Shown here: positions 1 through 64,000 of the stretch, one piece after another
Layout of the letters: each line of letters starts with the position of its first letter
How positions within the stretch are numbered: the first letter of the stretch is position 1
From: Yuukianura sp. NJ FZ-2021
Lineage: Eukaryota
Assembly: GCA_046563655.1 (NCBI GenBank)
Contig: CM102284.1
Location: forward strand, 6,882,001-6,946,000
DNA: 64,000 nt
Reading direction: 5' to 3'
Notes under the pieces: generated by a model
Told to the model about the DNA's origin: nothing
Database searches by the model: none
The model's input: only the letters and a program-made list of their open reading frames with translations
Translations under genes and position numbers: made by a program

Positions 1-3000
1 AATCTTTTGAGTTTCATAGTCTTATTTTGCCCAGAAACTCACCGGCTCACTCTGTACATTTCGGTAGTTCCATTACCTTATTTTTTATTCACCCTCGCTT
101 TTATTCAATTCAAAAATTCCTTTGTTACTTAAGAAAAACTGAATTTTTGTTTTATTAATAGAAAGGTGAAAGCTAAGTTAGATCAGGTGAAAGTTGGTAC
201 GGCTAAACTTAATCGAGAACAATTTTTATTTTTTGAAAAAGTGAAAATTTCAAAAATTCATTTCAGTTTCCTAAAAATCTCTATCGCTCTGGACCAGAAG
301 GCTACAAACTTTAGAGTTTTTAGTACCCTTGAAGGGCTTGTTCTTAAACTGAAAACGACTCCATTTTGCAACTGTTTTGAAACTTAGGCGGGTCAAATCT
401 TTTGGAACCAGCACCGTGTTCTGGACCACTCCAAAAACTGAAGTTGTGTATAATACAACAGGATTAGAGTCCATGTTCTTAACGAAACTCATTACGCTGT
501 TCTGTTCCTATTGTTTTTAGTACTGAAACAGCAGGTTTTAGGAGGAAAAGGCTTAAAAAGGTGTAGGGAGAAAGTGTTTCTCATCAAAACCCCGAAAAGG
601 ACCGTTGTTTTGAAACTGTTCAAAGGAAAACTGCTTCTTCCCACAGTGGAACACACATAACTTAAAGATACCCGCCTAAAACTATAACCTAAAGGTACAA
701 CCTAACGTTTCTCGAGAACTAAAAGTTGCTTTTTGTGCAGAACACAAGTCTAGGAAGGAGAGGCTATGGAAAAGACATTAAAATTTTACGAGACACTCAT
801 TTCCCCTTTCCTTTCTCCTTATTTTCACTTTCTCCTTCAAAACCTCAACACCCCCTAGCCTAACCATGCCTTCAACCCAACATAACCCACTCCTTACTAA
901 GGCATGTGAAGGAATAATATATGGGAAAAAGAACGCAGAAGAAAGAGGATTTTAGGAGTTTCATTTCGCCTATTTAGGCCCATTAGGTTAGGCACTCTTT
1001 TCTTTACTTTCTTCTACTTGTTCTTAAGTTAAGATTGAAACAAGTTGAGCATAGAAAAAAGAAAAGAGTCTAACGGTTAGTTAATGCCTAATCTTCCTAA
1101 AGTGAAAGTACACATTGTTAGACTATGCTTTTGGTAGAACTTTTGTAAGTAAGGAAGAGAGTCCTCATTTCCCACACTTTCATTTCCTTTCTTATCCCTC
1201 ATCTTCTTGATTTCCGTTGTCTTTTGTAGGGTTTTTATGGGCGGGGCAGATTTTACTGTGGAAAGAGCCCATATGTCATTTGGACTAGAAACAATTACTC
1301 AAACAAAGACGCTCTCCGCTTCGTTTTCTCCGGGTTTTGATTACATCCAAATTGAAATTTCAAATTAAGTGACCGAAACCTCACAAAATTTGGGTAGGAT
1401 CCAAGTCCAGTCTGGTCAGACATCAACTGGAGTCAATTTCATTTTGTTGTCTTTACTGTAAGAAGATGACGTAATTTATATCTAATTGAATCTTCAAAAT
1501 TTTCGAGGCTTCGCTGTGTCTTGGAACAAAATTTTCGGTTTTTCGGTTTCTGCTTTTGGAGAAAAAAGCTTTAGAAATTACTAGAGTAAATATTCTAAAA
1601 CAATTTTGAAACTTAGAGAAAGTTTTTCTATATAAAAACGATGTTGTCCTGAATTTTTTTTGGAGAAAGGTGTGAATTTAAGAATTTTTGAATTTGTCAT
1701 TTATGAAAAGCTGCTGCGTGTTTAATACTGGATATTAAATTTGAAATGAGAAGAAACGGAAGAGCAGTTAGCGGTGAAACAAGTACTACTACTGTGCATA
1801 GTAAAATAGTTGAAAATGACTAAGCACTGGGAAAGTGAAAGTAAAAGTTAGACGAGGATTCAAATGTGCGTTTGAATACCCGCATTTATGAAGTAATGAC
1901 TTGGTTTATGGGAGAGAGAAGGTTGGATGACATGATGGCTGCTCCCCGCCTTCCCTCATTTTCAAAATTTCAAAAACCCGGGAAAAGCAGGTTGGCAGAG
2001 GGAGGTCCTTCTGGATCAAAAACCTCGCGGTCCTCTGCATCAAGCGAAACTTACCTCCGTTCTAATTCAATTTCCAACCAAATTAAATTATTTTCTGTGC
2101 CTGAACCTCAACGGACGAAGTAGATTTTGGCAACTCAACAACAAATCCTTTAGACCGAGAGAAAGTTAATGTGCAAATGTCAAAATCAACGGCCTTTTGG
2201 AGGTTTCTAAATCTCAGTTTTACTTAATAACCGAAAACAGATACAAATTCTACTCCAACTTTTCAAAAAATCCGAATTTTTGAAATTTTGAAAATTATGT
2301 CACAATTTTAAATTTGTTCCCAAGAACTTAAAATTTTTGATCATGTTTCTTATGGCAGAAAATTGTTTTAAATTGAGCGGTGTAGAAATTTGACAACTTT
2401 TGTCTTTTCTTTTGTAGGTGAAAGTCACTTTAAATCTAAAAGATTGTGCGTGCCGCAATTGTGTTTTGCTTTGATACGTTAACAACTTGTTACTTTCACC
2501 TTCCTTATTCTCTTCAGCATTGTTTTTCCTTGTTTCTTATTTTGTAACTGTTGCATAATTCAAGATCTAATCCCAATCTCACTTTCCCAACCTGTTCCTC
2601 TCTTCCCTTAATCCAAAAATCTTTCATCGATTTTCCACTTTCTTTTTCCACACTTCCTCTTTTTCCAAAAGTCTCGTTATAGAGCGGAAAACTTTCACTT
2701 TTCCATTTTCCAACTTTTGTAAAAAAAAAATCTTTGTCATTTCCCCCCTCGCCGCTGCTGTTCTCTTCCTCTTCTCTTTTTTTTCTTTCGCACCTTCTGG
2801 GAAGCGAACCACTTTCCCGGTTTCTAACATCTTTTGATTCACCTAAAAGCCTTTAGTACACTTTACTACTAGCACTTTTACGCTCCTAAACTGTCACCCA
2901 AACCTCCTGCTTAGACTTTCTAGTTTCAGGTTTTGTAGAAACAGAAGTTCCAACCGTTTAGTTTGATTAGACTTTTAGAACAGGAGTTGGAATGAAGGAA

Positions 3001-6000
3001 ACTAACTCGGGAGAGCATTACTCTTGATTGGTTTTATGTAGGGAAATGATTGGGCTGGGAACAAAACTTCAATAATCTCACGACAACTACTACCTAAACC
3101 TAACGTCTCTCGCTTTCCCTCCGTTTTCACCCTAACTTCGTTTGACTTCAATTAAAGAAATTAATAGGAACGTGTTTGACAGGCTTTATCTCGGGAAGCC
3201 TCTGCTTCAAGCTGTACAACCAGGGTGTCAACGCCAACGTTTCCTAGCGGAGCGGCAAAAACCAAATGGCCCTTTTCCGTGTCTACTTTCTTCCCACATT
3301 ATTAGGTCTCGGAGCAGCTCTAACCCCCCCCACCATATCATAAGCTAAACCCCCCCCCCATTCGAGGTGGGGGGGGGGCGGGTAACCATATCCCTCATCA
3401 TCATAAGGCTATAACTCATTTGTCAAAAAGGAAAAGGTGTGTTTGGGGAAAAAGCGAAGCCTAATTGCTTTCACTGTGTCCAGTCACAGGAGAAAAGTGA
3501 CAGGGAGAAGTAAGCCGGCTGATTTTTTCAGTTCACTTCTGCCACTCCTTTTTCATTTCCTTTCATTTGCATTACTAAAACTAGGCTTTAGCAAAAGTCT
3601 AACGTTAGTTTTTGACTAAACACTGGAGAGCTGGCTAGTTTTTTAGGTTTTCGAGATCCACGAGGTGCAAGTAAGGCTTAGGTGGTGGGATAATCAATAG
3701 ATAAAGAGCCTCGAGTAGAGAGGAGGACACATCAAAGGAAACAAGGAAGCAAGATAGGTGAAAGTTGGTCATTTTGATATCAAAGTGACTTGGATTTGAG
3801 TTAAACAAAGTTAGAGTCTAGTGTCCATTGGTCATGAGATCGACAGCGGAGGTTGAGAACTAATAACCAAAGGAGACAGCGGGAAAGTTTTAGATTAGAG
3901 AGTGAAAGTGGGCAGATGGGCTTTGAAGTGGGTAAAATATTACATTTTGGGAAGTTGCATAGTTTATTAGGCTAAAAGAGGAAAAAGCTAACTTAAGCGA
4001 AAGCATATAGCACTCTGCTTCGTTGCCTGAGTTATGAGTAGGGTTTAATGGCCTTTGTTGGTCGCGTTTTGGTTTTATGGAGAAAGTCCTTACGTCAAAA
4101 TTTCGAAATTTATGTATTTTTTTACAAGAATAAAAAATTCTTTTATACTGAAGATCAATTTTTCGAGCTTTTCTTACCTCAAGTGTCCATTCCTACTTAA
4201 TTCTTATTATATCGCGTGTTTACGACGGATTTTGTTGAGCCAAACGCATTCAAATTCAAAATTTTGAATTCCAGTATCAAAAAATGCGGATTTTTGAAAA
4301 ACCTGTTGGTTTTAAGGCGGCAGGAATGAAAATTTCCAATGCTTTCTTTCCGGCCCTGTTTGTCAATGAACCTTCTGGTTCGCTTAATCTAAATTTGACT
4401 GAACTCTAAAACATTTTATACACTCTAGCTACTTTAAGCTATTTTTCAAAAAACCCGGGTAGTTCTGGTTCCTGTTTTCCTTATTTTTCTGTACGAGTTT
4501 ATAAAAAGTTAAGGTAAGGCTTAGTAAATGTAATGAAATCCGCTGCCGCTTCTGGTTCTAGTCCGATAAATCATGGTTTTGGAATTGAAGCGGAAATGAA
4601 GTGGAAAACGAGATGCGGTTCGCCTTTCCCCTGTTTTCTCAAGGAAAAACAAACTGACAAAGGGCTCTTTTCTTTTTTTCCGAAAAGAAAAAGAGCAGGA
4701 GTGCCGTCTGCAGCCTGGAAAAAGTTTTTAGACTTACTTGTAAGTTTGAGACTCTAGCCGAAGTCTAGAAGTTAGGCAAAAAGGCAAGAAACCATGAGAC
4801 TTCCAGTTTCGCTGTTTTTGGATAGGAAAAACGCAGTACTTTCTCCGTCATCATCATCGGCCTTTCCACTTTCTTGGCTGTTCGAGATGCAATACGTTAG
4901 GCGGAAGTACTGACGTTCAACCTAACCTTAAGTCAAGGATTTCTTCCTCTCGGCTGTTCTTCTTAAGCTTTCACTACTCCATTTCTCTGCTTCCTGAGTT
5001 ACAACATGTAGGGATTGCCTAAACCGCTGAATTGAAGAACGAGGAGTTGAAGGGAAGAAGAATTGGAATTACTTTGGCCCTTGGAACTCCTCCGGAATGA
5101 ATACGAACATATTGCATGAGTCAGAACAACAACAGTAAGGCACAGTCATCAACTGTGGTTCTACTTTCTTAGCTTTCACTTTAGGTTTTGCCTAACTTTC
5201 GGCTCCACGTGAGGAAAACACTTAGCATTTCGAGGGTGGAAGAGAGACTTTCTCCTGATTTACGGAACTCCTTTCGATTTTTGTAATGCTCAATATATTA
5301 TTATTTAAGGGCGAGACGTGGTGGCGTTACCAATATTTTATGAAACGGCGAGGCGAGGCTGTAAAGAGAAAAAGGTTGAATAGAATCGTGCGGATTTTTA
5401 ATAATAAGAAATAGAAAAAAGAAAGTAAGGTTAGGGTAGGGTGTAATGTGGTTGGATCATAACTCTACTTACTATGTGAAAATTCGAATTCAAAGGAAGT
5501 GAGAGAGCATATGCGGATTCAGAATCTGATCACATCAGAGATTTAACTTTCACGCAGCACCAGCTCAAAAGAGATTATTTATGACTTTCATCTTCTTAGG
5601 AAAAGAAATGCATTGGGATATGGAGGGGAACAAAAAGAAAGTATCAGTTCCTTTCACACTTTACTAAATAACTAACCTTAACTACTAGGCTAAGAACCTA
5701 ACGTACTAATTTTTTTTTGAAAACCTAACTTTTTTGGTAGAAAACGTGCTAGTTTTGCTACTGAACTAACAAATATGCTTTTACTTTGAACAATTAGAGT
5801 GGATGAGCGCGTTTCCTTGAACCTTTAAGTCCGCCTGTCATCCTTAAACACTTTGACTCTCAGAAAGTAACAAATCCCTTTCACTCTGGAAGGAAAGTAC
5901 TCAAGGATCAAAGGCTGCGAGAGCAAAACTCAACAAAAAACGAAAAAAAGATATGAAAATTTGAAGAATTTTGAAACTGAAGTGAAAGTAAAAGTTAGTC

Positions 6001-9000
6001 AGCTCGTCTGCTTTAGTTCAATTTTCGTTTTTTGTCTTGGGGAGTCGAGTTTTCTCCGTCAGAATATTAATAATTCATAATTGAATTTCCTAATGTACAA
6101 GGTGACGTGTCGATGACAGCATGGAAAAAGCTACTCGCCAATTTTTCATTACGTTGTCAACAACGCACCACCTTAACCTAATTTTTCAAACTAGGAGTAA
6201 ATTAATCTAATATTAAACTTAATATTAAAATTTCAAGCTCAAAACGTAACTTGGTTCAAGGAAAAGTTTAAAAAAAGGCAAAACATTTTTTTATATTTTG
6301 TTCTTTGAAGTTGTTGTTCCTCTTTGGTGAAGAAATTCAGAGAAAAAAAGCGCGCGAAAGGTTTTGGAGGAGAAAGTTTGTCTTTTTTGGCTCCAAAAGT
6401 GATAACGAAGGAAAAAGAAGAAGAGGAGGGAAAAGTCAAAAGTTTTTTCTCTCGGTGTGTGTTAGGAGTTGTGCAGCGGGAAAATATGATGAAGTGATAT
6501 GAGGATGATAATGATGGCATCATGAGCTGGAACGACTCTCACCCTCCTTCAAACCCACAACTTTCGCTTTCTCCACTTTCACTTATACTTTTCTAGCCTA
6601 ACTTATACTTTTTATATGCAACCTAGTCTAACTCTACGTTTCTGGAAGCAGAAGCAACAAGCAGAAGGACCTGATGCTTCCTACTAAACTCTCCTGCTTC
6701 CTGTAACCCAAAAAATCCATATTTTTACCATCCTAACTCTTCAGCACAAAAAAAAACCTTTCTTTCCCTCTTTTTATGCTTGGAAACGTAGGAAAATGTA
6801 CAAAAAACGCCCTCACCCTTTTTTAAATGCTTAGAAACGCTTGGAGAAGCTAGTATGGGAAGCGTTTTCAAAAAAGGGCCAACTTTTTATCAAATTTTGC
6901 TTTTCACAATAGGTTTCAATTTAAAATCAAAATCTTGGCGTTTTTTGTACCCAGTGAATTTGATCTGTCAGGAATCTTTAGAAAAATATGATTTCATTCA
7001 AATTCGTTTTTTTCTTGCTGTTTTGCCGAGAAGTATCGTTCGACTCTTACTCAATTTCTTTTCGTAAAAGTTTTGTTATTGTTACTATTCAATAGGATTC
7101 AAACGTACGCCGAATTGTTGCAAGAAAGCTAAAAAAGACTGAATTTCGTGCTTTTTGAACCGTCGACGCATGGACACATCATCCTTCTTTGTCTGTCACT
7201 TCGTATAGCTTTTGTAGTCTACCCTAACATAACCTAGTCACCAAACAGCAGCCAAAGTATTTCACTCCAATTCCACTGGAATCCAAAGCATTTCGTACTC
7301 AATTGGAACATAAAATGGAATTTGACCCTCCATTTCCACATTTCCGGTATCAGGAAAAACCGAAATTTCATTTTTCGAAGTCATCTCTACAAAAATTATT
7401 GCAGCCAAAAACGTGCTTCCAAATTTTAGAGAGAAAACAAAGACTTTTGAATCATAATTAAGCTGATTTTAATTACTTACTTTCCGGTTTAATATTAAAA
7501 GTGCAGCAGCACACTTCTAAAAGAGAAAGTACAAAAACGAGAGATAATTTTGAGTAGAAAGGAGCCTAGAGGGATACCGGTTGGAAGTAATCGGAAGGAT
7601 AATCGGTTATGTAAACAAATGAATAACAAATTTTGAAACTCCACTACAATTTTCCTTTCTTCTCAAACTAAAAAGTCTCTTTTCATAAAAACCTTTAGCT
7701 TTTGAATCATGTTCTAAAAGAAAACTTGAGTTGAGTGGATGATGGGCCCATTTCCAAATCATTTCCCATTTTGAAAATGAAAAATACAAAAAAGAAGAGC
7801 GGAAAAACACGTTGGACGGTGATAGTATAATTTCTCCCTCCAACGAAAGTCTTTGTATATGGAAAATTATGTTGCGTTTTTTGGTTTCTTTGGTTCCTTT
7901 GAAACTGTCTCCACTTGACTCGTTTTTGTGCCGCTCCTTGAACTTTCTTTTCCAAAACTTGGATGATGGGGGCAGAGCAGCGAAGAAAGTTTCAAGTGAA
8001 AGCTCCTTTCGTCTTCCCACGAATAAAATAATATCAACAAACCGGAAAAGGAACTCTCTATGCCCATTTAAATCTACATCAAAGGACATCCCAGACTGAG
8101 CTACGTTAGCCTAACCTTAGCAATGTAGCCTAAGTTTGCAGTTTCGAGCAGAAAGCAACTTTCACTTCATCTTTCTTCCTTCATCTTGTCTATTTTCTGG
8201 AACGGAAAAGTTCAACTTTTGCCTCAAGGGCTCCAGACGTTTAGAAAACTGAAAAAGAAAAGGCAGCGGCCAGAAGACAGACAATTTGGAGCTTCTTCCT
8301 GCTGGTAGAGACGTTCCTTTTTGGAGTTTTCGTTAGGCTACGTTAGGTTTTAGGTTTTTGAGTATAAATAGTTGGTTATGTTAGGCTAGGAGAAGGTGGT
8401 TAGGTTAGTTAGGTTAAGGGAAAATGTGGTTGAGGGGTTCATAAAGGAGGAGCTCAGAAAATCTTTAAAGATTGAAGAAGCCTGGAGGGTAAAAAGTGGA
8501 CCGTTGAATTAAAACGTGCGTGTAGTGGAGCGCACTAAAGAAGGAGAAAGTTATTCTGACTTTGTGCAGGCGGCCAAAACAAAAGTATTACGGCAGGAAT
8601 ACGTGCAGAAACAAAAAACGAAGAGAAAAAACTTTGTTTTTGGTTCACAAAACCGAATCGGAGAAAATGTAATAAGAATAGCAACCTGTTGTAACTCTGT
8701 TGTAAGTCCTACTCCCAAATCCACTTTCTCCATAAGTCCTGCTATTTTTGTTGTGTTTCTACTACCGGGTTTTGGATATGCAGGATTGAACTCCAAGATT
8801 CAAACTTTCCCGGTTGATACAGTTGAAAAGAAAAATCGATGAAATGAAATATACATGCGTTACTCAAATGCAATTTTTTCTCGTTTCTTTTGTTCTTGTG
8901 GCTTTCCTTTCTCTTTTTTTCTTTAGTTGTTCAAAAAAAATCTGAAATAGGATCTGTGTTCTATCAAAATGTATGAAATTCAGAACGAGTAATCTTAGAG

Positions 9001-12000
9001 CTGTAAAGAACTCCAACTCATACTCCCAAATCGCTGTTTTCTTTCAGCGAACTTTCTTTTTTCTTTCTTGCAAGAAAAAAGAATTTGAAAAGACAAGGAA
9101 ATTGATCTGTTTCTGATAGGAAGATGATGGAAAGACAGTCTTCAGATTTTTAAAAGAGAAAGTCTACAGAGATTTTTTTTTTGAAAAAAGCTTGTTCTTT
9201 TTGAGAATTTTTTATATTCTTGAAGTTGATAGGAAAAGATTCCAGAAATTAAATCACTTTCTCCACGAATGGATCCCAAGCAGAAGAACCGGTGGTGTCT
9301 CTGACATTTCCATGACAGGTTCCTTTTCTTCTTTTCTCAGTTTTACGTTTCTTCTGGTTTCAAAAAATGGCGGGAAAGGTAATGGACTGTTTTTAATTTG
9401 AATTTGGAAACAAGGCAGGTAGTAGTACTGGAGGTTTTATAATTTGTAAAAATGAAGAAAGCTTTCACTTTCAGCTTCCAAAAAAGAGCGTTCATCTGCA
9501 AAAGAAAAACGGAAAGTGAAAGGCGTAAGAAATTTAAAACTTACCTTCCTCCCCTCCAAACCACTTTTGGAGAATCATTAATCATTTTCAAGTTACTTTT
9601 AACTTCTTTCTAAATTAACTGTTCTTCTTTTCAGGAAAAACCTAAAGTGATGAAATTTTGAAGCAGGCGGGACGTGGATTTCAAAAAAACGTAGACTTTT
9701 TTCAAACAACCTGATTAGTGACGGGGTATTCTTAGGTGATCAACAGGAATTGTTGAATTGAATGTTATTGCTTGAGAATACACGTTCCTAAGAGGGAAAA
9801 TCAACAAAAATGCGATTCTACAAACTTCATCTTTCAAAATTTTGAAGTTCTTCAAAATTTGGCCAAGGGTAAGTAATTTATTAACTTTCTCCTTCAAATT
9901 TTGCTTAATTTCTACAAAATTTTGTGAATTTAGAAAAAGTTGTGTTTGGTTTCTTCTTAAGTAGAGTGACTTTTTTGAAATGTACGATTTTTAATGGATT
10001 TTGTGAATAGGTTAGTCACTTTCTTTTTTGTTTGAAAAACGTAGCTTTTTCTAAGCTATTTCTTTTGAAATTTTAAAAATACCTCTTGTCTCAAAATACA
10101 AATGCAGTCGAAGACAGGATTCATGTGTGAATTTGGATTTGAAAAGAAAGTTCTTTTTTGTTCCATTTTGGAAGTCTTTTTTTTTTTTGGAAAAATTTCT
10201 CAAAATTTGTCACAACTGTCATCTGCAGATGAATTTTCATAAATCACAATGGGAGGTGGATGGGATGTTCCTCAGGGGAAAAATTCTTTCACTTTTTTCC
10301 TCTTTTGTAAAAAACCCAAAGACAAGCCTAGACTTCCCAACGACTTTCACTAACTTGTCACTCTACGACATTTGAAACTCAAAACCGCGAAAGTTCAATT
10401 GTTTTTTGGTCATGTTTGGCTAACTTTCAAATTAGTTAGACCCTCCAACGGCGCTTTGATTTCAGCAGTGTGTAGGCTGTGTCCAGTCAAACGTCTTGCA
10501 TGTCAAACGGATTTTGGAATTAGGAGTTGGAGAGCTTAGGACATTTTGAAAATTGTGTGAGATTGACCAAAGACCACAAAAGTGTTTGTTGTTGCTGTTC
10601 AAAGAAATGTCCCACTGGGGAATTGATTTGTCAAAGGATTTAGAAGTGGAGAGAGCTCAAAGGAAAGTTTAGTTAGCTTGTAGGTGGGGATTGGCAAAGG
10701 AACTTTCTAAAATCCAAGTTAGAGCAACGGAAATGTCAAAACTGTTCATATCGGAAACAAGAGCAAGAGTTGGACTCGTTTTTGAAGTGGGAATGACAAT
10801 AGGGTAACCACGGAAATCAGCTTCTGAGTTTAGAACATACAAGAACGTATGGTTAGGTTAGTTTATGGTGGCTCAAAGTGACTTTCACTTCCCAAGTCCA
10901 AAGTCCTTGGAAAGTCAAAAGTTTTGGTGCGAAGGGCCTTCGCGTGGCCCGTCATCCACCAAAATTGCTGGTCTCTCCGTAATTTGAACACAGTGGATTT
11001 ACAGAAGGACATGACATTGGATTTGACAACTCTTGTTTTCACCGCCTTCCTTTCACTCTCGTTCCCACAAAACTAAACCTCTGCCAACTCTAACCAGTAA
11101 ATCCACAGGAATCAACCTAAAACTATTGACTAAACATTTGACTTTCACTTTTGCAGACCAATCTGCTAACGAAAACTTGACAAATACTTAGAATCTGTAA
11201 AAAGTAAAGCTTCAAAGTTTAAACTCTCGTTTAATTTTTTAATTTCTCATGTGAAATTCTTCGAAAAATTTTGCAAGCTCAGGAATATTGATTTTGGTTT
11301 GGTTTAAAATCCGGGTAAAATTGGCTCAGGGGCTTGATTAGGCCAAACTATGAAGCTTCAGCCATGCTGGGACCCTTAATCCTCTTGATGCGTTCTGCTA
11401 AAGCAGTTTTACACAAAAATGGAATCCGAGCAGCAAGAGAAAGCAACGTTTTCAAATACAACTCTGCTGAGTCTGTTTAAAAAGAAAGTAGTGGAGGGAG
11501 TAACTAAACTGTTCCTGGAGAGTACGCATAAGGCCACACTGTATATTTTTCAGTTCCTACGTGATTGAATCAAAGCTGGGAGGATTTAAAGATAGTAAAA
11601 CTCCAGTGTCTCTTCCAAAGAAAACGTGAGAGTCTTCACAAAAGTTTACATGGATCAAATCCCAGAGACAGAGACACTTTTTGTAAAGAAGAAAACGGAG
11701 CCCAAAGGCCTATCGAGCGACTAGCACTTTCTAATTTTCAATTCTTCCGTTTTCTAAAACAAGAAATGTCTTAATTTTGAAAACTGGAGGGAAAGTTCTT
11801 AGGACTGAGAGAAAGTTTGTTAAAAATGAAGAAATAAGAGGCAGAGGAAAAGTCCTCCTAGGGTTATTATTTATTTACGTGGACTGGGAATTTATTGTTA
11901 CTGGGTAGAAACGGAACTCTTACAGCCAAGACTAAAAAGACTATAAGTATTAGGAGTAGTACTGGAAGCTCGTGGGGAGATCCTGTCACATTTGTACGAA

Positions 12001-12640
12001 ACTGAAACTAAATCAGTCCACCGCCTATTTCTGGTTACACCGAGACTTTCTCAAAGACGAGATTTTGTGGGATGAGGAGGCTGGAAATAGGAAAAGCCAA
12101 GGAGCTTATTTTTATTTTCGAGACGGAGGGACATAACAGCGTCACAGAAGTAAAAAATATTAGTATTGTGGCTAATTGTGACCAAAATTGGCGGGTACTT
12201 TTGGAAACACTGCGAAGCTGGAACAAAAACTACTTGATTTTGGTTTTTGGGGGAGAAAGTACAATGGAGAAAAGAAGCGTAAGAGACTTAAGGGGTATTA
12301 TAATACTGAGACACTGAAAATCATAATCGCTCCGCTGTCTTATTTTCTCGGCTTTCCTAACTCGAGCGGCGCTATAATTAATAGAATCAGTCATCAGGAA
12401 AATATAGCGGAGAAGAGAAAGCTTTTTGAAGCGTCGGAAGCGGCTGAAGAAGCTTCGACGAAAGCGCACAAGCGCCGATTTGAGCATGAAGCACAACCGC
12501 CTAAAGGAACAAAAGTTCAACTTGTTTGTGAACATGTGAATTTATCCAAAAATTAATTGCTGTTTAATGGATGCATTGTAGCGTACTTAGTTTTAAAAAT
12601 TGAGAATTTTGAAGATTCAAATTTAAAAACTTTGTTTCAT

Positions 12641-14247
12641 CTACCAAGGTGGAACGACGATAGGCATCTCACCGAAGAACGGAACGTCATGAACCTCTGT
12701 GGTTTCAATGTAGTAAGTACCTCTGGCCCTGGAAGGAACAAGGAGGTAACGTTTTTGTTCAAAAAATCAAAATTTTGTTTCAATTTTGATTTTTTTTTTA
12801 AAAGTGACTTTTTTGAAACTGAATCTTACGTTTTTGGTCCATGATATCCATAGAGAACACGATCTTGACAAATTGAAATTTCTCTTTGCGTACAGGATGT
12901 TGGTATAAATGCCGTGGGACTAGCGAGTCGACAGCGACAACCGTACAGTTCAGGCGGAGTTTGTGTAATTGTTCGAGCATAGAGTCGGTAAGCTCTAGAA
13001 TGACTACAGATACCAGTAACTCCTGCATCAATTTCAAAAATATTTGTCAAAAAAATTTCAAAATTTTGAAAATCAATGTTTGGTAACTTTCACCTCTGGC
13101 AAATCCGCCAAGATTATTTAGCGTAAAATTCAAACAGCCTGGTTGCGCATAGCCCTTGCCTCCATTTGCATAAAAGTCCGCAGTGCCCAGAACTTCGCTG
13201 CTACCGAACATGCCGACGTCTGTATGCAAAACGTCAACGTAAGCAGCATCCGTCGGATCAAGCTTGTTTTCCGGCTCGATGAAAAGGTACAACGGACCTG
13301 AAAAGATTTGAATCTGTTAGGTTTTCAAACCGGTACTACAAACCGGTACTCTAACCTGCCGGATCCAGTCCAGTAATGTGGTCCACTTGTGTTCCAGTTT
13401 CGTTTTGTACTTCGCGTCCTGCTACACCCATGACATGGGCTCCTAGACTGTGACCTATGAGATGGACAGATTCCGGTCCAGGAATGATGCCAAGGTCAAT
13501 TAGGTTCAGGATCATGTCAGCCACACGTCGTCCAACTACTGGCACATTCTGTGTCACTTCGGCATAAGACAGAAACGCCACTGGAGATTCACTCGTGGAC
13601 AGCTTACTCCAGTCTACTCCAATTATGTTCACAATGCCCTGACTCAACAAAGCTGAAATTTTATGAAAATGAAATAAATGAACTGTATTTAGTTATTAAT
13701 TAAATGTATTATTAAAAAGTGTTAATTACTATTACCATTTTTGATAATTGGAACTGTAGAGTTTTCAAACGTTGCTCCCGACAGGAAACCATGCGCAATA
13801 AAGATGACTGGGCGACCTCGTTTGAACCTAGCGTGGGTCATGGTCAACCGTCTGCTCCAGTCCAGAAGGTCGTACCGATTTGGATGCCTTGTTTCAGAAA
13901 AAGTTTCAAAATTTTGAACTTCTTAAATTCTTAAAAACTTTGTCCTACCTTGGACTGTAGTACAACAAAAACTTGACATCGTCTGGGCTATGTGACAGAC
14001 CAAAAGTTCTTTTAGGAACGCTGTCCTGTCCAACTCCATTTCCAATTCCAAGGTCGTTGTCGTTGATCCACGGATCAGGTAAGTCCGGGTCACTCGGAAT
14101 GACCTCTCTTCTTCCAGAAACAACGTTCGGGTCACTTGGAATTACCTCATTTTCAGCAACACTTTCCTCTGAACACGTTAACCCTATGAAAAACAACAGT
14201 ATTGCAAGCACAAACGAAAACGAGGCTCCAGTGCTTTGTCGTTCCAT
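12641..14247 (-). CDS. Secreted pancreatic-lipase-family neutral lipase / phospholipase A1-like protein, 6 exons, ~410 aa
   Basis: Exons 14247-13949, 13887-13736, 13652-13356, 13297-13094, 13022-12830 and 12728-12641 join in frame with GT-AG introns. Signal peptide (FSFVLAILLFFIGLTCS), IAHGF oxyanion motif, IGVDW, GHSLGAH (Ser), TGLDPAG (Asp), VDVLHTD, DFYANGG..QPGC, CSHSRAY (His), C-terminal GTYYIET. No PLAT domain. Confidence 0.95.
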
Positions 14248-17200
14248 ACTGAAAACTCTTAACTGCTCAAACAATTAAGTTTCAAAATTTGAAGAATTTC
14301 GCAACTTTGCCTTGTTTTCTCAAATTAGTTAACTCCAAGCAAGGCTAAGGAGAAATTCACCTTACATAAGAAGTTAACAGCCTTCTTTTGAGGGACAAGG
14401 TGACTGATGGATTCGGATGATACACGTCAAACTACACAATCAATTCTTAACTAGCTGAAAAATATACGTCAATCTACTTAAATTCATCGCCTTAGTTAAT
14501 ATTAATCCTCACGATCAGTAGTTTTACGTTTTAAATTTCCACGCCGCCCAAGAAAATTCCAAGACCAATACTATAAAAAGTACGACCTAAAAGATACATC
14601 AAAAACAAAAGACGAATTTGAATTGCAAGGTTTCGCAAAAATTTTTTCGAAATTTTGAAATTTTTTATTTAAAAAATCCTTATTTTTAGGACATGATTAG
14701 TACATTAAACTCCTAATTTCGAATTCATGGTCTCTGGAGGGAGACTTGAAATTTGGAAAAGACCGAAAACGTTCCATAATTTCCTGTTTGTTATGCAGAG
14801 CGTGAGGTTGTCTCCTTGGCTAGATCTCGATTGAATTTTGCATATGACAGGAGAAAGCACAAGGAAAGGAGGCAAAACCTTCTCTCCTTTTTCTGGAAGA
14901 AGAGAAAAAAAAGCGGGAGATCCAATAAAGCATGTCAAATGCCTTGCGGGAAAATTTGCACTTCCTTAAGTTGACAGAGGAGCCAGGGCCAGAATATATT
15001 GAGCTGTTCATAGAGGTTGCTTTTACTCGTGGTCCAAGGATCTCCTTGGAGGACAGGGAAATGACACTGGTGAAAGTGAAAGTTCTCAACCTGAAAAAGA
15101 GGGCCAAACGGAGTGACATTTTGAAAAAAAGAAGAGAAAAGGAATATGTTGAAGCAATTTCTTGGATTTTCCAAGCTCCATTGCTTTCTCCCTGCATTGG
15201 ATCACCTTACACTTGTAAAAGTTCCAAAAAACATCAAAAGTCCTCAAGGCTTTTTCAAAATCTTCCAGTCTCGCATTTTTTTTAAAAAGTCGCATTTGGT
15301 GAAAGTCGTTTTTCAAAATTTTGAATTTCAGGAGTTTATTTTGTCCCTAGAATCCAAAAGTCTCGCCCCCCAAAACTAATTTTCCAAGTAATACAAAAAT
15401 TTGACCATGTCAAGGACTTTTCAAAATTATGTGCTTGTTTTCTTTTCTGTTTCTAAAATCCTCCTATTTTAATAACAATGTTGTAAAATTTGGAAAGTAG
15501 CAAAGAAGGAAATTGGACTGAAAGCCCGGAAGGTAAAAACGCTTTTGATGATGAATATTTAAGTACTAAAATGCGTTGGTTGCTGCTAGTTGAATCTTGA
15601 CGAACACAATTTTGAAAGTAAAGCTTTTAGAAAAAAAATACTTTAGAAAAATGAGCATAAAATTTGTTTAAAGTTTCACATTTGCCTGTTTTACCAAAAA
15701 AGAAAGTCAATCCTTGCATAAAAAGTTGTCACGTTAGGGCCCTACCCTAATCAACCCAAAGTGAATGTCATCCCACTTTCTTTTTGCGCAGGGAAATTAA
15801 ATAAACCTTTCAAAATTAATTTGATTCCTCCTTTGCTCTTCACTACGCTTTATGCACACGAAAAGAAGTGCACAACCTTGTGTTCACACAAATCCACACT
15901 TTCACCATCTATTTTTTCACTTTCTCTATTTTTACAGCCCTCACCCTCCTCCTCCTCACTCCTCAAAAAGCTCATTCATTCAAACACTACGTATGTTCAC
16001 GTAACCTAGCAATTCGCACTTAAACTTAAAATCTCCTTGGAGTTCGAACTCTCCAGGAACACGTCTCCTCAAGGACTAATAAATTTTACATTTTTATTTT
16101 TATTTCCCACCAATAACTCTGATTGCCAATCCGCTTCTCAAATAACTTTCACTCGGATTTCTCTCGTTCTAGCGCTGGTCTCCAGAGAAAGTGTGACTTT
16201 TCCAGAAAAGTTAAGTTAGTTTATGTAGGTGGGACCAACGTTAGGTTATGTTAGACTAAAAACCTAACCTTATGCTCTTATGCAGAGCCATTAGTTGGAG
16301 CTGGAGTTAGTAAGGGTGGGGTTCTGGAGCTGAGTGGGATCACGTTATCTTGGCTTGACGCCTGGGCTTAAGCTCCACTTCTGGTGCTCGCCTGATGGCT
16401 AGTCATGGTCATCTTCATTCCCTTTTATTGGACCCTATCACTTTCCCTTTTTGTGTGTTACTGCCATAGGCTAGTCTCTCACAAAAACTAACTCTGCAAC
16501 CTAACAAAGATTCTGGAATAGCCTGGACAAGTCGCAAAGCGGCAGGAGACGACAGAGAGAAAGCTGAAAGTGCGTTGGGCCAAGCTCAAACTTTCTGGTC
16601 TAATGGTCGTATTAGACCTAAAGTGCCCTCACAATTCCCTCGCAAAATCCAATACTAGGCAACAGGAATACCGTAAAAGTTCAGTTAAAAGGTCCATTTT
16701 TTAGCAAATACAAAGCTCTGCTTTCACTCATCTTGGAAAAAAATATGCATTTAAGGAATTGTTCTACAGGCGAAAATGTTTTTACGCAAGTTCGGAATTT
16801 TCTAGATTTTTTCTCAAACATTTGTAAATTTTTTGAGCCATGTCCTCCAGTGTTGCTGTTAAGAGGGCAAAGACCTGTTGATTGGAGTTTTACGGTAATA
16901 AAGCCAGAGTAGTAATATTAACTAAAAGGTTCAAAATCTTCTAATCCAATTCTACCTTTGAACAGAGACCAAAGTGTCTCTTTGGCTAATCCCTCTACTC
17001 TTAATTACGAGTTGCCCCTTGTTTCAAAGGTTTCTAGAACCGTAGTTACTCCCTCTCCAACTCTTCAAACGCGAAGCAAGGATTCATCCGTAATGAACTC
17101 TACACTTAAAGTTGTTCAAGGATTTTGACTTGCGCGAACATCTTGTCACTACGTAGGGAGTACTGAAAGTAAATTGCCAAAGGTGCCGACGCTAAAATAT

Positions 17201-20200
17201 CGCAAATGCTGAATTTAGTGTGATTTGGGATTACGAAGTGAGAGTAGAAAGGTAAGGTAGTAAGCTGGAACGATAGTTTTCCCAGGAGGAAGTTCTGTAT
17301 CCAAGCAGGACAGCTCGGTTGTAAAAAAGTGAAAGCGGGAAGAGGGAACTGAGGCGTGAAAAGTGTCGTGTTCAGGATGTCAATTGATGATCAGGTTCAG
17401 GATTCATTCTATACCGAGAAAATTCAAAAGAAAAGCAGTACTTTTTCAAATTTCAAAAAAATGATCAACTAGTTGCTTTTTGGATTTAGAAAAGAAAGGA
17501 ACTTGTTGAATATAAGCTCCGAAAGAACTAAGAAAGTGAAAGTTTTATTTTGGATTTCAAGTTTTCCAAAAAGAGTTTCGAAGATTTAAAAAATTCGAGA
17601 AATGTAATCCGAAATTTTGTAAGATTTTTTTTAGAGTGGTGGAAAATTCTCAATTTAAGTTGGTTGTGGGTGGGTTGATGAGTGTGTCTAGACGTTTTCC
17701 ATTGGGGTGAAAGTTCCGTGTCATAATTTTCATTATATGGTCCTTGGAATTGGACGTAATTTCATTTCCATAACATTAGAGCCTCGTAGTTTTCGTCTCT
17801 CTATAGTTACTCCCTCCATCGACTTTGACGGAAGGAAGAAAACAGGAACAGACGGAGGGATTCAACAGAGTGGAAAACATTTTGTATGCAAAAAATGCTA
17901 CAGCTAAGGAAGGACTTCTTGAAAAGTGGAAGTGGAGAGACGTCAATTGCCACTGCATACATGATTAATTCCTTTGGCTTTTCCCCTGCCAACAGCCACT
18001 TGGACGAAGGAGGCCCTTAAGGACCTCAGTCATGGTCCATATGCTCTCGATTAGCCTCGAAGACCAATGGCCCTTGACACTTTCTAAAGCGATCCACACT
18101 TTATGACTAAAAATCTCAAAGAAAGATGAATATAAACCACAATTTACAAAATAATGGTTTAAACTTGTTTGTTTTTTGTGGAGAAAGTCCTTCGAGTGAA
18201 AAGCATTCTGCTCGAAATTAGTTGTTTGATTTGTTTTTTTTAGAGAATATTTTTTGAAATTTTCATTTTTTTAAATACGGAAAAGTTCAATTTAAGTGAA
18301 AGCGAAGTTACGCCTTCTTTCCTTGCAGTTGTCCTCATACAGTCTTTTGTGTGACTTGAATGAAGACATACAAAGGTGTGACTCGCAACACATAAATTGG
18401 TTATAGGTAACTCAATAAATTTTGTCAATTGTTTTTTCGTTTTTTGAAAAAGAAAAAAAGATTTTGAAATTGGAAAAGGAAATTGGAGTTCCTTATGTAA
18501 GGATAGGAGAAAGGTGAAAGTTTTGTTTTATTATTCATTTTGATTTGAAGGAACAACAGAAAGTAAGAAGCCATACATGAACTTACTGACTGCGTCCTCA
18601 TCGTACGAAAATAATTTGGTCTCTCAGAATTCGTTGTTCCTAGTTTTGCGTTTTCAAAAGTTCAAAATTTAAATTGAAATTTGAAGGTATGAAAACGTTA
18701 GTTGGTGGTTTAGTTTAATAAGTAAGAAACCATAGAAGAGTGTGATGGAATTTTGAGAGCTTCGGACCAACTTTCTCAGTGTGAAGTTTCATTACTATTC
18801 GGCTCAAAACTCAATTCGAGCCAATGAAGTAAACAAAGAAAAACTTTCGTTAAAAAATTCTGAGAAAAGTTTCAACTTCTGCTTTGATTTTCAAAATTCA
18901 AAAAGCAAGAGTTGTTTAAGGCAAAAGATACGAACTGGATTTTAAACCGACAAAAATGGTACAAAATTTCAAATTAGAAGAAAAAACTTGAGAACCGACT
19001 TTTTTTCTAGCTTGTTTTGATAACTTTCTCTCTTTAAAGGTAGAACTTTGAAAAGTTTTCTCTTTATCATTTTCACTTTGATTTTTCTTTTCTGTTAAAA
19101 ATGTTCTTTTTCTGCTTTTTCAAAGCCTAATGTTTTCTTAATTTATATATTTTTTTTACAATAGTGCTAAAAATTTTCCTTTGTGAATTCAACTTTTATT
19201 TTACAAGGAAACTTTATGAACGCTCAAATTTTCCAACGTTAATGAAAACACAGGCCACAATTTGGACCACAAAACAGAATGCTAAAAAACCAAAGATTTA
19301 ACAGAATAACTTTTGAACTTTGGATAACATTGGGATGAGCATTGACATTACCAAGTTAAAGTGACGAAAGAAACATGACGGATGCATGTAGAACACTTCA
19401 TTTCATAATGTAAAAAGATTCATGAAACTGTTGCTCCTCCACTTTCACTTTGAACGCTTTCCCATCAATTTAAATACAGTTCACTTAAAACAAGGAGCTA
19501 AAGGCTTAGAAGCCTAAAGTTTGAAAAGTCCCGCTCTCTCTGCATTAGGCTAACTGAATGTAGCGGGTGTGAAATTAGAAAATTCCTAAAGCCCTCGGTG
19601 ACATTTTGTTTTTTGCAGGACTCAATTCCCTTCCACCTTGTCACTCACTTTCACTCTAATGAAAACAAATGCTTTCCGCCTTCATCCCTGTCTAACAGTT
19701 ATGTTTAATTGCAATTTGAACTTACAAGTTAGTTCAATTTCAATAAATTTAACTAAGCAATTAATTAACTTAACCTATTCTAATTAACATTTTGCTCCAG
19801 AGTTGAAATTTTCTCTCAGGAACTTGAACAGCTTCCTGAGTGTTCTAATTCTCAAAATTTTCAAATTTTGAAAAGCTAGAAGCCTTAGGATGTTTCTCCA
19901 AGTCCACTTGAGTCAACTTCCGACTCACTTCTTTTGTTCTTTATAATTAGTACTTATTGTATCACATCTCACAAGGACTTCTGGCACAGTCTCAATATAA
20001 TCAAGACTTCTCTCGTCCAAATTAAAATCAAGTTCTGCTTTTCCCCTGAAACTGAGATGGCAGAGAACCGCGGACGCTCAAAAAACTTTCTCCTTCGAAA
20101 ATTTTCAAAAATTCCCAAAAACCTAGCATAGTTTTTGCTCCTAACTTGCATAACCCCCCTCTCTTTCAGTCTAGGCCTAAAGATTAGGAAATGCCTTGTA

Positions 20201-23200
20201 ATTATTTACTCATCTTAGGAAGTCATCAACTCCTTTCTTCACTCTTTAGTCTTCTTCACACATCAAATTTAATTATCCACTAGTCTAGCATAGGGCGTAG
20301 AGTGGAGCTGGAGCTAAGATGAAGCTGGTTCCGGAAGACGGAGCAAGCAGTTTAGTCGCTCCAGGAATCAATAGAGAGAAGAACATAATGGACCTGACTT
20401 GGAAGAAGAATTTGGAAACGGTGTTTGGAGTCTCCCGAAAAAGCTTCCATCTTTACCCAGTTTTAGTCCAAGAGTCTTCTATTATTTCCTGGAAACTCCA
20501 AAATTTTCCAGAAGTCCCGGGGTAACCAAGGGTTATGGAGGTCGTCTCCATTTCACTCATCATCCCCCTTTCTCCAGACAATGGAAATGGGAAATACAAT
20601 GGAATTCAATTTAATTTCTAACCCTAACACGACTGTGACTCTCTCATACTTTGCACTACTCCACTTCCTCGTTAGATGACATTTCCTCATCTTAAAACTT
20701 TTGAAAATACGCGGGAAAGTGCCCATTTCAGTGACAAGACTACCCATGCAAAGTTATGCACCTTAACTCGAAACAAAGCTTAGTATAAAAATATCAACTT
20801 TCACATAAAATGGTGCATTCGGTTTGAACGTGAGGTGGAATAGAACGTAGAGGAAAAGAAAACCCAAAACAAAGGTTGTAATGAGGCACAAAAGTCAGAA
20901 CAAAAAAAAACGTCAAAGGTTTTATGCTCGAGATGCACTTCATTGCTTTTACTTTTTCGTGCCATTGGAAGGGCTAATAATGAAAAGAAAAAAATCAGGG
21001 GAAAGAACTAACAAAGGGAGACTGTAGCAGAAACAAACAAAAGCAAGGAAGAAAGCAGAAGAGCAAACATCCTTGTTCCTCCGTTCTAATTGTCATTAGG
21101 ACAAAGTAAATTTTCTAATCTATTTTCTCCCACCTCTACCTGTAACATTTCACCCAACTTTCCTTCCCCTTTAAAGGAAATTAGGGGATTTCGTAACTAA
21201 TTTCTCCATTTGTCAAGTAGAACTCCAACCCTGCACTTTTTTTTTAGAAAGAGAAGTTCCGGGACTATCATGAACAGCTAAACTTACACTTTACGACAAG
21301 ATGGCCGGATACTTTTGTATCAACAGCTCTGGACTGTACATAACCTAAAAGTTGATAAAGTCAACAAGTGCCTGCATGCTCTTAAAACTACCGTTAATGT
21401 GAAAGTTGGTCCGTTAAGATGTCCGTAAGTGGCCGTACAGGAGTGTGCGGTTATGGAGAAAGTGACACCTAGAAAGGAGAAAAAAGCTGGAGATCCTTGG
21501 CAACGATCCATTAGCACGACGCAAGAGCCTGTTTCCATGGGACGATTACTCTTCTGGATGGACTTAAAAGGTGACTTAAAAGGAGCAGCCAAAACAAGAA
21601 TCATGGCACACAAAAAGCTAAACAACGGAGAAAGTCTATAGGAATTAATTAAGACTTTTTTTCTTCTTTTGTCATTCGTTTCAACTCAACCTCCGCAACT
21701 AATGGACTTTTTTCTTCAATTTCAGCTTTGTTTTCAGTTTTTTAGAACAACAAAAACTGAAGTTAACCGGGAGAAAGTTTAGGAAGAGAATTCAAAAAAG
21801 GGTTTCTTTGTTTTGAATGAAGAGCTTTTGACGTTGTCAAAACGGAATTTCATCTGGGTCGTTTCAATTTCTGTCTGTCTTTTTGTTCAACTCAGTTTGA
21901 GTCTGAAATGCCTAATTTTGGGTTTTGATCAACTGCGAAGGAAGTAGACAGGAAAAGTTTGGAAGTCGGTGGTGGTGGGAGTGAGTGAAAGTGGAGGGAG
22001 TAACTACTGTAGTGGTGGCTGTTGGACAGATGATGAAGTGAAAGTGGTCTGGAGAACCGTTATTAGCATGAAATTGTGGTGGGGTGGTTCCGGTCTGAGG
22101 AATGAAACTTCTTCCAGGTACTTCCTAATCATCAAACCATATCATCATCATCAGCATCCTCTTCTACAAGAACCGCCCAACTCCACAAAGGCTTTTCATA
22201 AGCCCCAATTTCTACTTTCACAAGCTTTCACCCTAATCAAACATAACCTACTGAAATAGTAGTCACCGCAATCTCTCTTGTCATTCATCACAATCAGATT
22301 TTCAAAAGACACTCATCCTTGAGCAATCTAGAAATTAAAGGTATGAAACGCAACAATTTTTTTTTTGAATTTAAAAAAAATCAAAAAAATTTGAAAAGTA
22401 GTTTTCCTGCTAGAGTTGAGTTACCTTACCTAGTGGGTAGTAAAGGTTAAGCAGAAAGTAGTTTGTAATGAGCCAAAATTTGGAGCAGAACTTTCTCCAG
22501 CCAACTTTTCTCATTAGAAAATTTTCTCAATAATTTGCTGTTCCAGATCCCTCTGGATTTGTGTCTCTTAAGATCCATCAAAGGATTAGAGTTAAAATTG
22601 AGATTGAGCCAAATACGAAAGTGAAAGTAAGGTTAGGTTATGTTTCAGTCTTAATAACGTTTGGGTTAGTGTTTTTGAGTTAATCGGAGTGTTAGAGCTA
22701 TGGATTCTGTTGATCCCTCGGACTAATATTGGGTCTCATGCTGTCAAGCTTATTGAGCCTCCTTCAGTGGTGAAACTTCAAGCTTAATGGGTAATAATGG
22801 AGAAAGCAAGCTGTGACCCAGCTCTCTTTTCATTATTTCAAACACTCCCGCACTACTTTCTCCTTTCGCAATTGACAGCAGACAAAGTCAAGAGCTCCCC
22901 AACAGAGCTCACAAACGACTCCAAGAATTACTCCATTTCTTCCAAATAAAAGCCCATTTTTTCATGAACCCCGCAATTGCGAGAAAGCAATTTTGAAAAA
23001 AAATGAAACCGGAACGACCTGGTAGGTCATGAAACTAAAAACCAAGAAAACGGAAGGGACTCACGAATTTTTCATATTGATTTGTTACAATAGTTTTTGA
23101 GCTTGTAATTCTGCGGCTGTTTCAAGAATGTCAAACATTTGGGAAAGTTTGTCAACAATTTCAATAGATTTTGAAATTTTCCGGAGAATTTGACTTGAGA

Positions 23201-26200
23201 TTTTGTGTGTGGATCGACTTGTTGTTGAAGTTTCCCACTTGTTGCATGGAATCACAACATCCGAAAGTAGTTGAAGTGCAAAATGACAGAATTCGTCGAT
23301 TAACAAGCAGAACTAACCGTTCTGTGTAACTTGTCACCATCACACTTTGCCTGGATTTAAATTCAAACAAGATCTTAATGGTTTTCCCTCTTTCACTTTC
23401 AAAATTCAAAACAAAACACTTTCACTTTCAATCAAAACCCAGTCACCCGTCAAATCCAATCGGAGAGGCTCAAGTTATCAAGTGTCCTCCAATCTTTATA
23501 CTATGCATAAATTAAATACGTTCATTTGTTCTAAACAACAATTTTCAAAAGTTTTTCAAGAAGTTCAAAATTTCCAAACTTGAGCTGAAACCGTTCTAAA
23601 TGGACCAATTAAATTCAATTGCCAAAATCCAAAATTAGTTTCATTTTCTTTATTGTGAGAAACTTAATCAAAGGGAAAGCCTAAAATTACGAACCATCAT
23701 TTATGTTTTATTCCCTACAGAGCTGTCTTTACGTAAATTCAATGACAAGTGAAACCAAGGAACAGAAAAGAAACACTTTTCTACAAACTAAACCCAGTTT
23801 TCTAGAAAAGCGAGCTTTTGAATAGGAGTCAAGGGGTTAATAAAAGGTGATGAAGGGGAGGTTAGCAACAGGCGTAATTGCAACCAGTAGAGCAAAATTA
23901 GGCTTTCAACCTCCCCATTTCCTTTGTGAATCCCTGCCACTTTCACTGCCTTTCACCTTCCGCAAATACGCTTTCCAAAAGACGAAAACACTTCCAAGAA
24001 AAAGAAAGCTGGCTTTCACTTTTTTATGGTTTTGGCGTTCTACCGTCTCCAGATTTAGACTTCTAAGAAATTAACTAATGACCAGAAAAATTTCAAGAGA
24101 GAGTTTTCTTTTCAGAGAAGAAAATTTAAGATTTTTTCTACTTTTTGTGTTGTAATTTACAGCATTGTGAAAGTTATATCGCTTTTCATTTTGCGACGCC
24201 CTACTAAGCTGCCCCTGCTGTGCCTTTGTTTCATTGTTCCCCAATTGGTCATTTGAAGACTTAACTTTATTTTATTTTAGTTTTATTTTATTTTTTTACC
24301 ATGTTATGGATTTGAGGTGAGGAAGTTATACCGCCAGCGGTAACAACAGCAATGCTTAGCAACCTTTGCCCAACTTTCTTTTCAGGAGTAAAGGCTGTGT
24401 AATAAGAGTGCTGTACCAAGGTTCGTGAACAAACAAATGGTTCATTTTACACCAGGTTGTCCAATAGCTCGATATTTTTAATTTTCTCAAATGATTTGCA
24501 AAACTTGCGCCGTCGCCGTGCCTTTTTATAGTAATGATTTGTATGTAATCTAATAGGAATTGGAGGGAAACTGGTGGAAAAATTGTTTGAAGGAAGATTT
24601 TTGTAAGCCCCGAGTTTATGGACAACCTGTTGTAGGAAGTACAATTTGTATTTCCGGCTGTCAAAGCACCTTGGTCCTGTCCCATTTTTTTTCTCTAAAA
24701 AACGACAGTTTTGTTAAGACTATCGTAAGCGAGGGCGAGAGTCACGGCGGTGAAAAGTGAACATACTTAAAACTCATTTTCACTCTATAAAACAATGTTT
24801 TATTATTTTTATTTATGATTTATTTATGCAAAAATTGAACATTTTTTGAGGGAAAGGGTCCCCCGTTTACTTATTTTTGGACTTTGTCGTTTTTCAACTT
24901 TTTGCGAAAATGAAGGTAAGGGGGGACGTGGAAGGAATCGTTATGAATTGAGTTGACTTCTGAAAAACTTGTGTTTCAGAATTTTGTGGATTGGAATTCA
25001 AGTGAAAGCGAAGATCCAGGATGTGAAACAAATGTCTTGATCTTCTTGAAAGAAAGTAGAGAAAAAAGTAACAATGAAATCTGATCCGAATGTTCTCATG
25101 TCACTAGGGTTTTTCTGTACTAATAACGCAACACCTTTCCACCATTACCACCGCCCTTCTGGCTCGTCTTCTTAAAAGCTTCTGCTTTTTTCTATTTGTG
25201 ACTCAATTTTCACAAAGGATGAACACAGGAAGACATGGACCAGAATTAACGTTGAACAGACAACGAAAGTCTTCGTACTTCTTTCTTTCTAATTTTTTTG
25301 TTCCAATCCTTTTGATCTCATTCATGTCAATTCACTTTCACTCCATTATCTCTCTTTTCTTCTGAAACAAAAATCTTATCTCAAATCCATTAACTTTCAT
25401 TGTGACTTCCCGCTGAAACGTAACACTATTTTTTCCTGGAGAAAAAGAAAGTTTGATAATTCTTGGTATTTTTTCATATTCGTTCTCTGTGTAGGAATAT
25501 TTGAAATTTTAAAATTAGCATAAGTTTAAGAACCAAAACGTGACTTGGCTTCAACTTTTTTCAAAATTTGAAACCGAGACGAGGAAAATTCAGAAATTCA
25601 TCAGCGTAGGGAGATTGAGGGAGCATGTTGAATTTTTTTCTTTGAAGAAAATCCTCGTCGACATCCACAGTTTGGAATAAGAGGGGAAAGGAAAAGAAAT
25701 CTGAGAGATCGGAGATTCATGTGAAGACATTAAGTTTACACTAGTAGCAGAAGTAGAGTAAAAGGGCGGGAAAGGATGGTGAAAGCATTGGGTTTTCGCT
25801 CTTTCTTCAAGTTTGGCAAACGAGAGCCACTTGAACCAAAAATCGAAGAATCAGAGACGCTTGTTGTTGGTTCTTTTTTCCGTTTCCTGTTGCATCTTGA
25901 GGCAAGACTTAAAAAAACTTGAAGTTTTCTCAACAAGTTGCTGCTTCTTTCGGAATTAGACTTTCTCCTAACCCCTTTTTCGAAAAAACCAACTTACGAT
26001 CAAATTTTTTTCTAAGCTTTGCCGCTGCAGTGCTTCTCCGCAAGACTAAAAACCGATGTTGGTTAGGTTGAAAGCGGCAGTTTTTTGATGGAAAGTAACT
26101 ATATAAGAGAGCCCACTTGAGAACTAAACTGTTTAAATACACAGTCTCCCTTTCCACTTTAATAGAAGTCTCCAGGTAACCATCCAAATATCAAGAACCC

Positions 26201-29200
26201 TCTAAATCCAATTCCTATTAAAGCGCTCTTCAACCCAGCCTTACTGAACGAACGAGTCGACTTCCACCATCGTCGAATCTCCGCCGCTCCATCTCTTCCG
26301 ATCAAGTTTCATTTCTAAACAAAAATTTTTTAGAAAAAAAGTTCCAATTTTTGAAAAACTTTCTCCTGGTTATACGTAGTTGAGAATTTCACCGATAGCG
26401 GAAGTACTTTTTCAAGTGGAGTAGATGAATAGCCTAACTTCGAGCACACAGTTCTTAACCAATGGTCAGCTCTACGCCCAAAACCAAATATCATTTCCAA
26501 AAACTGATCAATCATCTGCAGAAAAGACAACTTTATCAACTTTATGAAACTCTGCGGAAGGAATTTCTTTTTCGATATTACATTTTCCATCTCTTTCGCC
26601 TGTCAAGGATACATGCTGGCCTTTGTCCACTTTCACTTTGGAATCGGATCAAATCCATTCTAACTTTTAGTTTCAAATTCTGAAAAAAATTCAACAAACT
26701 CCTACAGAAGTTTAGTGAAACTTAAATTTTGATTTGAAAGTCTCTTTCCGGTGGGTCAAGTGAAAGTCAGCCACCGAGAAATGAGTAAATGACTTTTAGA
26801 ATTTTAATTATCCTGGACACAACGTCTTCTACTTCCGAAAACTAGCTTAGTCCACTGTAGAGCTGTGTTTCGAGTAGGGCCAAAGCACGGAAAAGGTATT
26901 AAGACGCCGAGAGATCTGATGAAGGACCTGGAAAGTTCCTGGAAGCTGGATGTGCTGGAACTATGGCGCTGGAACGCTGGAGAAAGCGATCCGCTATCCG
27001 CTTCAAATCCCAAGAGACGTCCTCTGGCCCATACATATTGAGTTTTTACGCCCCTCTCCTCACATATCCACGTTCACTTAAATGAGCTCCGCAATTCAAT
27101 TATTTTTCACTAAAAGAAGTCATCCTCTCTCTTCGTCTGGAATCCAGAAGAAAACTGATGGGATTTCTTATGGCAGGAGAAAATCCAAGACCTAACCTTA
27201 GTTTCAGACCTAAACCACTTAATACCTACCGCACTATGAGCTGTTGTAGCCACAATTACATTGTGGTTGTAATTACTATGCTAGAATTGGGTTATTCACT
27301 CCAGTCTCAACTCAACTTTCACTGAAAATCTTGTTTTGCACAAAACCAACCCATGATTTCGCAAAAGAGTGAAAGTTTTTCAATTTTTATGGCAGTATTT
27401 ACCATTTTTTGAATTTGGGCGATTTCGGCCAAACGTTCGACCAATACAGTTTTCTCTTACTCTAACTTTAGACTTAACTTTAACCTAACATCTTCATTAT
27501 AACCTTTCGTGATCTTAGAGATGAAGAAATCAAAAGGCGGGAATCCTTTGGAATGACATAAAATGATTTCTTGATTCGAGTACTGCATGACCTTTGATCA
27601 AAACGATTTTTATTAGAAAAGTAATTCGGGAATTCCTAGATTTATTATTTCGGTTCATCACAAAAGGAGATTTTTCTTTCAATCAAATCAAAAGATATGA
27701 GTTTTCTTCAACTAGCGAACGAATGTTGACTTTCTGTTGAACCCAAGACTGCGCCCTAAGGTGAATACTAGGACTCAGGTTGGGCCAAGGTTTTAAGAAT
27801 TCCGAAATTTTGGAAAACTGAAACGAAAACCTTGTTTTCTTTTTATTTTTCCCTCCTGAAAAAGAAATCTGTTTCTTTGGAATAGTTTGTGAGAATAGAA
27901 TAAGATTGGACAGAGAGGGATGTAAGGAGAGGAGAAAGCTAAGAATAGAGAAAACTTTTGGTGGAACTATGTGTGTAATTAATTGAATAAGGAATTGAGT
28001 TTGAAATCCAGAGAAAACCCAATGCCCAAATGGAAAACTTACCCAAAAAAAACTCACTTCTGCCTACCAAACTTTCTCCATTTTCTATTTTCTTCAATCT
28101 TAACCAACCAGAGGTTTCGAAAAGCCTTCCCGGTTCAAAATACTTCCAAGTTTCTTCCAATACTTCCGTAGCAGCAGCAACAACTTCTAAACATACTCAA
28201 ACTTCATCTACACTACAGTTGTTAGCCTAACGAAAATGCATTTTCAACTCAAATTTTTTAAACTTTTGCAAAATTCATTTTTAGAATGAAAGAAAACGAC
28301 CAAAACTAAACTCAAAATTGAATTTCGAAATAGACGTGCAAAATTCGAGCTAATGAAAGCCCACGTATGTATTTTTGCCACGTTCCGTGACTTTTGTGCC
28401 TTTTCTTTTCAAAAAATGGCGCATTTCAGAGAAAGTCTGAGCTCTGATTAGTTTCTGGAATATGTTCAATTTCAATCCCATTTTAATGTTGGTTGTAAAG
28501 GAGAAAGTGGTGAAAGGAAGTGGAATCTTGTAGTGAAAAGGTACGGCCTAAATCAACAAGTAAATTGAGACTTGTTCCAATTGAATACTTCTTCTCTACT
28601 TTTCCTTTTACAAGAACTGAAGTGCTGTGGGAGGGCTTTGTACAAACTAGAAGGTAGATGCATGATTACTACTTTTGAATAGTAGTGGTTTTGATTCTTG
28701 TGAAGTCTACTCCCATGTCCTTTGGTTCCTACTTTCCACAAATTCCTTTAGAGAAAGTTGTGTAATCTTTTCCTAATTTTAATAACAACTCTGCTTTTCA
28801 CAAAAAAACGGGAACATCAATCTAGTCAAGGCGGGTCTGAAACAAGCAGACTCGGTGCTTTTTTGAATAGGAGATTATGCGAAATGAGGCTGGAAGTGAT
28901 GCTGTGAGGTTGTGGCCAAATTCAAATAGTCAAAAGAATCCAAGATGGAGTGGCTTAATTCCCAGCATGTTCCACTCGGTAGTTGCTTATTTCAAGGAAT
29001 CTAAGAAAAAGAAAAGATCAAAAGACTTTTTTGACTTTACTCGTGTGCTACGGAGAAAATTTCCAAATCTAATTCAAATCTTAACTTGAAATAAGATTGT
29101 CTGAAATTCTTGCAGAACCAGCTTAAGTTTGAACAAAAATTTTGAAAATCCTTCTGTTCCAGCTGATGCGGCTAGTTACTGCACTGGTCTAAACAATCAA

Positions 29201-29767
29201 ATACTCAATCAAATTCAATAAATTAGCAGTGCATGTAGTAAAAGCGTTTTCAATAAAGTTAATTGTTACATACACACTTACCAAACTCCAATTAACTGAA
29301 CAATTTGTATCGAACCTGTAAATATTGTACTAAATAAAATACAGGTTTGGTGTTTCCGCTTTCTCGGTGAAAGTTAAAGTAAAAGTGAAGTGAAAGCAGA
29401 GCTGAGTTATACCAAGATGAGACGTTAGACTAAAAAGTAAGTTCAATAACTTAGTCATATTCTAATCTAACTAAAAATTTTTAACGAAAAGCCTCAAGAA
29501 AACTTCTCCCAAATTACTTTTAAGAAATCGGCAAGACACTTTTTAACTTTCACTTCAATATTTTACATAAAGTGTCAACAAATGAGGGCAATATTTTATA
29601 ACATTGATACAAACGCTAAATTTTTTTTAGTATTTTTTTTAGTGTAATTACCTATAGGATTACAGTAATCGATTAATGTAGGCTTTAGAATATCACTTCT
29701 AGTTAGCTTCTTTAGTAATTAGATTAACGATACACTTTTTGTAATAACCATCTTCACATTAATAAGA

Positions 29768-30642
29768 ATGGGTGGATCACGATCAATCAATTTGCTTTCT
29801 ACAGATCCCGATCTAAATCAACTCGTGTAAGCCCTTCAACAAAACAGCGGAAGAAAATTTAAAGCAGGAAATTTGTTGACCTTTGACCTTGTTGTTGCAG
29901 AGTTGCAGAAGACGAGTACATGAGGCAGCAGCGACTCAGTTCCAACGCAGACGCAATGACCCAGACCTTGCTAGAACCACTTTGGCGCATCCGCAGTGCC
30001 TTCAATGATGCCATGGCGCCAATGGAAGCTGGGCTAGACGCACTGAGCAGGAGCGGATCATTGTTGTTTCCTCTGGACGAATCCAGCGACGAAGATGACT
30101 CCGACGATAGCCAGCGCCAGGATTTTGATCTGCGTCAAAATTTTCCAAACAGCCAGAGCATTTCCGAAGATCAGAAATCACTCTTTGGTGGCTCAACGTA
30201 TCAAAATTTCCTCTTTCTGCTCAAAGACACAGCAACTGCTGCCAATATGTACTTGGTCTACCTCCAAAAAATGCAAAAAGTACATGAATCTGCTCGAATT
30301 CTTTGGAAATCAACTACAAGAAACCAAACCGAGATGATTAATAACTTCATCGACGACTATCGTCCAGATCTCCTTCAAACTAGACTCTTCGCATCCAAAA
30401 TTTCATTTGTAATTAACATGACCCAGACAATGTTAGATGCTACACAGAGTTCAATTGAAAGTGCTCGAGTCACATGGAATTGTTGCATGAGAACAATCAA
30501 GTCAATTTCAAAATACTTTTATGAAAACAACTGCCCACTTCCGACTGAAGATCCGCTTTGCCGCAATTTCCTCATGTTCTACTGGCATCAACTTCAAGCC
30601 GACATGGTTGAAGATTCGCAAATTATAAAAATCAAAAACTGA
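29768..30642 (+). CDS. Uncharacterised, probably helical protein, 2 exons, ~266 aa
   Basis: Exon 29768-29826 (MGGSRSINLLSTDPDLNQLV, donor GTAAGC) splices in frame at TTGCAG to 29901-30642, which contains the 240-aa ORF. Acidic patch DESSDEDDSDD. AATAAA near 30778. No family recognised. Confidence 0.7.
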
Positions 30643-30950
30643 GATAATCAATTTCAGGATTTTAACAAAATATAAGTTTGAGTTCCATTTTTGGCCAAAT
30701 TTGGAAAGTTAGAAAAAGAAAGAATAATTTTGTAATATTTTTAGTCACTAGACACGCACATGAGCCACTTTTTGGTCAATAAACTCGGGATTTCTTTGTC
30801 ATACGCTTGGCGTATGCGTATTTAGTTGTAAAATTTTTTGAGGTTTGGAAAATTCCGAAACTTTCAAAATTATAACTTCAAAACCATAAATTTCCTGTCC
30901 CTGACACCAAATATAGACTAAACGTAAGGAGGAAATCTTTCCTTAAAGTG

Positions 30951-30956
30951 TCAGTT
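30951..30956 (+). promoter_or_regulatory. Possible arthropod Initiator (TCAGTT) for the four-TM gene
   Basis: Matches the TCAKTY Inr consensus about 120 nt upstream of ATG 31072; a short motif that could be chance. Confidence 0.3.
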
Positions 30957-31071
30957 CACCCGCCTAAGTCACATTTTAGTTACTTTTCTACAATTTCTGT
31001 TCCTTTTTGGAAATTTCGTTAGTTTTTCAAAATCTCGGAAATTTCTCGAAAATCTTGAACTTTCTCGGACT

Positions 31072-31854
31072 ATGGGAGTAGCAGTCAATTATGGAGTGAG
31101 ATTCCTAGCTTCGTTCTCTACTGTAAGTTGTATAGACTTTTTCAGAATTACAATTTTCATTATAGTTAAGCTAATTTTCAATGTGTTTTGTAGTTTTTTG
31201 GAATTTTGGCACTCATAATTTGCTGTTGGACGTTTGGATCCATGGTAGTTTTTCATTCACGTTTCGAAATTAGTATGAACACAAATGAAACGGAAGTGGT
31301 TTCGGAAGAAACGAATCCGGAGATGTCAGATCTGTGGGCCAAACTGTGTCACATGTCAGACCGATTTCGAATTATTATGTACGCTGCTTTGTGGGTAGCC
31401 ATTGTTGCCTTAATTACTCAAATTACATCAGCGCTTCTCATCTTCTTTCAAAAAAACGCGGTAAGTCGGTAGTAGAAGAGAAATTTTTTAAAGTTATGGG
31501 AAAACTCAAAAAATTTGACATTTTCTTTTGGAATTTTATGAACAGAAAGCATGGCGAATCTCCAAGCACTTTGTTGGAATTCATTTCGTTGTTTTCGGAA
31601 CGTTGTTGTGTTGCCTCCTCGTTCCACTAGCGGAAGATCGTGGACGAAACTTGGATCAGAAATTTTCAACGTTCAATGATTACATCATGAGAGAATTTGA
31701 CACATTTGGGACACAGGGGATCAAGTACATTGTCCAGGATTTCCATGCTTACTACTTTATACTGTCTACTGACATTGCCATAATTTTCGTCTGTATGGTC
31801 ACTGCATGTTGTCTACTTCGGTGTGAAACAGAACGACGCTACGATTCAGTCTAA
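31072..31854 (+). CDS. Small four-transmembrane protein of unknown family, 3 exons, ~208 aa
   Basis: Exons 31072-31122, 31194-31460 and 31546-31854 join in phase 0. Four hydrophobic segments (FSTFFGILALIICCWTFGSMVVF; IIMYAALWVAIVALITQITSALLIFF; FVGIHFVVFGTLLCCLLVPL; YYFILSTDIAIIFVCMVTACCLL). The stop codon overlaps AATAAA. Confidence 0.8.
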
Positions 31855-32154
31855 ATAAAATCGAAAAACTTTGTCATAAATTTTTCAAAATTTGACGAAT
31901 TGTGAATCACGTATTTTCTGTTTTCCCAATTTCGCATAGAGTTGGCTCTATTACCACTTCCGGCGTGAAAACAGAATTAAAGTGCGGTCAACTTCACAAA
32001 TGTTTTGGGGAAAATTCTTGAATTTTTTGAAATTCCAATGATTTTGCAAGTGCGAAAGAAAAATTCAGTCAGAATGAAGAAACGAGCTGGCTCACGCTTA
32101 CAACTTTTGAATTGGAAAGTTTGGATTCGAACGTAGAAACTGCAGTTTGTTCAA

Positions 32155-34612
32155 ATGGATCCAAAAAGCGTCAAAATTTTTCAAATTTCAAAAATTCATA
32201 GTTTACTTCAAATAATTTTGATTTTGAGTGGTGAAAGTCTGAGTTGTTCTGAATTTGGTCCAGAAGATTACAAAAACGGTCAAAGAGCCCCACAAATTTT
32301 GATTTCAACTGCACCAGATCATATCAAATTTTTCGATGGAAACTACACAGTGTTAATTGATGGAATTGGAATTAACGTTCGGTTTGACTGCTGGGCTCCT
32401 TACCCAATCGATGTAGAGTTCAAAGGTCACTTGGTAAGTGAAGGTCATTGACCTTATAATTGCAATTTGAATGTAAATGACCTCTGACCTAACTTTTAGA
32501 CCAATCGTGGAGCCAAAGTGGGTCTGATTGAGAGACGAGTGAAAGATCCAGAGGATTTGTCCACGTACTGTTTCAGTATCAACGTTACACTGGCGGCATA
32601 TGAAGAAATCACTGGAGAATATGGATGCTTTGCAGTCCAAAATCGGACACTACGGAGTTCTCATTACATCTACCACGCAGGTATAAAGTTTCCGAAAACT
32701 GATTTTGTTCAAATTTTGAAATTTTTGAAAGTTCATATTTTTCAATTTTATCAATTTTGTTCTCAAAGTTGACGCGCCCGAGGCGCTGCTTAACCGGAAC
32801 ATGGGCATCCGCTTGATGCTTGACCTTGACCAAAGTTTTACGACCCTGCCCTGTCCAACGTCCAATCCGAAGGAACCCGTGTTTCTATACAAAGTCTGAA
32901 CTTACATTTTAAAAAAGTGAAATTTTGGAACTTTCTGTTGAAGAAAGTTAACTTTTTTGAATTGATGTTTACAGGAAGTTAGTCCAGGAGAGTTACAGCA
33001 AATCCAGGTTTTCGGAAACGCAATTCGGTATGATCCGAAAGTCGGATTTGTCATCCTAACGTCTTTGCTGGAAACGGACAAACCGGTTCGGTACAGATGC
33101 GCAACGAAGTTGGGAACGCGTGATGTTGTTGATATCATTGTCAGTCAACCGAAAAGTAATTCGTTACAAATTAATTGATTAGTTAATTGGAAAGTACATT
33201 TTTTATGCCAAAATTGTAGTAATTCCAACCCCTGGCCACAAAATCTTGAAATTCAAAGAGGGAGACAAGCTAAAAGTAAACTGCAAAGCTTCAGAGGACT
33301 TTCTTTTTGAAAATTCAAATCAAGAGGTCAAAGGTCAAACAATTCTTGCTTCGAAAACACAGAACAGAGGTTATCCTTATGTCAAATCATACGTGGTTGA
33401 CCAATTACGAGCAGGAGACAGCGGACTGCTCAGTTGCGTTCCGACTAAAGCAGACGTAGCTCCATTTGAATGGTCTTATATAACACTCAAGAAAGGTAAA
33501 TTTTGAAAAAGCTGTTCAAATTTCAAGTTCAAGATTTTGATTTCTTTTAAGAAAAAAATGAAACTAAAGAAGAGAAGCGGAAAGCGTCGGAGAGGGCGAC
33601 ATTGAATTCGGTTGAATGCAAGTTACCTTCTGGGAAAATGCGAATTGCACTGCACGACTGCGCTAACTGGGTAGAATGCAATTTGCGGAAATGTAACTAC
33701 TTGGTAAACACTCCCAAATTTGTTTATATTATATTATTGATTTTCAAATAATATTTAATGTATACTCTTTTTAATAAACTTAGGATAGGAACTGTGGCTC
33801 TGTTAAATGTGACGATGCCAAAACGAGCAACTGTGTCAAAAATGGAATCATTCAGTGCTTCAATTCTAACAATCAGTCTGCCCAGTCTGAGATATTCTTC
33901 ACAGGAATTCACAGTCAACGAATTTGTAATTAATAACACTCCTATTAGTAATTCAATTTTTCAATTTTAAATCAAATTTTGAAATTTCACAAAACTTATT
34001 TTTGAAGATACGAATTGGAACAGTGCACCACCCAATTTGATTTTGAAAATTGTCGGCGCCGGAAATTTCTCAAACGAAAATTTAACTACATCGAAATCAG
34101 TTGAAGCGGAATTCGTTTGTGAAGGTTCCACATTCGTATTTGCTGTAGGATTCAAATGGTACTTGATTCACGCTGATCAAAAACAGTTGCCAGTCCTAAT
34201 TCCTGATGGTAATGTTTGGAAATTTTGAAATTCTTCGGTTTCTGAAATTTTGAAAAAATTATGATGTATGATTTTAAACAGAAAATGTTCAACACAAATG
34301 GAAAAATGTTGAATACAAAAACGTGATTCGATCCGTCGTTAAAATAAACGTTACCAGTCCAATTTCGCAAATTATTTGCAAAGCACCCATTTGGAATTCC
34401 ACCGAATGGAGAGAACATGCAGTCAATTTCAGTAAGTTTTTAAAATATATTATATTATTATAATAATAATTTTATTAATAATATAAATTCCAGCTCTTTT
34501 CCAAAATGACACGGGAAGGATGAATCCCGCTGCTAGCGCTACTGGACTACCTCGTTTTTCTTTTACTTTCAAATCTTTCACTTTCATAATTTTTTTGACA
34601 ATTAGACTTTAG
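32155..34612 (+). CDS. Multi-Ig-domain cell-surface protein resembling the PDGF/VEGF receptor (Pvr/VEGFR) ectodomain, with no kinase, 10 exons, ~601 aa
   Basis: Exons 32155-32433, 32500-32680, 32769-32893, 32975-33155, 33220-33495, 33552-33703, 33784-33925, 34008-34208, 34282-34431 and 34494-34612 total 1806 nt and stay open. Signal peptide; Ig-type Cys pairs (FDC..TGEYGC; LPCPTSNPKEPVFLYK..YDPKVGF..YRC; VNC..DSGLLSC; FVC..FKW..IIC); hydrophobic C-terminus then stop. Confidence 0.8.
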
Positions 34613-35975
34613 TTTTAAGCGTTTACGTATTTTTGAAAATTGGAAATCAATCAAAATCTGAATTCGTTTTTCTTTTGTAACTAAAAAACTAAGAGAATTA
34701 AAAACCGCAAGGAGAGTGACATATGGATCCAATTTCGGTTTTTTCCGTTTCCTGTTTCGTGACGACAGAATCTATTCCCGTCCATCAGCATGTTTGAGCC
34801 CAACGTGTCTTTTATTTTGTCATAAAGAACAGAACTTAACTTCTAAAACTTTTTTGAGTCCATTGCTTTCTCCAAACATCCAAGGAGATTGTGACCACGT
34901 CATTCGTATTGATCGACACTTTCCGCCTTCTCCGATTGAATCCGACCGTAAACACTCCCTGGTTCCAGGGAGTGCTTTCCCGGCGGAGAAAGTGGAGCCT
35001 TTAGGCCCCGTATGTTCCACTTTTTCTGGATTACCTTCCCTTTTCGCCATTTGTCTCACAGGCTTATGGGAGTAGCATCTCAGTTAGTCACCTGCTTCCA
35101 ACATAACCTAATTCAATACTTGTGACTCATTGACACTTTACTTCATTAACAGCCGCCTCCAGAATAATCAGGTCAAGTGACCCACTTCACACTTTGGTGT
35201 CTGGACAAGTACAACTACTGGAGTGTCCTTAAGAAGTGTCAAATCCACTCACACAACAAAAGACTTTCACAAGGTGAGAACTTTCACAAGATTGAGGGTT
35301 TGGGGCTAAGCGTTTTGCTTAATTTAGGTTATGCTTTTTTGATGTTTTTAGGTTAGATTTTTAGAGAAGACGTTGATTGATGGTAGAATGGTTTGAGTTT
35401 TAGAAGATGTGGGAATTGTTAGGCTATTTTGTTAGGGTATTGCTTATCAATGTGTGGCAGCTGTTTGTGGTATGGTGGCTTTTATCCACGTTGCATTGTG
35501 TTAATTGTCTTCGTAGGAATCCATATGTGATCGAAACGGAAGGGGTTGTGGCTTTGGCAAGGAAAGTTTTGACAAAGTCTAACGCACAGTTTCAAATTCA
35601 AGTGCAACGTGCTAATTTTCAAGTGTATTACATATAATTCAATTATTAATTACAATACCATAATTAATAACATAACTAAATCAGATCAACGCAATTAAAG
35701 CCGAGGAGAAAGTTGGTGAAAGTTGAGCAGGAAATTTTGTAACGGAGGATATTTGTCAAACGGTGCCAAAATTAGGATAAGAATTATATTAAAATACTTA
35801 AAATTTATGTTAAATTACTACAAAAATATGTTAAATACGTAAAAAAATATGTTAAATTATACTAAAGAAGGATGTTATGATATGTATTATACATTGTTTT
35901 CGTTCCTAGGTCACTCAGGTCTCAGCCAATCGGTGACAAGGATTCTGGTAGGAGCCGAAGTGATATCAAGGTCAA

Positions 35976-36838
35976 ATGGCTGGGGGTGGGGAGAAGTGGG
36001 GCGGGGGCGGTGGGAAGGATGCTGCTGATCAAAATTTTGACTACATGTTCAAACTACTGATAATTGGGAACAGTAGTGTCGGTAAAACTTCGTTTCTGTT
36101 TCGGTATGCCGACGACTCCTTCACCTCTGCATTCGTGTCCACCGTGGGAATTGACTTCAAGGTCAAAACGGTATTTCGGCAGGACAAAAGAGTCAAATTG
36201 CAGATCTGGGATACCGCGGGTCAAGAGCGGTACCGCACGATTACAACGGCGTACTACCGTGGAGCCATGGGTTTCATCCTCATGTATGATATTACAAATG
36301 AAGAGTCCTTTAACAGTGTTCAAGACTGGTAACTAAAATTTAGACCTTTTGCATTTTGAAATTTCGAAATTTTGACCTAAAACTTCAAATTTTGACTTTT
36401 TGACAGGGTGACACAGATCAAAACGTACTCTTGGGACAACGCCCAAGTGATTCTGGTGAGTTTACTTAATGTTTTGATACATTGCATAACCTCGGTTACT
36501 TACATTGTGCATATATTTTGACTTTTGAGCTCAACTTGACCTTTGACCTTATGCTTTTGAAATTCCAGGTTGGCAACAAATGTGACATGGAGGACGAGCG
36601 GATTATCTCATACGAGCGCGGAAAGCAATTGGCAGATACCCTGGGAGTCGAATTTTTTGAAACTTCGGCCAAGGAAAACATCAATGTAAAAGCAGTTTTT
36701 GAGCGTCTCGTTGACATTATTTGTGACAAAATGTCAGAATCACTGGACTCTGACCCTAACCTAGCCAATTCTGCAAGGGGCAGTCGACTCCATGACTCTG
36801 GGTCAGGAAATCCACAGAACGGGTCATGTCAATGCTAA
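35976..36838 (+). CDS. Rab3: Ras-related protein Rab-3, 3 coding exons, ~223 aa
   Basis: Exons 35976-36328, 36407-36455 and 36569-36838. [81 protein letters not shown]-terminal CQC prenylation motif. A probable 5'UTR intron ends at the acceptor near 35909. Confidence 0.98.
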
Positions 36839-38362
36839 AGCGACTTCAAAATCTACTTCCAAAAAATTAAGTCTGGAGGAACCCTTAATATTAACGTACT
36901 GGAGTTAGTTTCAAGAATTTTCAAGTACCCCCTCCGCAGTCTCAAAAACTTTCTTCACACTGTCACTTTTCAAAAAAATGTCCTTTTAGTTTCCCCAGAT
37001 TTTCCCGTTTTTTCTGAAAACTGATTTTCAAAATCTATTTCTTGTGATCTGACCTTTGACCTCTCCCCATATCACTTCTCTGACCAACATTCCAGTTCCG
37101 ACTACCGAAATTTTAGTCTAAAACGAATAGAAACCAAAGATTGTATTATAAAAGTTAGGTTATTAGCTAACTTTAATTGACTTTTGTCATGTTCTGTAAC
37201 AGTGTTAAATGGTACTCGTGAATACCAAAGGTAAATGACCCGGTGCTAGGAGAATGTCAGAGGTCACTGACCTCTTAAAAGTTTTGACCTCCTGACCTTT
37301 CCAAAAACTCGTGTCTTGTCCTGATAATTGTAAAATGTAATTACTAGTAAGTGTTTGCATTTGCAACTTATAGAAAGTGAAAGTGTCTGAGCAAAAATAC
37401 AAAATGAAACTGTAACATTTTCGAAAACGTTTTTCCCAAAATGTAAAAATTTCCGTTTTTCTCCTGTAAATTGTGGATTTCAGTGTCAATTTCCGTGTTT
37501 TTCGAAATTTCATGTTTCGTCCAAGTGTTTAAAGTTGTAAATTTTTAAACGTAGAGAGTTGGTCTATAGGTCAAGAGGTCAAAGTGACCTCGAATGAACC
37601 GAAATTGGGTCTGTACTTATTCCTACCTTGTAATTAACTGGTTCACTGTGAGGTGAATAGTAATGTTTGATTCGCAAGGTCTAATTATTTGTAGTCGTGT
37701 TACTAGTTAACATTTAAAACCAAGGGTTAGGCTAACAACCTAACTTAATTGAGGGTGTAAATTAATTGTAGATTAAAGTTAATTAAAGTTAGGGAGGAAA
37801 AGAAAGTCCTGTTGGTCACCCATTTCAAAAGTGAATCTCTCCAGGCATCTTTTTTGCGGAAATTGACAATGAGCTCTGTAAACTAAAATCTAAATTAGCC
37901 TAACTACTCAGTGTCTCGTCTCTAAACAACCAAAGATTCTCTTTTAGGTGTCTGTATATAATATAATTCATTAAATGTAAATAATTAAAGTTAAAGTTAA
38001 AACAAATTCGGAAATGTTATACTAAAAGAAACCAGCCAAAATTTCCAAATTACTGGTATTAAAAGGAAGGAAAAAGTGAAAGTTCCGCTGCCTTGATGAT
38101 GATTACTGTTAGTTCGCATAGAAAGTTGAAATAGTTTAGTTCAAATTTTAATTTTAATTAGTTTTAATTCATATTTTAATCAAGTTACAACTTTAAACAT
38201 AAGTTAGGGAGGAGCTGCTGATTTTGAATCTGACAAATTCCTGTTGCACGTTGATTGTTTTTGATGGTTTATTTTGTTGTTCCAAATTTTGAAGTTGACA
38301 AACAAGTTTTTGAAATTGCAAATTGGAAAAACAGATAAACAGAGGATTGAAATCAGGATTTG

Positions 38363-39945
38363 ATGTGCCAAGATCTTGAATCTCGATTCCTTAAAGTTCA
38401 TGTGAGTTCATTTGGAAGTGACCAGAAGGTAGACAGTACCGTCGTGGACAACTAGTTTCAAAATTTTGAAAAATTTTACTTTAGAAATGAAGAAATTCAG
38501 AGAAACTCTTAAAATTCTGATTCTTTTACCAATTTTGTTTGAAAATGTGTTTTCACAGGTTGATTTTAGGGTGGTTGGAGACAGCATCATTACAGAAGGT
38601 ATTTCTTCAAAATTTTAAAAATTTGTAGAATTTCAAAAAATTCAGCTGTAATTTCAAAATTGTTTACAGCCAGCCTTAGTTCACTTTCTGGTGATGAAAG
38701 TCAAGAAATAACGCAAGATGTGAAGACCGGAGTTACCGAATCTGTTACTGTTGTAGAAGATACTGCAAACCAGACTGAGGGGTCAAATGCTACCAGTTGG
38801 GGAGAAGGTCAAGGTCAACCACTACCAGACGTACCTAAACCTAATTCGGCTACTTATCCATGGCTGGTACGCTTTCAAAATGATTTGTCGAAAAGTTGAA
38901 AGTTTAGCTAAACTTCAAAAAGTCAACGATTTGCACCTGAATTTAAAATTTTTTGAATTTTTTAAAAATCTCATTTTCATTTTATTGCAGGCTTCAATTC
39001 AACTTAACAACAAACATCTATGCACTGGAACGCTGATTGATAATTCACATATCCTTACCACAGCGTACTGCCTCTTCCAGTAAGTTTTTGGAGTATTTTT
39101 TGAATTCGGATGACCCCAAAGGTCAAAAATCAAAATTTTGATTATTTTTTTTAAACTTTAGATTGAGTCCTCAAGAATTGGCTGAAATTGAACTCCGAAT
39201 TGGCTTTGAAGTTACTCCCTTAAGGGCCCGGCGTCACTTCGAACTCAGCAAGGGCCCATTTGCAACTGAAAAGGTCAAGAGGTCAATCCGACACTTACGT
39301 TTCAGCCCCACCACAGGAGTGAGTAACCTCAAAGTGTATTTTATGAAATTTTCTTAGATTTTCTGAAATGAAAACTCGTTTTCCAAATTGTTATTTTTTT
39401 TCTTGTTTTTGCAGTACAATGACATTGCTCTGTTGGAACTTCTGGTTCCACTTGGAAGTGACAAGGGAGTGCATCCAGTAGAACTGGTCGAGGTCAATGA
39501 CCTGTCAATGGACACAATGTTTCACCATATCATAGGATGGAGAGATGGACTGGACTTGAATGGCCAAGGAGCAGAGTACTTTCGCAGTCAGCTGAGTCAG
39601 GGCGTGAGCCTTGACAACTGTCGTAAAGGCTACATTGACATTCTGGATCCACAAGGCATTTCACCCGGAATGATGTGCAGTGGCGGCGACGTTGAAGCGA
39701 CAAGTTGTCGCTGGAAATTCGGAACGCCACTGTTGGTCAGCGGTGGGTCAAACACAACTGACGACGTGACCTCCAAGAGGGCAGTTGACCTCAGACAAGC
39801 TGGAATCTTCTCTTGGGGAAGCGAAGCTCTTTTGCCAGAGTGCAGATTCGGTCAAGAAAGGCCAACGCCTCTAGTTTTTACAAGAGTAACTTCCTATTCA
39901 GAGTGGATCCAGAAAAATTTAAAACAAAATTGGAATTTTGTCTAA
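38363..39945 (+). CDS. Catalytically inactive serine-protease homolog (chymotrypsin/S1 fold); 5' end uncertain
   Basis: Spliced exons give YPWLASIQLNNKHLCTGTLIDNSHILTTAYC (His replaced by Tyr), YNDIALLEL (Asp kept), MMCSG, CRWKFGTPL (GDSGGP lost), GIFSWG and VFTRVTSYSEWI. The start codon and first exons are tentative. Confidence 0.85.
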
Positions 39946-40199
39946 ACCATTTTCTCAAAATTAAAAAAAAATTCAACTTTTCAAGAATTTAACTCCTAGC
40001 CAACAAGTCAAATGGGAGTTGATGGAAACAAAACTAACCCAAATTATTTCAAAACGTAAATAAAGTCAAAGAAAAAGAGATGAACAGGGATGAATAACTA
40101 CACATATTATTTTCAAAAAAGTTTCGTAATTTTTCAAAACTCGACAGACAGAATAGTATTTTAGGTTTTTTTAAACCAGTTTTTAGAAGCTAAACGAAG

Positions 40200-42393
40200 A
40201 TGACGAGTGTACACTACCAGGCTGATGACAACGACAACGTCAATGACCTTGGTCTGGGTGACCCCGGACTGTTTTCGATTCCATCACTCTCGGACTTTCC
40301 TCCAACCAAAAGCGACGCCTCAATTCGATCTAGACAAGACGAGCCAACTACAAAAAAGAACAAACGGAACAAAAATGACGGAACGCTCGGGGCGATCCAG
40401 CAAGGCATCAGTGACATGCCTGATTCGGCCTACATTCATACCTACCTCTTCCAAGGGAACTGGTACAAGTCACTCCGGTAAGGCACAAAAACATACTAAA
40501 TATAAAAATATATAAATATATTAATAAAATCATAATATATAAAAGGTCAATGTTCCTCGTGTCGTCACGAACGACCATCCGCCGACTGGCGTACCGGTCT
40601 CCAGTATCGGTGCTCCAAGAACGATCTCGTCACTTGGCTTCGTTTCCAAACGTGATCCATCCATACTCAGCATTTCGCTGGTACTGGGACATCCTGATGA
40701 CACTGTTCCTTATGGTGACATTGGTCAGTGACCCACTGCGCATGACATTTTTTGGACACACTCTCACGGAGAGTGACACCTTCCATGCCCAAGTTGGAAT
40801 TGTCGTCACTCTCATGTACCTTGTGGACATTATCCTGAACTTTAGAACGGGATTGGTGGACAGTCGAACTCAACTGGTCAACTTAGATCCTGATGCAATT
40901 GCAAAAAACTACGTTTTGGGATGGTTCTTGTTTGACATTCTGTCGAGCATGCCCTTTGACCTCATTTTTATCCTGTACAAGCGCAGTCATGGCGGCAGTT
41001 TTGCTGGTGAAGCCACTCTTGTCGAAGTCGTCCGAGTTTTGGAACTTTTCAAACTCTTTCGGCTCAGTCGTTGCGTCCGGTACGTCAGTCGGCTTCTTTT
41101 GGTAAGCTTCCAATTTTTCACGCCAATTTTTTGGAGAAAGTGAACTCACGATGACCTTTGACCTTAGGCTTACAAAGTGCAAGGCATGTACGTTCGGTTC
41201 ATCGATCATCTCCTGACGGTGACCTATCTCACCCATTGGCTCGCTTGTCTCCAATGGCTGATTCCGGACATGGCCAATGCAGCCCATGGGCCGAAAAAAC
41301 CCGGGAGTTGGATCAGTCGACGCGGGCTTTGGAATGTCAGTTTCCCCGAAAAGTACTTGAACTGCTACTTCCGGGCATTGACTTCTCAACTTGCCATGAC
41401 AATTGACCACTCTCCGACGGAATGGGAAGAAATACTGGTCAGTGTTCTCAATATCATCGTGGGAATCATCATGGTAGCATACTTCATTGGCCATGTATCG
41501 TCCATTTTGCTGTCCGATGGAGTTCCGGAACGGAAGTACGTCGAAGTCGTGAACCAAGTTCAAGAATACTTGCGATTCAAACAGGTTCCAAAGGAACTTC
41601 AAAAACGGATTATGCTCTTCTATGAAACGAGATTTCAAAGAAACTTTTTCAAAGAAGAGGAAATTCTTCATTCCGTTTCGGATGTTCTGAGAAAAGAGAT
41701 TTTGATGCACAATTGCCGCCATCTTGTCGAACAAGTTCCGATTTTTCAAGGACTTTCAAGTACCGTGATTTACGCAATTGTGGACAAATTGCAATTTCAA
41801 GTCTACTTGCCCCTGGACATGGTCGTTACAATCCACAGGTTCCAAAAAATTTCCTCAATTTTTTTTTGAAACTTTCCAAATTGAGTTTTTCGAGAAACTT
41901 TTTTGGTTTTCAGCGTTGGAGAAACTATGTACTTTATTGAAAACGGGATGGTTTCGATTTTGGCTGAAAATGGACGTGTGATTGGCCATTTAAAAGATGG
42001 AGACTTTTTCGGCGAATTGTCACTCATTTCCAGCGAAAAGCGTGTCGCGTCAGTTGTTGCTACAAGTCAAGTCAATGCATATATTCTGCACAGAACCGAC
42101 TTCAATGTCGCCATGGCTGGATATCCTGGTACAGCCTATTTTCAAAATCGAAATTTCGAAAAACACGATTTTTTAACTTTGAGTTTCAAATTTTAGAAAT
42201 TTTGCAACGTATTTTGAAAATTGCTCATGGACGAATCAACAAAATCAACTACGTGGCGGACATTATTCGGGCAAACGATGGAAATGCTAAATTGGAAATT
42301 CAAAAAGAATTGGAAGCAATTGCTAAACAAAAGAGAGCCAACAGAGATTCACTTTCATCTTCTTCGTCATCCTCAGCATCGACACTCGTCTAG
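40200..42393 (+). CDS. Divergent HCN-family cyclic-nucleotide-binding-domain channel, 5 exons, ~638 aa
   Basis: Exons 40200-40477, 40546-41101, 41168-41838, 41914-42128 and 42197-42393 total 1917 nt and stay open. HCN signatures IHPYSAFRWYWD, DIILNFRTG, WFLFDILSSMPFDLIF, RLSRCVRYV, HWLACLQWLIP, C-linker QVQEYLRFKQVPKELQKRI, CNBD MYFIENG..DGDFFGELSL..RVASV. AATAAA at 42437. Confidence 0.92.
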
Positions 42394-43148
42394 AGGTCAA
42401 AGGTCAACCAAATTTCTTGAAATACAAACAGAGTCTAATAAACAAAACGTTGTTAAAGTTCATATTTTAGTAATGAAACTTTCAAAATTATTGTTTTCAA
42501 GGCTATATTTTCTGGTTGAAAGAAAGTTATTGTGTTTTCTTTCGATTTTTTATGTACTTCGGGGTTATTCCTCCCTTCATTTGTACAAAGGCAGAATTTA
42601 TTGACGTGCTAAAGCCAAAATATTATCATCCATTGCATCTTATGGAGAAAAAAGGAGTAGAGTGGATTGGGTTTGATTCTGAATTGATTTATTACCCTCG
42701 GCTAAGTCCAATTCGAATGGACAATTGAAATACTTTTCAGATGCATCATAGCCTATGCTGTAAAGATCTTCTGAAAAGGCGTTTGATTTTTGATGGTTGA
42801 AGTAGCTCGTTAAGAAGTAATTGGAAATCATGATTCTTCTGCAGAAGCCTAGGGAAACAAAGGGAAGTCTTAAAAATTCTTCAACTTCTTCTTCCTTCCT
42901 GTCTCAAACATCATCCAGTTCACATCTACCTGTCGACAGCGTCTCTTATACATTCAAACTCGTTTTGCAACTACAAAAAATTGCAATTACAGAATAGTTT
43001 ACAAAAAATTGACAGTTTTTGGATCATTGTGCAGTTGCTATTTTCTGTGCAACGACTAATGTAAAATTAAGTTGGAAATCATTTTAATTTCAGTTGCGGA
43101 ATAAGTTAAAATTAGACCATTTGCGAATTTTTTTTTGAAGTGTGAAAA

Positions 43149-45618
43149 ATGCAATTACTTACACTGATGAGGTTAATTAGTGGATTGGTTGTGCTGACAG
43201 CTTTGAACAAAGTGTCATGCGCTCTAACGTTTGAAAACGAATGGGATAACGCGGATTCTGTTGTAGTTGAAGGTAAAGTTGAGATTTAGAGCGATATTTG
43301 ATGTAAATTGAATGTAAGCTGCTATTTTGATTGATTTTAATTTCTTTGGTTAATTTTATTTTTAAACCTGGGTAGCCCATGTTGCAAGTGAAAATGACGC
43401 TGACCAATCATTAGAAGAAGAAAGCAACGGGCGGTTTCGGCGTCAATTCGTGAGTGTGACTGGGGTGGGACAATTTCCCGGGTTCCCACCGGGGTGGCCC
43501 TTTGGTGGTCAACGCCCTCAGGCGCCTGAACATGTTCAAGCAAAACCGAATCCGTTTTCAGAACCATGCAAAACTGTTCGCGGAGAAGAGGGACGCTGTA
43601 CACTCATGTCAAAGTGTTATCCAGTGCTGTACAGTGCAGATTCCGGAAATGAAACTGGTGACATGGTTCTAAGGAATCCCAATTTGGCTGAAATTTTGAG
43701 GTCACAGGTCAGCGGTCCCTGTGACGCTCCCGAGGAAATTGCAAATCAGTTCCTGTTTAAAGCCGGTAACCACTTCTTCCAAAATTTTGACGCTAAATTC
43801 TGTGAAGCTTTAGTTTTTTTTTTGCTCGCTGTTCTCAGTCTTTTACAATTACAATGTTATAGACGCGGAGTTTCGAAGGAAGCTGATTTGCTGCCCAAAG
43901 GAGGATTCGAAACAGCAGCCGAAACCAGTGGCACAACCTCGCCCACCTCCAACAACGACGACGACAACTTCAACGACCACGACGACAGCCGTACCATGGA
44001 CACGGTACACAACAACGGTTCCGTCGACACGGTACACAACAACGGTTCCGTCGACACGGTACACAACAACGGTTCCGTCGACTCGGTACACAACGACGGT
44101 TCCGTCGACTCGGTACACAACGACGGTTCGGTACTTTCCGCAACAGTTGCGACCGTTCGGTCACCGCCCTCCGACAATTAGTCCAGGACAACTCAAAACA
44201 ACAACGGCTCGACCACTCGTTGGATCCAGTTGCGGCATTTCCAAAATCGTCGGTGGAACGGAGGCTGTTGCTGGCAAATATCCATGGATCGTATGTTTTT
44301 CATTTCATTGCATATAAAATCGATTACATCAACAGCAAACACGTAATTTTGCCTCAACACCTTTTTTTTTTAACGTTGTTGAAGGAAAACGCCGTTTACA
44401 TAACATTATTTTTCATACAAACTCGAATTGCAACTTACATATTTTGCTTATCAAACGAGGCTACAATTTTATTTTTTATTTTTAGGTGGCGTTAATGAAC
44501 GGACACAAACAGTGAGTGGTATATTTTTATTTTTGTATTATAAAATTTTGAACTTTTGAAATTTTTGGAAAAGCATGATTTTTGTAAGGTATTTTTTGTT
44601 AAATTGAGTTTTTGAAACTTTTTATTGCAGATTTTGTGGTGGGTCGTTAATTGACAGTCAGCATGTTCTTACTGCAGCAGTAAGTGTAGTATTGAAATTT
44701 AGTTGATTAAAAGGTGTCAATGAATTGTAGTTAATCAATTAACTAATTATTTCCGCTTTTTGTTAATTTAGCACTGTGTTAGTCACATGCAAGCTCATGA
44801 TGTGGCGAGGGTTCGCGTTCTCCTAGGAGCACACAACATTCATCAACTTTCACAAACGACTGTCGTCAAAAAAGTTGCAAGACTCGTCAGACATCGATAC
44901 TTTAGTCATCAAACGCTCGTAAGACAATTGCAAATTGCAAATTTTGTTTTGATAAATCTTTAACTTTGAGTTTTTTTTAGCACAATGATGTGGCTGTAAT
45001 GAAACTTGACAGTCCAGTTACATTCTCAAACTACATTGCACCAATTTGTCTTACAAGAGGGCAGAATCGTTTCGCAAATGAGGAAGCAGTGGTAGCTGGT
45101 GAGAATCGAGATAGAAATTTTGAAAATTTCGCATTTCTAAATGCAGAGCTTTCTTTTTTAAATTGAATTTTTGCAGGATGGGGAAGCATAAGTGAACATG
45201 GAGGACAACCTTCAACATTACGTGAAGTCAAAATTGACATTTGGACCAACGACAAATGCAGACAGAAGTATGGTCACCAGGCTCCCGGTGGAATTACTGA
45301 GCACATGGTATTGGATTTTCAAAATTTTGAAAAATTTGAACCAAAAAACGGATTTTTTTTAATTTAGATGTGCGCTGGGTCGTACAGTCGCGACGCTTGT
45401 CGTGGAGACTCTGGCGGTCCACTAATGTCACACAAATCTGGAAATTATTTTGAACAAATCGGAATTGTCTCATGGGGCATCGGATGTGGAAGGTTCCCAG
45501 GAGTGTAAGTTGGAAAATAATGTATTTAATTATATGCAATTAATTAATTTCAATACATTTTTATAGTTATTCCCGTGTGACTGACTTCCTCGCATGGATC
45601 ACCAAGAACATTCAATAA
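43149..45618 (+). CDS. Clip-domain trypsin-like serine protease (proclotting-enzyme-like), paralog 1
   Basis: Signal peptide [24 protein letters not shown], six-Cys clip ([23 protein letters not shown]), Thr-rich linker, CGISK/IVGG activation site, [39 protein letters not shown]; stop TAA at 45616-45618. Confidence 0.95.
43988..44135 (+). repeat. Coding minisatellite, ~5 copies of a 27-nt unit encoding (S/W)TRYTTTVP
   Basis: Repeats of CGGTACACAAC(A/G)ACGGTTCCGTCGAC(A/T) are directly visible, preceded by an ACN-codon poly-Thr run. Confidence 0.95.
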
Positions 45619-46098
45619 GAAATGCAGTAAAAACTAGTTTTGTGAGGGGTAGGGTATTGTGGATTGTTTACAACTTAAGGAGACCTTCTGCATTGGCGGA
45701 AATTAAAATTACGCAAAATTCCGCAAGTTTTTGCAAACTATGAGGTATTTAGTGTACCTTGCAATTAAAATGCAAAGTTTTAAGGAGGGACTCTGCCGGT
45801 CATTCACTTTTCGGAATGAATAAAAAAAATGCCTTCAATCAAAGTCAAGATCAACAACAATTCAATATTTGCACAATGAAATCCTACCCTACCTCCAGCT
45901 ATTTTCCACAACAATTAAGAATGCAAAAAACTGAAACAGGGTGGATTTTGCACACAGAAATTGCACACTTTATTCGGCTTTTGATAAGTCTCCATCCAAC
46001 ACCCTCCGGTTTTCGAAGGAGGAGAAGATTTTGCAAGCTTGCAAAATCTGACCATTTTAAAAAAGACATTTCATTTGAATTTTGGAAAAGTTTTCACA

Positions 46099-48533
46099 AT
46101 GTGGTTTTATAAGAAAGCAAATTTTTGCAGTGTGCTTATTTTCGCGAATTTGTTCTTTTTGCAAATTTTGGTCCACGATGTTCGTTCGACAGTTTTAGAA
46201 ACTGATGACACGGTTATAATCGACGGTAAGTAAGAAGATTTCGTACCAACGCAAAACTTTAGACAAAAACTCAAAATTTTCACTTTTTTTTGTGGAAATT
46301 TTGCAGCCGAACCTGAACCAGAAATTGAAATTTCGATGCGTTCCAAACGTCAGTTTCCATTTCAACTGTTTCCAAATTGGCCATCAAGTTTTCCCACGTC
46401 AAGACCAGCTCAAACTCCACCGTCTTGTCTTTCAGCTGCCGGAAAAAGAGACGCTTCACTTTCAGAAAGTAAGTCGAAAATTTTAAAAGAGGAAAATCAA
46501 AATTTTAATTTTAATTATTCGTTTGAAATTTTGATGTTTAGAAGAACCAGGACACTGTGTAACACTGAAACAGTGTTTCCCTGTCCTTTATTCACTGGAC
46601 GATGAACAGGGAGACACTTTGCAAAATCCAGGACTAGCTGAATTGTTGCGAGATTCTGCAGGATCATGTGACCCCACCGCCGCTGGGAATTTCTTCTTCT
46701 TCAGAGGAGGTATTTCAAATTTTAACTAGGTTACTTGAAGTATCTATTCGAATTCACTAGGATTCGAAAAATGACTTTTTCATATTTTTTGATTTTTTAG
46801 ATTCAGAAGCAGAATTTAGACAAAACTTTGTGTGTTGCTCTCAAAATAAAAAGCCAAGTCTATTTCCGACATTTCGTCCCGCCTCTCCTCCAAAAGTTCC
46901 TGCTGGTGGAGTCAAAGTTCCCACTCAGCGCCCCACCGCCCCACCAAAAGTTCCTGCTGGTGGAGTCAAACTTCCAACGCGCCGCCCCACCGTCGGTCTT
47001 CCGAGGCCACCGACAGCACCCACCTTGGCCCCTAAGCCACCAATGCAACAAGGTTCTTCGGAAATGCCCAAAGTTGACACTTCATCGAGTTGCGGAGTGT
47101 CCAAAGTTGTCGGTGGGACTGTCAGTGGCAAAGGACGCCATCCGTGGATCGTGGCTTTGACGAATAATGGACGCCAGTTCTGCGGAGGGAGCTTAATCAG
47201 GTTGGAAATGCTTATAAACTGCAAAATTTTGAATTCTACAATTCAAATTTCAAAATAACTTTCTTTGCTTTCTCTTTTTAGCAAAAACTTCGTGTTAACA
47301 GCCGCTGTAAGTCGCTTATTCAGTTCACAAGACTTTGAAACTGCTAAACATTAGATTTTTAATGCAATTTTTCTTGGATTATTTTCAGCACTGTGTATCT
47401 CAGTACGTAAGGCACAGAATGACGTGACCCTTGACCTGGCACAAAGAATCAATTGTGAATTTTTATTTTATTTTTTAATCTATTGAAATCAGTATGCGAG
47501 CAGCCGACATTAGTCGAATTCGAGTTCATTTGGGAGAGCATACGCTTGGAGTTGGCGAAAATACGGAACAATTCGAAAAAGTCACGCGCGTCCTCTACCA
47601 TCGCGGTTTCAGCCATCAGACGCTGCACAACGTACAACTTTATGATTATAATATACACGTTTTTATTACATTTTAATAATAATAATACATTATAGGACAT
47701 TGCACTTTTGAAACTGGAATCTCCGGCGAGAGAAAGTTCGTACATCCAGCCAGTCTGTTTGTCACAAGGCACAAGAAATCTTCAAGACACCGTCGTCACT
47801 CTCGCTGGATGGGGTTTGGCATAAATTTTTTTAACGAGATGAATTAAATGTGTTAATTATTTTATATAAATTAATAAAAACTGTTCCGCAGGTCAAGTTC
47901 AGGACGGAGGTGTGCAGAGTAGTACGCTAAGGGAGGTCAACATGAAAGTGTGGTCTCTAGAGTCCTGTGTTGCCAAATATGGTAACAGATCTCCTGCAGG
48001 TAAGCTATTTAGATCAATTAGTTTTGTATAATTTGTAACTTATTTTAATAGTTGGTCTATTTTTGATTTTTAAGGCATCATCTCCTCTATGATCTGTGCA
48101 GGAAGTCCTGGAAAGGATGCGTGTCGGTACGCAAATTAGTTTTAGTATTAACAAATTAATTGTCTAACTAAAAGTATTGAATTATTTGCATTTGGATTTA
48201 TGCAGTGGGGACTCTGGTGGACCTCTGACGATGAGGACTTCGCGCAACGTTTATGAGCAAGTAGGCGTTGTGTCATGGGGCATTGGTAAGTCTTTTTTTT
48301 TTCAAAATGGTAAAATTTTAAAAAATTCAGATTTCAAAAATCCGGTGTTGTAAAAATTCGGTTTTTACTTTCTTTTAGGGTGTGGCACTTACCCTGGAGT
48401 GTGTAAGTTAACATCTCAAAATAATGAAACTCCTTTGCAATTAAATATTTTCTTATTTGCTTATCATATTTAATTTTTAGACACAAAAGTATCTGCCTTT
48501 TTACCGTGGATTGAGAAAAATCGGAAACTTTGA
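46099..48533 (+). CDS. Clip-domain trypsin-like serine protease, paralog 2 (tandem duplicate)
   Basis: Signal peptide MWFYKKANFCSVLIFANLFFLQILV, clip (PSC..GHCVTLKQCFPVLY..GSCD..FVCC), Pro-rich linker, [49 protein letters not shown]; stop TGA at 48531-48533. Confidence 0.95.
46886..46992 (+). repeat. Coding tandem duplication, 2 x 54 nt (PPKVPAGGVK[V/L]PT[Q/R]RPT)
   Basis: CCAAAAGTTCCTGCTGGTGGAGTCAAA occurs twice, 54 nt apart. Confidence 0.9.
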
Positions 48534-51500
48534 AGCTCCCTTATTTGAAATCAGTTTTATGCTGAGATGAACTAGAAAAACCTAACCCAGTTTTGTTTGT
48601 TTTCCGAAATTGTTCTTGGAATAAAAACAAAAATAAATCATAGCTTTTAAAGATATTTGCAATGATTAGTAACCTATTTGGAACAGCATCTTTAGCTATG
48701 TGTAGTATTTGTGATGTAGTAAGTGGGAACTGTTGTTTTTGAATTTGCAACAACTGATAACTCTGAGGTTTTTCTGAGAAGAGTGTTGCAAAATGACTCT
48801 AATCCTCCGATTTATCTGTGGCGGATGTGGTGGCCATTACCCGGGCGTTTAAAACTTGTTGGCGGTTTCAAAATGTAGGGAGCCTTAACTCATTCAGTAA
48901 TTAACTCACTAACCATAACGTGTTGATCAGTTGAGTGAAGTTGTAAACCACATTGAACGTTTAACGTTAACATATGAATTAAACTGTTTGTCAAAAATAG
49001 TTTACTCCCTCCAAATAATCGCGTGAGGAAAACGTAACTACGTATTGCTTAAACGCTGTTTATAAATTTTCTGTAGTGAAGTATGCCTTATTTCCAATGC
49101 TACTATAAAAATATTTTTCACAACGCGTTAACTTTTATCAGTTTTAAAAGTTCTCTTTTTAACATATTAAATTAAGTAAGTTCCAATTATATAATAATAT
49201 TGTATTAATATATTATAAATAAGTGAATACTAATGTTGTTCTTCGATAAGGTTGGGCTGATTGAATGTGGATCATCATTTGGGAATTCAATGTCACCCGA
49301 TCACCCTCTGAAATTTTTTAAACTGAACCATTCGCAGTGAATTTTGCGAATTTGCTAGTGCTTTGCAAATATCGGTCTAAAAATTTGCACAAGCATTGCA
49401 ATTTTTCGAGTTACTCAGTTTTGCAACATCTTCCCAGCATCAGTGATCAATGCTTCCGAATTTTTGATGTCACGGTCATGCGTCACAATTTATTTGCAAA
49501 TTCAACTAAATCCATTTCCTTCGTAATTGTTTCAAATTCAAACTCTGTTAGTCATCAAATGACGCGACCTTCCTGTCAATAATCTGCAAAATTCGCAATT
49601 TACGAAATTTTGACTGCGATTCCATGTTTTGGTCTGAGTTGCAGCAGTGTTAAAAATTTCATCAGAAAAATCGATAATCGTGAAGTCAAGGTGCATCTTA
49701 TCTTCTTTTTTTTAACTCGTAGAAAGTCCATTGCACTTTCTCCGAGCAAGGACATTTTGAGTTGAAATTTCGAAATTCCAAGTCCCTGGCATTTCGACTA
49801 CTCACCTTTGCAGAGGACAAGAACAAGGAATGAATGACTTTTCAAAAAGAGTTTCCAAAATAGCAAACCCATTATGAAAATTTGACACAAAATTTGTTTG
49901 TGCAATCAGTAGCTTCAGCCGTTCCCTGTCTCTCTACTTAAAAATTTACAATTTACATTTACGATTTTTTACAATTTAAAATGACAAAGCGCCTTTCCTT
50001 AAGTTTCGTGGTTCAAAATAAAAATGCTTACTCAAGGCTGCACACTCCAAGTTCGTTACTCCCAATTTCGGTTTGTGGTTGCTAGGAACTTAAGTCCGTA
50101 GCAGTTATTATTAAAGTTAGCTGCAAAAAATTATTGCAAAAAAAGAAAGCAGAAACTATAGATTTAAACACAGGCTTTTGGTTTTTAGCATTAACCAAAA
50201 TTCATGGACTCTTCCACTACCAAACTCATTTTAAAAATGGCCAGAGGAAGGCGTGATTTGTTCCATTGATTAGCACGTCTCTTCTGCTGTGCTGCTTCTT
50301 CAAATCTTCCATCTGCCTCAAAAAGCATGAACAGTCTTGCACTTTTGCGAATATTTTTTTTGCAATTTTTTTGCAACATGGCTTTAGCTTCTCTTGGTTG
50401 TAAACTTAAGGTTGAAGGAGATGCGAAATTTTAAGAGCCAAAAGCTACTCAGGGCGTCTGCTCAAGTGGTGGTGGTGTGATCAGCTTCCCAGTCTGAAAG
50501 CCTATAAAGCCTATGGTGATATAACTTTATAGTCTATGCTTATAGTCTTTTTTGCATCTTCGTAGTTCGTAGTAGATGCCATTTCATTGTGAATCTGCTT
50601 TTGCAAAAAATATTCGCGAAAGAGGGTCCTGACGCCGGCGTCTTTCCCTCTCTTGTTTTCTTCTTTGCATTTTTTGCACTGTGTACCAAACTGCTTATGG
50701 ATTCTGAATTTTTTGCTTTTTGGCCAAGTGCCAAATTGAAGCTGCTTCAATTGGCATAAAAAAACAACGCACAATGAAAGTTTTTTGGTCTCTTAGAAAA
50801 TTTAGTGGTTTCATGGAAAAAGTGCTGCGTAGTTTTCGCCTACTTTGGAAGGCAACAGACTTGCAGAAACTAAATCTCCCACTCGAACTGGGTCTTCATA
50901 CTATGTACAAATGAAACTTTATAGAACAAATTGAGAGAGGACTATGAACCATGTTTAGACTATGTTTTCTTATAGGCTACGAGCCTAGTAACTTTCACTA
51001 CTGCGTAGTCTGGGAGTGTGCTTGTTGCAAATTTTTTGCACAAATAGGTTACTTATGCTGAAATTGTCCATAATATTTAACTTGTAGATAAAAAATATAA
51101 GAGACGAGACAAACAAATAGTAATTGTAGTTTAAACTCTTACTACAAATCAGAGGTCACAGGATTTAAAAGCATGCAGGGCCGAACCGTCGTGGGAAACG
51201 GCCAAAACGGAACTACGAGCCGAGACTTTAATTTGTGCATTAAATTAATTAGTGTTAATTCTGTACTTTATTTTTTAAAAGTAATTTTACATTAAACGTA
51301 TTTAATTAGTACGAGAATAGATCGTTCACGCATGTTAGTAGTGCTTAGCATTTAGTTCAATGAAGGCACGGATGTGTGCTACGACCTAGTGACGAGTGAA
51401 TTGAACTAAAAATGTAAACAGTAGTAAAAATTCCTTTGAGTTGTAAATTCCTGGAATTCCTGACACTTAAAACGTCACACCTCCATTCACAAAATACTTT

Positions 51501-53262
51501 AGGTTATCTTTCATTCCTAAAAATTCATTCAAAAATGGTTAATGAAACAGCTATCTCAAACTACACCCTACCACTATACATAGATGGGCAGGTTAATTTT
51601 ATAATTAATTTTGTTTTAATTAATTTTTCTTTTTTGGAAAAATATGCTTCTGTTGAACATTCGAATTTAATATATTAGCATTTCATATTATAAAATTTAA
51701 ATGTAGTTTTTCAAATTTTAACAGTATTTATACACAACATTTATATGTACTGTACGATATTTATTATAACACGAACGTTTTAATCTTAAAATATTTAAAT
51801 TAACCAATTTTTTATGTTGCCCATATATGGTGGTTTGGGAGGTGCGGGGAGTGTGTGATGAAGTAACTTTTAGTTTGACCGGCCGAGCTGCGCAGACGTA
51901 GGAGTAGTCGACGGCGCGAAATCGTTTTTTTCTGCCTTTGTTTTGCTGCCTTCCCGTCTCTCATCTCATCAGCTGTCAATTTTTAATTGTCATCGTTAAT
52001 TGAGTTAATTGTTCGTTAATCGTTGTCTGAGTTTTAATAATCGTCGATACTGTGCTGCTGGGGCACTTCTACGGAACGAGTACTACAAAGGGCAACGACT
52101 TACCGACGATTTTAGGAGTTGCTTTGAATGGTAACGGTATGTACGGAACAATTGGTGCTATAAAGATTACACTCCTAATTGCATTTAGATTAACATCAGG
52201 TTTTGATGGATTGTAGGCAGTTTCCAACTTTTGAAGAGCAATTAGGCGGACGATCCCTGTATGTCGGCCGACCCTGCGGCTGCCTTCGTTTATGACGCAT
52301 ATTCCGTACCTCTTGGTTGATGAAACTCTACGTCTTGGGCTTTTCTGGACGACGACGTAGCCGAACGAGCAGCGGCGGGACACGGCTCTTTTTTCTGGTA
52401 TGTTTCCCAATCCTAAATCGTCTACAGTATTGCAGAACCTTGCTAAAAGTTCTACATGTGGCTGTGGCGCTTGGAGAGGCTTGCATTGTTTTGCTCATGC
52501 CTCCCAAATCCATGGCCTTTGCTTATGAACGTGATGGTTTTGTTATAGAATGAACCAGCCTTTACACAACTGTCTGGGGGATTGGGATAGAAGGCTGTTC
52601 TGTGTCTCGACTTCGTGTGCTCTTCTTTCAGTATACTCTCAACGATGGTGTGAGTAAGTGGTAAGGAAAGTGGGACTCGTGTCTGTGTCTCTGACGATTC
52701 GTCTACTCTTTTTCACTGAGAACTACTTACTAATTTCACAGTAACCGTGCAACAACGATAACCCACCGGACGGACGTACTAATTTGTTCTACCCTTTGGC
52801 TAAATTGCTTCACACAAGACGACCGTCGTGGATGAAAGTGTCATGCAACTGTTTTGCCGGTACAGTCATTTCTGGACTTAAGCCTTTCCCGGGCACTTAA
52901 CATTTCTTAGTCTTGTGTCGGTTCGACGACGAGTCAAAATCTACGCTGCCATGCTCATCAGTGTGTAGTCGAACTTCATCTTTAACTCTCTACCGGTAAT
53001 TGTCACGTTTTAGTCACTCTATTTATAGGCTCAGTTGGATTCAAAAGTCCAAGTACAAAGAAATTTAAAGTGATCAATGCAAAGTTGTCTTCAGTCTGTG
53101 AACTTGTGAGAGACGAGTGAGCAGTGTCTACTACAAACTACGTTGAAGAACACACCCCCATCATAAATCAAGAAACGAGGACGACAGAGGTAGAAGAGGA
53201 ACTGCATCAAGGTAACTGCACTCTACCTTAAGTAAATTGTACCCTTAATATTCATTGTTCAT

Positions 53263-53412
53263 AAAGGAAGAATGTAAAGGGGAGAGTTGAACAGCAGATC
53301 TCTCTCCCTTACGAACGATGATGATGATCATCGTTCGTAAGGGAGTTAGTTGTTGGTTGACTGCTTACCGTCTGCTGGTCTAGACACAGTCTACCTTTAC
53401 ATTCGTTCCTTT
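53263..53412. repeat. Nested inverted repeat / long hairpin
   Basis: Perfect 19-bp arms at 53304-53322 and 53327-53345 with a 4-nt loop; outer arms at 53263-53280 and 53394-53412 (18 bp, one bulged G); CAGCAGA/TCTGCTG pair between them. Confidence 0.9.
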
Positions 53413-54484
53413 GGGTGGGGATAATCATCACTTTGAATCAGATTCACGTTTTTAAAAGGATAAAAGTTCATTGTGATTAGTTTTTTTTTACGATCCCTGT
53501 CAGTATAATTGTCTTCCCTGTTCCTTTGACAGGAACTGTTTTAGTTCACGTTTACTTGACAAATTGTCGTTACTTTTATTGTTTCACCTTGGACTAAATT
53601 CACCCGTAATTCAAATTCGAGATGAAGAAGGACTTGCGAATGTGACGATTTAGAATATTTCAACCTTTGCCAAGAAATGTTATTCATTTTATTCGCAAAA
53701 ATACTAGAGAGACTCCAACTTTCCGTCGCCAGTTGTTGCTGCCTTTACTTTTCTGGCAAATTTTGAATTTAGTCTTAAATTTCTAATGGTTGAAGGCAAC
53801 TGGCAAAGAAGGGCTCGTCCGGATAAAACCGAACTTTCTTTTGATTTCCATTTCCAGTTTTGTTCAGAAGTACAAAAGAATGTAGAATTGTGAGGGAGTG
53901 GAACATAACATAACTTGGTATTAGAAATGTGTAAACTCGACGAAGAAGGAGACGGATAACCTTGATTAATTTAATATGGTGATGTTGATTACAGGCTGTG
54001 AATCTCTTCGTTTCTATTGTCTCCCTCTTCATCCATTGTGATATGAAATTCAACTTCTACGCCTCCAAGGTACGGCTCTTCGTCGTCTTCTCATACTGAT
54101 GCTGCTGCTGAAGTAAAGGTGTTTATTCAGTCAAGAAGGAATCCACACCTCTAGAATATCCCAAGAAACCATTAGCCGGACTTGTTTGGCCTGACTCTGT
54201 CTCAGCTCATTAGGAAAAGATCAGACTCTTCAAAAGTTTACTAGGAGAAGTCTGGCATTGTCATTAACCTGTGAAAAGGTAAGATATCACTTTCAAAAGT
54301 CTATACACTATGAGTATTAGACATTCTCAGATTAACTGGGAGGATGGTATTACAACGAGAGTCTGTCATTTCTATAGCCCATGTCATTTTTCTAGAGACC
54401 AATTTGGTGTACCTGAAGCCGGAAACCTCAAAGATATTAGTTCAGTTCAAGTCGCAGAGCAGCGAGGGAACGTCAGGTTTCAAC

Positions 54485-57400
54485 ATGGAAGGAAAGCCCA
54501 GTCCACATTTAAAGAAAGTTCTCAAGAGCTATCAACTGTCGGCAGCCAATACAATGAGCGGACCGAGTTCTATCATGTCACGACTGGATAATGCTGGCGG
54601 TCCAGCAGCTCGAAATCGAAATGGAAGTTTTGATGGCAGTAACTCGACATCGGCTGACTCTGGGCGCGAAGTTCTCTTCCAACAGTCACTGAAACACCTT
54701 GGAAAAACGCCACCAATTTTTAGCCGGGGCCTCGGGATAAGTCTTGGCTCTCATCAGAGTCAAGCTCCTGTCCTCAGCAGAATTGCTATCGTCAATGGAA
54801 TCAAGCAAGAGCCTGGAGCTCCGGGATCTACCGGCCAAGAATCATCAAAGAGTCCAATGGAATTTCAAGGAGAAGATGACGGTGGATCAATGCTCATCAT
54901 AAACAAATCTCCTCATCAACTTCCACCGCCAATTTTAAGCGCTTCGGACAACCCAGCTAAACCTGAGAAACGGGATACACTGCTCGAAGGGGAGCTGATT
55001 GCTTGTTTCTCTGTTGGAGGCGAGAAGCGATTGTGTTTCCCACAAATTCTGAAAAGCGTACTACAAGGATTTTCGCTCCCACAAATTAATCAGGTACGTC
55101 TTACTTTACGTTTTTTTTTGTTTTATAAACAATGTGACTTTGGGGAAATGAAATGACAAAAATCGAGGTTAACGTATTACGACTGAATTTGTCATTTCCA
55201 AAAAAGTTGTCCTGCTACTCACTCAACCCGCCACGTACGCGTTATAGAGTAAAATTTTAAAAATCAACTTTTTTGATTTGTGTTTTTCTGGCTCAAAGAT
55301 TCGGAACTTTTTTTTTGAGTGTGCAGAGTTCGAGACACGCAAAGTTGTTTGTTTTGACGTCAGAAAATTTTAAAGCGTAACTTGCCAAGTGTGTGTATAA
55401 TGGTGTGGTGTGATGGAAGGAAATTAAAGGCTGTGTAGTCAACCTATGACTACTAAATGAGAAAAGTCTGCAAGTTTTTGGGCAAGGAGCATGAGGTTGA
55501 GTGAGTAGAGTACAAAAGAGGTAGAGGTCAGCCAAGGATATTACTTTTTGGAAAGAGAGAGCATAGCTGATGTTGCCTTTTGCACACACGACGACGTGTA
55601 GTTAGAAAGGAGAAAAAATTTAAAAGAAAAATTATGACAGGTTATGCGAGGAGGATGAGGAAGAATTTTTTGTATTTCTTGTTGCTCAGTTCATGTCAAG
55701 TGGACAGACCGGTTAAAAATTTTGGCAGTGGGGAACAGAACTTTGAATTTTTGTACAAGATGTACCAAAAATTTTTATTTGGATGAGGAATAAGTGAGTG
55801 TTAGATGAAAAAAAGTAACTCTCTCCCTCGTTTCGTTTGTATAAATTTGAAATTATTTTGCGAAAGCAATCATTTTGTATTTGATATTGATTATTGATGT
55901 ATTAGATAGAATCTACGACAGACCTATCAGATTTCTCAAATTTTGCAATCACCGTATCATTTTTTATTCAGAATGACGCTGAAATCATTCAAATATCATT
56001 GAGATTCAGTAAAACTCGGGAGAAATTCTGCGTAGCGGATTCATTGTTTTCGGGAATCTGAATGAATTGAAATAAGATATGATTTATGCAGATGAAAAGA
56101 AAAGAGGGAGAGACGCTGGAGAGCATTCAGCGTCGCCGGCGCTGGGACTAAATCGGGTTTTGAGAATATTTACGACATGCTGTCTGTCCCCGTCTAATAG
56201 ATTAGGGGCAGCACGAAGTACGCATAACTTTAGTTAGTGGCTGAATAAAGCTCTGAATGAATTATGAACTGTCCAGGAAGATAAGTTTCTACTTAAATCA
56301 TAATCAAATCAAACTCTAAATCTGACACTTTTGGTAATTTCCAACCGTAAAAGGTGTGAAACTGGTGTAATATAAATTGGAAAGTTCAAATTTGAAAATT
56401 GATTTATCGTTTTTAGTAATTTGGCAATTTTAATGTCGTAATCCAAGGTTAAAGTACTGTTTTTTGTTTTTTGAAAAAATGTTGTGTCGTGTGACGTGGG
56501 TGTCTGGTCGATTGGAACTGTTGATCCCGTACATCACTTCATATTTGGTTTAGTTTTTTTGTGATAAGATGAAGCTCTTAAGGAAGCGTTAAGTGGCTGA
56601 GTCAGACTTATATTTAGGTCTTAAGTGGACGCTTCGAGAGGTCGGTCACGGTCGACATGAGTTTCTGAACGAAGTCTGTCATGTGAAGGCCTTGTGTGGG
56701 GACTTTGATTTGTTGACCTTGGCCAAAGTTAGATTGTCTAGACCTCTTGCCAAGGTTCATTTAAGATGGAAAGTTCTGCTTGGATTGTCCTTGTCCATTG
56801 AAGTGAACAGTTGTGATGGTCGCCATTGCGCAAAGAGTGACCTACTAGGCTATCGATAGACTAAAGTTAGGCTAGGGTTAAGTCAAGACAATGGTTTACA
56901 GTTGAACTGAAACTGAAGTGGATCATCAAAATGGGGAAGATGCTTTTTACCATTTACAGAAACTAGTTTGACCCTTGGATTTGGAGCTAGGGAGTACTTA
57001 AAGGGCCCTGCTCCGAGATCCATTTCCTTTAAATGGCTCTGTCTCGAGGGAATTGCTCAGAATGAAGATGCAGTGTTTTTAACATTTTGAAAAAATGAGA
57101 TTCGGTGGTTCCAGACAGTCGGGCGAAAAGCGGGAAGTGGCCGCCACCGACGTTTCAGTGAAGTTGAAAATGAAGTCTTGCGTAAATCCTGAAGCGAAGG
57201 AAGTAAGAGCGACCACCACTGCTGAGTAATTTATGCTTTGCAAATGCTGCCTGGGATTTCATTCAGGAAGGCCTTTTTGCCTTTGTAAACCGTTAGGCCG
57301 TGGCCCTGCACGGTCACAAAGTTTCTGTTAGGTGGTAAATTATAATAGACATTTTTGAAAAGTCCGTTTTTTTAAATTTGGGGAAGGTTAGCGCATGTTT

Positions 57401-60400
57401 TAGGAGAAAGTTGGGTAAAAGTGTTGACGAAAGCGAAAGTTATGTCGGAACGACTTTTCAGGTTTTTGATTTGTAGAAATTGAAAGTTTTTAAATTCGGG
57501 ATTCTGAAAATTTCGCAGTTTGAAAGGAAGAAGGAGGCCTTGGAACTTTGTAATTTTTTGTAAAAAATAAGAAAGAAAGAACGAGAAAGCTGACAAACTT
57601 TTTTTCTTTTGCTTTTACGTCTTGCTATTTTTTGAAGATGGCGGTGAAGTGCTGCTAAAAACGAAAACTAAAAAATTTTTGAGTAGTAAGTTGCAAAATG
57701 TATTGATTGCCTTAGGGAATGGCATACTGGACTGCGGGTTTTGATCCGGGAGAAAGTCAGAGAAAGTGCAAAGAGTGTTTTTTTTCTAACTTGCCAAGAT
57801 TTGTTTGAGGGCAAAGTAAAGTACAACTTTTTTTTTTATAGTTGAGGCTTTTTCTGAGAAACGAATGTCTCTGGAGACATTCATCAAAGTCAATTTGTCC
57901 ACTTTCGGTTGTTGTTGTGGAGGTCCCTTGAATTCTAAAAGTCTAACAAATTTTAGCAGAAAGGAAGTGAAATAATAACACAATAGTTTTTTTTGGGTTA
58001 CTTTTTGAGGCTAATTTAAGGAAATTGGAAAAAGGGATATGTTTAGGTTAGGGGTGACTTTGAGAAGAGCAAGGAGTGGTCAAGGTCACAGGAAATTGAA
58101 AGTGTTGAAAGGAGAGTTCAGATGGCAGAGGGGAAATTGGATGAGTAAAAAGTACAGACTTATTATGGACGTTTTCTCTTTTAAATGTTATGGAAATTGG
58201 TAGGTTCGTCTTCGTCCTTGCGCTTTTTTCGGAAGAATATGGAAGATTTACTACAAAGAAAGTTCACAAAAAGGAGGTCAGGTCATTTTGAGATGATGGT
58301 TTGGGCGAAGGGTGGGAAGAAGGTTAATGCATGCGGGACGAAGTAGAACAAGATCATAAAAATATTTGGGATTTGGCTCTCCCAAAAATTTGAGATGCGA
58401 ATTCTAGGAATTTTTGTCATAACTTCGGAATTTGTCAAAAAATAGAAGTTTTTGCCAATAGGTTGCCGCAAAAGAATTTAACAAGATTTGGAGAGAGAAA
58501 AGTTTTTTTTTTTCAAAAACGTTTTGAATGTGGCTTATTTTCAAACGTGAAAGCGGAGAAAAATTTTCGCCCAAAATTTTTTTGGAGTTCGAATTTTAGG
58601 TTTACTGGGTTTCGACAAAAAATTTTTTTGGGAAAAAAAAATTCCTCGCTTCGCCGTCGTTCACAAAATTTTTCACCTAGTTTTCATAAAAATTTCAAAC
58701 GGAAATCCAGTTCGCAGTGAATTGTTGTGTCCAAAAGCATTCTAAAAATACATTATGCTAAAGCCCGTAATGTCTTCTCGTGAGAATGTGCACTACTACT
58801 GGACACCGAGAGGTCATTTGAGGTCACACATCTTCTGTACATAATAGAGTCAATGCTTTGTGTCCATGTTCATTTTAATCTTCATGTTGACCATAAATTT
58901 ATCAGGGCGAGGACTTTGTTGCTCCACTCCAATCAGAAACTGTCCAAAGTCTAAACTTGTTTAAGTGCAATGGAATGAAGTCTGAACCTAAAGACTCTTA
59001 AAGCTGCATCTCTTGTCTCTCGAGATGATAAAGACATGACATTTGGAAGGATGGACAGAGGTCATTGAATGTTAAACTCAAAAAGTGCAGTGTCAGAGCA
59101 GTTAAAAATAGCGTCATCAACCGAACAAATCCAGGGAGAGCCTGAATTTTCCTGGTTTTGAAGCAAACAACTCGTGTTACGTAACATTTATGATAGGTTT
59201 TTACAGCAGAGGGACGCTGTTATAAGGAAACTTGTGACGAAATGGCTAGACGAGGAGGAAAAGTCACAATAGACAAAAAGACAATGGTTTTTTCAGGGGA
59301 ATCGTAAGCGTCATCCGTGACTTCTTTTTTGGAAGAGCCGCAAAACACCCCAACATTGAAACAAATGAGTCAAAGGTGACCTTGGAGCGGTTTGGTTGTT
59401 TTGTGAGAAGGGTAACTGCTACTTGACTATGTGTTATTGGTAATAACTTTATTGTGTGCCGCTTATGACGCTGGCAATTTGTACAGGAAAAGGAGTTTGA
59501 GTCAGTTTTTAGTCAAGAGCTGCTGGGATTCGGCAAAAAAGAAGTTCTGGTACAGATTAGTAACTGCAGAAGAGTTTGAAGGTTGAAGAAGGAGAATGGG
59601 CAATGTCAAGCCAAGGTGGTTTTGGTTTGTAAGTGCCTAAGATTAGTTGAAAGCTGAAAAAAAGTATTGTAAGAGCGTTCTAGACTTTGGGATGATGATG
59701 ATATCGTGTCCGCCACTCTTTGGTTGTCCCAGCCAGCTTGGTGCTTGCGTTTTTTTCATCTTGTGGCCTGGGAAAACTAAATAATCTGAATCTGTAGGAG
59801 GCGGTGCTTGGCTTTTTTAAGACCTGAGCAAGGAGATTCTATTTGCATTGTAAGCTAAAATTTGTTAGATAGACGGCTTTTCTGGATGCTTAGCTGAAGG
59901 AGGCGGTTCTAATGCAATGACGTGCGAGCTAGCGATGCAAAAAAATTGGCGGATTTGGAAACGTCTTTGGCCAATTTTCTTTTTTAAGCGAGGGATTTGT
60001 GAGTTAGAGCGGTAGGAAATTTTTCAAAATTTTGAATCCAGCAGGTGATAGTTCGAGGTGTTTCGCAATATGGGCATTTTTGGCTATTTCAAACATGTAA
60101 TTTGAGCTATTGGAAAATGTTGCTCCAATTTTTTTTTACCAAACTAAATTTGGGCAGTAATGTCAATTTTCCTGTGCAAAATTTTTTAAGTGGAATTGAA
60201 GAGAGAGGCGTTCACTTTTGAGTTGCTGTGAACATGGAACTTGCATCTTTACTTTTGATGTTGTTTACTTGACCTATTTTTTTAACGAAAAGTAAAAGTG
60301 TGGGATCAGGATTTCGAATTTCGTTGAATTCGAAATGGAATGTAAGTGGGGTCATGGCTTAAATCGGTTTTAAAGTGACCTCAAATAGGGTTATGTTGGC

Positions 60401-63400
60401 TCTTCTGAAATGCATTTGTTGGACTTTAAATTGTTGACGATTGAGAGTGTTTTAAAAAATATAGAGCGAGGATTGACCCCGCCAGAACATTCACATTCAC
60501 ATTCTTGGATGACCAAATTTAGAGCTGGGACATTTTTGACCATATAAGGTCCATTTAAAAGACATCAAAATTTTAACAGTTCTTGACATGACAAAGTTCA
60601 GGCTTCGAGAATTTTGTTGTTGACACTAAAATTTGTAGCCCTGAAAATGGTATTGACATTTTTATGGCTTACAAAGACAAAGAAATAATTAATAAGCAAA
60701 AATTAACATAAAATGAACAAATTCAAATTAAAAACCGAAAATCCGGTGTTGATTTTGGATTTCGGCGAAATTAAGTGTCGAAAATCAAAAAAATGGGGAA
60801 AATGGTAAAATTTACTAAATTGTAGAATTTGAATCGAAATTTCAAAAAAAAAGTTGAACAGTTTTAAATCTCGTGTTTTTCGTGGGTTTTAGTAGAGTTA
60901 AATTTGCGCAAGTACACAAGTATCGGAAGGAGAATTTTTTTTGTATCTCCGTTTTTGGAAATTCTATCGTTTTATTTATTTTTATTTGATTTTATTGTAT
61001 TTTGGAATAATTTTTGTGTATCTTTTTTTCTTATAGGTTTGTGATGAGTTGCAAATCTTTTGCTCGAGATGCTCTACGGAGCAATTGGAGGTGCTGAAGA
61101 AGACGCGTGTGATCCCAGCTTCAATTCACTCCTGCGGCCTGATTACGAAGACAGATGCAGAACGTCTAGTCAATGCCATTCTGCATGCACATCCACCAAA
61201 GAGGGCCATGAGTGCCATGTCAGCAGTCAGTCGACCTCAGGATCCGAATAAACCTCAGCCAAATTCCCTCTTTAGGATCTCTCATCGTTGCTTTGGAAAG
61301 GCAACTGGAGTTGTCCATCCGCTGCTCTACGAAAAACCGGATTCACTTTGTATCGAGTAAGTTTTTGAGTTTAGTAGACCTCATACGCACTTGACTCCAC
61401 TCCCTTTTGGCAATTAATTGGACGATTTGGCCGTTTTCTAGGAAGAATCCTGTTTTTAAAATTCATGATTCCTGGGATCTTTCCTATCTCCTATGTATTT
61501 AAACTTGGTTCATTTAGTTTTGACTAGATTTTCTGCTAGATTGAACCAATGGAGTGCGGGAGTTTTGAGAGGCATGTGAAGTGACTATTGCCAAAAAGGT
61601 GAAAAACAATGGGGCTGCATGTCTCCAAATTCGAGTGATTTACGAACCATTTCTCTTCTGTTGCCGTCGTATGTCTTGACAGTAATTGTTCAACTTTTTT
61701 TTGTTTTCTAGAAATTGAGCTTAAAGGAGAGGGAGGTTGGAAGTTTGTTGGCAGGGCGTGTGTGGATGTGTGAAACAAAGGCGTAGTAAATACTGAGTAG
61801 TACTGCAGCTTAATGGAACGGACTCGAAAAAATAATAATGTCAAGAGACATTTGAAATGTCTGCAAAATGTCATTTACCTCCATTGTCATTTTAGGTTGT
61901 AACGGGTTTGGACTGGGGAACGGCTTTTATTGACTTTTGCGGTTGGTTCACAGTACGGCTCGTTTTGTGCCTACCGGCACTTTTTTTTTCAAGAAAAAGT
62001 TTTTGGGACGCTGATGGAAAAAGTGGAGAAAGCTTTTGTTTTTAGTTTTTAGGTGGAACTGGATAGGTTGTTTTTCTTTTTGAAAAATTGAAAATTGTGC
62101 TAATCCGCCTGGTTCTGACTTTCCCACTGCGCAATTTTAGATGTTGTAGAAAACATAACGGAGTGTGAGGTTTTTGAAGTTGAAACTAAAGTCGAGGCAC
62201 GAGCTTTTGTTTGAATGGTGGTAGGTTGAATTTTTCTTGGTAAATTTTTAATAGTGCACACAAAGGGAGAATGAATGGGAATGGAGAAAGTTAAATTGCG
62301 GCGCACTTAGAATAGAAAATGGAATCAATACTTTCTGGCGAGCTCTAAAATTAAAATGGAGATGATTTACAACGTTTTTTCTGTGGTGTGCATGTATAGA
62401 AATTTTGAAAAGTTGAAGGTTATGTTCAGTTTAGCTTTTGTGCAGGGATGTGAGTTCAAGTTCATTGTCAAGTTGTAAGTAAAAAGCATCTGTCTATCAT
62501 AGTTGTGCACACAATTGTGCCCAGAAGGTAGTAATAATTGTAATTTTAAATTGTGCAAATAGTATGCTCAGCAGAAGGTTTTAATTGCAACTTTTGTGCA
62601 CATAACGTGAAATAACGTGTGACTGACTGTTAAGACAGATGCAGAAAAGTTAAGATTGAGAAGCTGTCTGTTTTGTTGTATTTTTTTAACCTGCACTATG
62701 ATCTCCTTTTTACTTTAAGTGCGGATTAACGTAGCGGAAAGTGTGCATTTTTGATGGCTGTTTTCCTCCTTTTTTGACGGGCGGGCCATATTTTTGTGCC
62801 AATTGTTTATGTCTGGAGCAGTTAAAAAGTTTTAATTGCTTGTTTTTTTAACAACTGGCGGAGCAGATATGAATTCGCACTGCTGTTTTGAGTTGTTTTT
62901 GGTAAAAAGAGTTTTTATGGGATTAGACACACAAAGAACGAAAGTCTAGACGGAGATCATGTCAGTCAGTTTCAGTCGGCGGATTTATGTGAACAGGATG
63001 TGAAATTAAAAATAAAGTTGAGTTTTGATGTTTTAGCACTACTCCCTGAAGAAGTTTGCAAAACTAAGAAGTTAGGAGTTGAATCCTAGGTTATGTTTTG
63101 ACTTGTTCTTACCTTAGTCTGATATGGAAATGATCCTGGTCTTTGAACTTGGTAACAATGGACATGGGCTTGGTCACTAAATGATGGTGACAAGTGGACT
63201 AGCCTGTCATCAGTAATTTTTCAGTGCTAGAAATACTGATTCGTCTGGTCAATATTTTGACGTTGCTTTATCATGCACTTTTTTCCCACTCCTTCACTGT
63301 TCCTTCACCTCGGAAGAAAAAATTAGGGAGTGGAGGAGGCTAGTCTTGGTTTTAAAAAAGTGGATGGCCATTGTTTTTGAAAAGGCAACATTAACATTTT

Positions 63401-63781
63401 TAAACCCATATTGTCACTATCTAGCTAAACAAAATGTTGCCTCGGAGGAATAACAAGATTCAAAAGTACTAAAAAGTGGTTGAAAATTGAATATCGAACT
63501 TTTGAGTTTCGAATTTTTTAATACCAAGTTTGTAAAGTTTTGTATCTTGATTTGTAATTTGACTTTTTGTTTTAATTTGCAGATGTATTGACTGCCACGG
63601 TTTATTCTCACCACAACGGTTCGTTTGTCACAGTCATCAAACGGAGTATAAAACGTGCCATTGGGGTTTTGACTCTTCAAAATGGCGCAACTACATCACG
63701 GTGGCCAAGAAACAGGATAAGGAGAAACTGGAGAAGGCTCTGGAGGACTTCAAAGCTCGCTTTGATCATCGAAAACGCAAG
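54485..63781 (+). CDS. Snoo: Ski/SnoN-family transcriptional co-repressor (Sno oncogene-like), partial; continues beyond the window
   Basis: Exons 54485-55093, 61037-61356 and 63583-63781 join in frame. N-terminal R-Smad-binding motif [19 protein letters not shown] domain [54 protein letters not shown]-like Smad4-binding domain [43 protein letters not shown]. Donor GTAATC at 63782. Confidence 0.95.
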
Positions 63782-64000
63782 GTAATCAAAGTTATAAACA
63801 ATTAGTTGGAGAAAGTTATTGAAAAATGGAGGATATTAAGTTTTTTCTTAAGCTTAGCTTGGATGCTTAACAAGAGAAAGCAGGAGATGAAGATTATTTT
63901 TCAAAAGAGAAAATCTGAAATATGGGAAAAATTAAGTTGGTGGAAAGTTCGTAATTTTCTGGGGATTATTGTGACGAGGAAAGTTTACTGAAGCGTACTT

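What the first reader, a model, noticed from the sequence alone, without database searches (positions are those of the whole stretch)
41350..41500. HCN-like channel whose selectivity filter is gone (AMTID in place of CIGYG)
Seen: the pore segment reads YLNCYFRALTSQLAMTIDHSPTEWEE inside an intact ORF. Known: HCN channels read YSxALFKAMSHMLCIGYG here, and the GYG/GFG glycines are needed for central-pore conduction. Zebrafish HCNL1 lacks this filter and conducts protons through its voltage sensor. Inference: this may be an independently evolved invertebrate pore-dead HCN, acting as a VSD-conducting proton/omega-current channel, a modulatory subunit, or a non-conducting cyclic-nucleotide sensor. 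Divergent HCN-like paralogs may already be annotated in other arthropods, so uniqueness is not established.
Basis: partly seen in the sequence, partly recalled or inferred. Interest (0 to 1): 0.85.

Follow-up and report, generated by a model that had tools for sequence, protein, structure and literature searches.

The report
HCN-like channel gene without potassium filter
This is a real, spliced and strongly conserved gene for a pacemaker-type (HCN family) ion channel subunit that has swapped the usual potassium filter for a different loop, so it probably passes ions in a different way from ordinary pacemaker channels.

Summary
A five-exon gene (window 40200-42393, + strand, 638 aa) encodes a complete HCN-family subunit: S1-S6, C-linker and cyclic-nucleotide-binding domain. 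Human HCN1 is the best solved match (E 2e-34). A-M-T-I-D (41393-41407) sits where HCN1 has C-I-G-Y-G, in a loop one residue shorter. It is neither an assembly error nor a decaying gene. Independent contigs carry the same codons, and intron-less contigs match the gene model. Of 29 listed coding variants, 28 are synonymous. A syntenic ortholog at 78% identity keeps A-M-T-L-D. No second pore exon lies in the 64 kb. The gene belongs to a large unpublished hexapod clade of auto-annotated "HCN1-like" proteins, where G[YF]G presence changed at least 7 times. Function is not settled. My odds: 0.4 a remodelled, non-K-selective, nucleotide-tuned central pore; 0.25 an obligate modulatory subunit; 0.2 HCNL1-like conduction through the voltage sensor; 0.1 a non-conducting sensor. 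It is a new variant of a known kind.

The parts
40200..40477 (+). Exon 1: start codon at 40200 and the N-terminal region (codons 1-92 plus 2 nt).
   Evidence: The ATG and the GT donor follow from the sequence. The joint 40477|40546 appears in an X4 contig, though the shorter side is only 20 nt. The reading frame runs on into a motif shared with relatives P0007 and P0011. The ortholog L001 has no intron here and reads straight through.
40546..41101 (+). Exon 2: pre-S1 (HCN-domain-like) region and the voltage sensor S1-S4.
   Evidence: Pfam Ion_trans E 2.4e-11. HCN1 residues 134-279 align at E 1.8e-26. The GT..AG joint 41101|41168 appears in an X4 contig with 170 nt on the shorter side.
41006..41092 (+). 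S4 (residues 247-275). It holds 5 K/R against 6-10 in canonical HCN. Glu253 (41024-41026) sits at HCN1 R258, Arg256 at K261 and Glu259 (41042-41044) at S264. K262, R265, R268 and R271 are kept, and a 3-residue gap removes the two outermost Arg.
   Evidence: HMMER alignment to HCN1. The ortholog L001 has Gln at residue 253 and Glu at 259.
41168..41838 (+). Exon 3: S5, turret, pore helix, pore loop, S6, C-linker and the start of the CNBD, all in one exon.
   Evidence: HCN1 E 2.4e-34. AF2 mean pLDDT is 89.5 with helices 2-40, 59-74 and 86-116. Foldseek's best matches are HCN1/3/4. The joints on both sides appear in X4 contigs.
41333..41341 (+). N-V-S sequon in the turret, aligned to N-D-S of HCN1.
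   Evidence: alignment. The sequon is kept as N-K-S in L001 and N-K-T in P0001. Its role in HCN surface expression is recalled, not tested here.
41342..41389 (+). Pore helix (exon-3 residues 59-74).
   Evidence: DSSP helix 59-74 in the AF2 model, with block pLDDT 88-97. It aligns to the HCN1 pore helix.
41393..41407 (+). A-M-T-I-D in the place of the C-I-G-Y-G selectivity filter. The loop is one residue shorter than in HCN1.
   Evidence: Orthologs P0001 and L001 read A-M-T-L-D.
41423..41515 (+). S6 (exon-3 residues 86-116). The F-I-G-H motif is kept. The HCN1 gate positions Y386/V390/T394/Q398 read V/I/S/L here.
   Evidence: The same positions read L/I/S/L in L001 and P0001. S6 residues 107 and 111 touch across copies in the four-copy model.
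41914..42128 (+). Exon 4: beta-roll of the cyclic-nucleotide-binding domain.
   Evidence: Pfam cNMP_binding E 1e-14. The joint 41838|41914 appears in an X4 contig with 216 nt on the shorter side.
41999..42061 (+). Phosphate-binding cassette (G531-A551), with F-G-E and R-V-A-S-V as in canonical invertebrate HCN.
   Evidence: table. One conservative change (S to A) in L001.
42197..42393 (+). Exon 5: CNBD C-helix and the C-terminus, with the stop codon at 42391-42393.
   Evidence: An X4 contig joins 42128 to 42197 with a synonymous T>C at 42127 (my reading, tables 5 and 5c). L001 has no intron here.

Best explanation
Shown: this is a functional, transcribed gene for a 638-aa HCN-family subunit. 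It keeps the HCN fold, the pore helix, the S6 gate region, the four inner S4 charges, the C-linker and a competent-looking cyclic-nucleotide-binding site. It has replaced the K+/Na+ filter C-I-G-Y-G by A-M-T-[IL]-D in a loop one residue shorter, and it has lost the three outer S4 charges. Inferred, and my leading mechanism at about 0.4: four subunits still form a central pore, but a remodelled one. The Gly-Tyr-Gly backbone cage is gone and a ring of four Asp sits at the outer mouth. That would give a cation pore that is not K-selective and may pass divalent ions. With a weakened voltage sensor, gating would depend mainly on cyclic nucleotide binding. In effect this is an HCN-derived channel that has drifted towards the way CNG and plant CNGC channels work. 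That it is a working protein that cannot carry a canonical Ih I hold at about 0.9. The route the ions take is the uncertain part.
For: Family and fold: HCN1 E 2.4e-34 for S5 to C-linker and 1.8e-26 for S1-S4. AF2 pLDDT is 89.5 with pore helix and S6 in place. Foldseek's best matches are all HCN1/3/4.
Transcription: contigs of run X4 skip all four introns at the predicted GT..AG sites, while X1 and X2 carry the introns.
Constraint: of the 40 variants listed (140 in all), 29 are coding, and 28 of those are synonymous and 1 is not, over 436 synonymous and 1478 non-synonymous sites.
Ortholog: against the syntenic ortholog L001, pN is 0.156 and pS 0.773 (saturated) over 637 codons.
The loop is kept: A-M-T-I-D, A-M-T-L-D and A-M-T-L-D in 3 of 3 orthologs. 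Pore helix plus loop has pN 0.193, close to S1-S4 at 0.182. HCNL1's dead pore, by contrast, differs between species (PMC7306766).
Gate positions are kept in 3 of 3 orthologs.
The C-linker/CNBD is the most constrained region (pN 0.073), and F-G-E plus the cassette Arg are present.
Precedent in the same superfamily: plant CNGC2 has A-N-D in place of G-Y-G with the Asp at the outer mouth, and is listed among CNGCs involved in Ca2+ conductance (PMC3362136, passages). By the alignment, the Asp here sits at that same third position.
Four copies of exon 3 modelled as a pore-like tetramer: score 0.33 against best control 0.00. That mark was reached by 21 of 30 proteins solved as pairs of one chain and 0 of 23 solved as single chains; on eukaryotes by 17 of 29 and 0 of 30. 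The runs agree in at least 79% of contacts, the partner's pLDDT is at least 56, and the alignment was not used. The pass may come from memory of solved HCN tetramers.
Against: No conduction was measured and no pore radius could be computed; the tools return no coordinates. Replacing GYG in HCN channels gives non-conducting, dominant-negative subunits (PMC7306766). Met and Ile are bulky for a filter. With about 80% background identity, conservation of five loop residues in three orthologs is weak evidence (roughly a 1 in 3 chance). The only characterised HCN-type protein without a filter, HCNL1, conducts through its voltage sensor, and this protein also lacks Arg at the key S4 position. The closest relatives with an intact filter (P0002; L002-L005) could supply partners, in which case this subunit need not conduct alone.
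Confidence: 0.4

Rival explanations
1. Obligate partner (silent or modulatory) subunit. On its own it does not conduct. It co-assembles through the conserved C-linker and pore domain with GYG-bearing paralogs of the same subfamily or with the canonical Ih subunit. In the mixed tetramer it either lowers the current, as a natural dominant negative, or changes selectivity and nucleotide tuning.
For: In HCN channels, GYG to AAA and a CISYG variant give non-conducting, dominant-negative subunits (PMC7306766, passages). Close relatives with intact filters exist. P0002 and P0009 have I-G-F-G, Folsomia XP_021960704 has N-G-Y-G, and L002-L005 have L-G-Y-G. L002, L003 and L004 come from the same metagenome as the ortholog L001. 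The C-linker, which forms the tetramer ring in HCN, is the most conserved part (pN 0.073). CNGB subunits are a known case of this kind (recalled).
Against: It is not shown that any GYG paralog lives in the same genome or cell. The window holds none, and the GC content of L002-L005 (0.36-0.43) differs from L001 (0.47), so they may come from other animals. The four-copy model reached the mark for self-assembly (0.33 against 0.00), though this may come from memory of solved HCN tetramers.
Confidence: 0.25
2. HCNL1-like channel. The central pore is plugged, and protons (or small cations) pass through each voltage-sensor domain at negative voltages, where S4 positions without Arg come to lie in the hydrophobic constriction.
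For: The filter is lost, as in HCNL1. The S4 position that is Met169 in HCNL1 is the 'third' Arg, with Ser as the fifth (PMC7306766). By the alignment that position is HCN1 R258, and it is Glu253 here and Gln in L001. The two Arg outside it are missing as well. The Ser position (HCN1 S264) is Glu259 in both orthologs. PDB entries titled 'HCN1 F186C S264C', and the entry titled as HCN1 in a hyperpolarized conformation (listing), fit my recollection that S264 meets F186 when S4 is down. F186 aligns to Tyr here. The S2 and S3 acidic residues D189, D225 and D233 of HCN1 (numbered) are kept.
Against: The hallmark is not met as defined. HCNL1 has one Met gap inside an otherwise full Arg ladder. Here the whole outer ladder is gone, and the residue varies (Glu or Gln). 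HCNL1 is insensitive to cAMP and cGMP, whereas here the CNBD is the most conserved region with its contact residues intact. The pore loop is kept among orthologs, unlike in HCNL1. Canonical HCN already has a non-basic Ser at position 5 without leaking.
Confidence: 0.2
3. Non-conducting cyclic-nucleotide and voltage sensor. The tetramer no longer passes ions at all and signals through protein partners or as a scaffold.
For: Across the 33 divergent relatives examined, the filter and the S4 charges are both labile while the CNBD is kept. F-G-E is present in 26 of 31 rows that cover it and the cassette Arg in 20 of 31. S4 K/R counts are 1-8 in 29 divergent rows against 6-10 in 8 canonical rows.
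Against: This particular lineage keeps the pore helix, the S6 gate residues, the acidic outer vestibule and the N-glycosylation sequon. Such constraint would be unexpected for a pore that does nothing. No precedent is known to me in this family.
Confidence: 0.1
4. Artefact or decaying gene. The odd loop would be an assembly error, a pseudogene, or an exon replaced in the real mRNA by a GYG exon.
For: None found. The only weak points are these: run X4 is not on record as RNA, so its intron-less contigs could in principle be a processed retrocopy; and 100 of the 140 differences were not shown.
Against: The same codons appear in contigs of X1 and X2. The ORF is intact in two species at 638 and 646 aa. 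Listed coding variants are 28 synonymous to 1 non-synonymous. pN is 0.156 against saturated pS. No other HCN-like exon lies in the 64 kb. Three orthologs share the loop.
Confidence: 0.02

Closest known systems
Canonical HCN / Ih pacemaker channels (human HCN1-4, invertebrate Ih)
   Same: Same architecture and fold: pre-S1 region, S1-S6, C-linker and CNBD. They are the best sequence and structure matches. The gene is nested inside the HCN part of the tree when rooted on CNGK-like domains. It keeps the S6 F-I-G-H motif, the inner S4 motif R-L-S-R-x-V-R-Y, the S2/S3 Asp residues, the turret sequon and the phosphate-binding cassette. Its S4-S5 linker has the same length as in invertebrate canonical HCN.
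   Different: There is no C-I-G-Y-G; A-M-T-I-D stands in its place and the loop is one residue shorter. S4 has only 5 K/R, with the three outer charges missing and Glu at the Ser264 position.
Zebrafish HCNL1 / HCNL2 (hyperpolarization-activated proton channels; PMC7306766, PMC11700363)
   Same: It is HCN-derived, the canonical filter is missing, and a non-basic residue stands at the third S4 Arg position.
   Different: Here the residue is Glu or Gln, not Met, and the two Arg outside it are missing too. The pore loop is conserved among orthologs, whereas it varies among HCNL1 orthologs. The CNBD looks competent, whereas HCNL1 ignores cAMP and cGMP. The lineage is hexapod-type, not fish. I read passages of PMC7306766; PMC11700363 I saw only as a search listing and abstract start. 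No HCNL sequence was among the 150 representatives listed, so none is on my tree.
Auto-annotated hexapod 'HCN channel 1(-like)' proteins, such as Folsomia candida XP_021960704, an Orchesella dallaii protein (CAL8127000), Cephus XP_015589234 and XP_015598693, Photinus KAB0800754, Osmia XP_034189937 and Anabrus XP_068086411
   Same: They share one strongly supported clade with this gene (38 of 58 rows, SH-aLRT 100). That clade shows reduced S4 charge and frequent loss of G[YF]G, while the CNBD is mostly kept.
   Different: This lineage (window, P0001, L001) is its own long branch (support 100) with a unique A-M-T-[IL]-D loop. It is the least degenerate of the clade in S6, inner S4 and CNBD. I found no paper on the clade.
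CNG and plant CNGC channels (cyclic-nucleotide-gated, non-K-selective members of the CNBD superfamily)
   Same: What it may work like: a P-loop pore without the G-Y-G cage, an acidic ring at the outer mouth, and gating led by the ligand. Plant CNGC2 reads A-N-D in place of G-Y-G (PMC3362136), with the Asp at the same third position as here.
   Different: It is not a member. CNGA and CNGB chains match far more weakly than HCN (E 3e-15 or weaker against 2e-34; Foldseek E 3e-7 against 6e-12). The likeness would be convergent. The animal CNG filter is recalled and was not aligned here.

Membership tests
HCN family (hyperpolarization-activated cyclic nucleotide-gated channels) | Six-TM voltage-gated-like core plus C-linker plus CNBD, with HCN proteins as the closest relatives | tested here: met
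   Pfam Ion_trans E 2.4e-11 and cNMP_binding E 1e-14. HCN1 is the best PDB match for both halves (E 2.4e-34 and 1.8e-26), ahead of CNG and KCNH. Foldseek's best matches are HCN1/3/4. The gene is nested among HCN rows when the tree is rooted on CNGK-like domains.
HCN family (hyperpolarization-activated cyclic nucleotide-gated channels) | C-I-G-Y-G (or S-I-G-Y-G) selectivity filter | tested here: not met
   A-M-T-I-D is aligned to C-I-G-Y-G, and the loop is one residue shorter.
HCN family (hyperpolarization-activated cyclic nucleotide-gated channels) | Long S4 with 8-9 regularly spaced basic residues, interrupted by Ser at the fifth position | tested here: not met
   There are 5 K/R, against 6-10 in 8 canonical rows. 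The outer three positions are lost, and Glu stands at both the third and the Ser position.
HCN family (hyperpolarization-activated cyclic nucleotide-gated channels) | CNBD with phosphate-binding cassette residues (F-G-E, Arg) for cAMP | tested here: met
   F-G-E and R-V-A-S-V are present as in canonical invertebrate HCN rows. This is the most conserved region against the ortholog (pN 0.073). Binding itself was not measured.
HCN family (hyperpolarization-activated cyclic nucleotide-gated channels) | Hyperpolarization-activated mixed K+/Na+ current | not testable with these tools
   This needs electrophysiology.
HCNL (HCN-like proton channels of fish) | Canonical filter absent and central pore non-functional | tested here: inconclusive
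   The filter is absent. Whether the pore is non-functional is unknown. The loop is conserved in 3 of 3 orthologs, unlike in HCNL1.
HCNL (HCN-like proton channels of fish) | Met interrupting the S4 Arg ladder at the third position, with the rest of the ladder intact | tested here: not met
   Glu253 stands there (Gln in L001), and the two outer Arg are missing too. The equivalence rests on the paper's 'third and fifth position' wording plus my alignment to HCN1, not on an HCNL1 sequence.
HCNL (HCN-like proton channels of fish) | Clade membership with fish HCNL1/2 | not tested
   No HCNL sequence was obtained. A search for the published filter strings in the stored proteins (the 150 representatives listed plus 4 others) found none in a pore position. 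The nearest named relatives are springtail and insect proteins.
HCNL (HCN-like proton channels of fish) | Proton selectivity and insensitivity to cyclic nucleotides | not testable with these tools
   This needs patch clamp. The intact cassette argues against insensitivity.
CNG / CNGC channels | Closest sequence and fold relatives are CNG subunits | tested here: not met
   CNGA3 E 3.1e-15 and CNGA1 E 6.5e-13, against HCN1 E 2.4e-34. The first CNG chain in Foldseek stands at rank 26.

The most novel reading that the evidence does not exclude
A second, independent origin of voltage-sensor conduction in the HCN family. In this hexapod-type lineage the central pore would be shut by the A-M-T-[IL]-D loop, and the truncated S4 ladder, with Glu or Gln at the HCNL1 Met position and Glu at the Ser264 position, would open a proton or cation path through each voltage sensor. 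Unlike in HCNL1, that path would still be under cyclic-nucleotide control. More broadly, the whole hexapod 'HCN1-like' clade, with at least 7 changes of filter state, would be a natural series of HCN proteins that have given up the K+ pore for other jobs.
Probability: 0.2. Interest if true: 0.85.

Novelty: new variant of a known kind. Interest (0 to 1): 0.6.

Why it matters
HCN channels are textbook pacemaker channels, and the C-I-G-Y-G filter is treated as defining for them. The only characterised exception is HCNL1 of fish sperm, which conducts protons through its voltage sensor. This gene shows that another animal lineage keeps an HCN protein without that filter, expressed and under strong purifying selection. 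It sits in a large, unstudied hexapod clade where the filter and the S4 charges change repeatedly while the cyclic-nucleotide site is kept.

That clade gives natural variants for two open questions. First, what can an HCN scaffold do besides Ih: a Ca-permeable CNG-like pore, a gating-pore channel, or a silent partner? Second, which S4 and pore changes are enough for each of these? The clade includes pest and pollinator insects, so it could also be of interest as an arthropod-specific channel class.

Tried and rejected
1. Word-indexed protein searches gave almost nothing. With exon 3 and 'longer' lengths, 516 candidates gave no hit at 1e-10. With alignment A1, only P0011 itself and P0151 came back. 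The exhaustive representative search was used instead.
2. No genome is held for this window. I therefore could not look for the canonical Ih gene or for GYG paralogs in the same genome.
3. No listed holder of the stretch is on record as RNA, and tissue expression could not be examined.
4. I first thought T-I-D here and T-L-D in the 'LDGG' relatives were a shared motif. That needs a 2-residue shift against the position-wise alignments, so I dropped it.
5. I suspected a shortened S4-S5 linker from the comparison with human HCN1. The length equals that of invertebrate canonical HCN rows (48), so I dropped it.
6. I tried to show that this lineage lost the filter independently of the LDGG clade. 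The free tree does not join them, but the AU test does not reject one clade (p 0.411, lnL difference 2.95). The question stays open.
7. A search for the published HCNL filter strings in the stored proteins found only one off-target match, in a C-terminal tail.
8. Earlier-findings look-ups by place, by words and by sequence returned nothing.
9. The first MAFFT run timed out and was repeated with a faster setting.
11. Supplementary tables of PMC7306766, which hold the HCNL accessions and filter strings, are closed. They might show HCNL-type genes outside fish.
Full report
**What is in the sequence.** The quoted peptide is real. The open frame 41168-41869 (+) reads YLNCYFRALTSQLAMTIDHSPTEWEE, and A-M-T-I-D is encoded at 41393-41407. 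Searched against all PDB chains, this exon matches human HCN1 best (E 2.4e-34; 94 distinct chains at E<=0.001). CNG and KCNH channels come far behind at E 3e-15 or weaker. The alignment puts L-A-M-T-I-D under L-C-I-G-Y-G, followed by a one-residue gap. The upstream exon matches HCN1 residues 134-279, which are S1-S4, at E 1.8e-26. Pfam finds Ion_trans (2.4e-11) in that exon and cNMP_binding (1e-14) in the downstream exon. On the pore exon the Ion_trans match is below Pfam's cut-off (17.4 against 25 bits).

**Gene model.** The gene has five exons on the + strand: 40200-40477, 40546-41101, 41168-41838, 41914-42128 and 42197-42393. All borders are GT..AG, and the product is 638 aa. The model is confirmed by public data. 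Contigs of run X4 skip exactly these four introns. For introns 2 to 4 the shorter side of each joint is 137-216 nt; for intron 1 it is only 20 nt. Contigs of runs X1 and X2, from the same sample, run through the introns. X4's kind is only guessed by the tool ('DNA?'), so a processed retrocopy cannot be formally excluded, but transcript data is the simplest reading.

The pore codons are the same in other contigs.
- X1 record 5 has 7 differences, all listed and none in 41393-41407.
- X2 record 13 has a single difference, the synonymous 41383 T>C.
- X4's contig has two differences in 41167-41418, of which one is not among the rows shown.

The whole S5-pore-S6-C-linker region is one exon. tblastn with the spliced protein and five relatives finds no other HCN-like piece in the 64 kb; all other hits have E>=1.3. 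The refuting scenario of an alternative GYG exon or an assembly error is therefore not met.

**Selection.** One search reports 140 differences between the window and the laid contigs, and 40 of them are listed.
- 11 are non-coding.
- 28 are synonymous.
- 1 is non-synonymous (T563A).

These fall on 436 synonymous and 1478 non-synonymous sites. The 100 unlisted differences could not be classified.

A scan of metagenome contigs matched 124 stretches, of which 5 were confirmed relatives. One of them is L001, with an intact 646-aa frame at 78% identity. A trypsin-like gene lies just upstream of it in the same order as in the window, so L001 is a syntenic ortholog. L001 lacks window introns 1 and 4.

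Nei-Gojobori counts over 637 codons give pN 0.156 and pS 0.773, which is saturated. By region, pN is:
- N-terminus 0.222
- S1-S4 0.182
- S5-S6 0.166
- pore helix plus loop (26 codons) 0.193
- C-linker plus CNBD 0.073
- C-terminus 0.226.

The gene is not decaying. The pore loop is as constrained as the rest of the membrane part, and the nucleotide-binding module is the most constrained. A third ortholog, P0001 (80% identical over exon 3), comes from an unnamed assembly. The three loops read A-M-T-I-D, A-M-T-L-D and A-M-T-L-D.

**Anatomy beyond the filter.** Numbering HCN1 from the alignment, S4 here pairs as follows:
- Glu253 with R258
- Arg256 with K261
- Glu259 with S264
- K262, R265, R268 and R271 with R267, R270, R273 and R276.

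A 3-residue gap removes R252 and R255. So the four inner charges are kept and the three outer ones are lost. In L001 residue 253 is Gln and residue 259 is Glu. The S2 aromatic F186 is Tyr here. D189 of S2 and both S3 Asp are kept, while D183 is Thr.

S6 keeps the F-I-G-H motif. The HCN1 gate positions Y386/V390/T394/Q398 read V/I/S/L here and L/I/S/L in both orthologs. The turret N-x-S sequon aligned to HCN1 is kept in all three. The phosphate-binding cassette has F-G-E and R-V-A-S-V, exactly as in canonical invertebrate HCN rows. The S4-S5 linker is as long as in those rows.

An AF2 model of exon 3 is confident (mean pLDDT 89.5, pTM 0.65), with S5, a pore helix at residues 59-74, an 11-residue loop and S6. 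Its best Foldseek matches are HCN1, HCN3 and HCN4.

Four copies of exon 3 were modelled as a pore-like tetramer.
- The score was 0.33 against 0.00 for the best of 3 controls.
- That mark was reached by 21 of 30 proteins solved as pairs of one chain and by 0 of 23 solved as single chains.
- On eukaryotes it was reached by 17 of 29 and 0 of 30.
- The runs agree in at least 79% of contacts, and the partner's pLDDT is at least 56.
- My alignment was not used.

Pore helix packs against the neighbour's S6, and S6 residues 107 and 111 meet at the axis. Because HCN tetramers are solved, this pass may come from memory. It shows likeness, not binding.

**Relatives.** The exhaustive search found 4246 proteins at E<=0.001, of which the best 150 were listed.

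A FastTree of 96 rows came first. An IQ-TREE 'quick' tree of 58 rows followed. Its rows were the query, 32 divergent rows, 16 canonical rows that I picked, 4 CNGK-like domains as outgroup, and 5 locus-derived rows. The fragment P0009 and the other canonical rows of the 96-row FastTree set were left out of the 58-row tree.

Both trees put the gene in a strongly supported clade: 38 of 58 rows, SH-aLRT 100. That clade is nested among HCN proteins. Inside it:
- The window, P0001 and L001 form their own long branch (support 100).
- This trio lies in a 13-row group (97) together with unnamed P0002 (filter I-G-F-G), Folsomia candida XP_021960704 (N-G-Y-G), L002-L005 (L-G-Y-G, read by hand) and a four-row '[TS]-L-D-G-G' group that includes an Orchesella protein.
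- The sister 25-row group (99) holds insect proteins that NCBI names 'HCN channel 1(-like)'. Named members come from Cephus, Photinus, Phaedon, Osmia, Anabrus and Lamprigera.

In a 42-row table, many of these proteins have no G[YF]G at all. On the 58-row tree, 31 rows have G[YF]G and 27 do not. This needs at least 8 changes, or 7 when the filter columns are left out of the tree.

S4 K/R counts are 1-8 in 29 divergent rows and 6-10 in 8 canonical rows; the query has 5. F-G-E is present in 26 of 31 divergent rows and the cassette Arg in 20 of 31. So the clade as a whole treats filter and voltage sensor as expendable and the nucleotide site as worth keeping. This lineage is its least degenerate member.

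Whether this lineage lost the filter separately from the L-D-G-G group is open. The free tree does not join them, but the AU test does not reject a single clade (p 0.411).

**Comparison with HCNL1.** I read passages of PMC7306766. They say the following.
- HCNL1 lacks C-I-G-Y-G, and its replacement string differs between species.
- A Met at the third S4 Arg position, with Ser as the fifth, is the key to proton flow through the voltage sensor.
- Changing that Met to Arg stops the current.
- HCNL1 ignores cAMP and cGMP.
- GYG to AAA, or CISYG, in HCN channels gives non-conducting dominant-negative subunits.

The present protein shares the missing filter and a non-basic residue at the third position. 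It differs in four ways: the residue itself (Glu or Gln), the loss of the two outer Arg, a conserved loop, and an intact, highly conserved CNBD. No HCNL sequence was available for the tree, so independent origin rests on taxonomy and on the nesting among invertebrate and hexapod rows.

**Mechanism.** Nothing here measures conduction, so this part is inference.

I rank first, at about 0.4, a remodelled central pore that is not K-selective and is tuned mainly by cyclic nucleotides. The reasons are:
- The loop, the pore helix, the gate positions and the acidic vestibule are all under constraint.
- Most P-loop channels without G-Y-G still conduct through the centre (recalled).
- Within the same superfamily, plant CNGC2 has A-N-D in place of G-Y-G, with the Asp at the outer mouth (PMC3362136, passages). 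That is the position of the Asp here by the alignment.
- Loss of outer S4 charges should weaken or shift voltage gating (recalled from HCN2 mutagenesis, not read here), while the CNBD is the best-kept module.

Second, at 0.25, is an obligate partner or dominant-negative subunit for GYG-bearing paralogs. Third, at 0.2, is HCNL1-like conduction through the voltage sensor. Glu259 sits at the S264 position, which by my recollection meets F186 in the hyperpolarised HCN1 structure; the entry titles fit this. Fourth, at 0.1, is a non-conducting sensor. Artefact or decay is about 0.02.

**Novelty.** Six literature searches and passages of two evolutionary surveys (PMC4640657 and PMC7576140) turned up no description of this hexapod clade or of an HCN protein with this loop. 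'HCNL' occurs as a channel name only in papers on fish. Subscription journals and closed supplements were not searched. The proteins themselves are in public databases under automatic names. I therefore rate it a new variant of a known kind, of moderate to high interest.

Noticed in passing
window 38500-39950 (+); L001 164-1451: A trypsin-like serine protease gene (Pfam Trypsin E 8.5e-8 on ORF 39367-39945) lies directly upstream of the channel gene. It is collinear in the metagenome ortholog locus L001, so the gene pair is syntenic across about 78% protein divergence.
   Followed up: partly
window 43366-44500 (+): An ORF holds Thr-rich and 'VHNNGSVD'-type tandem peptide repeats, followed near 44.3 kb by an I-V-G-G trypsin-type start. 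The 271-aa ORF has no Pfam hit. It may be a second, repeat-bearing serine protease gene downstream.
   Followed up: no
window 54314-55156 (+): An ORF matches the Ski/Sno/Dac Dachshund homology domain (E 1.5e-15).
   Followed up: no
L001 1702-3900 against window 40478-40545 and 42129-42196: The ortholog lacks window introns 1 and 4 and reads straight through. Introns 2 and 3 are in the same places but longer, at 85 and 93 nt. This is intron gain or loss between close lineages.
   Followed up: partly
L002 3190-3345; L003 200-360; L004 80-280; L005 1700-1960: Four related metagenome loci encode paralog-like HCN-like genes with an L-G-Y-G filter. Each has an intron placed immediately before the filter codons, an intron the window gene does not have.
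   Followed up: partly
run X4 on window 40150-42450: A run whose kind is only guessed as DNA holds contigs without any of the four introns, so it behaves like transcript data. X1 carries a 27-nt longer intron 2 (insertions at 41117-41127).
   Followed up: partly
window 40883-41755 (-): A 290-aa stop-free frame runs antisense to exons 2-3 with no Pfam hit. It is probably a by-product of the codon composition of the sense gene.
   Followed up: partly
representative proteins P0005, P0006, P0008, P0013, P0016 and others: Among the best 150 hits are very long proteins (1900-2900 aa) with up to four matched stretches each, which points to several tandem 6TM-CNBD repeats of CNGK type, mostly with T-x-G-Y-G-D filters. 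Four of their domains served as the outgroup.
   Followed up: no
13-row subclade (P0002, P0003, P0011, P0004, P0007, P0018, L002-L004, query): An acidic P-x-E-x-E-[ED] motif between the filter and S6 is shared by GYG-bearing and GYG-less members of this subclade. It is absent from canonical HCN rows.
   Followed up: no
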